A stretch of 61,424 nt of DNA, the filler included. It is 7 parts of 7 records of this genome, joined end to end, with 100 filler letters (N's around TTAATTAATTAA, not from the genome) between each part and the next. Parts side by side here need not be neighbours in the genome. Positions count along the whole stretch, not along the records: positions 34,304 to 41,561 come from SRR7504441_732; 6 more parts are not named here. One strand, given 5' to 3'. The notes under the pieces were generated by a model. It did not search any database. It was not told the origin of the DNA and saw only the letters and a list, made by a program, of their open reading frames with translations. A program made the translations under genes and the position numbers. Of this stretch, positions 1 to 61,424 are shown piece by piece (positions within the stretch are counted from its first letter, which is position 1; every line of letters starts with the position of its first letter).

Positions 1-61
1 AATCTTAGGTATATAATAAACAATATTTCTTACGGAACTCTCAGTTCAAAAGTTCGAAAGA

Positions 62-1487
62 ATGGTATGTCCGGTGCAAGCCGCCTCAAAGCAGTCTCCG
101 TGCGTGGCGGCGACCGAGGCGCAGCACGACGACGGACCCAGCCTCGAGATCCAGCTGTGCGCCCAGCAGCACGAGCTGCGCGCCAGCCGGGCCGAGCTGG
201 ACCGCCGGGCGCGGCTGGTGGACGACCAGCGGGCCGAGCTCCTCCGACTGCAGCTGGTGCGCCCACTCCCGGGCTAGCGCTGACCCGCCGGCAGCGGGAG
301 GAGCAGGTGATGGCCGAGGTGGCTGCCGGGTGGGTCGTTGGTCCGGCGCCGGCCGAGCTCGGGGGGTCAGCTGGGCCAGGGAAGCGCAGCACAAGACGGA
401 CCAGGCCGCCTGGATTGCCAAGCTAGACGCGGCCAACCAGGCGCCCCGGCCCGGGTAGGGCTGCTCACAGCTACCGGACAGATGCTCCAGCACTCTGGGG
501 CGGCCCTCCGCCAGAGCCAGCGCGCAGCCCTCCGATGGATCGCGCGCGCCGCTCTCCGAGCCAAGCGAGCCGCCGACACCCGTGCCGCGGCTCAGCGCTG
601 GAGGCGGCGCCAGCTCATCCGGTGAGCCTCCTGACAATTCGCCGGCCGCAGCGGGCCCAGGTGGCGGAGCGCGGAGCGATTGATTAGGCTGGGTGCTGCA
701 TTGCTGAGACAGACTGCGCGCGACCGGGCCGCCCGTTCGGTCTGCAGCTGGCGGGCGGGCGCAGCGCGGCCGGTCTGGCCCCGGGTGGCGGGTGGCTGTC
801 GGTTGCGGGGTGTGGCGTGGGCCGTCCGCCAGTCGAGTGTTGGGTGGGCGGTGAGCCAGTGGGTGAGAGGTAAGACCCTTCAGTGGCTAGCGTCTCTGAT
901 CCAGTGTGCAGGCAGTCTGGAGGCGGCCCAACAAGCAGCCGAGCAGCGCTCAGCGGCACTGCTCGCCCAATGGGAAGCCGCGGTCTCTGAGCTGACTGCC
1001 TCGCGCGATGCCAGGCAGACACGGGCCGCGCTGTGCCGGCTGAGTGGGCGGGGCAGGGTGGAGCAGCTCCAGACCGAGCTCCAGCGAGCTAACCAGCAAG
1101 TGCTGGATAGGCAGCGCGCCCTGGAGAGCGCAGTCCAGGCGCTAGAAAAAGCCAACAGCCGGAGCAGCCAGGCGCAGAGCGAGCTGCAGGCCAGTCGGCT
1201 CCAGGCGGAGCGGGCTGAACAGCGCGCCGGCGAGCTGGCAGAGCAGAGCGAGGCCGTGGAAGCTGAGCTGTGGCGGGAGAGGGAGCGGAACCTGCTGCTG
1301 AACAAGCGGCTCGAGGCGCTGTCGGTGGGGTTGACCGGAGGATCGTCGGAGGAAGTGGCCACGCTGTGGCAGTGCATTCGGCAGCAGCAGGTGCCTGGGG
1401 TGTGGCTGGCCGGCGAGCTTGCGGGTGCAGGAAGAGATTGCAGGGCTGCAAGCGCGGCTAGAGGGGCTGCAAAGGAGTGCAAGTTAG
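62..1487 (+). CDS. Multi-exon coiled-coil protein with Trp/Arg-rich (Sfi1-like) segments, function unknown
   Basis: ORF pieces 62-277 and 680-1495 carry heptad-rich text (ELRASRAELDRRARL; VEQLQTELQRANQQVLDRQRALE). Short GT..AG introns join them, and the last intron leads to EEIAGLQARLEGLQRSAS* (TAG 1485-1487). Exon structure is approximate. Confidence 0.55.
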
Positions 1488-1628
1488 TAACATGATGAGT
1501 GAAGCTATCAACAACATTATTCTTTCATACGTACATGTAGTCAGTTACGAGTAGTGTACGACTACAATATTTTAAAATCAAGCGCACATGAACGTACTCC
1601 ATATGCTCATTGCAAGCACTGCAACGAT

Positions 1629-2654
1629 TTAGTGTACCCATTGTGCCTCGCCGTCACTCCCTAATTGTAGCGCAAAGACCGCCTTTGGTGCACCGCATCG
1701 AGGACAGCGCCAGCTATCCGGCAGCGCCTCGAATGCGCTGCCGTTACCGTCCCGTCCCGGATCGTATACATGCCCACACCGGCCGCACCGGAACGGCCCG
1801 GCACTGCGCAGACAGCTCGCTCGGCACGTGCGTTCGCTCATCGCGCCAGCCGTGCCATCGGGAAGCCGGACGCACTGTCTGGTGCCGACCGGCTGGCCAG
1901 TACCGTTGACCTGCGCCGGCGGGGCCGCTACGCAAAAGTAGCCCGGCTGGCCGGCTGGCTCGCTGGTCGTATTATTGAGGGCGACCGCGTTAAGTGAAAT
2001 GTTGCCCATAGCGACTGCTGCAGCCACTCTTAATGCCACGGGCCCAGACATGGGCGCCTGCCATAGCAGCTGCACCGGCTCACCCACAGGGCTCACGAAG
2101 CTCGCGCGGGTGGCTGCGCATTTGGTCGAGAATTGGATAGCCGGGCCGGGTAAGGCCGACAGCTGGCCTAGCCCTGCGTCGAGCAGGAACCAAACGCGGC
2201 TCCGGGCCGCCGGGACCACCGTCAGCCTGTGCGTCGTGCCCGGGCTGTAGCCGGTCGGGCTCGGCTCGCCGTCGAGCAGCAGCTGAGTGCGGCCTGGTCT
2301 GGCGGCGAGCGCGTCCGGAAGTGAGAAGTGGGTCTTATCCGGCGGTGCCCCTGGGCCGAGGCAGACGGCCTGCGAGCCCATGCACCGCTCACTGCAGCTG
2401 CACCAGAGCCGACTGCAGTTCTGCCGGCCGCTGTGGATGGCACAGTGCCGCATGCACCAGCCGAAGCTGGCCGGTCGGCGGGGCTGGCAGACCAGGGCCA
2501 TGGGCGGGTGGCCGACCCAGCCGGCGGGAGCCACCGCCGCGGGGCCTCGCAACTGCGGCTCGGCCAGCGCCGGGAACAGACTGCAATCGCTGTACAGGCC
2601 CGGCCAGCCCTGGCACCCCGCCGCAGCCAGCAGCAGCGCCAGCCACTGGTGCAT
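1629..2654 (-). CDS. Secreted protein: signal peptide + Cys-rich module + Reeler-like domain + C-terminal rubredoxin domain
   Basis: Intronless ORF. MHQWLALLLAAAGCQG signal peptide (an upstream ATG at 2687 is also possible). Reeler-like YSPGTTHRLTV..WFLLDA..LLWQAP..GPVALRVAA. Rubredoxin FRCGRCGHVYDP..FEALPDSWRCPRCGAPKAVF. Confidence 0.75.
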   Translation of the reverse strand: MHQWLALLLAAAGCQGWPGLYSDCSLFPALAEPQLRGPAAVAPAGWVGHPPMALVCQPRRPASFGWCMRHCAIHSGRQNCSRLWCSCSERCMGSQAVCLGPGAPPDKTHFSLPDALAARPGRTQLLLDGEPSPTGYSPGTTHRLTVVPAARSRVWFLLDAGLGQLSALPGPAIQFSTKCAATRASFVSPVGEPVQLLWQAPMSGPVALRVAAAVAMGNISLNAVALNNTTSEPAGQPGYFCVAAPPAQVNGTGQPVGTRQCVRLPDGTAGAMSERTCRASCLRSAGPFRCGRCGHVYDPGRDGNGSAFEALPDSWRCPRCGAPKAVFALQLGSDGEAQWVH

Positions 2655-2850
2655 GATCAACGGCCGCGTGATACGTTGCACGAGCATAGCACGAGCACTG
2701 CTGCCGGCAGGTTAATAATCTAGATGATTAATAAGTAGTCTCAATAGATTACTACTACTTGGGCCTACGTATATGAAAAGTACGTAAATATATTTATAAT
2801 TGATCAATAATGCGAGTAGCTATATAAAAGAAAGACAAGCGCCTTGCGGG

Positions 2851-3806
2851 TCAAGCCTTGGTCTGCCGGCCGAGCAGATCTAGAGTCACTGCGCTCAGGA
2901 ACCCCGGCACCGAGTCGCGCTGCATCAGATACGCCTCGGCCTCCCGCTTGAACTCGCTGCACAGCTCAGTCTCCAAAAGTCCCAGCCCGTCCTCCGATTG
3001 CTGCCCCCCGCTGGCTGGCACCCAGACCAGCGCCCGAGCCTGGAACAGCAGCTCATCGCTCTCGCGCTCGGCGTACACCGGCCGGAGGGTGTACTGCTTG
3101 TCCCGCCAGTGGATCTCGTACCCGAACAGGGCGCAGATCGCCAGCCGGAATTCGTTCACCTTGACATTAAACACCTGCGGCCGCTCACCGCTGACTCAGC
3201 CGCCCGCTCGCCTGCTTGAGCCGGGCTGCCTTCTTTTCGGCAGCCGCCAGCGCGTCCCGCAGCTCGCCCACCTAGCCAGCCCAATCCGACCCGGCCCGAC
3301 CGGCCCAGCACCTCGGGATGCGCCAACTCGCCGGCGTCGTGCGAAGCCCGCAGCTGCGCCCGCAGAGCCTGCCCACCGGCTGGCCGGCCGCTGGGCTGGG
3401 AGCGCGCACCGCGTTCTCCTTTTGCAGCTGCTTGATTGCGTCCCGGTCGGCCGCATTCGAGGGCGGCTTGGGCGGCGCCGCCATGTGCAGCACCTGAGAC
3501 TAGGCTCGCCGGCCCCGCCCTCCGGGCCGCCTGGCTGTCCCGCTCGGTCCGGAGCCGGTCCACCTCGCGCTCGAGCTCGCTGATCGTCCGCTCGGCCGCC
3601 TTGAGGTCGCCCCGGCAGCCGAGAAGCTCCTGCTTTTCGCGCTCGGCCTCCGCACAGCTGCCGCCGGCCTCTTACGCGGCAGAGCGCGGCCGGGAGCACC
3701 GGGCCTCGCTCTGCTGGAGGGCGGCTCGCAGGCTTTCCAGATCGTCGGCCGGGTCGCTCAGCACCGGCCGCTCGCAGGTCGGCGACGGCCCGGCCAGAAG
3801 CGCCGA
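2851..3806 (-). CDS. MAD1: Mitotic spindle assembly checkpoint protein MAD1 (3' part, cut by contig edge)
   Basis: VLHM (Mad2-binding-like) segment, then RLKQ|VFNVKVNEFRLAICALFGYEIHWRDKQYTLRPVYAERESDELLFQ..SVPGFLSAVTLDL, matching the MAD1 C-terminal domain. GC-AG intron at 3175-3211 and a probable one at 3001-3039. Confidence 0.85.
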
Positions 3807-3906
3807 NNNNNNNNNNNNNNNNNNNNNNNNNNNNNNNNNNNNNNNNNNNNTTAATTAATTAANNNNNNNNNNNNNNNNNNNNNNNNNNNNNNNNNNNNNN
3901 NNNNNN
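3807..3906. other. Artificial contig-joining linker
   Basis: N-run + TTAATTAATTAA (stop in all frames) + N-run. Confidence 0.98.
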
Positions 3907-6255
3907 CTCAGCAGCGCAGGGACGACCGAAGGCGACAGTTCAACGCGGACGAAGTGGCGAGAGAGGCGGCGGTGCAGCCGGCGGCCTGGCGGGCGCAGGT
4001 GCCGGGGGCGGCCTGGGAGCGGGTGACCGAGGACTACGCCGGGCCGGGCCGGCAAGACAACTGCGACGACCCGGGCTTGGGCTGGGTCGGGCCGGCCGGG
4101 ATCGGAGGCGGGCCGCCGTATCGCACGGTGGTGCCGTACGAGGACATTGCCGCGCTGCGGGCCTTCCGGGCGGTCGGGAGCCGGTCGGTGCTCCCTGCGA
4201 GTGTGGCAGAGGTCTACAACCTGCAGCCGTCGGTCAACCCCCCGTGCGCGATCCTGGACTGCAGCCCCGAGCCGAGCTTCGACCGACTCCGGATCAACAC
4301 CTCGATATGCATGGGCCCGGCGCTGGCCGCGCTCCGGGCGGCGGACTGCTGCTGGGCTGACGTGCTGCGGGCCACTGCGGATGGCAGCGAGTGCAAGACC
4401 GGCGTGAGGCGGGGCGCGACGCTGCCCGGCAAAGCCCAGCGTCAGGCGGCTAAGCACGGTGATGAGACGGATTTGGGCCACGCAGCCGAGACCAAGGTGC
4501 TGGTTTATGGTGAGGATCAACTGGCAGCAGAGCGGCTCGCACAGATCATCAGCAGCGAGCTGAGGCCTTTCCAATGCTTTTTGTACCAAGGGACGATGGA
4601 ACAAGTGATGGCCGAGTACCCTGTGCTCTCTCGGGGGAGCGGCCGGCCGAGCGGGCTGGTGGAGGAGGCGGGGAATAAGCTGCCCACCGAAGTTGTCCCA
4701 GGGTTTATGTATCTCGGAGGTGAAGGCAACGCTCTGGACAAGACCACGCTGGACGCACTCGGAATAAACGCGGTGCTCAACGCGTCGGACAACGTGCCGC
4801 ACTTCCACCTGGACGACCCGAGCTACCATTACCACAGGGTGGCGGTTGGGGATTTCCCGAACTGGTCGGAGCGGATTGCAGATCGGCTCGAGCAGGCGGT
4901 AGACTGGCTCGAGCAGCAGCGGCAGGCCGGCCGGAAGGCGCTTGTGCATTGCAAGATGGGAATGAGCCGGTCGACCACCTGCGTGCTCGGCTGGATGATC
5001 AAGCACGGCGGGTCCTCGCTGAGCGAAGCGTTTTGCCATGTCAAGCAGCGCCGCAAGATTGCCAACCCAAATCCAGGTCACTCGCGAGCCGGCTGGGCTG
5101 ACCGGCTGGGCAGGCTTCCTGAATGAGCTGGCTCGATGGGAGATCTACATTAGGGGCGGCTCCTCTGTGCTCGGACACGCCGAGGCTGCGCAGCTTGCTG
5201 CCCAGGTCGAACAGGACAACGAATCGAACCAGAAATGCGCCGGGGCAGCAGCCGAGCCGGCGGAGGAGGCAGCCTGTGCTGCCACTGGGTGCATCCCCGA
5301 GCTGAAGCTGCGCTCTGGCAACAGCATCCCAGCCCTCGGCTTTGGAGTGGGCACCGCCTGGTTTGGGAGCGCCGACAGCGACAGGGACGCCTCGTTGGCC
5401 GCTGCGGTCCAAGCAGCGCTCTCTGCAGGCTTCCGGCACATTGACGAGGCTGAGATGTACGCTAACGAGCACACCACTGGCCGAGCGATCAAAGACTGGC
5501 TGAGCGCCAACTGCGACACACACAGGAATCAGCTTTTCATCACGAGCAAGGTGATGAGCGTGGATGGTGGGATAGAAGCAGTCTGCCGGAGCTCACTCCA
5601 AGCCATGCAGTGCGACTACTTTGACCTCTATCTGATCCACGCCCCGTTCACCCGGAGCGGCCAGCCATTCGCTACACCGCTGGTCGAGCTGTGGCGACAG
5701 ATGGAGCGGCTGGTAGATGATGGGCTGGTCAAGGAGATCGGCGTGAGTAACTGGAGGATCAGCGATCTTCAGCAGCTGGTCGGTACAGCGCGGATCTTGC
5801 CTGCCGTCAATCAGGTGGAAGCGCACCCATATCTGCAGCAGCCTACCCTGCTCGAGTGGTGCCAGAGACACTCGATTCTTGTGCAAGCGTACAGCCCGCT
5901 CGTCCCAATCACCAAAGTCCCAGGCGGTCCAGTCGATCAGGCTGTGAGTGCAGCCGCTGCAGCGCACGAGTGCACACCGGCCCAGGTGCTGCTGCGGTGG
6001 TGTCTGCAGACAGGCCGTTTACCGATCACCACAACATCGAGGCCGGAGAGATTGGACGAATATCTCAAGATCTTTAGCTTTGAGCTGACAGCGGCCGAGG
6101 TGCAGGCCATATCCACTGCAGGCGCCCCACCGGCCAAGCAGAGCCGGATTTATTGGACCAAAGCTCCGGCTTTTGGTGGCGACCCGGCCAAGGAGTTTGA
6201 GACGGCTGGATCGCTCTTGTACTGGGATGGATCGACTGTCCGAGCTTCTGTCTGA
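3907..6255 (+). CDS. Dual-specificity (MKP-like) phosphatase fused to an aldo-keto reductase; 5' end cut by contig edge
   Basis: Rhodanese-like region, then PTEVVPGFMYLG..VHCKMGMSRS. The 37-nt GT-AG intron at 5077-5113 gives ANPNPG|FLNELARWE and runs in frame into the AKR (IPALGFGVG, GFRHIDEAEMYANE, LFITSKV, DLYLIHAP, IGVSNW, NQVEAHPYLQQ). Confidence 0.85.
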
Positions 6256-6422
6256 CTGTGGGTTGGCCGCGTTACCCACAATCCCCTCGCTCCCACAATC
6301 CCCTCGCTCCCGCACGTCGCGGGCCACTCCGGCTCGAAAATTCGCGGATTTGTAATTCATATTGGTAATTTTAAATATTGTTGTTCTGACTCCTAAAAAA
6401 ACTATGTCACATAACTGGTAAA

Positions 6423-9400
6423 CTAGTGCTCCTCCTCGCTCTCTGCTTTAGCTTCGCTCAGTGCCACCTGCAGTCCTCTCGCGCCGTCATCCAGCAGATG
6501 ATACGGATTGGCATCATTATCAGTCGGTTCATCGACTCCGCGCAGCTGTATCTCACCTTGAAACCAATTGGAGTCCCTCTTCTGAATACCTGGTGAGCAA
6601 TTCTCGTTGCTAAGACCAACGAACGCGAGGCACGCCCGCCACTTGTTGGCCAGCCATTCAAAGCCCCTCTCCTCTCGGGCCACGACAACAAACAGCACAA
6701 CAAGCGCCAGGAAGGCAAGAGCATTGATCAGGATAATAGACATGCTCGCAGCCTCCTTCCAACTTTCTGTAGCATTGGTGCTAGACATCAATACAGCAAT
6801 CCAGACCGTCGTTATCAAAGCAAGTACAGAAATCATCTCCGCCTCGTCACTTCTCAGGTCCATGTAGGGCTGTAGGCGAGCTTGGACTATTGCAAATGTA
6901 ATGAATAAAAACAGTACCACCATGGCCTGAAGCACTACCCCCCATTGCTTCGTCAAAACAATAATTGTGACCGTTGCAACCTTGCGCACCATGATCGCAA
7001 GATTCCAGTAGTACCTCTCCGGCCGACAGTTTGCACCATGCCGACAGCTGCCATGATGACTGCGATCGATGCTGTTCGGCCAGCATACATCCTTTGGTCA
7101 TCCTCGCTCTGAAGGATTGCCAGATAGCAAAGCACCACTAGAACACTGACAACAACAATGATAGCAATGATGACGATTGGGATCTCTTCGCTAGTCGAAA
7201 GACATTTGTAGCATTCAAAGTCAAAAGTGGACCCATAGCCGCTTTCGCACAATGCACACAGAGGTCCGCAGTATGGAAATACACACATCTCATCAGGTGC
7301 CCGAGCGGTGCACGCCTCTGCAAAAATGCATTTCTGAAATATGTAGGGCAAAACCTCATACCAACCGTCTTGTGGAATTACTGTTGAATTCCCATAGCAC
7401 GTTGATCCCTCTGGGCAATCGGTACAGAGACCCATGCCACCAAGTGCAGGATCCGGAGCATAAAAGCAGTTGGGCTCGCACTTGTATATATAGGTCGAGT
7501 CACTCGCTAACCAGCCTTCCTTGTTGACTGAGAGGCGCACTGTGGCTGGCCCAGCATAGGATCGGTGTACGTCTTCATCACGTCTTGAAGTGAGGTGTGA
7601 CTCTGGCGGGGTGCAGCTCGCAATGCTATATCCTTGTTCGTGGCTCCACACATCCAAGCGAAGATTGGTACAGTTGGCCGTATATGATCCAGGTCCAACA
7701 AACTGCATGACCATTGTACTCGCATCAAACCAATCAGGATCATTCAAGCCGATATCAAGGTTGCCGTACTTGCCCGTGGATAGCATCATCCATTCATAAA
7801 GTTGCAACGAGCCATAGGCCACTACAGAATTATCTGTAGAACTTCCGCCCAGGACAGAGCCTGAAGAAGGACGGAGTCCACCTATTGACATACCGACGGC
7901 GTCGTACCAAAAGATCCTTCGATAGTTCCGCCCTTGAGGAGACGCAGATGTCCCAACTGTCAGCCTGCTCCATGGAGCTTGAGGTTGTGGCATTGCATCT
8001 GACACCCTACAAAGAATTTCCCATGCGCTTATTTCTTTAGTGTGCAGTCGCTCACCATCCAGCATACAAAAAGCTGCTGGTGCTTTGCTTGCAATGTCAA
8101 CCTTGACATACGACTCATGCCGTGTTGAAGCGAACGCATTTGCAGATATTTTGGTGATATGGGCGGCAGCAGGGTCATTCGAGGTGGCTGTGACACCAAA
8201 CACGCTAGATATACGGCTACATGACAGCCATTTGATTCCAGTCAAAGTAGCGTTTACTGCATCTGATTGGACTTCGACAGTCCAGTCAAGGACAGCAATC
8301 CCACTGACGTTGGTCATGGAAGTCACCACAGGATCGTGTGATGAACGCCACTTCTCACTGGTGTCAGATTCTAGGCATTGCCTGAGCTGCTTCGCCTCCT
8401 GTTGTCTCTGAGTCTCGTCCATTGCGACGAAATGTGCATACGCCATGTTGGCATACTTTACAGAGAAAGTTATGATGACTGTTGCTTCTAGCCCGCCACT
8501 GCGAAAAGGCACACTGTTGCTGCTAGTATTTCCAGCACGATTGATTGACCATACAGTGACGTTATAGTTGCTGTCTGGCGAGAGACCGGATATTGTGTAC
8601 TTGTAGAGATAGCCTGTGGAACCTCGCTTACTTTGCTCGCGGCATGCCCTCAGAATCTCGTTGCTATACTTCAAATTCGCGTCAACCTCGGGATGAGTGT
8701 TCCCGCGAATGACAATTCTGTAAGAGAGATTTAAGTTTGTAAGATGGTCTGCTTCGTCATCCCGTGGCTTTTCTGCGGTCCAACTCACAGTGACACTATT
8801 TGAAGCAATGCCAGATACACTCAGAGAGGGTGTATCAGGATACTTTGGCATTGTCCAGAAGGTAGCATTCACCGTGGGGCTCCAACCGGCGTCATTTGCT
8901 GCTCTGCAGGTTGCCATGTAATATGTGTCAGGCTCGAGGTCTTGTAGACTCAAGACCATGTATTTGCTCGATACACCTCCAGGGCGCACACCAGAACAAT
9001 GTTTTAAATGTACCTTGACACACTCATAAGAACAAGTAAAGTTAGTGATTGTCACATTGCCCTTGTCAACCAGGGTGCCATTCACTCGCACAGTGAAACC
9101 ATCAGAGGGCGGCAGTGCCGTGCAGGCGAGGTGCTTTATCATCGGCAGTGTGGTCACATGGACTGGTGGTGTTAGCTGTCCGTCGCTCTCGTTACGGAGT
9201 CGAACTAAATAGTTTGTGTTTGAGGTAAGGGGATCGAGTCTAGCAGAGTTGGCTGGTCCAATGCCACTGAGCATATTGAACCATTGACCTGACTCAGGTG
9301 AGAGGACCATCACATCCACTACAGTCGGTTCGCCAGTCCATTCGACCTCAGCCCACGTGGTGCCAGGATTGGTGTGCAATGGAAGAATCTGAAATCCTGG

Positions 9401-9648
9401 GCAATCCGTCACAAACTGGTGACCGGCGAAGTCAGCTGGCCTTTCTGTGCAAGTGTCGTCTTGGTGACCATTTTGGGTGTTCACCGATGGACACCAGCAC
9501 ACAAGTTTCTCTTGATCCAGCGTGATCGCACATGCATGGATTGCGCTTTGAACCCCCCCTGAGATGCTCACTGTGGAAAATGCGACGTCCTTGTACTCAT
9601 CTTGAACAGGAGCCGACTGGAATTTATCATTCAAATGGACAAAGCAGC
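6423..9648 (-). CDS. Large cell-surface protein: FN3 repeats, IPT-like and Cys-rich region, multi-pass TM C-terminus; 5' truncated, frame break near 7025
   Basis: FN3 motifs (LTSNTNYLVRLR, LEPDTYYMATCRAANDAGWS, GLSPDSNYNVTVWSINRAG). CTDCPEGSTC..YCGPLCALCESGY. TM segments, and YYWNLAIMVRK..LQPY in a different frame. Confidence 0.7.
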
Positions 9649-9748
9649 NNNNNNNNNNNNNNNNNNNNNNNNNNNNNNNNNNNNNNNNNNNNTTAATTAA
9701 TTAANNNNNNNNNNNNNNNNNNNNNNNNNNNNNNNNNNNNNNNNNNNN
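9649..9748. other. Artificial contig-joining linker
   Basis: N-run + TTAATTAATTAA + N-run. Confidence 0.98.
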
Positions 9749-9818
9749 GGCCACCCTGTGCTACCTGATATTTTACTGTCTCAAGCCGGCCGCTGATGAC
9801 GAGGTGGAGCAAGCCTAA
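9749..9818 (+). CDS. 3' terminal fragment of an unidentified gene
   Basis: Reads ATLCYLIFYCLKPAADDEVEQA*, followed by an AT-rich 3' region. Confidence 0.3.
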
Positions 9819-9946
9819 GCAATCATTTGCCTAAGCACTCTATTTTATGCTTTTTATGCTTTTAAAATCATTTGACTCTTCGCATCTACTATAAAGCATC
9901 CTATCCTAATCCTACATCCTAGATCCTGCGTGCATGGCATACATTA

Positions 9947-10853
9947 CTAGAAGCTCTTTTGCACGTCATCTTTGGTCGGGTTGATGAACTTGCTGAAAAC
10001 AGCCAGAAAATTCTTCATGCCCCAGAACCACTGGAGCGTGGACCCGAGCAGCTGCACCTGACTCAGGCAGGGTGCAAGGGGGGGCTAGCTACCACTCCGG
10101 CAGCCAGCATCCTGGCGTGCATCAGGGGGTATCCCCGGGGCAGCAGCAGCTCTGGGTAGTGCTGCAGGTAGTGCACGGTGCCAAATGTGCCCAGCCCAAG
10201 CCGCCACAGGACAAAACTGGCCTGTGCGCGCATTCATCCGCCAGCAGGCCTCGGGGCCGCACCGAGAACAGGTTGAATACCAGCGCAGGCAGCCAGTGCC
10301 CCGGCGATGTGCGGTGGCGGGCGAGCACCCAGACGTTGAGCGCTACGGTGGAGGTCTCTTGGGCCATCAGAATCGCTGCAATCATGTGTGGGCCGCAGTT
10401 CGCGATGATCACCCAGCCGAGCCCGAGGTGGATCAGGTGGTGGATCACCATCAGCCCGCCGTACTGCCGGTGGTGCACCACCATGACCAGCTCGGCCAGC
10501 TCGAACGAGGTGAACAGTACCCCTGCCAGGTACACTTTCGGTTCTCCGGCGTACTGCTGGTCGAGTGGCTGGTGCCAGCTCTCCAACAGCGCGTAGTTGG
10601 CCAGTCCCGACACTATCCCGGCCTTGACAGCGCAGAACATGGTGTGCGCCACGGGCAGCGCCCTGTTTTCCTCCGGCTTTTGCGATCGCGGTAGCAGCCG
10701 GAGCAGCCTCTTGGACGTGAGAAACACCAGCCCGTAGAAGAGTCCAGCCCAGAGCAGCGCGTATCGGGTCAGCAGCCCGGCCACCCCCCAGGCGCCCGGG
10801 TCCATGTGCAGCCAGCGCGTCGCTCCGCACTCCAGCCAGAGCGACGATGCCAT
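9947..10853 (-). CDS. TLC (TRAM/LAG1/CLN8) domain membrane protein
   Basis: Multiple TM helices; MVIHHLIHL..MAQETSTVALN..FVLWRL..LQWFW. Two short GT-AG introns. Confidence 0.8.
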
Positions 10854-10932
10854 GCTGGAGATCGTCAAGCGCCTGACAAAAAAATGCGACGGGCGTCGGT
10901 ACAGGCGGCCCTGAGCAGGCGGTGCATGTGAG

Positions 10933-13900
10933 ATGAAGCGGAAGCAGGCGGCGCTGAGCACCGCACCGGTGGCCGGCATGTCCGACCGGCGGCTGCGTCG
11001 GGCCCTGGGCCAGTCCGAGTGGGTGCCCATAACAGTAGCGGTCAGCGGGGCCCGGGCCGGCGACCTGCTGGCCGGGATCCCCACCGCCAGCTCCGGCGAC
11101 GTGGCCTCGGTGCTGCTCCGTGTGCACGACGGAGTGGTGCACGCCCCTCCAGGGTATGCCGCCCGCCTCGAGCAGGAGCTCGGCAGGGAGCACATGGTCG
11201 GCGCGGTGGCCCGGCATCTCGGGCTGTCGCACGCGCAGGCCGCCCTTCGGTATGACGACATGCCCCGGCGGGCCGATGGCACCGGCTCCCGGCCACTCGG
11301 GTCGGGATGCCAACACTCGGTGCACGAGGGCTGCAGCTGCCCGCCCGAGGCCCGACTGGTGGTAGTCTCGCAGGGTGTGTGGCAGGGATTCGCGGAGCAG
11401 CACGGGCATGGGGCCGAGCTGCAGGAAATGGTGAGCGCGCAGCGGCCGGTGTGTTGGAGGGAGATCCTGCAGCTGATGCACACCCCGGGCCAGCTCGAGG
11501 GCAAGACCCTCATCCTTCGCCCAGCGCTGTTTGAGTTGGTGGCTGGCCCAGTGGAGATGGATCCTGAGGACCCGAAGCTGGCCGGCGAGACAGTGCTGGA
11601 TGCCACTGTGCTGGGTGGTGGGTCGGGAGCAAGGGTCGTTAGGTTGGACGAGCACTATGTTCGACTGCCAGCGTCCGGGCCCGATTTCTGTAAAGAGCAC
11701 GTGTGCAGTGCGGTGCAGCAGGCAGTGAACGGGGCATCGGCAGGCGCGGTCCAGGGCTGTGTCGCGGCACTCTCTGGTCTGAGCGGTGGGGCACTCAAGA
11801 GTCTGCTGCAGAAGGCTGTCAGGCTGCACGCGCGGCAGGTCGCGCTGCAGCAGTCGTCGGTTCCAGCCAGCCTGGTGGCCGCCGTAGCTGTAGCGCTGCT
11901 GTTTGCGGACAGAGGCAGCTTCAGCCCGGAGCTGCAGCTGTTCACTCGGGGAGGGACCGCTGCGTTCAAGCGGCTAGCGGTGATCATGATTGAGGATTCC
12001 TGGAGTAGCAGCCCAGGCACTGCACACAAGGTCCGGTGTGCAGCCAGGCACTGACTGACTGCCGAGTACAGGTGCTTGCGCTGGTTGCACTCGCCCTTGC
12101 AATGCAGCGCATGGCCGAATACAAGCCGGCCCGATCCGTGATTGTGGCGACTATTCAGTTGGCGGCAGAGGCTGCTGATTCTCCGTCATGTGTTGCCTGG
12201 AGGCTAGGTGACCGGTGCGACAGCCGCTATGCACTCGATCCCGCAGGACAAGAGTCGCTACGCCGGGCGGCGGCCTTGCTGCGACTGGTCCGATCTTTCA
12301 AGTGCGACTATGCGATGTTTGACGCGGCCGTGGCCGCTGGAGAATCTGGTTCGCTACCTCTCACCCAAGCTGGCTACAATCGGCCCGAGTGCATGCCGGT
12401 GTTTCACGCCGTTGACCAGCACGCTTTCCGCGGGATTGGCCATGCACTTCGAGGTCACGGCGGGTCGTTTCCGGAGCGATTCAAAACCATCTGGCGGTGC
12501 ACCGGCTTAAATCCCCGAAGGGAGTCTGTCAGTGGGTTTGAAGCCCGCCAGGAGGTCATTGCTGTGAGATTTGCACAGCAGTGCTGCTTTCGTTTCGCAC
12601 AGCGCCAGCAGCGGCGAGCGCTGACGAGTTGTGGTGTTGAGGCTATCAGTGTGCGGCTGGACTCGGGCGTACTGGCAGCTGGAGTGGGACCGATCAGCGC
12701 CAAGGTCGGCCCAGACAGATTCTTTGAAGGCTGACATGAGAGTCAGGTGAGGTCTTGCGGGCGTGTACGAGACGTGATCGTGCTTCTTGGTGTCGTAGTG
12801 CCTGAGGACGAGATGGTCATGCTGAGGCCGACAAGGGCGACACGAGACTTATTTGGCGAGCTGAGCATAGACGAACGAGCAGAGGCGATACGAGCTGCCA
12901 GAAGCAGCGCACACCCGGTTCAGTCCCCACTTCTTGGCGTTGGGAAGCACACAGCGGAGTTTGTCGACGGTCGCTGGCGCTTAGACGGCCGGTATCCCAC
13001 TGCGGTATATTCATCTTTGACCATGCTTGCCACAGGGCGTGGGCCGATGTCGTGGACAAAGGAAGATTGCTAGAAGTACCACTTGTGCGACCACCGCAAT
13101 GGGCAACCGCCTGCTTGAATGGCAGCTCAGGCGTCAAATGCGCGATCGCGGCAATGAACGAGCTGTGTGAGTCGTCAGTCAGTATTTCACAGCTGAAAGA
13201 GACACGCGCGGGCAAGGTAGTGGCTCGGGCGAAGCATAGCTTTCACAAGGAGCTGGCCAGCACAGCCTTGAACTTGGAGCAATGCTGGAGGCAGCGAGTA
13301 TCGGATGAATATGACGAGCATGGCGATGTCTGTGGCGACACAGACATTGAGTTGCAGCTGCGGCAGCTCGTTATTCTCTTAAAGCAAGTGACGGCTGAAG
13401 TTGAGCAGGATGTAGACTCGACCGCACTAGAGCAAGTAATCAACAACGATGATGCAATCGCTGAGGCACTCTCCATCGCGGCGGATGGACTGGTGCATGA
13501 GGCTCCGAAGCTCATACGAGCTCTTGTTTCGGCGGCTGACCCTGCAGTAGCATTAAGGGCAGTCTCGTTACTGCGGCAGGAATGGAGTAAGATAGCGATG
13601 CCAGTGCCCGGACTAGATGGAGGGCTGGGCGCCGATCAACTAGCTGCATACAATGGCGACTGGGACGTTTGGCGATTGCTTGTGCTTGTCTCAAGGCTTG
13701 CACCCGGAGCACTAGCTCCAGGCATGCCGCCCAACTTCACTGTAGTCAATGCATGCCTCCTGCGGGAAGTTGAGCATTGGGCAATACAAGGGGCGCGAGG
13801 TGCGGCTGCAAAAAGTGCTGTCGCACAATCGAATCAGTGGAAGGGCAACCCGGGCTGGAGGCACCTCTCAGGAGCGGGAAGCGAGGCTCTCATGGAGCAT

Positions 13901-15100
13901 CAGCAGGTGGCGGTGGCACGGATGCACGAGCGAGACAAACAGTCAGATATGGGACACTTCTTGATCATGGATACCGGACTTGGCAAAACGCTGACTTCGC
14001 TGGTGTATGCCTACCGCTGGCTATGCGAGCACCCCCACACGAAACGCATTCTGTGGGTGACACCAGCAGGCACGACAGAGAATCTAGTCAACCAGCTGCG
14101 GCAGACCTGGCAAGTGCCCGTGTGGCTTGTCCCACGGGTCTCAAAAGCTGCGAAGCCCAAACTGGGAGATTCACACGAGTTGATCCTCAAAGACCAGCAA
14201 GTTAATGTGATTCACGCCGACCACCTGCGTACGTCAATCGATAAGGGCCTTGCCTCAGCCGCTGCCAGGTCCTTCATCGTGTTCGACGAAGTAGACGAGC
14301 TCTACTCCCCGACACTGAGAACCTCCGCAGCTCGGCGGCTGGCTCAGCTTTGTCCAAAGTTTGTAGCCCAAACTGCGACTCCAATGAGAAAGAACGAATC
14401 GCAGCTCCGGACGTGGCTGGCTGACACCTGTTCATTTCCTGTAGACGCGTCCAATTTGCTTGTGGCCGCCAGCTCAATGGTCTCCATACAGCTCTCCCTC
14501 GGGATTAAGGCGCACGAAGAGCTGGTCCAGGTTCCAATGGTCGACGCCGTGAGATTCCAATGTCGGCAGCTGGCAGCTGAGAGATCTTGGTTGAGAATGT
14601 CGCAAGTGGTCCAGCAGAACACCGAATGCGCTCTCGTCGATGAAGCGATCCGCCGTGCCAATGCCGATCGTGCCCACCATCCAGATGGCGGCGTGTTACT
14701 CGTGGCTGATAATAAGGCGCATGCAGAACGGTTGATTGCGATGTGTGGCCGCCGTCTAAAAACAGGTGGATTTGACGCCCTCGAGGCTGAAGATACCAAC
14801 GAATATGCTATCATAGTCGTGACAAAGCAGTTAGACCGTGGATACAACTCGGCCACTCGGCTAGGCGTTATGGTTACTGGTGCTTATCCAGGCAATGGCG
14901 CGTCGCGACATCAGATCCGTGGTCGATTGCGGAGGATTGGTCAAAAGCGCAGTGATGTTTTCTTTGTCACGGTTGTGATGCGCAACTCAATTCTACAGCT
15001 TTTACACGAACGACATAGTGCTGTCGACAGCATGAACATAAGCTTGGAGCAACTCGGGATGACCTTTTCGGCTGATGTGCTGTCTCGGCTAGAGCAATAA
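10933..15100 (+). CDS. Large SF2 (SNF2/DExD-like) helicase with N-terminal RarA/MgsA-C-like segment and TFIIS-N-like insert
   Basis: Three short GT-AG introns (~12030, ~12705, ~12992) join four ORFs. Motifs MDTGLGKT, FIVFDEVD, QTATP, QIRGRLRRIGQ. N-terminal KSLLQKAVR..KRLAVIMIED. Confidence 0.75.
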
Positions 15101-15175
15101 AACTGGAGGAACTTGGGGATAAACTTTGGGGATAGTTATTCTTAAGATTACAATGTATTTCATTACCTAGGGTCA

Positions 15176-15956
15176 TTGTTCACTATCAGTGTCCAGGCTG
15201 AAAGTCAGCATGTGTGTGCAGGCCCCGTGATCTACGACAGCCTCCGAGACATCGCACCTGACAAGGCCTCAAGCCCTCTGATTGTAATAGGCGGCAATCA
15301 CAGTGGCGCCTCGAGCCCGGCGACCACCAACGTGCATCCCGAGTCCGACTGCTCAGCTGCGACCACCCCCAGCACGGTTCCTGTCCGCCTACACCTAACT
15401 GCGCTCCAGGCTCCCTAGACACACCGTCTGCGAACCGCAGGCATGCACACCGCCCGGCTTCCGCCACCGCCAGTTCCACCGCCGCGCTCAGCGGAGCCAC
15501 CTCCGACAGCGTCCGCAGTGCCACCTGGATCTGCCAGAGGCCAATACAACGGCGGCGGGTGCAGCTCAGTCACCGGCTCAGGGCACGCTCGGCGCAGGGC
15601 TTGGGTGATTTGCTGCTCTAGTTGCGCCTCGCTGCACCAGATTCGCCCAGCCCAGTGCCGGGGCAGTCGCCTCTGCTGGAAGCAGATTTTGGTCCTGGAT
15701 GGGACAGCGCAGGTCCGCCCAGTCAGCCAACCGGCCACGGCCACCACCGCGGCCTCAAGGCTTCCCCTGCGCTGCAATGAGGCTCTCCCGCTGGCGCGCC
15801 GCACCGGTCGGCCGCCTGGAGGCAGCGCTCCCAGAACCCGGGGTTCATCCGCCGGTGGGGCAGCGCCAGCGGCTGCGGGGGCGCCGGCTCGACCGGGACG
15901 GGCTCCTGGGGCGCCGACCTCTCGGCCGCCCAGGTGAGCCAAGCCGGCGCAATCAT
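15176..15956 (-). CDS. Small multi-exon hypothetical protein
   Basis: ATG at 15956, divergent from the CIP2A-like gene. Coding-like pieces are separated by short introns; boundaries are uncertain. Confidence 0.35.
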
Positions 15957-16024
15957 CGCCAGGTGTGCTGCAGCGCGTCCGTTAAAAAAAAGCCAGAGAA
16001 GGGAGAGGAGAGCCACAGCGCGTC

Positions 16025-19000
16025 ATGCTGGCCGGGCCAGGGCACGCGCCGGATCCGCGGCTGGTAGCCGACACGCTGCTCCAGGCACGGCCTCTGTCTG
16101 CTGCGGGCCAGCCCCGGCCAGGCGCTGCAGCCTGGGAAGGCCCCGGATCCATCAACCGACAAAGCACTGGGGGTGCGGCACCGTTTAGCCGCCTGCGGGC
16201 AGACCGGGCTGGCGCAGGCGCTGTGCACGCTGGTGGCCAGCTCAGATCAGCTGGCCGGGCTGGTGGCTGGGCGGCTGACCGATGCGCAGCTGGATTGGCT
16301 GGTGGAGGCCAACCAAGGCAGGCCGGCGGCACTCGAACTGCTGCACGTGCTGGCTGGGGCGAGCCGGCACCCTGGAATGCTCCGGCTGGCCTGCGTGGTG
16401 CTCGACCGCGTGGTAGAGGAGGTGCCCGGCCTGCTCCCGGTCCGGCGACCGTGGGCAGGCGGAGGGGGCCGAGGCACAGCTGCCTGCGCTGTCGTGCTTG
16501 CTGCGGGCTGCGGACTGGATTCGGCGGGAGATCAAAGGGCATAAGATGATCCGCGGCTTCTACCGCGTGCTGATCCACCTGCTCTGCGCCGAACAGGCAG
16601 CGGCCGGCTTGGGGACCGGCGAGCCGGTGGCAGGTCGATCAGATCTCGCATGCACTGTCGATACTTAGCGCGATGGCGCATCACGACCAGCCGATCCGGG
16701 ACAAGCTGTTCTCGGCGGCCAACCTGATGCAGAGCTTCGAGCTGCTGGCCAACCTGGCCGCCAACTGCAGCTCTGGCCCGGCCCGCGCGGCGCTGGTCGA
16801 TACAGTCGGGTTTTTGCTCTCAGATCCTTCGATGGCGCAGGCACCGGCTGGCTGGGGCGTCTGACCGGCCGACAGGAGCTGGAGGAGAACGACGCGGTGA
16901 AGCCGAGTCTGGACCGGCTGCTGGCGCTGCTGACTACTCCTGCCACGCCGCACACTGCCGGTGTGCAGCCCACGCCGAAGCTGTGTCGACAGTGCCGGGC
17001 AGGTGGGGTGCAGCTGCTGGCTTCGCTGGCTCGGCACTCGGAACGATTGCGGGTCCGGATTGGTGAGTCGCTGGCCGACGATGCGGTGCAGTGCCTGCTC
17101 AGTCTGGTGCTGACTGCGGCAATCCCGAGCGAAGCGTGCGCTGCAGCCGAGCTGCTTGGGCAGTGTTGTTCTGTCGAGGCTGTTGCCGAGATGGTGGCCC
17201 GCGCAGGCAGCCCGCTGGCGATGGTGCTCGACGGTGTGCCAGTAGCCGGGCCCGAGCTGACGCGGCCGGGCAGCTGCGCTCCAGGCAGGGATGGAGCTGA
17301 GGGGCGCAGCAAGTTACAGCCCTACAGCAGTCTCTGCCAGCGCTGTGCTGCTGCAGCTGGTGAACACGGAAGCTCCCATCAAGCTTAAGAAGGCGGTCGG
17401 CACGGTTATCGTCCAGAGTCCGCAGGCAGAGCAGCACCTGCAGCGGCTGTTCGAACAAGCAGCTGAGCCAGGCTCACCAGAGCTGGTGCTTGCAGTAGCA
17501 CTCGACACTGTCTTGCTGTCAATCGAGGCCGAACAAGCCCCCGGCTGCATCACAGGCGCATGCGACCGGCACGCTGTCAATTGAGCGGCTGCCAGGGGAG
17601 AGTTGCGCGGCTCTGGTGGCGGCTGTGCTTTCGCGTGGGTCGGCGAACGACGCAGTTCAGAAGGCCCTGTTGCTGTCGAGCAAGTTGGACCAGGGCTTGG
17701 TCGCCTCTGCTGTGGTGCAGGTGAACCCGTCCGAGGCCTTGCCGAGGCTGACCGGCCTGGGCTAGCCTCGAGGCGTCGAGAGGCCGGCCGTAACTGAGCG
17801 GGTACCGCTCTCACCTCCGGTTGGGCCACCACTCGCAAGGGAACTCCGGGCTCCCAAATTGGAAGCTAGCTCGGCCCGGGAGCTGGAGCCAGCCGGTGGC
17901 CCGCCGCTGCTGCCGGTGGAGGTCAAGCTGGCCGAGGAGGCGCTGGAGAGGGAGCACTTGCTCGAGGCACAGGTGGCCAAGCTGAGGCAACAAGTCGACT
18001 CGCTCCAGGTTGGGCTGGTGCGGATGGCCTGAGCGCGGGGCAGCGGCGGCTGGATCGGGTGCCTGAGACATTCACACCGCGCAAACCGGCTATGTTTGAA
18101 CTGCCGAATGAGGCTGAGGCTGAGGTGAAGCGATTGAGCAGATTGCTGGAAGAGAGGGAGTCGGAGCTGGATGAGTCGTACAAGAAGCTGCTGGTGGTGT
18201 GCAGGGTGTGGCTTAGGATCATCTGGCCAGCGCGAGCCAGGCTGCAGGCGTATGCCAGCGGCGCCGATGAGCTGGAGAAGGCGGAGGCTGTGAATAAGAA
18301 GCTGCTCGAGCACGTGGGTGCGGGTTGAGGATGGTGCTGCAGCTGGGGCAGGTCGAGCAGCTCGAGTCAGAGCTCAAGCAGAGCCGGACGCTCAGGGTGC
18401 TGCACCGGGGCTGCAACAGGTGCTCACCTGGGGCCAGGAGAGCGTGAGCGAGCTGGAGTGTACCTTGGCGGATCAGTGCGCGGCGACAGAGACAGCGCAC
18501 CAGGGCCGCAGCACCGCAGAGGCAACATGCAGCCGCGGAGACGGCTGACGAGCGTGGGCCACAGGACGCCAAGCGGCAGATCCATGCGGCGATGCGGGTG
18601 CTAGTGGAGGACAACACGCAGCTCCGGCGAGAACTAGAGCAGGCCAATAGCAAGGTCGGCCCACCTGTGGGCTCGGAATCAGGAGCTCGGACCACAGGTT
18701 GATGAACTCTCAAAGGACTTTGAGAACTGCCAGCAGGCACTAGTCATGTGCCGGGACGAGCTGCACGTCTCAAAGCGTGCCTAATCCTCCCCGTGGCGAG
18801 CCCCAGCTGTGCTCCGTGCAGATGACTGCAACGAATTGTATGGCCGAGCGCAGCAAGCTGAGGCTGAGGTTGCCAATAATCGCAGCATGCTCCGCAAGAC
18901 CTCCGAGTTCACGGCTTTGATACACTCAATGTCTGGTAGCGGCGAGCATTTGCTGTGTCGCCTGAGTGGGTCGGTGCAGGGAGTGTTCTAGGCGGCGCGG

Positions 19001-19116
19001 AGGTGAGCGTGCGGACAGATAACAATAGCAGTGTGAGCCAACTGGGGAGCTCGAGCCTGCCTCCCTACCATGGACAAATGCATCGGCCACCGCCGCCACA
19101 CTTGGGGCAGTTCTAA
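16025..19116 (+). CDS. CIP2A: CIP2A-like ARM-repeat + coiled-coil protein (many introns; 3' end uncertain)
   Basis: Spliced text IRGFYRVLIHLL..HALSILSAMAHHDQPIRDKLFSAANLMQSFELLANL..LLSDPSMAQ|ELEE..SLDRLLALL parallels the CIP2A N-terminal domain. The coiled coil ends in FTALIHSMSG, like the CIP2A C-terminal IAMIHSLSG. Confidence 0.7.
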
Positions 19117-19552
19117 ACCAACTTAAGTCACACAACTAATTGCCCACGCTGTCGAGCTTTGCTCGCGCGTATGGCAACTTTAAAACATGCTGTAGACATA
19201 CTCGTACTGAGACAACTGTTTGTTCAGTCCAGTTTGCAAGCACGATTGTGAATGAACCGAATATAACGTTACCGAATCACTGCCGTAATGTTGATTTAGT
19301 ACTGATTACATGACTGATTCAGTGTACATGTACCGTAAGTATTGAAGGTATACCCAGCGAAAGCAGTTATCCTAGCAGTTATCCTGAATATCCTCAACAA
19401 AAGTGAAAAACACGCACTTCCGAGAAAAAACACGCGCTTTCGTGGCCAAGCATTTAGCCCTACGATACGGTGCCAGAACAGGCATGCTTCCTTGCAAATT
19501 CGTCAGTTTATAACACTATAGATACCATCAATCATGGAGCAACAAGTAACGA

Positions 19553-20023
<471 letters not shown>

Positions 20024-20123
20024 NNNNNNNNNNNNNNNNNNNNNNNNNNNNNNNNNNNNNNNNNNNNTTAATTAATTAANNNNNNNNNNNNNNNNNNNNN
20101 NNNNNNNNNNNNNNNNNNNNNNN
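20024..20123. other. Artificial contig-joining linker
   Basis: N-run + TTAATTAATTAA + N-run. Confidence 0.98.
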
Positions 20124-20780
20124 CACGAGGGAATAGAGGGTTGTAGGCGCTACTGGAATCGTGCCACTCAGCTGTTGCCCATAGGCCACAAAGGTGTGGA
20201 TTTCGTCTGGGAATTTCGGGATCGTTCCGGAGAGTGAGTTTCTGTGCAGATATACATCGGCCAGAACGTTGATGTCGCTAAACGCTGAGGGAATCGTGCC
20301 GCTCAATGCGTTATTGTTCAGGAACAGCTTGCGCTTGCCCACTCCGACATCCGGAGTCGAGTACTGCGATGTAAACGTCTCGGACGGCAGAGTCCCGGAG
20401 ATCGAGTTCTTGGAGAGGCCAATCGCGACGACCTCGTTCGTGTTTGCGCTGACAAAGAAATCGGCCGGAAGGTTTCCAGATAGGTTGTTGCTTGTCAGAA
20501 CCACCACCGTGCATGTAGAGAAAGGACACGCGGGATAGGTAAAGCCATCAGTGTCAAATGCCGTGCCCTCCGCAAAGCAATAAATGCCGTGCCACCCGCT
20601 GCACGGGTTTCCAGTCGGCCATCCCGTGTTTACCAGCCAGCTCGGTCCATCGGTGGCGTCATAGAGCGAGACCAGCCCCGCGACCAAATCGGTTGAGAGT
20701 GTACAGGTGGTGCAGAACGACGCGAGGCACTGTTCGAGCAGCCAGCCCAGTACCAGCAGCCGGGCCAGGACCTGCGGCAT
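20124..20780 (-). CDS. Secreted or surface leucine-rich repeat protein (3' truncated)
   Basis: Signal peptide; LRR N-cap LYDATDGPSW..NPCSGWHGIYC; plant-like LRRs LxxNxLSGTIP. Confidence 0.85.
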
Positions 20781-20986
20781 GACAGACCGCCCCGTCCGCC
20801 GCGGTGTGCAGACCTCGCCGGGCCCACCCCCCACCAGTGCCGGGGCGCGCTTGGCCATGCTCACTCGATTTGAGAACACAACGTCTACCTTGTTACCCTA
20901 TTCTCATCTACTATTAGACTATATATTACTAATCTATCCAGCTGGGGGTAACAGGCTCTCCAATCCGTTGCACGCGGCTTCTGTGG

Positions 20987-22219
20987 ATGGGTGCTCTCGC
21001 GTCCCTCCTCTGGCTGGCAGCAGTGTCCAGCCAGTCTCCACCCGGGTACGAGCCGATCCCGGAGCTATCAGACGAGTTCGCCGGCAGCCTGCTCGACCCG
21101 GCCAAGTGGAGCACCGCCCGCGCCGTGCTCGGCTGGCCTGGTCGGCAGCCGGGGCTATTCGACCCGGCCAACGTGGTGGTGGCCAACGGCTCTCTCCAGC
21201 TCTGGGCCAGATCGGCCCGGAGGGATAGCAGCTGGCCGGCGGGGTTTGATAACTACACCACCGCGGCAGTCCGGTCGCTGCACAGCGTGCGGGAGGGCTA
21301 CTTTCAGATTCGGTGGCGGAGCGGCTCGAGCGGCATCTCAAGCTCCTGGTGGTTTCACGCCAACAACGGCAGCGCATGGACTGAGATAGACGTTTTTGAG
21401 ACCACCGGCCGTACGCACGTGCCGCCGGGGGAGGACCCCGGCGACCCTGAGAGATGTGGCAACACGCCGCTCGGATCCTGCCGCACCGGCTGCCCTGCCA
21501 ACAGGAGCGGCACTTGCGGGCCGGAGAGGCGACCGTTTGCTCCGGACGGGCCTAGCTGCAACCTGTGCCAGTGCAACGTGCACAATACGCCGTGCAGCCG
21601 TGGCGGGGCGAAGGACACGGACCTGCCCAGCCATGTCCACGTGTTCAAGCTCCCACGGACCACCGTCGATGAGCTCCCGGCCAAGTGCGGGTGCAAAGAG
21701 GCCCGCCCAGGCCAGGCGCCGTGCAGCAAGCCGGCCTCGTTCTCGGGTGCGAGTGCCTGGCGTGACGGATTCCACATTGCAGCTATGAACTGGACAACAG
21801 ACAGCTCGGGTGTCTCGCTGATCCAAGTGGCGATCGACGGGCAGCTGGTCAACTCGATCCGGTCGCCGTGTCTGGTCCAGGAGGTCGGGATGGATTTTGA
21901 CCGGGAGACGATGCCTGGATGGATGTCGCTGCCCCCCCCGGCCAGCCTGCCCGATCAACCGTTCGAGGTAGATTGGGTCCGCTCCTGGCGGCGGGCCGCT
22001 TCGTCCGGTGCAGAGGACAGGATGAACAGTCGACGCGTCGAGGTGAGCAAAATAGCGAATGAGGCATGCCAGGCCAATCTGTGCCACCGGTGCGTCTTGA
22101 ATGGCACCGAGCCCGCCGGGAACTGCTGCCTGTCGAGCTGGCGCTGCGTGTACGACTCAGTGTTTGAGTACAATGTGTGTAAGCCGCCTAAGGAGTGGTT
22201 GTGTGGCACGGCGGCTTAA
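20987..22219 (+). CDS. Secreted glycoside hydrolase family 16 with Cys-rich insertions
   Basis: Signal peptide; LSDEFAGSLLDPAKW; catalytic WTEIDVFE; FHIAAMNWT; FEVDWVRSW; intronless. Confidence 0.85.
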   Translation: MGALASLLWLAAVSSQSPPGYEPIPELSDEFAGSLLDPAKWSTARAVLGWPGRQPGLFDPANVVVANGSLQLWARSARRDSSWPAGFDNYTTAAVRSLHSVREGYFQIRWRSGSSGISSSWWFHANNGSAWTEIDVFETTGRTHVPPGEDPGDPERCGNTPLGSCRTGCPANRSGTCGPERRPFAPDGPSCNLCQCNVHNTPCSRGGAKDTDLPSHVHVFKLPRTTVDELPAKCGCKEARPGQAPCSKPASFSGASAWRDGFHIAAMNWTTDSSGVSLIQVAIDGQLVNSIRSPCLVQEVGMDFDRETMPGWMSLPPPASLPDQPFEVDWVRSWRRAASSGAEDRMNSRRVEVSKIANEACQANLCHRCVLNGTEPAGNCCLSSWRCVYDSVFEYNVCKPPKEWLCGTAA

Positions 22220-22481
22220 ACGTGATATTATGGGTTGACGGTCCCCGTTTTCATGCCGTTTTCATGCCGTTTTGGCCCCGTGATGAGCCGACTTGTGACT
22301 AATAACTCGACAATGATATCAACTAACCCGCCCTCATGATGTTTTGGCCGGCCCATCTGCCGGCCCCAGTCTTTTCCTCCGTTTCCTCTTTCGCCAGCGC
22401 CGGCATTTGCGGCATCTCGAAACTCGGCAAGCGCGTCGGCAAACACACACGGTGCTCATACCGTTCAATGGTGATGCAAAG

Positions 22482-23778
22482 ATGAACGAGGATAGCCAGC
22501 GGCCGCTGATCGCGACGATGGACGAGGAGCAGGGGCTGGCCCAGCTGATCGCGCTCCACCCGATGGTCGACCCAGCCCAGGCGCTGGCCGGCCCGGCCGG
22601 TGGCGAGCGGCCGGCAGGTGATTCAAGTGGTCCAGATCTGCGACGGGGACCTGGCGCTGGCCAACGAGATCCTCGAAGACCAGCCTCAGCTGCACCGCCA
22701 GTCAACTAACCCCCGGCCGGAGCCCAACTACTCGCTGATCTTCCCGTCGTGTTCCGAGACGGTCCAGGGCGCGCTGGCCGAGCTCAAGCACGGCAAGGCC
22801 GCCTGCGCCAACGACGCCCAGCTGTACGACCGACCGGCCCAGCTGTACGACCAGCCGGCCGAGCCCGGGCTGCGCGCCAGGCGGCGGGAGGAGCTGGACC
22901 GGCTGGCGCAGGTGCTGGGCGAGATCGTTGAGCTGGCAGAGCAGGGAGCCGCCCAGGCCGTCCAGAGCCAGCGCGAGCAGGCCGACCGGCTGGCCCCTGG
23001 GTTCGCCCGGGCGTGTCCCGACCAGCTGCTCGTGCAGATCAGTGCCCGGCAGGCCGGCCGGGGGTACATTCCAATCCTGCTCGACAAGCCCGCGCTCGAA
23101 CAGTTGAATGGTTCGGCTCTCCCGTTCCTGCTAGGCGAGGCGCTTCCGCCGATAAAGATGGCCGGGATGGATAGCCGGATGGACTCTGCGCTGGGCGAGT
23201 TGCAGATCAAGAGCGGGGATCTCGAGTTCGAGCTGGTGTACGACCCTTCGAACGGGTTAGTGAAGCTAGAGCCCGGACCGGATGGGATTGTTCTCACACT
23301 CTCCGGGTTTGGGGTGCACTTGCTCGAGTGCGACATAAGCTGGGAGCGGACCAAGAGCCCCCGACTGGCCAGCTCGGGCACGCTGGAGGCTCGGCTGATT
23401 GACTGTGAGCTGCGGCTGCTGGTCTCGGCCTCCGAGGTTGAGCACCATATGGACTTGTCCCGGGTGCTCTCTTCTAGCAGCCAGCCCGACAGGCGCCCCG
23501 CACCCGGCCAGAGCGTCAGCTTCACGGTGAGGGAGCTCAGCCTGGAGCCGCAGAGAGTGGAGATCTCGCGGCTTCTAGTGACGGTCAGGGGGAGCTGGCT
23601 GGCGGTAGCTTATAATTGGATATTCCAAGCTATCAAAGGGCAGCTGTTGCTGAATCTAAAGGAGCTGGCTACAGAGGGGCTTAAGGATCTGGGGCCCAAG
23701 ATCGGGGCGGGTGCCGAGTGGATACCCGTGTGCGTGCTTGCCATACTCCAAGCCGAAAAGGATAAACCAACACGATAA
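22482..23778 (+). CDS. CUE/UBA-like domain + BPI/TULIP-like (HAM1-C-like) lipid-binding domain protein
   Basis: LAQLIALHPMVDPAQ|VIQVVQICDGDLALANEIL after removing GC-AG intron 22581-22617. C-terminal beta-rich LPPIK..SWERTKSPRLASSGTLEA..VEISRLLVTVRGSWLAVAYNWIF. Confidence 0.55.
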
Positions 23779-23928
23779 ACTCCTCTTAATTAATAAGGTA
23801 TCGGACGTCAAGCATAACATGTTCATTTCTTGTTAGCTAAAAACTCAACGACATGAACAGTCTCCGCCGAGAGCTCTGGAGACTGAGAATCCTCTCTAAT
23901 CTGATCAGACACGCTGCACCGTACTACA

Positions 23929-25125
23929 TCAGAATTCGGGGAATGCGCCTCCTTGGCTTGTGACACTCCCAGATCCGATCGACGCCGCCATCCGAGACCG
24001 TGGCTCCGGTGGCTCCGATCCAGCAACCGCCCGCCGCCCGGCAGCCGACCGGAGCAGCTCCGCGGCCTGCAGATGGCCTCTCGAGCCGGCCGCCTCGAGC
24101 GCTGTCTCGCCGTTGCTGCCGGCCAGCCCGACATCGGCCCCGGCGGCCAGCAGCACTTGCAGCACTCCGATCTGGCCCCGGGCGGAGGCAATCCATAGCG
24201 GAGTTGCGCCATTCCCGCCAGGCTTGTTCTTGTCTGCACCAGCTGCCAGCAAGGCCAGCACAGTCTGTGTGTGGCCCTTGGCTGCTGCTATCCAGAGCGA
24301 CGTGCATCCGGTGTTGTCCGGCGTATCCGACTCGGCCCCGGCCGCCAGTAAAGCCATCAGCGCCTTGACACTAGGCTCGCCCTGGGCGGCCGCGGCCAAG
24401 ACCGGAGTCTTGCCCGAATTGCTCGCTAGGTTGATGGCCGCTCCGGAGCTCACCAGTTGCTGGACCACGGTGGCGTGCCCGTTGTACGCCGCCGCCCAGA
24501 GGGGGGTGTACGGCGAGCCTGGGGACCCGTCCACAGCCGCATCCGCCTTGAGCAAGCTAGCTACGCATCCATGGTGCCCTTGAGCCGCAGCCGCGTAAAG
24601 AGCCGTGCCGCCATGGGCATCGGTGGCTCCCACTTGCGCCCCGGCTCTCAAGAGCTCGGCCAAGGCCACCTCGCGCCCATAGTATGCGGTGGCGCGGAGC
24701 GGAGTCCAGCCATCCTTGTCCGGGGCATTCACATCGGCCTTGGCCCCCAGCACCGCCGCAACAACCGCCCGATCGCCCGCCCGGCAAGCCCAATAGAGCG
24801 GCCCGCGACCGGTCTTGTCCGGCTTGTCCGGATCTGCCCGGCTGGCTATCAGGACTTGGACTAATTGGACGTGCCCGTGGTAGACGGCCATGGCTAGCGC
24901 GGTCCGCCCGGTCGCCGGGTCCGGCTTGTTGAGGTCGGCCTTGGCCGCCACTAGCGATTCGACCGCCCGGTAGTCCCCGATCTCGGCCGCGGTCAGGAGC
25001 GAGTCGGATAGCGCGGGATCGGGCTCGGGGGGTCGCTTGATGGCCTGCTCGGCTAGCACGACGGGTCGAGGAGTGTCTGACCAGCAACTGCCGGCGCAAC
25101 AGCCCGAACGTCCGGCCTTACCCAT
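23929..25125 (-). CDS. Ankyrin repeat protein with probable N-terminal acylation motif
   Basis: About nine ankyrin repeats (GRTALAMAVYHGH, GWTPLRATAYYG, YTPLWAAAYNGH, GATPLWIASARG); begins MGKAGRSGCCAGSC. Confidence 0.9.
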   Translation of the reverse strand: MGKAGRSGCCAGSCWSDTPRPVVLAEQAIKRPPEPDPALSDSLLTAAEIGDYRAVESLVAAKADLNKPDPATGRTALAMAVYHGHVQLVQVLIASRADPDKPDKTGRGPLYWACRAGDRAVVAAVLGAKADVNAPDKDGWTPLRATAYYGREVALAELLRAGAQVGATDAHGGTALYAAAAQGHHGCVASLLKADAAVDGSPGSPYTPLWAAAYNGHATVVQQLVSSGAAINLASNSGKTPVLAAAAQGEPSVKALMALLAAGAESDTPDNTGCTSLWIAAAKGHTQTVLALLAAGADKNKPGGNGATPLWIASARGQIGVLQVLLAAGADVGLAGSNGETALEAAGSRGHLQAAELLRSAAGRRAVAGSEPPEPRSRMAASIGSGSVTSQGGAFPEF

Positions 25126-25330
25126 TCCCGGCGGATGTGGCCAATCCCCCCCCCGAGCTCTAGCTCGCGGTCCGACCAATTTCTGCGGCCTGAGCCCGGC
25201 CGTGAACGCGGTGCAGAGGCTGTTGCGAGATGTCCAGCAAGAGCTCGAGCACGGCTTGATAACGGATTGTCCTCTTGCCGTTGTAAGTCCGTTGCTGAGA
25301 TCAGCTGCAGTGGACTCTGCGTGACAGCTG

Positions 25331-26037
25331 ATGAGGATTGTGAGGCCCGGGTTGTGGTTAGCTCTGGCGGCGTGCATGCTTGGGCTGGTCCAGTGCCAGG
25401 CTCAGTGGCCGGAGGCGTCGCTCCTCGCTGCCCCGCCGGCCTCCAGCTGCGGTGGGGACCAGCCTAGCCCGGTCGCCGACTGCCGTCCAGACCTCGGTGT
25501 GTCGGCAGCCGGTCCAGGGCTCACAGCCTGGGCCAGGCTCGTGCGGCAACGCCTGCTGCACGCTCGAGTACCGAGGGCAGCCAGTCCCCCCGGAAGCACT
25601 GTACACCAGGCTGATTGAGGCACGCGCCCCCCTGTGCGCCTGCTAATTTGGGGGGCAGGCAGTGAAGTCGCTGCCCGGGTTTGTTCACGTGACCAGCAGC
25701 TCGCACAAGCCCGACTCCAAAGAGCCGGCCGATGACTTGACCGCGTTCAGCCAGGCCAGGCCGTTCGAGTATATTGCGCAGGCCACGCATACCACCGCCA
25801 AAGGCACGTCCGCGCAAAGGCTTCTGACTGATCGGCACTGCAGGCTATGTAGACACAATCAATTTCAATATCTACCAGGCGACCGACGGCAACAGGGTGC
25901 GGATGTTTAGTGTAAGCGGGATCCACGGTGCACTCGGCGACAACGGGCAGAATTTCAAAAGCCTAGTAACGCTCGCCGACGCCGCTGATCTGCCTCGGGA
26001 GGGTTTGAGTGTGTTGTATGGCTGTGGATCTTCGTAG
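25331..26037 (+). CDS. Small secreted protein, possibly DUF1499-like fold
   Basis: Signal peptide. Spliced CGNACCTLEY..HTTAKG|YVDTINFNI..VRMFSVSGIHGALGDNGQNFKSL..LYGCGSS*. GC-AG introns at 25620-25658 and 25804-25843. Confidence 0.55.
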
Positions 26038-26100
26038 AGGGCACGTGCGCATCTTATATATTTTATTGAAACACCATTTTATTTAAACTCTTAAAATCCA

Positions 26101-27927
26101 CTAGCACACGTGTAGTTTGAGGAAATCGACTTCTTTCTGCAAAGCCAGATGCAAGGCTAACAAGGTCTCATACTTGAGCTCGACATCGCCATCATCACGA
26201 TCAACCTCATCACAACAGCTCGTAGTCGTCTTGGCCCTTAAGAACAACTCGCCCGCTTGGACTCGTTCGAGCTGGGTGCTGTTACGGAGATTGCATTCCT
26301 TTTCATCTGGAGACAATATCTCGAAGCCCCTGTCTTGTTTCAACACGACGGACTTGGTCATTTCATCTCGGCTGCACAGCGCACATGTACAGCACTCTGC
26401 TGCCTTGCGGCAACAGCCACAGCAGCCAGCTCGAGCGCAACTGCCAACATAAAAGGTGCATACGATCACTGCTGCGAAAACAAAAAGAAGACCGGTGTAG
26501 AGACCACCTAGTGTCGAAACCACGCCTCCGACGTTGTTCAGATACCTGCCATGAAGCTGTTCGCTCTTGAGCTCGGCTCGCAGTATGAAAGAATATGGCA
26601 CAAAGTCCGGATTTGTCGAGGCGCAGGTCCCATCGCCGCCACAGCCATAGAGTCTTTTGAATGTTCGGGTGAAGTCAAGTTCAGGACCTTCGTCGTATGC
26701 ACGCGGGTCAATGGAGTACGCTTTAGACAGTGTGTCTACCCCATCCAGACGGAAGGAACGCTTCTGCAGAAAAATCTCTAGGCGGGTCTCCATAGCCGGC
26801 GCCCAGGTGTCGTACATGATAAACCATTGTTGGTCTCCAGGATCCATTAAGGTCTCATAAGTGGCAACGTTCGTTGCGCCTTGGCAGGTTGTGCCAGCAC
26901 AGCTGTCCGCCAGATATTTAACCTCCACATAGCTGTACACTGGATCGCCATACACGCCCAGAATTTGGAGCCCTGAGGGCAGACAGACCATCGGGTGACC
27001 ATCTGACCCGATGGGCGCAAGTGAGCTCTTCGGTGGCCCGTTTGGGGTGTTGGAGCAATCTGTGATCTGGCTGGTCACGTCCGAGCATTCCTTGGTCGCA
27101 TATACGCCGTTCTCTATCCTGCAATCTTCCACTTTCACCGAGTAGCCGGAGGGTATCGCAAACGCCACCGGGCACAGGTCGAACTCGCCCTCGTTCCAGT
27201 ACTCTACATGGACTTGAATGTCCGGCGTGGCTTGGACCAGCCCCACGATCGAAAAAACCGTCACCCCCAGCAGGATCAGCCCAGCCAGTACTGACAGGCA
27301 GCCGGAGCAGCAGCGGATCTGTCGGTCGTGTCTCCGCAGCTTCATCTGCTGCGCGTTGTCTAGCGTGGTGTCCAGCATCAGGCTGTCGTGGTGGCTTTGT
27401 AGCTCTTGGTAGTTCTGGAAGTCGCGCGCCGCGTTCTTGGGCAAGGCCCGCGACAGGAAGTCCGCTGCCACGAACCAGTTCCCCAGCGCGCCCACTTGCG
27501 CCCGCCAGCCTGGCCACCTCCCGCCAGCCTGGCCGGGACTCGGGGGATGCTCCTCGCCTTGATAGTCGTCGCTCCGGCCGGGGCTCGGGGGATGCTCTTC
27601 GCCTTTGTGGACGGTCAGCTCCTGGGCAGGCTGCTCGTCGGTGGGCTCGGTGTACTCAACCATCCCTCGATATCTCGATCCAGGGTCCGACTTGCGGGCG
27701 TCCTCCTCGGTCGGGCCCACCTCCGTCAGCTCAACCCGGGCCGGGTCCCCGAGTCCCGGCCGGAGGTGGCAGCAGCGGCTCTGCTCCTCCTGCGGGCGCG
27801 TCTCGGGCGGCTGGGTCCGGCTCCGGCCGTACTGGTCTAGAGCACGAAGGGTCCTTTCGAATTGTGCGTGAGGCTCGGGGCTACGGCCCAGTCTCGGCGG
27901 AGGCTCAGGCAGTGGCCAGCGCGTCAT
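26101..27927 (-). CDS. Two-TM membrane protein with large Cys-rich extracellular loop
   Basis: Intronless ~610-aa ORF; TM1 LSVLAGLILLGVTVFSIVGLV; TM2 VVSTLGGLYTGLLFVFAAVIV; Cys clusters next to both TMs. Confidence 0.7.
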   Translation of the reverse strand: MTRWPLPEPPPRLGRSPEPHAQFERTLRALDQYGRSRTQPPETRPQEEQSRCCHLRPGLGDPARVELTEVGPTEEDARKSDPGSRYRGMVEYTEPTDEQPAQELTVHKGEEHPPSPGRSDDYQGEEHPPSPGQAGGRWPGWRAQVGALGNWFVAADFLSRALPKNAARDFQNYQELQSHHDSLMLDTTLDNAQQMKLRRHDRQIRCCSGCLSVLAGLILLGVTVFSIVGLVQATPDIQVHVEYWNEGEFDLCPVAFAIPSGYSVKVEDCRIENGVYATKECSDVTSQITDCSNTPNGPPKSSLAPIGSDGHPMVCLPSGLQILGVYGDPVYSYVEVKYLADSCAGTTCQGATNVATYETLMDPGDQQWFIMYDTWAPAMETRLEIFLQKRSFRLDGVDTLSKAYSIDPRAYDEGPELDFTRTFKRLYGCGGDGTCASTNPDFVPYSFILRAELKSEQLHGRYLNNVGGVVSTLGGLYTGLLFVFAAVIVCTFYVGSCARAGCCGCCRKAAECCTCALCSRDEMTKSVVLKQDRGFEILSPDEKECNLRNSTQLERVQAGELFLRAKTTTSCCDEVDRDDGDVELKYETLLALHLALQKEVDFLKLHVC

Positions 27928-28083
27928 AATCCGAGCACCCACCGCCCCTGCCCGCCCACAGGTAGCTATCCGAACTGCCGACGTGCGAACTGCCGAAAAA
28001 CGTGCGGTTGCGGCCGTTGCACCGCTCAGGATTCTGATTCTCGGCTGTGTGTGACGCTTCAGACCACGTGCAGCACAGCCCCG

Positions 28084-28760
28084 ATGGCCGCGCTCGAGGC
28101 CTCAGGCAAATCCCAGCCGGACTGCGGGTTTGGCTTCTCGGGGATCAGCATCTGGGTGGAGTATGACGACCCGCGGCTGCCAGTGGCTCAGCAGCGGCTC
28201 TGTGGCAAGTACGGGCTCAAACCGATCCCGATCCACACCACGGTGTGCCCCCGCCGTCCGCCTGGCAAGGCTGGGGCCAGATTCTTTACGACATGAAAGG
28301 GCTCACGGCCGAGCAGGCCGTGGAGATCTTCGATGCCAACCGCTATACGATACGCGCCTGGCTGCCGCAGCTTGAGTATACACCGAGCGAGCTGCTGGCG
28401 ACACACTCGCCGGACTGGGATATGAATGCGGTGTGGTGGACTCTGGAGCCCGACCCGCAGCACAAGACGTTCAACCGATCGCTGAGAACCATGTTTAAAC
28501 AGCCGGCCGCCGAAAAGCCGGCGGCTGATTCGGTGCCGACGGATGGAACGGGGGATGAGTTTTCGTTCGATGAGTATCCGCATATTTCGTTGATGTACTC
28601 GAGCCTTGAGCTGGAGGAGTTGCACAAGAACGGGGCCGAGGATGTGCTAGAAGTTGTTCCTGACCTAATGCAGCGCCCCTACCGCCCAACCTCTGTCACC
28701 TTGTGGTCTACGGAGGGTACGGTAGCCCAATGGCAAAAGCTAGATTGTGTGTCTTTGTAA
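28084..28760 (+). CDS. 2H phosphoesterase, 2',3'-cyclic phosphodiesterase (CPDase-like)
   Basis: GISIWV..PIHTT|ILY and YPHISLMY (two HxT/S motifs); LWSTEGTVAQWQKL; one GT-AG intron. Confidence 0.8.
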
Positions 28761-28972
28761 GCTTATGTAAGCTTAGTACCAGCATAAAGTCTAGCGTCGC
28801 TCCTACACTATCACACATCAGGCACACAATGCCCTCGTACCATCATCATTCATCGCAGTGCGTTTTATTCTACTTGTATATATAGTAGTTTTATTCATTA
28901 CAGTCTGAATTATAATTAGACATGCATAAGTACGGCCGCGTGTTAACAGAACATTTGCATGTATTATGACTA

Positions 28973-30956
28973 TTATCTGCTCAACAAGGAGCTTAGGTTG
29001 ATTCGTTCGGGAGGATTGTCTGCTCCGTTGGTTTGCCGTCTGTTTGGAATGATCAACCTCACAGTATCACGCGAACTAGTATGCGATGGACTGTAATCCT
29101 CAAGCTCACGTGTTGGCAGTGAGGTCATGTTGTCCCGCAGAATGGCTGCTCGCAAGATTCTATCATAGTCATCCACTCGGTTCGACGCCAAGCCTCGTGG
29201 CGTCTGGATCGGCCGCTCTAGCTGCCTCGCCGCCACCTGCTCTGTGGGCATGCTCGCCCTGGCAGAGCTCTGGGCGGCCTTGACTAAAGAGTTGACCAGC
29301 TCGGTGGCTCCAGAAACCTCTTTACATATGTCCGGCTGCGACTGGCACATGCCATTCTCCCGCGCCTGCCGCTCCCTCTCGCCGATCTGACTCTGAAACG
29401 CCTCCACACGAAGTCGAATCATGGTCGACTAACTCAGCAAGCGCCTTTGCAAGCTGCCGGGCTTGTGCTTCATTCTGTGCTTCCTTGGCTGCCAGATCAC
29501 TCCGCAATCCAAGGCACACTGTGTTGGCCTCGGCCTCTTGCTTCAGCCTTAGCCGCTCAAACTCCGCGGCCTGCTCCCTCAGCTGCCCCCGCAGCAGCTC
29601 ACACTCCTCCTCCAGCTTGTTCCGTTCATCCGCGCCTGCCTGCCGCATTGAATCCAACTCATCAAGCGCCTTTGCCAGCTGCTCTTCCAGCTGCTCGACA
29701 TGCCCGCTCATAGAGGCCAGCTCTTGCCGCAATCTGTTCTTGAGCTGCTCCAGCCCCTTAAACTCCTTGAGCTGCTCGGCTTGCGCTTCGCACTCGGCGG
29801 TTCTGTCAGCCAGGCGCTCTCTTAGCAGCTCGCTCTCAGCCACTGCATCCTTCCACTCCTGCTCGTAGTGCTGGCCAGAGCTGAGTCGCACGCTTGCCAG
29901 CGCTATCTTGTGCAGGCCCTCGCACTCGGCCCTTTTGATTCTGAGCTGTTCTTTCAGGCCATCAATATCCACCTGCGCCGCTTCAAGCTTCGACTGGAGC
30001 TCGTTGAGGGCATCATCATCAGTTTCCCGCGAGCCGCGGTCGAGTGCACGCAGCATGGCCTCGAGCGCGTTCACGCTCCGGTTGAGGTCGATCGACTTGG
30101 CCTGTTCCTTGTCCAGTGCCTTCCGAAGCTTGCCATTACGCGCGTTGGTCTTCTTGAGTTTCCTTTCGTTAGGCTCGAGCTCCCTGATCCACTCCTTGAG
30201 AATCCGTTCCCGCTCAAATATCGGGTCGATCATCGTCCTCCGGATTGTCTCCTGCAACTGAGCGAAGTCATCATACCGCTCCTTGGCCAATGCAGCTGCT
30301 TGGCCGTCGAGCCCCTCAGCCAGGCGAGCCAGCTGCTCCAGCAACTGCTCGCTGCTTGAGTACATTTCGTCAAACATGAGCAGCGAGGCCATCGCCTCCT
30401 CCCTGCTCAGCTCCACCGCCCTCCGGTGCTCCTCCTTCTTCTTGCTCACCCCCCGCGCCCGCCGCCGCGCTTTGTCCTCCCGCGCCCCCTCCTCCAGCTC
30501 GCGCCGCTCGTCCTGCAGCCGCTCAGCCCGCTGGCGCAGCTGCTGCTGCAGCTCGTGGTCAGCCAGTCCCCCATTCACCAGCTTGCCCGCCGCGCTCAGC
30601 ATTTCCATCTGCTCGGCTGTGGAGGCCGCGGCAACCGTCGCGTCCATCAGCGGCAGCTGGCTCAACGGCGGCGGGCCTTTACCCTTGCCCTTGCCCTTGC
30701 CGCCTGCACTCGAGCTCTGAGCAGGAGGGGGCGGGGTTGGCTGGAGCTCGGCACAGTGCCGGTCGTAAATCTTGATCAGCTGATGCTTGGTGGTGCACCG
30801 GCGGATGGCCTCTTCGTCGGCCGCCCCCAGCCTGCCGAGTAGCCAGTTCTTGAGGCCCATGTAGCCCAGCAGCCTAGGATCCTCCACCAGCGCTGCAAAA
30901 CGTCCCCCGGACGCCCGCTGCGACCCTCGCATCACCCGGTCTATCGAGGCCCGCAT
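28973..30956 (-). CDS. Long coiled-coil protein
   Basis: About 540 aa of heptad-rich ORF from MRASIDRVM. The frame change near 29430 is probably a short intron. Confidence 0.65.
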
Positions 30957-31077
30957 GCTGCGGGGGTCTCCGGAGCCTCGGACTGCACTGGCAGCTGCCG
31001 TTGTCACACTCTGGCCGGACACGCTTGCAAGTGCCGAGCTGTGGCAGGGCCGCGGCGGGAGACAAGGACCGCCAAGC

Positions 31078-32032
31078 ATGCCCAAGCGGAAGCGGCGGGC
31101 CAGTGTGCAGAAAGAGGACCGGCCAGAGCTGGCTTCCACGTTTGAGAGCCTGCTCCGCGACTTGCTGCCGCTGCGCGCCCAGCTCGGCGGAGACTCCTCG
31201 CTGCCGCTCCCTCGGCTACAGCGCAAGATCACCCGGCGCGAATTCATCGCTGACTACTGCGACGTATCACGTCTACCTGTCGGCTGCCTGACCGGGGCTG
31301 GGCAGTTCGACTACATCTACCTGCAGGTCGTCGGGCTACAGACGCTGCACCAGAGCAGTGCCGAGATAACCGCCGCCAACAACGGCCAGGCGCTCCCGCC
31401 CGGTGGCCGCTGCTCACCCAGGGCAGGTGTTCACCCAGAACCCAGGGACCCGGCTGCTCGAGCGGCTCTGCGGGATGACCATGCACGCCGAGCGCCCCGG
31501 GGCAGCGAGCCTGCTCCTGTCCGCCCCGGGCGTCCTCTGCCAGGCGTACGAGAGCGCCAAGCGCAGCGGGAACCTGCTCGGGTTCTTCAAAGGGGCGTTC
31601 GACCGGATGGCGGACCCGTGCCTGGAGGGCCGCACCTCGCTGCTGCTGGCGTTCCTGGAAGAGCAGGACGAATTCAAAGATAGCGCAGGCACGCAGGATA
31701 AGGACGGGGTGCCGTGGCAGGACACTGTGATAGACCTACGCCGGGCACGCACCGGCCGAGAAGTGGTGGGCGAGTATCTGAGGGTTTTCATCAACAAGGG
31801 CGTTGCCGCGTATGCAGCTCACCACCAGCTGAGATATGCTGACGCCAAAGTGAGCCACTCGAGGGCAGAGTTGGACAAGGGCGTGGAAGCCCAGTGGCTC
31901 AGCTCTGGGCAATTTAAAAAGACGCTAGCTGAGCTCGGGGTGTTTGGTGACAGCAGGACATCCAGCATGCCAGAAGCTGAAGTGGATGCCCATATAGATT
32001 TCTATGTGCGAATGGCGTGCCTTGTTAAGTGA
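31078..32032 (+). CDS. Hypothetical protein with N-terminal basic NLS-like motif
   Basis: MPKRKRR start; two short introns; last exon ORF 31403-32032. Confidence 0.6.
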
Positions 32033-32149
32033 AATCAACTTCAATGAATACAACAATCAACGTACGCACATAGTTTATACAACATCTCAGTCGCTCATAC
32101 ACGTGTTACAATACAGCTGGATGTTGCCCAGCTTTCGCCACTATGCGTA

Positions 32150-34112
32150 CTACCGAGCGTTCGCTATAGCTAGCATCTTTTGGAGCTCCTCAATCTGTTG
32201 CTTGGCCGCAGCGGCTTCCTCGAAGCTCTCACTTTGCACATGCTGTTCTAGTTTGTTCCTCAGCATCTCCAAGTCCTCTTGCAGATCTTCAAGGTGAGGA
32301 AGTTGGGCCATCTGCTTCAGCCTCTCCCTAAGCTCCTCACAATGGCTGTGCAGCTTGGCTGCCAAAACAAAATCCTCTTCCTCGATCGCCCTGTGCAAGA
32401 CTCATGTGATTTCTATGGCACTTTAATTTGGTGCCTGGTCTTAGCAGCATTGGCTTGAGAGAGATCGTCCTCCAAGTTCTCCATTGAGTTAGGGCGCCTT
32501 ACCTATGATACCATTAGAAAAAGTATGGGTAGCTGCAGGGGCACCTGAGCTTCACTTGCTCCTGCGTGTGAGCTCCACTTGTACTCGTAAGCCCAGGCCC
32601 GCTTCAAGTCACCCACTCGGCACTTGGTGATAGCGCAGCCAGCGACTTCAGCAGGCAGTGTCACATTACATTCTTGGGGACTGATATTGGCCCCTGAGCA
32701 GCTCAGCATGATTTGGACGCTTCTCTCGCTGAAGTTGGAGCCCGTGAAAGAAACCCCGTCCTTATGCTCACTGCCACAGTACAGTGAGCGACACCGCATT
32801 ATTGGTGGCAAGACTTCACAGTTAGAGCAATCCGGCCGCTGGCATCCCAGTGCTCCTCTGTGGTCACCACTGCGCTATTGCTAGGTTGCAGCTGCCACCC
32901 AGCCATATCATTGGCCCAATACTGACTGGAGGGCACCTCTAGCTCTGCAGGCGTGGCCCTCGGTGAATCAGCTCAACTGAATTTACATGTGCAAGTGCGG
33001 CATCAATCTCAACTGTAAGATTTAGCTTTTGCTCCGGTAGAATATCTGGCGGCTCCTGCCCCACAGCATGATTAGGCTGGTGCCGGTCTAGTCTCACCTC
33101 TGCCAAAATATCTGCCAGCTCTGATTGTGGGAGCATCAGCTTAGTAATCATTGCATTCGGATCTTGCTCCGAGTCAACCACCACTGCAAGCTGCCGTATC
33201 TAGCTTAGTTAGAGGGCCTGGAGCAAGGCGCACTGTTTGACTGAGCTGCTGCAGACGCAGCATTGTATCCTTGAGATCGTGCCCTCGCTGGAGCAGCTGC
33301 TCGTCATGTTGATGCCTCAGCTCGTCCAATTTTGCCATGAGCATGCCCTCGCGTATGTCAATGGCCGTCCTGAGCTCGGCACTTTTGGCTCGAATCGACT
33401 GGTGAATTTCAGCCGCCTGCCCTGGACCATGACCCCTTCAGATTTGGGGCCATGGGCACCTCTTGCTGCACTGTCTCTCTTGTGCTAACCACCCTCGAAA
33501 TATCCCCAGAGATTTGTTGTACACGTTGGTCAGCCTGTACCTCGATTAGATCGGGCTCGCACATTGCTCGGAAGCACCTTGTCCAGCATGGCCAGTAGCT
33601 CACCCCTCTTGTCCGCGACACTGCTGGCAGGCGCCGCTCTCTTGACGGCGAGCGTGGCACCCATCTCTGGCCCTGCGAGCTGCCGGGCCGCCGGCGCCGG
33701 GCTGGTCTTTGGTGACGTCGGTGACCTCGTGCAGACTACGGCGGGCGACCCCCCTGGGCTGCTGTGCCGCTCTGTGCACTGTAACCCACCAGGCACAGCG
33801 CCGGCTGCCTGGCCGGCTGGCGAGCTCAGGGGTGCCGGCTGGCGAGCGGGCGCTGTCATTCCGAGCCGCTCGCGGCAGAACGTGCGCAGGTTCCTGGACC
33901 GGATCTCAGCCCGACCGGCGGGGCGGGTGCCTGTCGGCCGACTTGGCTACTATCGACCGGCTGCGCTCGGCCCAGTGAAAACTGGCCGCGCTGACCGGGC
34001 CGGTGGTGGCCTGGTAGTAATACTCGACCAGCGAGAGCGTCTTGGGCTTGTCGCCGTCCCGCAGCGCGCGGCTCAGCGAGAGGCACCACTCGGCCGACGA
34101 GAGGGTGCTCAT
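32150..34112 (-). CDS. Multi-exon hypothetical protein with C-terminal UVR-like motifs
   Basis: AIEEEDFVLAAKLH and VQSESFEEAAAAKQQIEEL (UvrB/C-type). Upstream exons are fragmentary. Confidence 0.5.
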
Positions 34113-34203
34113 CGCCTGCCTGGAGCTCTCAAAAACTGAAACCCGTTGGAGCGCAATAAAAAAAAAAAACGAATTCAATCAAAGCACACTAGGCGTCCTA
34201 GCG

Positions 34204-34303
34204 NNNNNNNNNNNNNNNNNNNNNNNNNNNNNNNNNNNNNNNNNNNNTTAATTAATTAANNNNNNNNNNNNNNNNNNNNNNNNNNNNNNNNNNNNNNNNN
34301 NNN
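34204..34303. other. Artificial contig-joining linker
   Basis: N-run + TTAATTAATTAA + N-run. Confidence 0.98.
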
Positions 34304-35700
34304 GCCCCTCAGCAACGCCCCTTCCAGAAGCCGACGCACAGCTGCTGACACCAGCATTTGCTGTGCCCTCCGCTCTGCTGCTATCCTCAGCCACCGTCGC
34401 AACGCACGGCACAGCTGGGAGCTGATCAGCCGCATCACCCCTCGCCTCAGCGCTGCTCTCTTGGCCTGCGCTTCATTCGATGCCTCTTGCCATCTATTTA
34501 GTGCCCGTGCTGTCATCCGCTGCTGCATCCGCCGACACGCCGCGTAAATTAGTCGTTGCTGCTGGTTCCTCTCAGCAGCTTGAGCCCTCCACCTGCGCAG
34601 TGCCGAGGCACACCGCCTGCCAAACAAGTACATTGCAGCACGCCTCGCCTTCTGCCGTTGCCGCTTGCCGAGCTGGTAGGTGCCGCGCCATTGCGCCCAT
34701 CCAGCTCGCAGCGCCCTTTTGACTAAGTGGCTGCCCCCTCGGCTGTTCATGCTCAGCTGCTGCACCCGCCCTATCGCCGCCTCCAGCCAACTGCCGAACC
34801 CAGCGGCCATTTTTGTCTGAAACAGTCGGGCCATCGCCCTCCGCATCGCGGCCAGCCGCCGCCTGCGCTCGGTGCACCCCGCCCGCCACTTGGTCACGGC
34901 CTTGGCGCAGCTGCCGTCCCACACGAGCGCGCTGATCGCCGGCCACTGGCGCAGCTCCCGCGCGCTGTATGCTCTGTCCGACTGCTCCACTGCGGCCAGC
35001 CAGCCGGCCCAGCCCTCGATCAGCGCCTGCATCCGCCACAGCGCTTGGAGCCCGCGATCACTCGGCTCTCCACTCCACCCATACGCCACCTGCGCCCGAT
35101 CAGCCACCCGCCCACCAACCCCGCGCCTGCAGATGCCGCCAGCCTCGGACCATCGCCGGCCATAGCTGCCTGTCGGCCACCAGCCTGGCCGCGCCGCCCC
35201 GGAGCCGCACGATCAGTCGAGTCTGGGCCCGGGCGTGCGCGCTCACCTGGCTCGCGGTGGGCAGGCCCGGTGGCAGGCAGGGACCTGGCGCTGGAGCTGG
35301 TGCCAGGCCGGCCGGTAGGCGGCGCGCAGGCTCCAGCTGAGCAGCGAGCGCTGCAGCCTGAGCACCGAGGCCCTGTGGATCGACTCCAGGCAGACGAAGA
35401 GCGCCCACTGCTTCTTCACCGCCGCGATGGTGGCCGAGGTGCGCTCCGAGAGCCGCAGCAGCCAGGCTGCGTCTATCGACCCGGGCGGACCGCTGCTGAC
35501 CAGCTTGGCCCGCCAGGCGGCCAGTCCGGCCTGGGCGGCGCGCAGGAGCAGCTGGCGTATCAGGCTCTGGAAGCCGGTCCTGAACTGGATCCAGGAGGGA
35601 AGCTTCTCCCGGGACGGCCGGAGCAGCATCGGTGGTCGGGATCTGCAGCCCGGGATCAGCCCAGCCGGCACCAGACCCACCGCCGCGGGGACGCATTCAT
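34304..35700 (-). CDS. Sfi1-like Trp-repeat (centrin-binding-type) protein, 3' truncated
   Basis: Repeats with about 33-aa period: AAGFGSWLE, RAGWAQWRG, SALRRWRA, RALNRWQE, RALRRWLR. Confidence 0.65.
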
Positions 35701-35846
35701 GCTAATTGGCATTGATCATCCCAGCCATATACATCCCATCTCCGAATTTTGTCCGAAATTTCATGCAAGATGCATATGGGAGCCTGGCAGGCTGCGCGCA
35801 GTGCCCGCGAAGGCCTGCATGCTAGGTGGGGCCTGACGACAATGGC

Positions 35847-38800
35847 ATGACACAAGCCAGCACAGCAGCCGCGGGCGGTGGCCGTCCCAGGCGGGGGTCG
35901 GCGCCGCGCAGCCAGTTCGTCGCACCGTGGGCCGCCCCAGCAGCCCCGGAGCTGCCTGCGGCCGGGGGAGTCTCGGACGAGCTGGAGCTGCTGGACGCGC
36001 GGTTCAAGGCGCAGGTGGCCGCACTGCGATCCAAGATGGAGGCGGCGATCGAGCTGGAGCCGGAGCAGCCTCGGGCCGACCAGCCGGTCGAACCTTGGTC
36101 GCTCGAGTCCACAGTAGACTTCGAGGCCACAGAGCGAAGGGTGTGGTCCGAGCTCCAGCCCCCGTCCGCCAGCCAGCCAGCCAGCCGGCCGGCGGCCCGG
36201 GGGGGCGGGCGGCTGGTGCTCCCACCGGTGGAGATCCCGATCGCGGACAACCTGCCGCCGGTGCCGGCACTGGACTCGTCGGACTCGTCGGAGCCGGAGG
36301 AGGGGGGGGACTGCATGGTGCGCGGGGCGATGGGCCAGTCGCGCCGGGATATGGTCCAGTGGGACGAGCTGCTCAGCACACGGCGAGCTGCCCGAGCTGG
36401 GCTGGCTCACGGGGCGTCAGGCGCCAACTGGCCCGTGCGAGCAAGCAGGAGTGCCAGGTGCTCGAGGCTCTGGCGCAGCAGCAGCAGCAGCACCAGGCCG
36501 AGAAGTCGGAGGCTGAGGCCTCGATCGAGGCGCTCCAGCAGCAGCTGGGCGCCAGGTGGGCCAGTGTTCAGGTGGGCTGCCGGCCAGACCGGCGCTGAGC
36601 CGTGCGGCAGCGGATGCCGGGCGCGCTGCAGGTGGGCGACCGGGTGTTGCCGTTGGACGAGTTCACCAGGGCGCTCGATGAGCACGAGCGGCTTGAGCTC
36701 GGGCTGGCGCAGGCGCTGCTGGCTGCGGAGCACCCGGACCTGCACTCTGGGGCCGAGCAGAAGGCGCGGGCCATCCAGGGCCAGCTGGGCCAGATGCGGC
36801 TACGGCGGGCGCATCTCAAGCTGGAGCTGGAGCAGGCGACCGAGCAGGCCAGGACGATAGAGCAGCGCGAGGCCGAGCTCGGCGACGCACTGGTCAAGGC
36901 GCGGGCGAGGCTGGAGGAGCAGGCCACGCTGCTCGATCAGGCCACCGCCAAGATCGCCTCCCGGGCATCGCTCACCCCCCGGATCAGCCATTTAGACAGC
37001 GCTGGACCAGCACTAGGAGCAACTCAAGCGCTTTCAGACAGCGCTGGGCCAGGGCTAGGGACCACTCAGCTGCTGCCAGACAGCGCTGCGGCCCAAATGT
37101 TGCCGGACAGCGCTGGGCCAGGGCTAGGGGCCTCTCAGCTGCTGCCAGGCAGTGTTGAGTCAGCGTCATGGCCGCCCAGCCGGTCGCCGCCCAGCCGGTC
37201 GCCGCCCGGGATCGCCACCCGTACCAGCCCTGAGTCGCCTTTCGACCGGCTCGGGGCGATCCAAGCCAAGAAGGCCGCGCTCCAGCGACTGCCCACTTTC
37301 AGTCCAGTGAGCCCTGCGCCGGCCAGCCCGGAGCCGGCGGCTGGCGGGGCGAGCAGTCCGAGCCTGGAGCCGCTGGGGCTGCCGGATCAGGTGGCGGCCG
37401 GGCTGCGAGGTGCGCCCAGGCCCAGTCGACTGCTGACTGATGGCAGGCTGGGTGGCGGTGCAAGACGACGCAGATGCGATGATCCAAGCGCTAGCCAGTG
37501 GACTCAAAGCCGAGACGACCAGCACAACTGTGCCAGGGCCGGTGAGCTGGCTGACTGGATCCGGACAGGTGAGCCGATCAGGGGAAGAGTCCGTAGCGGC
37601 TGGGTCGAGTGACGGGCATACTGACGACCAGCGAGGCGACCAACAGCGGCAAGATCGGGCGAGAAGCATCGAGAACACAAATTATTCGCTGAGGAAACTG
37701 GCAGAGTTGCAGCACGGTCAGAAGAAGGAGAAATCGCCCATTACCAACAAGTTGTATCTAGATCTTCGGAGCACAGAGCGAGACGATATGCCGGACTGGA
37801 ACCGGAGTTTCTATCCTCCGCCTGATGAGCGGGCCCTCCAGCCGGGTGACGAGGAGTTACTTTTAGAGCTCACGCGATCGCGGCCGCTTCCACAGCTGCC
37901 ATCTGAGGAGCCCGAGATGCCTCTGGCGCAGGCAGACTACGGACTGGATAGGACCGCAATCCTGTTGGCCGAGCGCAGCCAACCCACAAACAGTCCAGGC
38001 GGGCAATCTCATACATCCAAGGATGCAGCTGAGACTATTAATCGGGGTTTCGTCCGCAGGCAGTTTGGGGAATATGCTCGCAAGAGCCTAGTGCATGGCG
38101 GCAGTTTCGATGACGTGGCCAAAGCTAGCGAGCAAATGGATCTCGCAGAGCTTTCAAAGTTAGCACGAGATGTCGGACTAATGCCCTATTTGTTCGCAGA
38201 TGTTTCACAACTCAAGAGAGCTTTCCTAGAAATCAATACCTCTGACGCCGCCGATGAAAACAGGAGCTCTTTCAGCCTGGCAGAATATGAACAGTTTGCT
38301 CAGGCTTGTGTCGAGCAGTGCCAAACGACTAGCCAACCTCACCGGCAAATTCCAAAGAAGCTCATCGTGTGGCTTAATAACGTAACCAAAGGCGGGGCTG
38401 TTCAGGCTGGAGCATTTGCTCCTGCCCCAGAACCCGCCTGCGCCGGTTCGCCGGATGGCCTCTCGCCCTTTGCGGTTCGTCACGTTCGGCAGCAGCCAAG
38501 CAGTAAGCTAGCTAGTGTACGGAATCTCAACGAATCGAGCACCCGCACGGAGGAGGAGGAGGAGGTTCCAATGGTAAGTCCGACCCAATTTGAGAGAAGT
38601 GCACTGGAGGCACGCGAGCTGGCCGAGACCCTGCGACAGATGGGCAATGAGGCCAAAGCCGAGGAGGCTGAGCAATTGAGTCAGATGCTGAGTGACGCTG
38701 CGCTTCGAATGAAAACGAGCGAGTCCGAGCCACTAGACGGCGGGGCAGCCAGCGAGGATGTCAGTCGGAGTGGCATGCGGACTTTGCTAGACGAGCTTAA

Positions 38801-38963
38801 GCACTCGATTAGCGAGCTGTCTTCGGTAGCCAGGGAGCCGGTTCCCCATATCGGCCCCGTGGCAAACTCAAGTGAGGTATGTGCCTGCTCACCCGCATTC
38901 CTGCATCGTGACTGTGTGCTTGAAGGTTGCCAATGCAAGCCGAGGCCAAAGCGCCTCAAATAA
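35847..38963 (+). CDS. Large low-complexity and coiled-coil protein with EF-hand/p25-alpha-like segment
   Basis: Spliced ORFs; SEQMDLAELSKLARDVGL..LKRAFLEIN..SFSLAEYEQF; 3' end uncertain. Confidence 0.5.
36994..37150 (+). repeat. Coding minisatellite, 42-nt unit (GACAGCGCTGGGCCAGGGCTAGG...), about 3.5 copies
   Basis: DSAGPALGATQALS / DSAGPGLGTTQLLP / DSAAAQMLP / DSAGPGLGASQLLP. Confidence 0.8.
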
Positions 38964-39253
38964 GCTGCGCCTACGATCTGGACGAGCAGAGTGGCGTAAA
39001 ATCATGCGATCCGGAACAAACAGTTGATTGTGGCAAAAACTTGAACTGAAGTAGCCTAAAATAAGCCTAAAAGGACATAGATCTCGTCATGTACCAACGC
39101 CAAAAATAATACAAGTACGATATAACAGGATGTAGTGATGCTCGCCATAATTATGCACATGAGCCACACGTTATCACTACGTTATCACACGCCTTCACAC
39201 GCCAAAGACATGGCCAAAGAGTGACGCCTAACGCGCAAATAAGAAAGATTGCC

Positions 39254-39279
39254 GACTGACTGACTGACTGACTGACTGA
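39254..39279. repeat. (GACT)n microsatellite
   Basis: gactgactgactgactgactgactga. Confidence 0.9.
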
Positions 39280-39410
39280 ATACTCATACGGTGTTGACGT
39301 TTAATTTAGTACGTTTCAATGCAATAGCTGCTATCATGGTCAAGACTTAGGAGACCCAAGGTACCGTAGTATTCGAATAGATCACCAATTTTCGTTGATT
39401 GTGACAAAAC

Positions 39411-41561
39411 CTATCGCTCCTCTTGGCTAGGCGCGTTCGGCGCTGGTGCCAGCTCAGTGAAAAACAAGCACTCCAGTTGATGCTCTTCAGCTGGTGTGGC
39501 AATCACACATGCAGTGTCACTAGCACTGGTGCGCGTTTGCTGATTAGGCGAAAGCCATCCAGGAAAGCCTCTCTGGATTTTCAGGACAATCTCCTCGTAT
39601 CCTACGAGGTTTTGCTCCTCGGCTTGCAACGCAAGAGCAAGCAGGCAATTCTCTTCCAGCTTACCCTGGCGAGCTACTTCTGTCCAGTGCTGCTCAAACG
39701 CCTCAAGCTGGCGCCTGTTCTGCTCGCTGTCGCGGTCCGCCAGAATGTCCCCGTTTGAAAGCTTCCAGTACTCCCCCAGACTCTCTTGTGAATCCATCAA
39801 TCTCTTTAGATGGCTCAGATGCTGGAACACAGCGGTGCTGTTGCCCTTGTCGGGATGAAGTGCTGGTGACAGCTTCCTCCAGACAGTTTTCTGCTCAGTA
39901 GAACGACCTTTGGCGGCTTCATAAATCCTAAAGAGGCGAATCCCGCGACGAAGCTCAAAGCTATCAGGCTGACTACAGGTGGCCGATGACACAACTATGG
40001 GACAGCAAGCCTCCTGCAGGCCTGAATCCACCGCGATGGCAGATGGTTGGCATTCGTATTTGAGAAGCTTGGGCTGATCTAAGATAAGTGGCAACAGTCT
40101 TTTGTCACTAGCACGGAATCGACGGATGCAGACAAAGCTCCTTTCAAATATATCAGAGAGTTCGTCTTTGTTATTGCCACGAAAAACTCCTTCCACTGAA
40201 CGCCCAACATAGATTGTGTGGCTAGGTCCTAAAAGGTCTTCGGAAATGCTAACCTTCCCCTGATCTTCATCCTCAAAGACTTCGTTCTGGAAGAAATATG
40301 TGCCGTTCATTGGGAACACCCCATCATACGCTGTCCAGGCCGAGACCAGGATACGCCCCTCGACAATCCCGTTCGGAAGCGGCCTGCTCTTGAGAAAGAG
40401 CCATGGTATCTTATCACCAGCTTTGCGCGGCTTAATCAGCCGATCAGGCACCTCAAAGGCCTCCATGAGTCTTTGGGACTTTGCTGGACCCTTTTCGACT
40501 GTTCTGCTGCCCGTTTCGCCGTGCTTTTGACCATAGTCGCACTGCATCAGCAGAGGGCAATCGGCGCACTGGGGCGACTCACCACACAACACAGCCCCGT
40601 GGGTAATGACTTGGACATGTGATTTGTATAGAAGCTTCCAGATTCTCTCCTTCTCACGAGCTTTCTCACTTTCGGTTGCATTCTCGCTTACTTTGGGGAT
40701 GCTTAGACGCACTTGCTCCTGCGCCTGCTTGGCAAACTTTTTTATATTGACTGGAATGTCTTCAATATCGTCCAACTTGACTGGCTTTTTGCTCTTAGAT
40801 TTACCAGCTGCTATTTCACGAGTGTATTCACACACATGATACGTATTGTGCCTGGAGCAAAACATCTTTGAAGCCCCGGACACTGCAACTCGAGCCGTGG
40901 GACGTGCAGCAACATAGGCCAGCGAGTTGCAATCGCCGCTCTTGGGGGTGGTGGGAATCATGGACCGTGCATCTATGAACCGCTCTTCACGCAGGTTATG
41001 ATGCTCGGCTACAGGCACCAGGCTTGTTTGGTTCACTGGGGTTGTCATGAGAGGCATTAGCTCAGTTGGTGATGCCTCGTGCGAAGCTGGAGAGCTGACC
41101 TCAACGGCAGCAAGGACTCTTGCTTCGGCTCCAAGCTCAAGTACCCGGCCCTCTGACTTTGCAGCTGGCTGACCAATACCACCTTGAGCCTCGCACCTGG
41201 AATCTTGTGGAGCCTTTACCCCAACCTCGGGACTGGGCCTAGGAGAGGCTGGATCTGCGACTCCGGGCCCTGAGAGTGTAATGCTCTCAGCTGCCGCAGG
41301 CTCAAAGATCAGGGCCTTTTGCGCTGCACAAAGCCCCACTTGGTTGTTTTGATGGGCAGTTGACTGGGCTGCTTGTCTGGCGTTGCAATTTCCCTCATAA
41401 TTCGGGGAATGGTCGATTAGCCCCGACGTTTGATCTTTCTGCAGTGTATCTGTTCGTCTTAGAGCAATGTGTGATGCCTCTGGAGTCGCTGGAGGATGCA
41501 CAGCGGAATTGTCTACCTTGCCAGGTGTCGCGATAGGCACCGCAGCTCTCTCGTGGTCGAC
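39411..41561 (-). CDS. DEMETER/ROS1-like DNA glycosylase, C-terminal part (4Fe-4S motif + RRM-fold domain + DnaJ-like domain); 5' truncated
   Basis: LYKSHVQVITHGAVLCGESPQCADCPLLMQC; GRILVSAWTAYDGVFPMNGTYFFQNEVFED..IYVGRSVEGVFRG..FERSFVCIRRF; WRKLSPALHPDKG. Confidence 0.85.
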   Translation of the reverse strand, partial: VDHERAAVPIATPGKVDNSAVHPPATPEASHIALRRTDTLQKDQTSGLIDHSPNYEGNCNARQAAQSTAHQNNQVGLCAAQKALIFEPAAAESITLSGPGVADPASPRPSPEVGVKAPQDSRCEAQGGIGQPAAKSEGRVLELGAEARVLAAVEVSSPASHEASPTELMPLMTTPVNQTSLVPVAEHHNLREERFIDARSMIPTTPKSGDCNSLAYVAARPTARVAVSGASKMFCSRHNTYHVCEYTREIAAGKSKSKKPVKLDDIEDIPVNIKKFAKQAQEQVRLSIPKVSENATESEKAREKERIWKLLYKSHVQVITHGAVLCGESPQCADCPLLMQCDYGQKHGETGSRTVEKGPAKSQRLMEAFEVPDRLIKPRKAGDKIPWLFLKSRPLPNGIVEGRILVSAWTAYDGVFPMNGTYFFQNEVFEDEDQGKVSISEDLLGPSHTIYVGRSVEGVFRGNNKDELSDIFERSFVCIRRFRASDKRLLPLILDQPKLLKYECQPSAIAVDSGLQEACCPIVVSSATCSQPDSFELRRGIRLFRIYEAAKGRSTEQKTVWRKLSPALHPDKGNSTAVFQHLSHLKRLMDSQESLGEYWKLSNGDILADRDSEQNRRQLEAFEQHWTEVARQGKLEENCLLALALQAEEQNLVGYEEIVLKIQRGFPGWLSPNQQTRTSASDTACVIATPAEEHQLECLFFTELAPAPNAPSQEER

Positions 41562-41661
41562 NNNNNNNNNNNNNNNNNNNNNNNNNNNNNNNNNNNNNNN
41601 NNNNNTTAATTAATTAANNNNNNNNNNNNNNNNNNNNNNNNNNNNNNNNNNNNNNNNNNNN
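41562..41661. other. Artificial contig-joining linker
   Basis: N-run + TTAATTAATTAA + N-run. Confidence 0.98.
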
Positions 41662-42397
41662 GCCGCGCTCATCGCCAGCAGCGGCCCGGTGCCCCCCGCC
41701 TTGGTCGTGTCGTAAGGCCCGTCCCTACCCGCTGGTTAGAGGTACGCTGCCTCCCGGGTCGCCGCAGGATGTACCTGGCGGTAGAGCCGACCACGGCGTT
41801 GATCGGGACAAGCGCGTACTCACCAGGGCCGAGTCTGGTAGGGTGGTAGCGCTGGGGCAGTACCTCGGGATCGCACACCGCTTCGATGATCTGGGCGATC
41901 CCGTCCGGACCGACCTTATCCCAGCTCTGGAGCCGCCCCTTGCCCCCCTCGCCCAGCTGCTTCGCGACTCCGGGTTCCTTCCGAGGCCCGTCCAGGCTGA
42001 CGTCCCAGATCATCTTGATCGAGGCCCGGCAGGCGTCGCACACGCCCACCCCCCGGCTCTCCTGATCGAAGACCTGCTGCCGCGAGCGCAGCACCGGCTC
42101 GGGCGCCGGCATGTCCGCCTCTGCCGCTCGGCGCTCGGTCCGTTGCTCGTTCACCAAGCACTCGAGGCAGGCCGCGCACCCCTGTTCGGCCGCGCACTCG
42201 GCGCACTCGTCCGACTCGGGCCCGCGCTCGAAGCACGGCTCGGAGCATGCCTCCCCGCACTCGGGCACGCAGACCTCGCCGCAGGACCCCGGCGCGCCCG
42301 TCTGGTAGTTGGCGCCCGGTAGCTGCCGCAAAACTTGAGGTTCGGCCACCACCACCAGCGCGATCATCCACAGCGCGGCAGGCCACCGCACCACCAT
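41662..42397 (-). CDS. Secreted Cys-rich protein with saposin-like (Canopy-type) region, 3' truncated
   Basis: Signal peptide; CxxxC repeats; VCDACRASIKMIW..IIEAVCD. Confidence 0.5.
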
Positions 42398-42473
42398 GAG
42401 CGAAGCAATCCCACCAGAAAGAAAGTGCAGTCAATTTTGCCGTTATTCGACACGGCTCCGACACAGTGAGGCG

Positions 42474-44868
42474 ATGTCCTCGGCCCGGGCGGGGATGATG
42501 TGGGAGAACAAGATGCGGATGCTGCCCAACAAGGCGAACCAGGCCATCTACACCTCCTCCCTCGAGCGGGTCTCCAACCTGCTCGAATGCGACTTTGGCA
42601 CCGACTTCGCAAAGTGGCCCGAGCGTGTCACTCCGGAGCTCGAGGCGCTCAAGGGCAAGCTGGAGTTGAGTTACTACGGGCTGCTCGAGGCGGCTGACCG
42701 AGCGCTCGCCCGGAGCGTGAGCGGCTGGGACGGCGCCAACCCGCGGATTGAGTGCCGCCAGAACCGCGGACACCAGGACCGGTGCGCGGGGTCGAGCCGG
42801 GCCTGGACAGTGGCGGGGGCAGGCAGCAGGCGCTGGAGGCGCTCGGCAAGATCGTGGCGGCCGGGAGCGTGGCCGAGCTGGCCAAGAAGCTGGGCGACGA
42901 GGCGCTGGCCAAGAACGTGATCTATCGGGGCCTGAAGGCCCGGAAGATGTACAGGGTACCTGCAGCAGCCGCCCTGCCGCTGAGGGCTGCTGTAGGCGGC
43001 GGTGAAGGCCGACCTGGACCACTTGTGCCGGACCGAGTTCAGTCAGTACAAGCAGACGCCAGTGCGGCAGCTTAAGAAGATAGAGAGGCACCGCGGCGAG
43101 CGATGCGACATGGCGGTGCAGAGGCTCGCGGCGGAGCGGGGGCAGAAGCTTGAAAGCCAGTTGCAGCAGATGGAGCTCCGGAGCAACGAGGGCGAGGTCG
43201 GGGTGAGCGGGGCGCTGGTGGGGCTGGCGATGCAGATGGAGAGAGCGCTAGAGTCTATGGATCCGGTAAGGCAAGTTGAGCTGCTCGAACTAGCAGAGAC
43301 TGTGATAGAGCTAGCCGAGAGCCGGGGGGTGGACACGGGGGAGGTTCCGGACTTTGACCAGCTGGTGCGCCGCAAGCAGCAGCTGGAGGGGATCAAGGCC
43401 GAGCTGGCTGAGCTAGCTGAGCAGCTGATGAGGCAGGAGCTGCAGCTGGCCGAGTGGAGCAGCAAGTACAAAGGCTCGCGGGCCGAGATGGAAGAGGACG
43501 AGCGCCGGCTGGAGGGGTTTCTGGAGAGGCTGGTGCAGGGTGCGCGCCCGGACGGGCTGGCTGGATGGGTAGTGGGGCAGGCAGCGAGCGTCGTGGGCTG
43601 GAGGGCAAGTTTCAAGCGCTGGTCGAGCAGAGGTAACCCGCTGGTCGGGGCTGCGGTTGATCGGCTGGTAGGTGCAAGCAGACGGGGTCGGAGCATATGG
43701 CGGCGCTGCAGGCTCGACTGAGCGCGGGGGACGCGGCGGCAGCTGAGCTACTTGAGCAAAACATAGCCGGGTTAGGCACCGAAGTCGAGAAGAAGCTCGA
43801 GCAGACCCGAGCGAGCCTGGCCGAGGAGATAGAGCGGATTGAGGAGGAGCAGGCGGCCGCGGTGTTAGCACGGCTGCTAAAGAAGCACGCGCGTGTGGCG
43901 AACGAGTATGCGCGATACGAGGCTGTGGGGAGGGAGAGAGAGGCCGGACTGAACGTGAGAGTGCTGGCGCAAGTTAAAGTGGAGTTGCAACGTCTTGCAG
44001 AGGACGCCCACGTGCAGGAGCTAAGGCAGGTGCTGCAGGACGCCGTGTACAAGGAGGGGATCTGCGCCGAGCTGCAGAAGGTTGTGATGGCCACCTCGGA
44101 GTTCTACGACCGACGGAAGCGGCACACCAATCCTGATTCTGATGGGTTGCCGATGGTGCTCGTAACGAGCTGGATTGTGCCACCGGAGGTTTTTGTGTTA
44201 AAGCGGGAGGCCAACGACATTAATCTGAAGCTTAAGACGTACAGGATTGAGGACATGATGAAGCCTCACGAGATCAAGCATGCGGAGCACACGGCCAGCC
44301 TGGAGATCACTAAGGCTCACCGAGCCAAGGCTGAAGACGAAGCTCGGCAGCATCTGAACCGAGCGGTCGGGATCCTGTGCGAGACACCAGGCCGCTGGGC
44401 GAAGGACTCCGCCGTGTTGCAGGCGCTGCTGGCCAGCATATTTGAGGTGTCCCTGCGGAGCTGCCTCTCCTGAATGGTGTGTAGGGGATTCTGAGTCAGA
44501 ATCTCAAAGTGTACGCTGCCAAGCGGCTCATCAAGGACAAGCGCCAACGCGATCTGGATTTCCTCGGCACCGAGGTCCGGGAAGTAGAAGTCGCTGTGAC
44601 TGAGCCGTGCGCTCGGCAGGGCTACGCCAGCTATATCGACCCGTATCTGGCCGAGCCCCGCAAGCCTCCGCTGAGTCCGACACAGCGTGCGATCAATCTG
44701 ACCCGCACGCTGTCACAGCAACCGAGTCGCGGTGGATTCCACAGGGCGCAGCCAAGCCAAATCCGGGACAATGTACGGAATATCGCGCAGGATGCAATGC
44801 TCGACGATAGTTACAGCAGCAGCGAGCGTGGATGCTGTTGTGCGGGCGATGAATGTGTGATTGCGTAA
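42474..44868 (+). CDS. Multi-exon coiled-coil hypothetical protein
   Basis: Successive ORFs joined by short introns; helical and charged composition; 3' end uncertain. Confidence 0.6.
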
Positions 44869-44988
44869 CGTCGTTGTGCTCTGGCGTGCCATCGCCGCTA
44901 ATTGCCATCTTGAAAGCATGAACGGACGGATTGCGTTTAATCTTGCATGATGAATACATAAACTCGCACATTGACAATATGTTTGCAA

Positions 44989-45823
44989 TTATATCGATAT
45001 ATTAGTAGTTGCCGGCTCGAAATGGAATTCTTCGATGTACGAGGCAAAGCTCGAATTGACCGCCATCTGGGAGTAGGCAATGCTGCGGGCGTGGAGCCGG
45101 ACCGTCAGGGGCTGCTGCGGGATCCGGCTCGCGTCCGTGCCTCACGGTCTTGTTGTTCACCTTGATCGTCGCGGACGTCGGAGTCCATTCTACTTCGTAT
45201 AAGTTGAAGTCGGTCGCGACATTGACGTCCTCGCCCAGAGCCGTAAATTCCTTATTGTGGCTGTCTCCGTGCCGGTAGCAGCTGCTCTGCATGTAGCGCG
45301 TCCAATTCGTGCCCGGCGGCTGCCCCGACGCCGAGGCGCCGGCTCCGTGCATCGTGATGGTGATGGCGCCGGACGAAGGCGACTCGAGCCCAATGAAGCC
45401 TTTGGCGGACCGGACCAGGTCCGCGGCGCCGGGAAAGTAGCGGGCTTTGACGCGGATGGTGCCGAAATTGAGCGGCTGCTTGAACTGAATGAATCCGCTG
45501 TGGCCGCCCGTGGCCGGCGTGCAGGACGACTCGCTCGCCGGCCGCCGGCTCGTCGTGATCGTCAGGCCGGTCTTGAGCTCGGAGTTAATCGACCCGGGTC
45601 GGACCGCCGCGGTTTCCATGGCCGTGCATTCGTCCGGGTCCTTGGATGCGTGGCAATCGAAGCAGGTCGCGCTGTACTCCCAAAAGGCCGGTTCTATGGT
45701 GCTGAAGTTGGTGGAGTAGGATGAGGAGGAGGAGGGGGTGGTGGTGGTGGTGGTGGTGGCAGCGGTTTGGGAGGTTCGGGCGAGGAGGAACCAGAAGGCG
45801 CCGAGTACTGCGTGTGCCTGCAT
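44989..45823 (-). CDS. Secreted GH16-fold protein lacking the catalytic ExDxE motif; frame break near 45140
   Basis: Signal peptide, Thr/Ser linker, HSGFIQFKQPLNFGTIRVKARY, DFNLYEVEWTPTSATIKVNNKTVR. The continuation RIPQQPLTVRLH..YIEEFHFEP is in another frame. Confidence 0.6.
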
Positions 45824-45887
45824 GCCCCGACCGGTTCCGGCGGTGCCGACCTTGTTTGCCGTTAGTGAGGCGGCAGGGCTGCGACGT

Positions 45888-46643
45888 ATGCGACGAACAG
45901 CCCGGCTGCGCTTGGCCTCCAGCGTGGGGTTCCAGGAGGCGCCCTCGGCCGCGCACGCCCAGGCGGCTGTGCGGGCGAGCACTGAGCCGGTGCCGGTGCC
46001 GGGACTTGATACGCTCCGGCTCCGCCTGATCACGCCGCGGTGCGAGCTCTGGACGGCCACCGAGCGCCAGCTGCCGTTCCCGCTCCCGTACTGGGGGTTC
46101 GCCTGGCCGGGCGGGTACGGACTGGCCAAGTACATCCAGGCCCGGCCCGAGCTGGTGCGTGGGAAGCGGGTGCTAGATTTCGGGTCCGGGTCCGGGCTAG
46201 TAGCGATAGCCGCCGGTATGGCCGGGGCCCGGAGCGTGCTGGCAACTGATGTCGACGCGTACGCGGTGCAGGCGGTCCTGCTGAACGCGGAGTTGAATGG
46301 GCTCGGCGGGCGGGTGAGCGCCAGCGAGCGGAATGTGCTTCAAGGGGCGGAGCCTGGACCGGTGGCTGAGGTGGTGCTCTGCGGTGACTGCTGCTATGAG
46401 ATGCCTCTGGCCAAAGAGGTGCTCGACTGGCTGGGTGAGCGGGCGGCTGGCGGGGCTCGGGTGTTGCTGGGCGACCCAGGCCGGTGGGGGCTGAAGGGGC
46501 AGACGGGTGGGCTGGAGAAGGCTGGCGAGTATCAGCTGCCTCCTGGACTGCGGGATGAGAACTTCGGGCTGGAGGAGAGCACGTACGTGTGGCAGGTGAT
46601 GGCGCAGGGGGGCGGCCACGGGCACGCACATATTAAATTATGA
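45888..46643 (+). CDS. Class I SAM-dependent protein lysine methyltransferase, ETFBKMT/METTL20-like
   Basis: Arg-rich targeting-like N-terminus; LPYWGFAWPGGYGLAKYI; VLDFGSGSGLVAIAA; LCGDCCYE; LLGDPGR. Confidence 0.85.
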   Translation: MRRTARLRLASSVGFQEAPSAAHAQAAVRASTEPVPVPGLDTLRLRLITPRCELWTATERQLPFPLPYWGFAWPGGYGLAKYIQARPELVRGKRVLDFGSGSGLVAIAAGMAGARSVLATDVDAYAVQAVLLNAELNGLGGRVSASERNVLQGAEPGPVAEVVLCGDCCYEMPLAKEVLDWLGERAAGGARVLLGDPGRWGLKGQTGGLEKAGEYQLPPGLRDENFGLEESTYVWQVMAQGGGHGHAHIKL

Positions 46644-46705
46644 TTGCATCTATTCTACGAAACTCGTGCGTTAATCAAGCTTAACCCTATACGTAACACT
46701 AAACC

Positions 46706-48412
46706 CTAGAGCCAATCATGGCCAGGCTTGCGACGGCATTGCTGGTAAGAGGCATAAAGGCTGTCGAAATCATGGTCCTCAAGGAGCTTAGTCAATTGCG
46801 CTGCATAGTGATCCCAGCTGTATTTGCCGCTCTTGACATGGCCTATCATCAGCTGGGCATTCCACTCATTGTGCACCCCAACAGCCAGCACCTTTCTGAG
46901 TAACGCATCGACATGCGCGGGCAGCTCGTTTCCATGCGCATCGTCTACAATGCCGTCAGGTCCAACATATGACAGCACAAGCACCATGTCGGACTCCAGC
47001 AATCGCATTCCGCCAAAGCGCTGCTCGATCAGAGCCCCAGAACCATCCCACACAGATGCACGAATGCTCCTGAACTCCGAATAACCAAACAGCCGCCCCA
47101 GCTCCTTGCGGGCCAATACATGCAATTCGGACCGGAGTAGCCAGCTGCAGCATTCGACCGGCTGTGCCATTTCAAGAAGTATGGTCTGTGCCACAGCCAC
47201 GGGGAGGTTGAATCGGAGCCCAGCACTCGCGAGGAACGCGACCACTGCAGCGTGATTCAGCACGGGCACAGTCTTTCGGTGCAGGACCTGCCAGTGATAG
47301 AACTCCGGGGCGTATACTGCTAGCTCGCCCGGGTTCACGTCATGCTCCGCTGCCGTTTGCTGCACTATGCTTTTCTTCACCTTATGCCAGTATAACGAAT
47401 CATCAAGAATGTTACTCACATTCGTGCTTGTTGGGCTCGACTCCCACGAGAACTTCACCTCGGAAGGCCCCCAGCCCCACTGCAGATGGCTTTCTTCCGG
47501 ATGATCCCGGTGCCACCGCGCGTATCGTTGCATCGGCTCCGGCCACTGGTGGGCGACGCCGGCAGTGGCAGATCCATCTGTGAGCACAAGCGCTATCGGG
47601 TCCAGAAAGCCTGGCGGCGTGACCATCACGGGCGCTGCAGGCGGGGCTGGCAGGCAGGCATCGGGTCCGAGCACCCAATCGGCTACGGCCTGCAGGTACT
47701 GCCGCCCGGCCGCAGTCATTGCCAGCTTCGCCTTGACACAAAGCTCCGCGAAATAGGCTCTCAGCTGCGAGATCTCACATTCCTCGGACCGTGTGTCGGC
47801 ACTCGCCGCCATCTCAAGCATGCCAAGCCCGGCGTGGACCAGTGCCGCGTGGCAGGCTAGCCTGTACGGCCGCGCGCAGCCGCGGATGCAGCTGAGGGCC
47901 TGCACGTTCTGATCGGCGAACAGACCGTGCACCGCGTCCTCCAACGAGATGGCCGTGTGGATCACTTCGTGCATGATCTCCCGGGCTAGCGCGGCGGCCG
48001 GCAGGGTGCCATCGACGAAAATCACCCCGATCGCCCTGCCTGTCGACCCGAGGAACGCCCCTTCCGGCTCGATGCTGAGCACGGCCGCCACCAGCAACTC
48101 GGCCACCGTTGGGCAGATGGCCGGCTGAGTGGACTCCAGCCACTCCCAGGCGGCCTCGAACGCGCGGACCGCCGACGGGCTGATCGGTTGGCCGCCCCCG
48201 AGGGGGGCCGCGAACAGCAGGATGCCTGTGCGGTGCCGGACGCATGCTTGTTGGGCCGCAGGGGACGCGAGGCTGAGCCCGTGGAAGCCCGAGACAGCAC
48301 TGGCCAGTCGATGCTTTCGGTCTGCCCCAGCTGGTGCCGGGCCGCAAACTGCTGACACGAAGGTGTCTAGGTTGCGCTGGTTGCGCCCAGCATCCAATGG
48401 TGGGAAGGACAT
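46706..48412 (-). CDS. alphaKG-HExxH-type (RiPP peptide hydroxylase-like) domain fused to unknown C-terminal domain
   Basis: GSTGRAIGVIFV..LAREIMHEVIHTAISLEDAVHGLF..ALSCIRGCARPYRLACHAALV; intronless 568-aa ORF. Confidence 0.7.
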   Translation of the reverse strand: MSFPPLDAGRNQRNLDTFVSAVCGPAPAGADRKHRLASAVSGFHGLSLASPAAQQACVRHRTGILLFAAPLGGGQPISPSAVRAFEAAWEWLESTQPAICPTVAELLVAAVLSIEPEGAFLGSTGRAIGVIFVDGTLPAAALAREIMHEVIHTAISLEDAVHGLFADQNVQALSCIRGCARPYRLACHAALVHAGLGMLEMAASADTRSEECEISQLRAYFAELCVKAKLAMTAAGRQYLQAVADWVLGPDACLPAPPAAPVMVTPPGFLDPIALVLTDGSATAGVAHQWPEPMQRYARWHRDHPEESHLQWGWGPSEVKFSWESSPTSTNVSNILDDSLYWHKVKKSIVQQTAAEHDVNPGELAVYAPEFYHWQVLHRKTVPVLNHAAVVAFLASAGLRFNLPVAVAQTILLEMAQPVECCSWLLRSELHVLARKELGRLFGYSEFRSIRASVWDGSGALIEQRFGGMRLLESDMVLVLSYVGPDGIVDDAHGNELPAHVDALLRKVLAVGVHNEWNAQLMIGHVKSGKYSWDHYAAQLTKLLEDHDFDSLYASYQQCRRKPGHDWL

Positions 48413-48511
48413 CCACGAGCACTGCTGGCAGTGGCTGGCTGGCTCCTCCTGCAGCTGCAGCTGCCAGCTGCCGTGAGGAAAGTTCAGTTCGGTCGAATCA
48501 GCAATCTGGCA

Positions 48512-51500
48512 ATGCTGGCCTGGCTCGTTGCTGGATCGGTGCTCTCAATGGGCCAGGCCTCCGACGTCTCAGTCCTGCAGCTGCTGTACGCCGCCACCGC
48601 CGGCGCCCAATGGGCCGACAACACCGGCTGGGATCCGTCCGCCGTCAACCCGTGCGGCTACTTTGGCGTCACCTGCGTCGGGACCGAGGCCACGGAGCTG
48701 TCCCTGCCGCGCAACTCGTGACCCCCGCCCAGCCTTCCCAGCCACTCACTGGCGCCAGGCTGATCGGAACGCTGCCCGACGCGCTGATGAGCCTCACTAC
48801 GCTCACCAGCATAACTGTCTCGTCCAACCATCTCAGGCACGGCTCCTGCCCATGCCGCGACTGACCGGGCTTCCAGCGGCACGCTGCCCGCGGGACTCGG
48901 CTCGCTGACTCGGCTGACGGCGCTCAGGGCCCACAGCCAGCACCTCTCTGGTAGGCCGTGCCCTCAGTCTGCTGCTGAGCCGCTGGGCAGGCACCGTGCC
49001 GGTAGAATACAGCGGACTGACTGCGCTGTCCCGGCTGGTCCTTACGCTCAACGGGCTGAGCGGCACGCTGCCCGCCTCGCTGGTATCGCGTGTGGCGTGG
49101 GCGGTGTGCTGATCAGGGAGGCAGGGCTCGAACCAGCTTGAGGCATGGCTTAGCCGTACATCTCTGTCTGGGACTGTGGCGTCTGCTGAGTTTAAGTGGC
49201 TGATCCTGTCCAACACTCGGATAAGCGGGTCGCTGCCGCAGTATACGAGCTCGCTGTGCGCGCCATGTCCCGGCGATGCGGCCTCATGCTGTGTGTGGGC
49301 AGGGAGGTGTTGGTTGTTGCCTCATCGAGGATCAGCGGGTCCGTGCCCAGCCCTGCGTCGGCCAGCCAGTGCTCGAGCCTACAACAGCTACTCCTCGGGT
49401 GCATCTGACTTGTTGTGGCGTGAGATCGTGTGGCTTTCAGGAATAGTTACGTTGCGGGAAAGGTTCCGGAGCGACTGAGCCTGTGCACCAGTTTGAGTTG
49501 GCTGAGTAACTGCTTGGGATGGTCACCTGGGCTGACCTGAAGGACGCAGGCCTTGGAAGCACCTGGGTCACTGGGACCATTCCCAATTCATTCAACAGCT
49601 TGACTGCCTTGCAGTTATTATGGATGTTTGATTCGCGGATCGGAGGCGTTGCACCCGCTCTAGAAAGTACCCTGCTGACATCCGATGGCATGCTGCCTGT
49701 ACCGGACTACATGACAACTTACGATGAGACCCTTGAGCCAGCCAAGATGTACACGATGGTGTATCTCGCCAACATTGCCCTGATCAATCCGGTCAGCGTG
49801 ACGTCGGTGTTGTTTGGTGGCAGCAGCGACGATAAGCTAACAAATGCCGATCCCTACGGACACGAAGATTTCTGGTTCTCCTATCCACGGTTTGTCTCTC
49901 CCCTGACTATAGGATTAGCGCTCTGCGCGGTTTATACTCTCATTGCCGTTCTGCTGTTCATTCGGGTACGATACCCGGGGATCGGGTTCTGGAAAGCCTT
50001 GTACTATTCTACGCCATTTTGCATCGAATGGAAGGACATAAGCAGCAATACAGACGTTGACACTGCCAAAGACGCCATGTCTAAGTGCGAATAGTCCTTA
50101 GTTTGTCGTACTGATGGTGTGGTGCAGGACGCTGCTGCGCAAGATGGCTTGGTTTGAGTTATTCTTCGCTGTCTTTGCGACCGTACTCATCGTATTGTAC
50201 ATCTGTTCCAGCTACATATTCTGTACTCAATATTGGGACTTCGACGGGCCGTATGTTCTCAAGGCTAGCATGAGCAATGTGGTCGCCATATCGGGCTGCG
50301 ACTGCTTTTGTGCAAGGGATTTGGATTTGAAATACTTTTTCTGGACCACTAGTGATTGGGTCGCCATCAATATTCTGGCGCTACTGGCCTGTGCCTGGGG
50401 GTTGCTAGCTCAGCTCGCCATGCTGTGCTTATCTCATGACCCGGTTATGCTGTCGCTGACAAAGCTGCAAACGAGCCTAACTTTGTTGCCATACATGATT
50501 GACCCCGACGATCACGATACTAATGAGTACCTCAACTGTGGACAAGATCGGAACAAGACCTGGCAGCTGCTTGAAAACTGGATCCGAAATAGCGGCAAAG
50601 TCAACTGGGCGTATGCACACCGCGGGTTGACAACTGCGATGTGCTATTTCGTCTTGATCTTGATGGTTGCTTTGTTCTCTGTGCCCGAGGTGAGTATCAC
50701 ATCGGGCTAACTGTCTCAGGTGTTGCCAGGTGCTCTACGTCACTGGGACGCAAGTTGCTGAATCGGTAAGACCTTGCTGTAAACTAGTCCCCACTCACAT
50801 ACTGGGTGTCAGTGGAGTGAACCTGGTTCAGTCGACTACTGGGTATTTTGGGTGCTCGGCTATATCTTTGGCAACAGCGTTGTTCGCGGATTATTGATAT
50901 TCCTGCAGAACCAGGCGACGCATCCGTTGGTGTACTGGCTAGTCTCCAAGGCACACGCGAGAACAGAGGAGGTGCTCATATCACCAACGAACTGCTCTGC
51001 AGCAGGGCGAGCCAGAGCGAGGAGGATCCGCCAGACCACCTTCCAGCTGGTCTTGGTCTTTGAGCTGTTCTTAATGGTTGTTGTGAGCAGCGTCACTTTT
51101 GCAGCTCTGAGCCCGGTGAGATCCAGTTTCAGCTAGTCCGCGCGCATTCATGTCTGTTGGGTGTCCAGGCATGTGCTGGACTCGTTTTCCACCTCCAACC
51201 AAGTAGGCAGCTCAACTTGAATTGCCATAACCCGATCTATTAGGTCTGGAAAGCACTCTTGATAGGTTCGATTCTCTAACTGCCAGGGATTTGGGCACTT
51301 GCTCTAGGTATCTGCCCACCCTGCTGTTCCTTGTCATGGCTGTATGGCAGAGAGATCACAGCGACCTACTCGATGGCATGGACCACCAGCATCTTGATTG
51401 AGACCTTCTTGAACCCTCTCCGTCGAATGGACCAAACGCGAAGGCAGGCCGTTTGGTCATGCTTATGCTCCTTCGTCACGTGTTGGTGTAAGAAGCAGGA

Positions 51501-52236
51501 TAGCACACACAATCAGGAAGACTGTTCAGCTGATGACTGCCATGATGCAGAGAAGAGAGGACCTGAGAGTGAAAACATTGACAAAATCGTGTGTGGCGAT
51601 CACGTTCTGCTTTATAAGCTTTTCATCTTCCAAGCCACGTTGGGCTTTCTGATACCGCACATAGCGCTTGTTGTCGCTGTGTGCCTCGCATTTTTGATGG
51701 CGCAGTACAAGCATTGCTTTGATGCGGTGCTTCTTGAACCCGATAGTGTGCTGGTTGCGCCCCAGGCCCCTCTTCAAGGATGCATCTGTGTATTCTACAT
51801 CCTAGTGATGTTGTGCTGGATCGATTCAGAGTTTGGTTCATTTGTCGTGCTGCTTTGCGTGAGCTGTGCCTCACTCGGTGCATTCTACTTCGTCATGAAC
51901 TCAAAGTCTTGCCAACGTTTTCGCAGTGCGACGTTTCAGTGGCTCTGTCCTGCTATCAGCTGCACGTATGATTGTGCTGTCCCGGAGTTGGGGTCGCAAC
52001 TAACTCAAAGTCTTGCCGGCACGCCATATTTGGAACCTTTGACCTCTGCCAAGGACCAGCTTTCACCACCGCAAAATACTCAAATCGGTCAACCTACCAG
52101 TGATTTCGAGCCGGCGCAGGCGGCTCCTCCCGAAGCATTGTTCGCACCGGAAGAGGATATGCCCCATCTAGTTGAACTTGACGTAATCCTAAGCGCTAAT
52201 GATGGTGGGCACGCCTGCTCTTGTTTCAATGAATGA
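48512..52236 (+). CDS. LRR ectodomain + multi-pass transmembrane protein (many introns)
   Basis: Signal peptide; N-cap LYAATAGAQWADNTGW..NPCGYFGVTC; LRR exons (GTLPD, SGTLP, TGTIPN); many hydrophobic helices at 49900-51900. Confidence 0.65.
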
Positions 52237-52522
52237 TGCACGTGCATTGAATCTAATCATACGAGTAAATCTACCGGCTCACTATTGTAGTACTGTATAA
52301 CGATAATCATGAATTTGTGCGGACTATTCATTGACTAATCGTATAATCTACTCGTAATTGTTCAAATACATGTCGTCGATCGATGACTAAGTGATGACAT
52401 GTCAGAATCGTGAATTGTTTGTACTATGTTTGTACTCGACGCGGAAGCATCCTTCGCTTCGATGCTATAGTCCGTACTCTAATCGTGTTGCAGCTATGAG
52501 CTGAAGCCGGCGTATACTTGTC

Positions 52523-53101
52523 TCAGAGCTCCCACTTCCCGTTCGGCGGCGCTGGGGCGCCCCACCCATCGTCTTCCTCGCTTGTCCACCCCACCGTGGG
52601 CGGCCGGGCGGGCCCGGCCTGTTCAAACGGCTTGATGTCGGCCAGCTTGGGCGCAGGACGCCAGCGCTGGCCGGCATCGCTGGACACCGTCCCCTGGGGG
52701 CTGGCCGGCTGTTTGGGCTCGGCGGCCCCGAGCTTGCCCTCTCGTGCGGCGGCCATCTCCGGGGGCTTGTCCCAGGTGCTTTCCTTGGTGACCAGGTTGT
52801 AGTAGTATTGCTTGCCCGACTTTTCGTCAGTCGCCTCGCGCCACTGGCCGACCGATCAGAACCCGGCCTCGCCCGCCCGGCGCACCGGCTGGGCGGAGCA
52901 CTCCCTCTGCCAAGCGTTGGCGGTCTCCCCGCAGTCGCTGAGCTTCATCCCAAGCGTAGTGACTCCATAAACCAGCATGATGTTCGTGGCGAGCAGCACC
53001 ATCGCCACCATCGGCCACGGACGCTCCCACAACCTGCGCTCAGGCACGACCGGCCTCGCGGCTGCCGCCCGGGGGTGATGCCGCCTAGCGTCGCGCGGCA
53101 T
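52523..53101 (-). CDS. Single-TM protein with WW domain
   Basis: TM PMVAMVLLATNIMLVYGV; after one intron, WREATDEKSGKQYYYNLVTKESTWDKP. Confidence 0.8.
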
Positions 53102-53163
53102 TATCGCAACACTGATGAGCCCAACCGTCGACCCTAGCAGGCAGTGCAGGCTGATCGAGTGTG

Positions 53164-54045
53164 ATGCGACGACTGGTGCTCGCCGCCGGGCGGGTGTGCC
53201 GTCGGGCGGCTCCGGCGGTGAGCGGAGCTCGCCGTGGCTGGCTGGGTGCTGTGGGGGGCGGGCTGGCTGTGGGGGTGGGACTGGCGGCCGGGAGCGGGCG
53301 CGAGGCGCTGGTGGAGGCGTACGTGGATCAACTGATGGAGGACGAGCACCTGTACAAGCTGAGCGTGCTCGGCTACTCGCGCCCGCTCTGGCTGGAGCGG
53401 CCGATGTTCAGGCTGATTGTGGGCGAGCTGGCCGAGCTCTTCGCGAGCACGGTGCAGGGCTGGAACCGGCAGCCGGCTGGGCTGTTCGGACATCCGATCG
53501 TGCACGAGCTAAGTCCGACCGGCGGGCTGCGGCACCACCCGATCGCGGAGGGCGAGATGGTCATGTACGAGGTGATGGCTGAGCAGCTGGCGGGAGACCC
53601 GCGGGTGTGTACTGGCATCTACCCGCACGGTCTGGAGGTGGTTGCTATAGAGAACACGCTCAGGGTGATGAGTGTGGTCTTCAAAGACTTCCTGCTCTCT
53701 TCACGAGTGGAGGTCATGGGCGGGGCGCTCAAAATGGACTGGCGGCTCGACCCAGCGCGCGAGCAAGCCGCTTCGACGGCGCTCGCAGCCGACTCAACGA
53801 GGATTCGTGCGGTGGTCGCGCAGGCGCTTGAGACGGTGGATTTTGAGGCGGTCGACCGGGAGGCGGACCGGATGCTCCGGGGGGCTGGGCCGCTAGTGGC
53901 GAGCATTCCGGGGATGCACGGGCACCTGGCGCAGGCGGTGGCGCTCGCGCTGGTGTTCTTTCAGCTTGGAAGGTTGCTGGAGCATAATGAGGCATCCTGT
54001 GCGGGCACTCGGGTGGAAATGGTGATGCAAAAGCCGCCGGCTTGA
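53164..54045 (+). CDS. Hypothetical protein, probably mitochondrion-targeted
   Basis: Intronless ORF; Arg/Ala-rich presequence-like N-terminus followed by a Gly-rich hydrophobic segment. Confidence 0.65.
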   Translation: MRRLVLAAGRVCRRAAPAVSGARRGWLGAVGGGLAVGVGLAAGSGREALVEAYVDQLMEDEHLYKLSVLGYSRPLWLERPMFRLIVGELAELFASTVQGWNRQPAGLFGHPIVHELSPTGGLRHHPIAEGEMVMYEVMAEQLAGDPRVCTGIYPHGLEVVAIENTLRVMSVVFKDFLLSSRVEVMGGALKMDWRLDPAREQAASTALAADSTRIRAVVAQALETVDFEAVDREADRMLRGAGPLVASIPGMHGHLAQAVALALVFFQLGRLLEHNEASCAGTRVEMVMQKPPA

Positions 54046-54398
54046 TTAGAGACGCTTGGGTTATACTCGAAATCATACCGAGTAAATGCAGAATTAGATA
54101 TCGTATCACTTACGTATCACTTGTTCGCCTACATTGTCGACATTGTTCGTATGTTCGCGATCACTTTGGCCAGACAAGCTTCCAAATCATTTGGACGACC
54201 CGCCGGTGTAGTGCGCCTGTCTCGCGGTACATTATAGAATAGCTTACCTATGGAGGAGGTTATGCAACCAAAAAAAGTGCCCTTAATTTTGTGAAATAAG
54301 GCGGTCTAAAGGCGGTCACCACCGACGCCGCGTGCTGTGCCGTTGCTCAGAACGCTCGCAGCTCGACGCGGAGTGGCCGGGGCACCACCTTGGGCGCG

Positions 54399-55969
54399 AT
54401 GGCGCAGCTGCGGAGCATCCCGGACCTGCTCAACGGAATCTCCGGGGCGCTCATGTCGTACAACGGCCAGGGGCTCACCCAGTTGCTCGACCGGCACCAG
54501 CTGGCCCGCGTGGTCTCGTTCGTCCCCCGGCCGGTGCCGGCCGGCTGCCCGCAGGCCCAGCGCCTGGCAGGAGGCCCAGCTGGACTTCCTGTGCTCCAAC
54601 AAGCTGCCCCCGCCGTTCGACGAGGTCACTGCCGCGGCTGTGCGGGTGGCCATCTTCTCACGGGACGACAAGCTGGTTGAGGCCTACGGGAGCCAGAGCC
54701 AGGCCCTCAAGTCAGCCTGCGGGCCGGCCCAGGGGCGATCCGGCAGGGCAGCGTGTTCGTCAAAGCGTTCAAGGAGATGGAGTCCAACCTGCTGCTCCCG
54801 GTGCTTCACCGAATGGCTCGCGACTTACGCTGCCTGGCCGTGCTGGTGCCGCGCCCGGCCCGCTGCGCCGCAAGCCTGCTAGGCGGACCGCGTACTGGTC
54901 AAGGCCGGCAAGAAGCCGGAGAAGGTGGATGACGCCGGCCGGGTGATGATGAACTGTTTCTCGGGTGCCCGGCCGGCCTGGGAACGGCTGAGCCAGTGTG
55001 CAATAACAGTGTGCAACAACGACCGGGTCGCGCTGGAAATGAACAAAAAGTGGGGCACGCTCGGGGTAGTCAACCAGCTGCTCCGGCTCTACTTCCAGGC
55101 AGATCTCACAATCTATTTTTAGGCTAATCGGGCGGATCAGAACAACCAATTGCACATGTGCAAGCCGCTGCTGCGTTCGATAGAAATGATGCAGCCAGTC
55201 GTGCCGTTTGAGCAGCTTCCGGTCGGGCAGCAAGTGACCTACAACTACTTCTGCGGCCGGCTGGCCCTGCTGGACGACGACTACCCCAAGGCTGAGCAGC
55301 TGCTGGACTTCTGCCTTGCCAGGCACCGGCTCCTCCGCACCTGAATGAGTCCAATCTTGGCAGGTGCCGAATGTCAGCCACGCAGAACCGGCGGTGGGCT
55401 CCGCAGCCGGGCCGGGCTGAGTGTGCTCAGGCGGATACTCATAAATCTGATCCCTGTCAAATTGCTGCTTGGCCGACCGCCCACAAACGCGCTGCTGGAC
55501 AAGTACAACTTGAGTGAGCAATTTGCGGACGTGGCGCGTGCCGTGCGCGAGGCGAGCTTGCCGTTGCTCACCAAGGGGCTCGAGGAGCACGAGGATTTCT
55601 TTATCGACCACTCGGTGTATCTTGTGCTCGAGAAACTCAAGAATGTGATTTTCCGCAACTTGTGCAAGAGAGTGTACCGGCTTCCGGGCCGGGCCGGGCC
55701 GAGCCCCGGGGACAGGGCAATGTCGGTGGCGCCGGAGACTAAGATACCACTCGATCTGTTCCAGGTGGCTGTATTGGGCTAGCGGGCGGCTGAGCGCAAG
55801 GCGGCAGAGGGCGCTGGCAATTCAAGGCTCAGAGGTGGAGCTGGACGAGATCGAGTGCGTGCTGGCAAACCTGATCCACGCCGGGATGATCAAGGGGTAC
55901 ATATCGCACCAGCACCGCAAGCTGGTCGTGTCGAAAGGGGTCGCCTTCCCGCCACTACGGAAGAGTTGA
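54399..55969 (+). CDS. PCID2: PCI domain-containing protein 2 (PCID2/THP1/CSN12 family, TREX-2 subunit)
   Basis: [86 protein letters not shown]. About seven short introns, including GC-AG 55099-55140 and 55323-55363. Confidence 0.92.
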
Positions 55970-56186
55970 GTCTCACGAGCACGTGATCCGTGTGAGCGCA
56001 TCATCAATACGAGTGCATTCTTGACAAACCAAGTCGATCGCTAAATGGCTGCGCATGAACTAATGAAAATATTTATGCACAAACGAGGCACACCACCACT
56101 TGTTCTACGTACAAGTTTATATTTGTGCGTTTTTTTATTTTTACTACTTGCTAAAGCTGCCCGATTGGCCCATCCACGGTGCGAAC

Positions 56187-57107
56187 TTAGAGCGCCTTGG
56201 TGTGCTGCACGCCGTACTCGGTGGCCAGCGTCTGCTGCGACTTCTCCTTGAGCGCCGCCTCCCGCTTCTGTTGCTGGTAGATAGCCTCCTGTGCTCTGTA
56301 GTTCTCACGGATGTCTTGCGTGGACATCACATGGTAGTCAGAAACCTCGGCCTTGCACTCGGTGTACGGCACGCCCGGGGCCCCGGCCAGGTCCGGCAGG
56401 CCCATCTTGGCCTCACGGGTCGCGAGCAATTGGCAGTCGGGGTCTCCTAGGTCGGCATGATGGTCGCCCGCAGTTGAGGCGCCGCCATATCGGATGAACT
56501 GACCGAGATCGTCCACTGTGGGGCTCGGGTTGGTGGTGAAGAACGAGATCCAGTCGGCGTAGTTGACGTCGCCCTCGGTGACGCCTTGGAACATCATGTC
56601 CACTTGTTCCGGCTTTAGCCCGATTTTGAGGTACAGGGCGCCCCGCATGTCGGCAACGGTCACGAACCCGGTGGAATAGCCGTCGAGGAGCGAGAGCGAC
56701 GAGAGCAGGTGGGTGGCCCCCTCAATCACAACCCGCTGGATTTCCTCCCACGGCTGGCTCGGGTGGGCTTGCGGTTGACCCTGGCTCCTAAAGGAGGAGT
56801 CGGCGGGCTGGTACAAGTTGAGGTAGTCCACGATCCAAGCATCATACCCCACGAAACCGCCCTTGCGTGGGGCCTCCTCCAGGATCAGGTTGATCTCGGA
56901 GTATGAGATGCCGCCCTCCAAGTATAGGACCTTCTTAAAGTCTTTCTCGCTGACTAGCCCGGTGCACCGCGGGTCGACTGACGCCAAGCCCCGCCGGATG
57001 TCGTCAAGCTTGTCGAGCACCGCACCGCTCAGTCCGCCCGCCTGGTTGCCATTGTGCCGAGAGGCGTTCGGGCCGTGCCGGGGGATGTCCACGATGCCAG
57101 TAACCAT
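56187..57107 (-). CDS. EF-hand domain protein
   Basis: VDPRCTGLVSEKDF; LDGYSTGFVTVADM; GDVNYADWI. Confidence 0.75.
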   Translation of the reverse strand: MVTGIVDIPRHGPNASRHNGNQAGGLSGAVLDKLDDIRRGLASVDPRCTGLVSEKDFKKVLYLEGGISYSEINLILEEAPRKGGFVGYDAWIVDYLNLYQPADSSFRSQGQPQAHPSQPWEEIQRVVIEGATHLLSSLSLLDGYSTGFVTVADMRGALYLKIGLKPEQVDMMFQGVTEGDVNYADWISFFTTNPSPTVDDLGQFIRYGGASTAGDHHADLGDPDCQLLATREAKMGLPDLAGAPGVPYTECKAEVSDYHVMSTQDIRENYRAQEAIYQQQKREAALKEKSQQTLATEYGVQHTKAL

Positions 57108-57207
57108 GGCTCGAGCCGCACAACTGACACTCTGGAAAAAAAAATCGGGAGAATGTCATGCGGATGATCCGTGAACGTGGCTGCATCTCGGCGTGCCGCA
57201 GGTTGTG

Positions 57208-57317
57208 ATGGCTGTCAATGCAGGCGTGCCGCGCGAGGTTGCGATGTCGATTGAGGCAGCGCTAGGCGAGCTGACAGCGCCGCTGAGCGACCAGCCCCAG
57301 CTGCCTGCGGAACCCGA
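57208..57317 (+). CDS. Probable 5' fragment of a gene divergent from the EF-hand gene
   Basis: MAVNAGVPREVAMSIEAALGEL.. is open to the contig edge and fits the head-to-head pattern. Confidence 0.3.
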
Positions 57318-57417
57318 NNNNNNNNNNNNNNNNNNNNNNNNNNNNNNNNNNNNNNNNNNNNTTAATTAATTAANNNNNNNNNNNNNNNNNNNNNNNNNNN
57401 NNNNNNNNNNNNNNNNN
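57318..57417. other. Artificial contig-joining linker
   Basis: N-run + TTAATTAATTAA + N-run. Confidence 0.98.
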
Positions 57418-58092
57418 AAGGTCAAGGAATTTGTGAGTGAAAGCTTCACAGTGATAGAGTCCGCCAGCGATGAGTTGGCACGAATCTTTGAGCAATATGC
57501 TGATACTTATGACTATTATGGTGAGGATACGTCAATTGTAGGGGCTATTCCCGGCAAGATCCAGTGCATGCTAGCTGAGGGCAGATTGGTGGAGGGCATC
57601 GAAGGTTATAATGGAAGGGTGTCTAACTTCTTTGACACGATTGTCAAGTTTATTGCATTGTACAAGAAGGCAGTCGAGGATAACAAACAGAAGGAGCGAG
57701 CCATGAATGCCAGAAAAGCACGGGGTGAAAAGCAGAAGGGCGCCAAGAGTAAGCTCACCAAGAAGTCTGCAGCTCCTGCTGATGGTCCCAGCAGTATAGC
57801 TGAGGAAGTGGCTAGGAAGGCACAGACAAAAGCAGCAAAGGCTCGTCCAGAAGCAAATTTAGAACCAGCTCCGCCCGCAGCTCCACCCCCGGCTCTAACT
57901 CCAGCCCCACCGCAGGCTGCGAGTGGACCGAAGGAAGAGAGTCTTCCTGACCTCACGGCTGTAAAGCCACCTGCAGCCGAGGAACCCAAAGCAGCAGGCA
58001 AAAGCAAAAGTGCGCTGCAGCAGCAAATTGCGATGAAGGCTGCCTTGAAGCTGAAGCAGATGAAAGCTGCAAAAGCTGCCGCCGCCAAGTAG
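57418..58092 (+). CDS. Formin-like protein C-terminus (end of FH2 domain + Pro/Lys-rich tail); 5' truncated
   Basis: FEQYADTYDYYGED..FFDTIVKFIALYKKAVEDNKQKE resembles the end of an FH2 domain. Confidence 0.6.
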   Translation, partial: KVKEFVSESFTVIESASDELARIFEQYADTYDYYGEDTSIVGAIPGKIQCMLAEGRLVEGIEGYNGRVSNFFDTIVKFIALYKKAVEDNKQKERAMNARKARGEKQKGAKSKLTKKSAAPADGPSSIAEEVARKAQTKAAKARPEANLEPAPPAAPPPALTPAPPQAASGPKEESLPDLTAVKPPAAEEPKAAGKSKSALQQQIAMKAALKLKQMKAAKAAAAK

Positions 58093-58474
58093 CAGCTGGT
58101 AGATTCATCTAGCCTCAGTCTCATGGCTGTCTTCCATCATAGTTTGTTAGATCTCCACAAAAAGGCCTACACATTTGAGAACGCTTAGAATTATTATGGT
58201 AAACACATTAATTTTCTAGATCCATTATATCCGTATTAGATCCGTGGACCGTGTTGGTATTCGCATTATATTCGCATTGTGTTCTGGCGGTATACATGGC
58301 TTTACTTTACTAGGTACTGACTAGGAGGTTAGTACAATGCTCAAGGTGCAACCATCGTACAGCCATTGATCCTAATTGTCAGCAGACGCCACTCATGGGC
58401 ATGCGCTACTTGCATTGCTATGATTGGCACCATGGGTGGTATATCTGCACAACTAGAGCCTACCGGCATCACGC

Positions 58475-61374
<2,900 letters not shown>

Positions 61375-61424
61375 CGCAGTGCCGAACTCGAAATCGGCGG
61401 GCAAGATTCGAACAGCCCGAGCGC

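Follow-up and report, generated by a model that had tools for sequence, protein, structure and literature searches.

Direct excision of 5-methylcytosine (5mC) has been described for plants and green algae, and homologues of the enzymes have been noted in stramenopiles. Arabidopsis ROS1 and DEMETER (PDB 7yho, 7yhp and 7yhq; Pfam PF15628) carry a large insert in the glycosylase domain, placed between helices 6b and 6c. ROS1 requires T606 and D611 for base excision, and F589 and Y1028 for its preference of 5mC over T (PMC3045615), and Q607, R903 and M905 to open the 5mC:G pair (PMC3794587). A review (PMC12228296) states that a pocket His decides 5mC over T:G, the candidates being H612 or H1027. 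Homologues in chlorophytes and stramenopiles carry CXXC, PHD, Tudor and DnaJ domains, as reported by Zhang et al. 2019 (PMC6717269, which cites Iyer et al. 2011; also bioRxiv 10.1101/175091); DnaJ fusions of algal DMEs are thus already published. An earlier sequence-only reading of this locus noted homologues with accessory domains from some algae. How DME/ROS1 enzymes are targeted, by RNA or by histone guidance, is still left open by reviews (PMC9266487, PMC10573277).

A 5'-truncated DEMETER/ROS1-family gene

The window, that is, the whole stretch of 61,424 nucleotides analysed, consisted of seven contigs joined by N44-TTAATTAATTAA-N44 linkers at 3807-3906, 9649-9748, 20024-20123, 34204-34303, 41562-41661 and 57318-57417. 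Since the contigs were artificially joined, the neighbourhood of genes across linkers is meaningless. The minus strand of 39411-41561 was translated into 716 amino acids followed by a stop, with no internal stops; this protein, named P0001, abutted the linker at 41562, its 5' end being cut by the contig edge. The features referred to below are as follows.

39411..41561, minus strand: P0001, C-terminal part of a DEMETER/ROS1-family protein, 5'-truncated (translation, Pfam, PDB sequence search)
41562..41661, no strand: assembly linker of 44 N, TTAATTAATTAA and 44 N, at which the gene loses its 5' part
40881..41561, minus strand: residues 1-227, disorder-like remainder of the large insert that separates the catalytic-Asp helix from the pre-Fe-S helices, with no HhH/Asp motif (composition, SEG)
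40830..40880, minus strand: residues 228-244, conserved CxxHxxYHxC, a candidate for a small zinc site, at the insert's distal end (orthologue alignment)
40695..40772, minus strand: residues 264-289, DIEDIP motif and helix resuming the glycosylase fold, aligned with the plant 'IQKYLWPRL' helix
40596..40631, minus strand: residues 311-322, pre-Fe-S helix, with H315 equivalent to ROS1 H1027 and V316 at the 5mC-specificity residue Y1028 (structural alignment)
40539..40586, minus strand: residues 326-341, [4Fe-4S] cluster loop with all four Cys present
40029..40466, minus strand: residues 366-511, DME C-terminal domain (Pfam RRM_DME 402-488), whose predicted fold matches ROS1 and BAH (structure model, fold search)
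39783..39956, minus strand: residues 536-593, divergent J-like domain of three helices, with HPD at 39849-39857 in the helix 2/3 loop (structure model, profile search)
39570..39764, minus strand: residues about 600-664, helical tail conserved in close relatives (46% identity to P0063 over 591-664)

P0001 represents the 3' half of a genuine gene related to DEMETER/ROS1. Pfam RRM_DME was its sole Pfam match (residues 402-488, E 4.4e-16, 59.3 bits against a cut-off of 34.6), which answers the search for the DEMETER RRM-fold domain that the sequence-only reading had proposed, and its best PDB sequence match was Arabidopsis ROS1 (7yho/7yhq, E 4.4e-16), covering the Fe-S helix as well as the C-terminal domain. 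By domain content P0001 is a member of the DEMETER family, as that reading had held, and the motifs it listed were all found in the translation: the DEMETER-type pre-Fe-S motif LYKSHVQVITHG at residues 311-322, the 4Fe-4S motif CX6CX2CX5C at 326-341, the DEMETER signature FPMNGTYFFQNEVF at 416-429, and HPD at 569-571 inside the J-like domain.

The more than 200 residues upstream had been described as mostly low-complexity sequence running to the contig edge. They did reach the edge, but SEG masked 0 of residues 1-225; residues 1-227 were instead disorder-like in composition (60% A/P/S/E/Q/G/K/R). The upstream 224 codons were free of stops in the frame of the gene (chance 0.0003), with 11 and 9 stops in the other two frames, so the stretch is coding and an intron was ruled out as its source. 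Residues 228-289 held conserved motifs common to P0001 and its orthologues. Contigs from three RNA libraries matched parts of the gene at 99-100% without joints, including two at 41174-41324 and 41378-41528 inside the upstream stretch; they fit an expressed exon, cover the gene in parts only, and could also be explained by DNA origin. Downstream, a short (GACT)n repeat (39246-39287) lay in the AT-richer gap between the gene and a converging ORF at 37440-38963 (+).

Relatives and the catalytic half

Relatives were gathered by three protein searches and one exhaustive search, of which the best 150 of 355 matches were listed. Among the matches listed, a clade including Prymnesium parvum AB1Y20_000123 (P0004), Emiliania huxleyi EMIHUDRAFT_451890 (P0171) and marine proteins ranked ahead of about 100 green-lineage DMEs. 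The two named proteins, annotated at source as hypothetical or PHD-domain proteins, were 46-52% identical to P0001 in the C-terminal domain and had the same insert site and pocket residues. A quick tree with long branches, built on the C-terminal domain only (175 columns; 45 rows, being 20 chosen and every fourth of 100 plant-type), placed P0001 in the haptophyte-containing clade with SH-aLRT 93, one long-branch row lying inside; a branch supported at 96 divided this clade from green-lineage DMEs. P0001 and P0006 fell outside the group of named haptophytes (SH-aLRT 89). Contamination by a plant or green-algal DME was rejected for this gene, which the tree sets apart from green-lineage DMEs. 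Our literature searches found no DEMETER glycosylase for haptophytes or Emiliania, though Iyer 2011 or Du 2023 could already mention Emiliania, and no assay for any member of the clade. The part of PMC6717269 consulted names chlorophytes and stramenopiles, not haptophytes, and a text search of its three supplements gave no mention of Emiliania, haptophyte, Aureococcus, Chrysochromulina or DnaJ. The family is extended by this conserved DME branch, which haptophytes share with a marine protist not in culture.

Full-length relatives measured about 1500-2500 aa. They were laid out as GNAT-like and PHD domains and a continuous HhH lobe with the catalytic Lys and Asp; directly after the Asp helix came an insert of 100-800 aa, usually with a zf-CXXC finger and often with CxxHxxYHxC, and then the Fe-S loop, the C-terminal domain and the J-like domain. 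These accessory kinds, classical CXXC, PHD and DnaJ on a DME core, are those which PMC6717269 gives for chlorophytes and stramenopiles. The CxxHxxYHxC motif, which may form a small zinc site, occurred in 6 of 10 orthologues spanning the insert and in P0053. In contrast to ROS1/DEMETER, the plant-type 6b/6c insert was absent from the orthologues, the Gln-to-Lys distance being 96-110 aa in all five distinct clade proteins versus a median of 459 aa in 88 other rows, two of which were also short (106 and 126). The expansion after the Asp helix would correspond to 4c/4d, in PMC3045615 the second and small insertion site of DML proteins, and unlike the plant enzymes P0001 gave no permuted-CXXC Pfam match. 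One protein, P0033 (Logan, 1075 aa), combined the clade-type wedge (GPYF) and pre-Fe-S residues with a post-Asp insert that was nearly absent (75 aa), and is possibly an intermediate form. Other accessory fusions on DME-like cores were two CXXC with PHD (P0164), FHA with two CXXC (P0027), and SAND in Chlorokybus (P0136).

The HhH catalytic Lys and the active-site Asp were kept in 8/8 orthologues covering the region, which in P0001 would lie beyond the contig edge. The sequence-only reading had offered either a large insertion inside the catalytic domain or a non-catalytic derivative. The former is upheld, both the HhH/Asp residues and the insertion being seen in orthologues, so that they are missing from the fragment because of a large insert combined with the contig edge; the latter, by loss of Lys and Asp, is unlikely, a lyase-only form being a live rival. 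To judge from the orthologues, the gene of P0001 would itself carry the catalytic half. That half was not recovered in our data: a six-frame motif scan of the contig of P0001 gave no HhH, catalytic Asp or CXXC, tblastn with seven relatives over the window gave matches confined to 39723-41504, and the contigs from four sequencing runs that matched the region were all short, with no useful extension of the frame toward the 5' half. A metagenome scan returned one relative (L001, 1318 bp, C-terminal part only), and the viral contigs searched held none. The empty motif scan is what a truncated, non-catalytic copy or a pseudogene devoid of the HhH lobe would give, and the closest sub-clade fragments (P0006, P0011, P0019 and P0053) all come without the N-terminal lobe. 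We nevertheless regard such a copy as very improbable: the frame is open up to the contig edge, the Asp-to-Fe-S span reaches 881 aa in orthologues, far above the 325 residues present in P0001, and the four Fe-S Cys and the helices packing on the HhH lobe are intact.

The C-terminal domain and the J-like tail

The C-terminal domain was modelled with eight strands, and its best fold matches were BAH domains (DNMT1 BAH2, MET1, PBRM1, AIPP3, ORC1), the beta-rich BAH fold being recognisable in the predicted model although sequence identity to these domains was only 6-16%. The model is itself predicted and profits from the resemblance to solved ROS1. The leading fold-search rows for the 443-residue model contained neither RRM nor J domain, a result compatible with the presence of either, and Pfam BAH matched weakly in one relative (E 0.18). 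We found no paper describing a ROS1 glycosylase with a BAH-like or bromo-adjacent domain, though Iyer 2011 or Du 2023 could already mention the likeness, and a literature search on the ROS1/DEMETER C-terminal domain, BAH and histone H3 returned general reviews only. A BAH-like fold here offers a concrete, testable structural basis for DME/ROS1 targeting.

At the terminus, helices were predicted at residues 535-549, 554-568 and 576-590 around the HPD (pLDDT 85-88 for the two flanking ones), with HPD in the inter-helix loop as in J domains. In an unselected census HPD was present in 21 of 26 relatives reaching the region, the five misses ending or diverging at or before the site; it was invariant in 20/20 rows, these having been chosen for carrying it. 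In the search for a DnaJ domain by profile, proposed earlier, the only non-ROS1 PDB matches of the tail profile were five J domains (T antigens, Tim14), at E 0.06-0.6, while Pfam DnaJ matched 0 of 21 tail sequences. The likeness to short-loop J domains (polyomavirus T antigen, Tim14/Pam18) lies in an HPDKGG loop between two helices with a third helix before; the E values are only 0.06-0.6, and the tail stays under the detection level of Pfam DnaJ. An ESM Atlas search with the tail gave no match. The tail was carried by P0171 and by the P. parvum transcript P0176, whereas gene model AB1Y20_000123 ends before that domain and is probably truncated.

A canonical Pfam DnaJ was found between the Fe-S loop and the C-terminal domain in the green alga Neomeris (P0134) and in P0033, in contrast to the divergent J-like domain after the C-terminal domain in the clade of P0001. 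Profile comparison with P0033 and P0134 aligned the other domains but not the J region, and the clade tail profile scored marginally against their DnaJ (E 0.02 and 0.9; 6.9 bits versus a best shuffled score of 3.0). Because the canonical DnaJ is placed elsewhere and barely matches, the terminal J-like domain would be either an independent gain or much diverged.

The base pocket and proposed activity

The register of the pocket was fixed structurally, the alignment beginning at model residue 91, which is H315 and ROS1 1027. Pocket counts were motif-anchored, with cluster duplicates dropped and rows without the motif not counted. We found that T606->A, D611->N, R903->G and M905->Y each held in 9/9 clade orthologues and Y1028->V in 16/16 clade rows, the last alone being visible in P0001 itself. 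D598->G and H612->S also held in 9/9, Q607 was kept in 9/9, and the F589 equivalent, which aligns across a 2-residue indel, was Phe in 9/9 of the clade rows covering it and is probably kept. Of the two candidate pocket His residues, H612 is thus lost in the clade and H1027 kept. Green-lineage rows retained T in 96/98, D in 98/98, R in 86/86, M in 81/86 and Y in 97/104. The claim of plant-type active demethylation does not stand as stated, since five residues important for 5mC excision in the mutagenesis of PMC3045615 and PMC3794587 are replaced clade-wide. The catalytic lobe was 57-67% identical across haptophyte-type relatives (among the matches listed, the best 150 of 355); replacements invariant in so conserved a lobe suggest a re-tooled active site rather than decay. 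With most of the residues by which plants recognise methyl-cytosine changed, the clade enzyme may remove a different DNA base from plant DEMETER/ROS1. We conclude that P0001 comes from a haptophyte-type variant of DEMETER whose insert is relocated, whose pocket is changed and which ends in a J-like domain.

For CXXC, PHD, GNAT, BAH and J domains, general roles are established. The reading we prefer, which we put at evenly balanced between right and wrong, is that P0001 would be the C-terminal part of a large chromatin-targeted bifunctional HhH-GPD glycosylase/AP lyase of the DEMETER family, from the branch shared with haptophytes and active in methyl-CpG turnover. PHD, CXXC and the BAH-fold C-terminal domain would place the enzyme on particular nucleosome or CpG contexts; the insert would loop out, so that the catalytic core could close as in ROS1; the Gln and a Tyr wedge would flip a CpG-site pyrimidine into the re-tooled pocket; and the Lys/Asp pair would excise the base, nick the strand and start base-excision repair. 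Its likeliest job would be methyl-CpG turnover on 5mC and/or the deamination product T:G, via contacts unlike those of ROS1, and the terminal J-like domain would most likely recruit Hsp70 for assembly or release of the enzyme.

The same replacements bear on a glycosylase-dead AP lyase or chromatin scaffold, in which the kept Lys/Asp dyad binds or nicks abasic sites, bases are no longer excised, and GNAT, PHD, CXXC, BAH-fold and J modules are carried to DNA. T606->A and D611->N resemble the ROS1 mutants T606L and D611V, in which base excision is abolished and lyase activity kept (PMC3045615), and the many accessory chromatin domains suit a scaffold. However, those mutants were Leu and Val, not Ala and Asn; the D44 position is not universally needed, because EndoIII D44L keeps glycosylase activity (PMC3045615); and the invariance of the replacements in a well-conserved lobe suggests a selected new pocket. 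We consider a dead glycosylase unlikely, if a serious contender. Still less probable, in our estimate, is a glycosylase targeted to chromatin that repairs damaged bases (oxidised pyrimidines as in EndoIII, or another lesion) and has no part in demethylation: the clade retains the DME-specific C-terminal domain and the Phe equivalent to F589, and CXXC points toward CpG methylation status (PMC6717269).

We also advance a broader proposal tentatively, as somewhat likelier to fail than to hold. The haptophyte-and-allies branch would have split the catalytic domain independently at a second site, with an insert carrying a CpG-reading CXXC; the pocket would have been rebuilt to excise, in place of plant-style 5mC:G, some other base (T:G, 5hmU or a different modified pyrimidine); the enzyme would be GNAT/PHD/BAH chromatin-coupled and Hsp70-gated; and the 'RRM' of all DEMETER/ROS1 proteins would be a BAH-type histone reader. 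If true, such a reader would explain the H3 binding of ROS1 and argue against RNA guidance through that domain. The invariantly different pocket of the clade is a natural experiment on the origin of 5mC specificity, testable in cultured Emiliania or Prymnesium.

Elsewhere in the window, we observed a 648-aa ORF at 13154-15100 (+) with a Med26/TFIIS helical-bundle match followed by an SF2 helicase (DEAD/ResIII/SNF2-like) domain, the C-terminal part of MCM6 at 58475-59695 (-), a PrmA/lysine-methyltransferase-like ORF at 45822-46643 (+), and an FN3-repeat protein at 6953-9310 (-).
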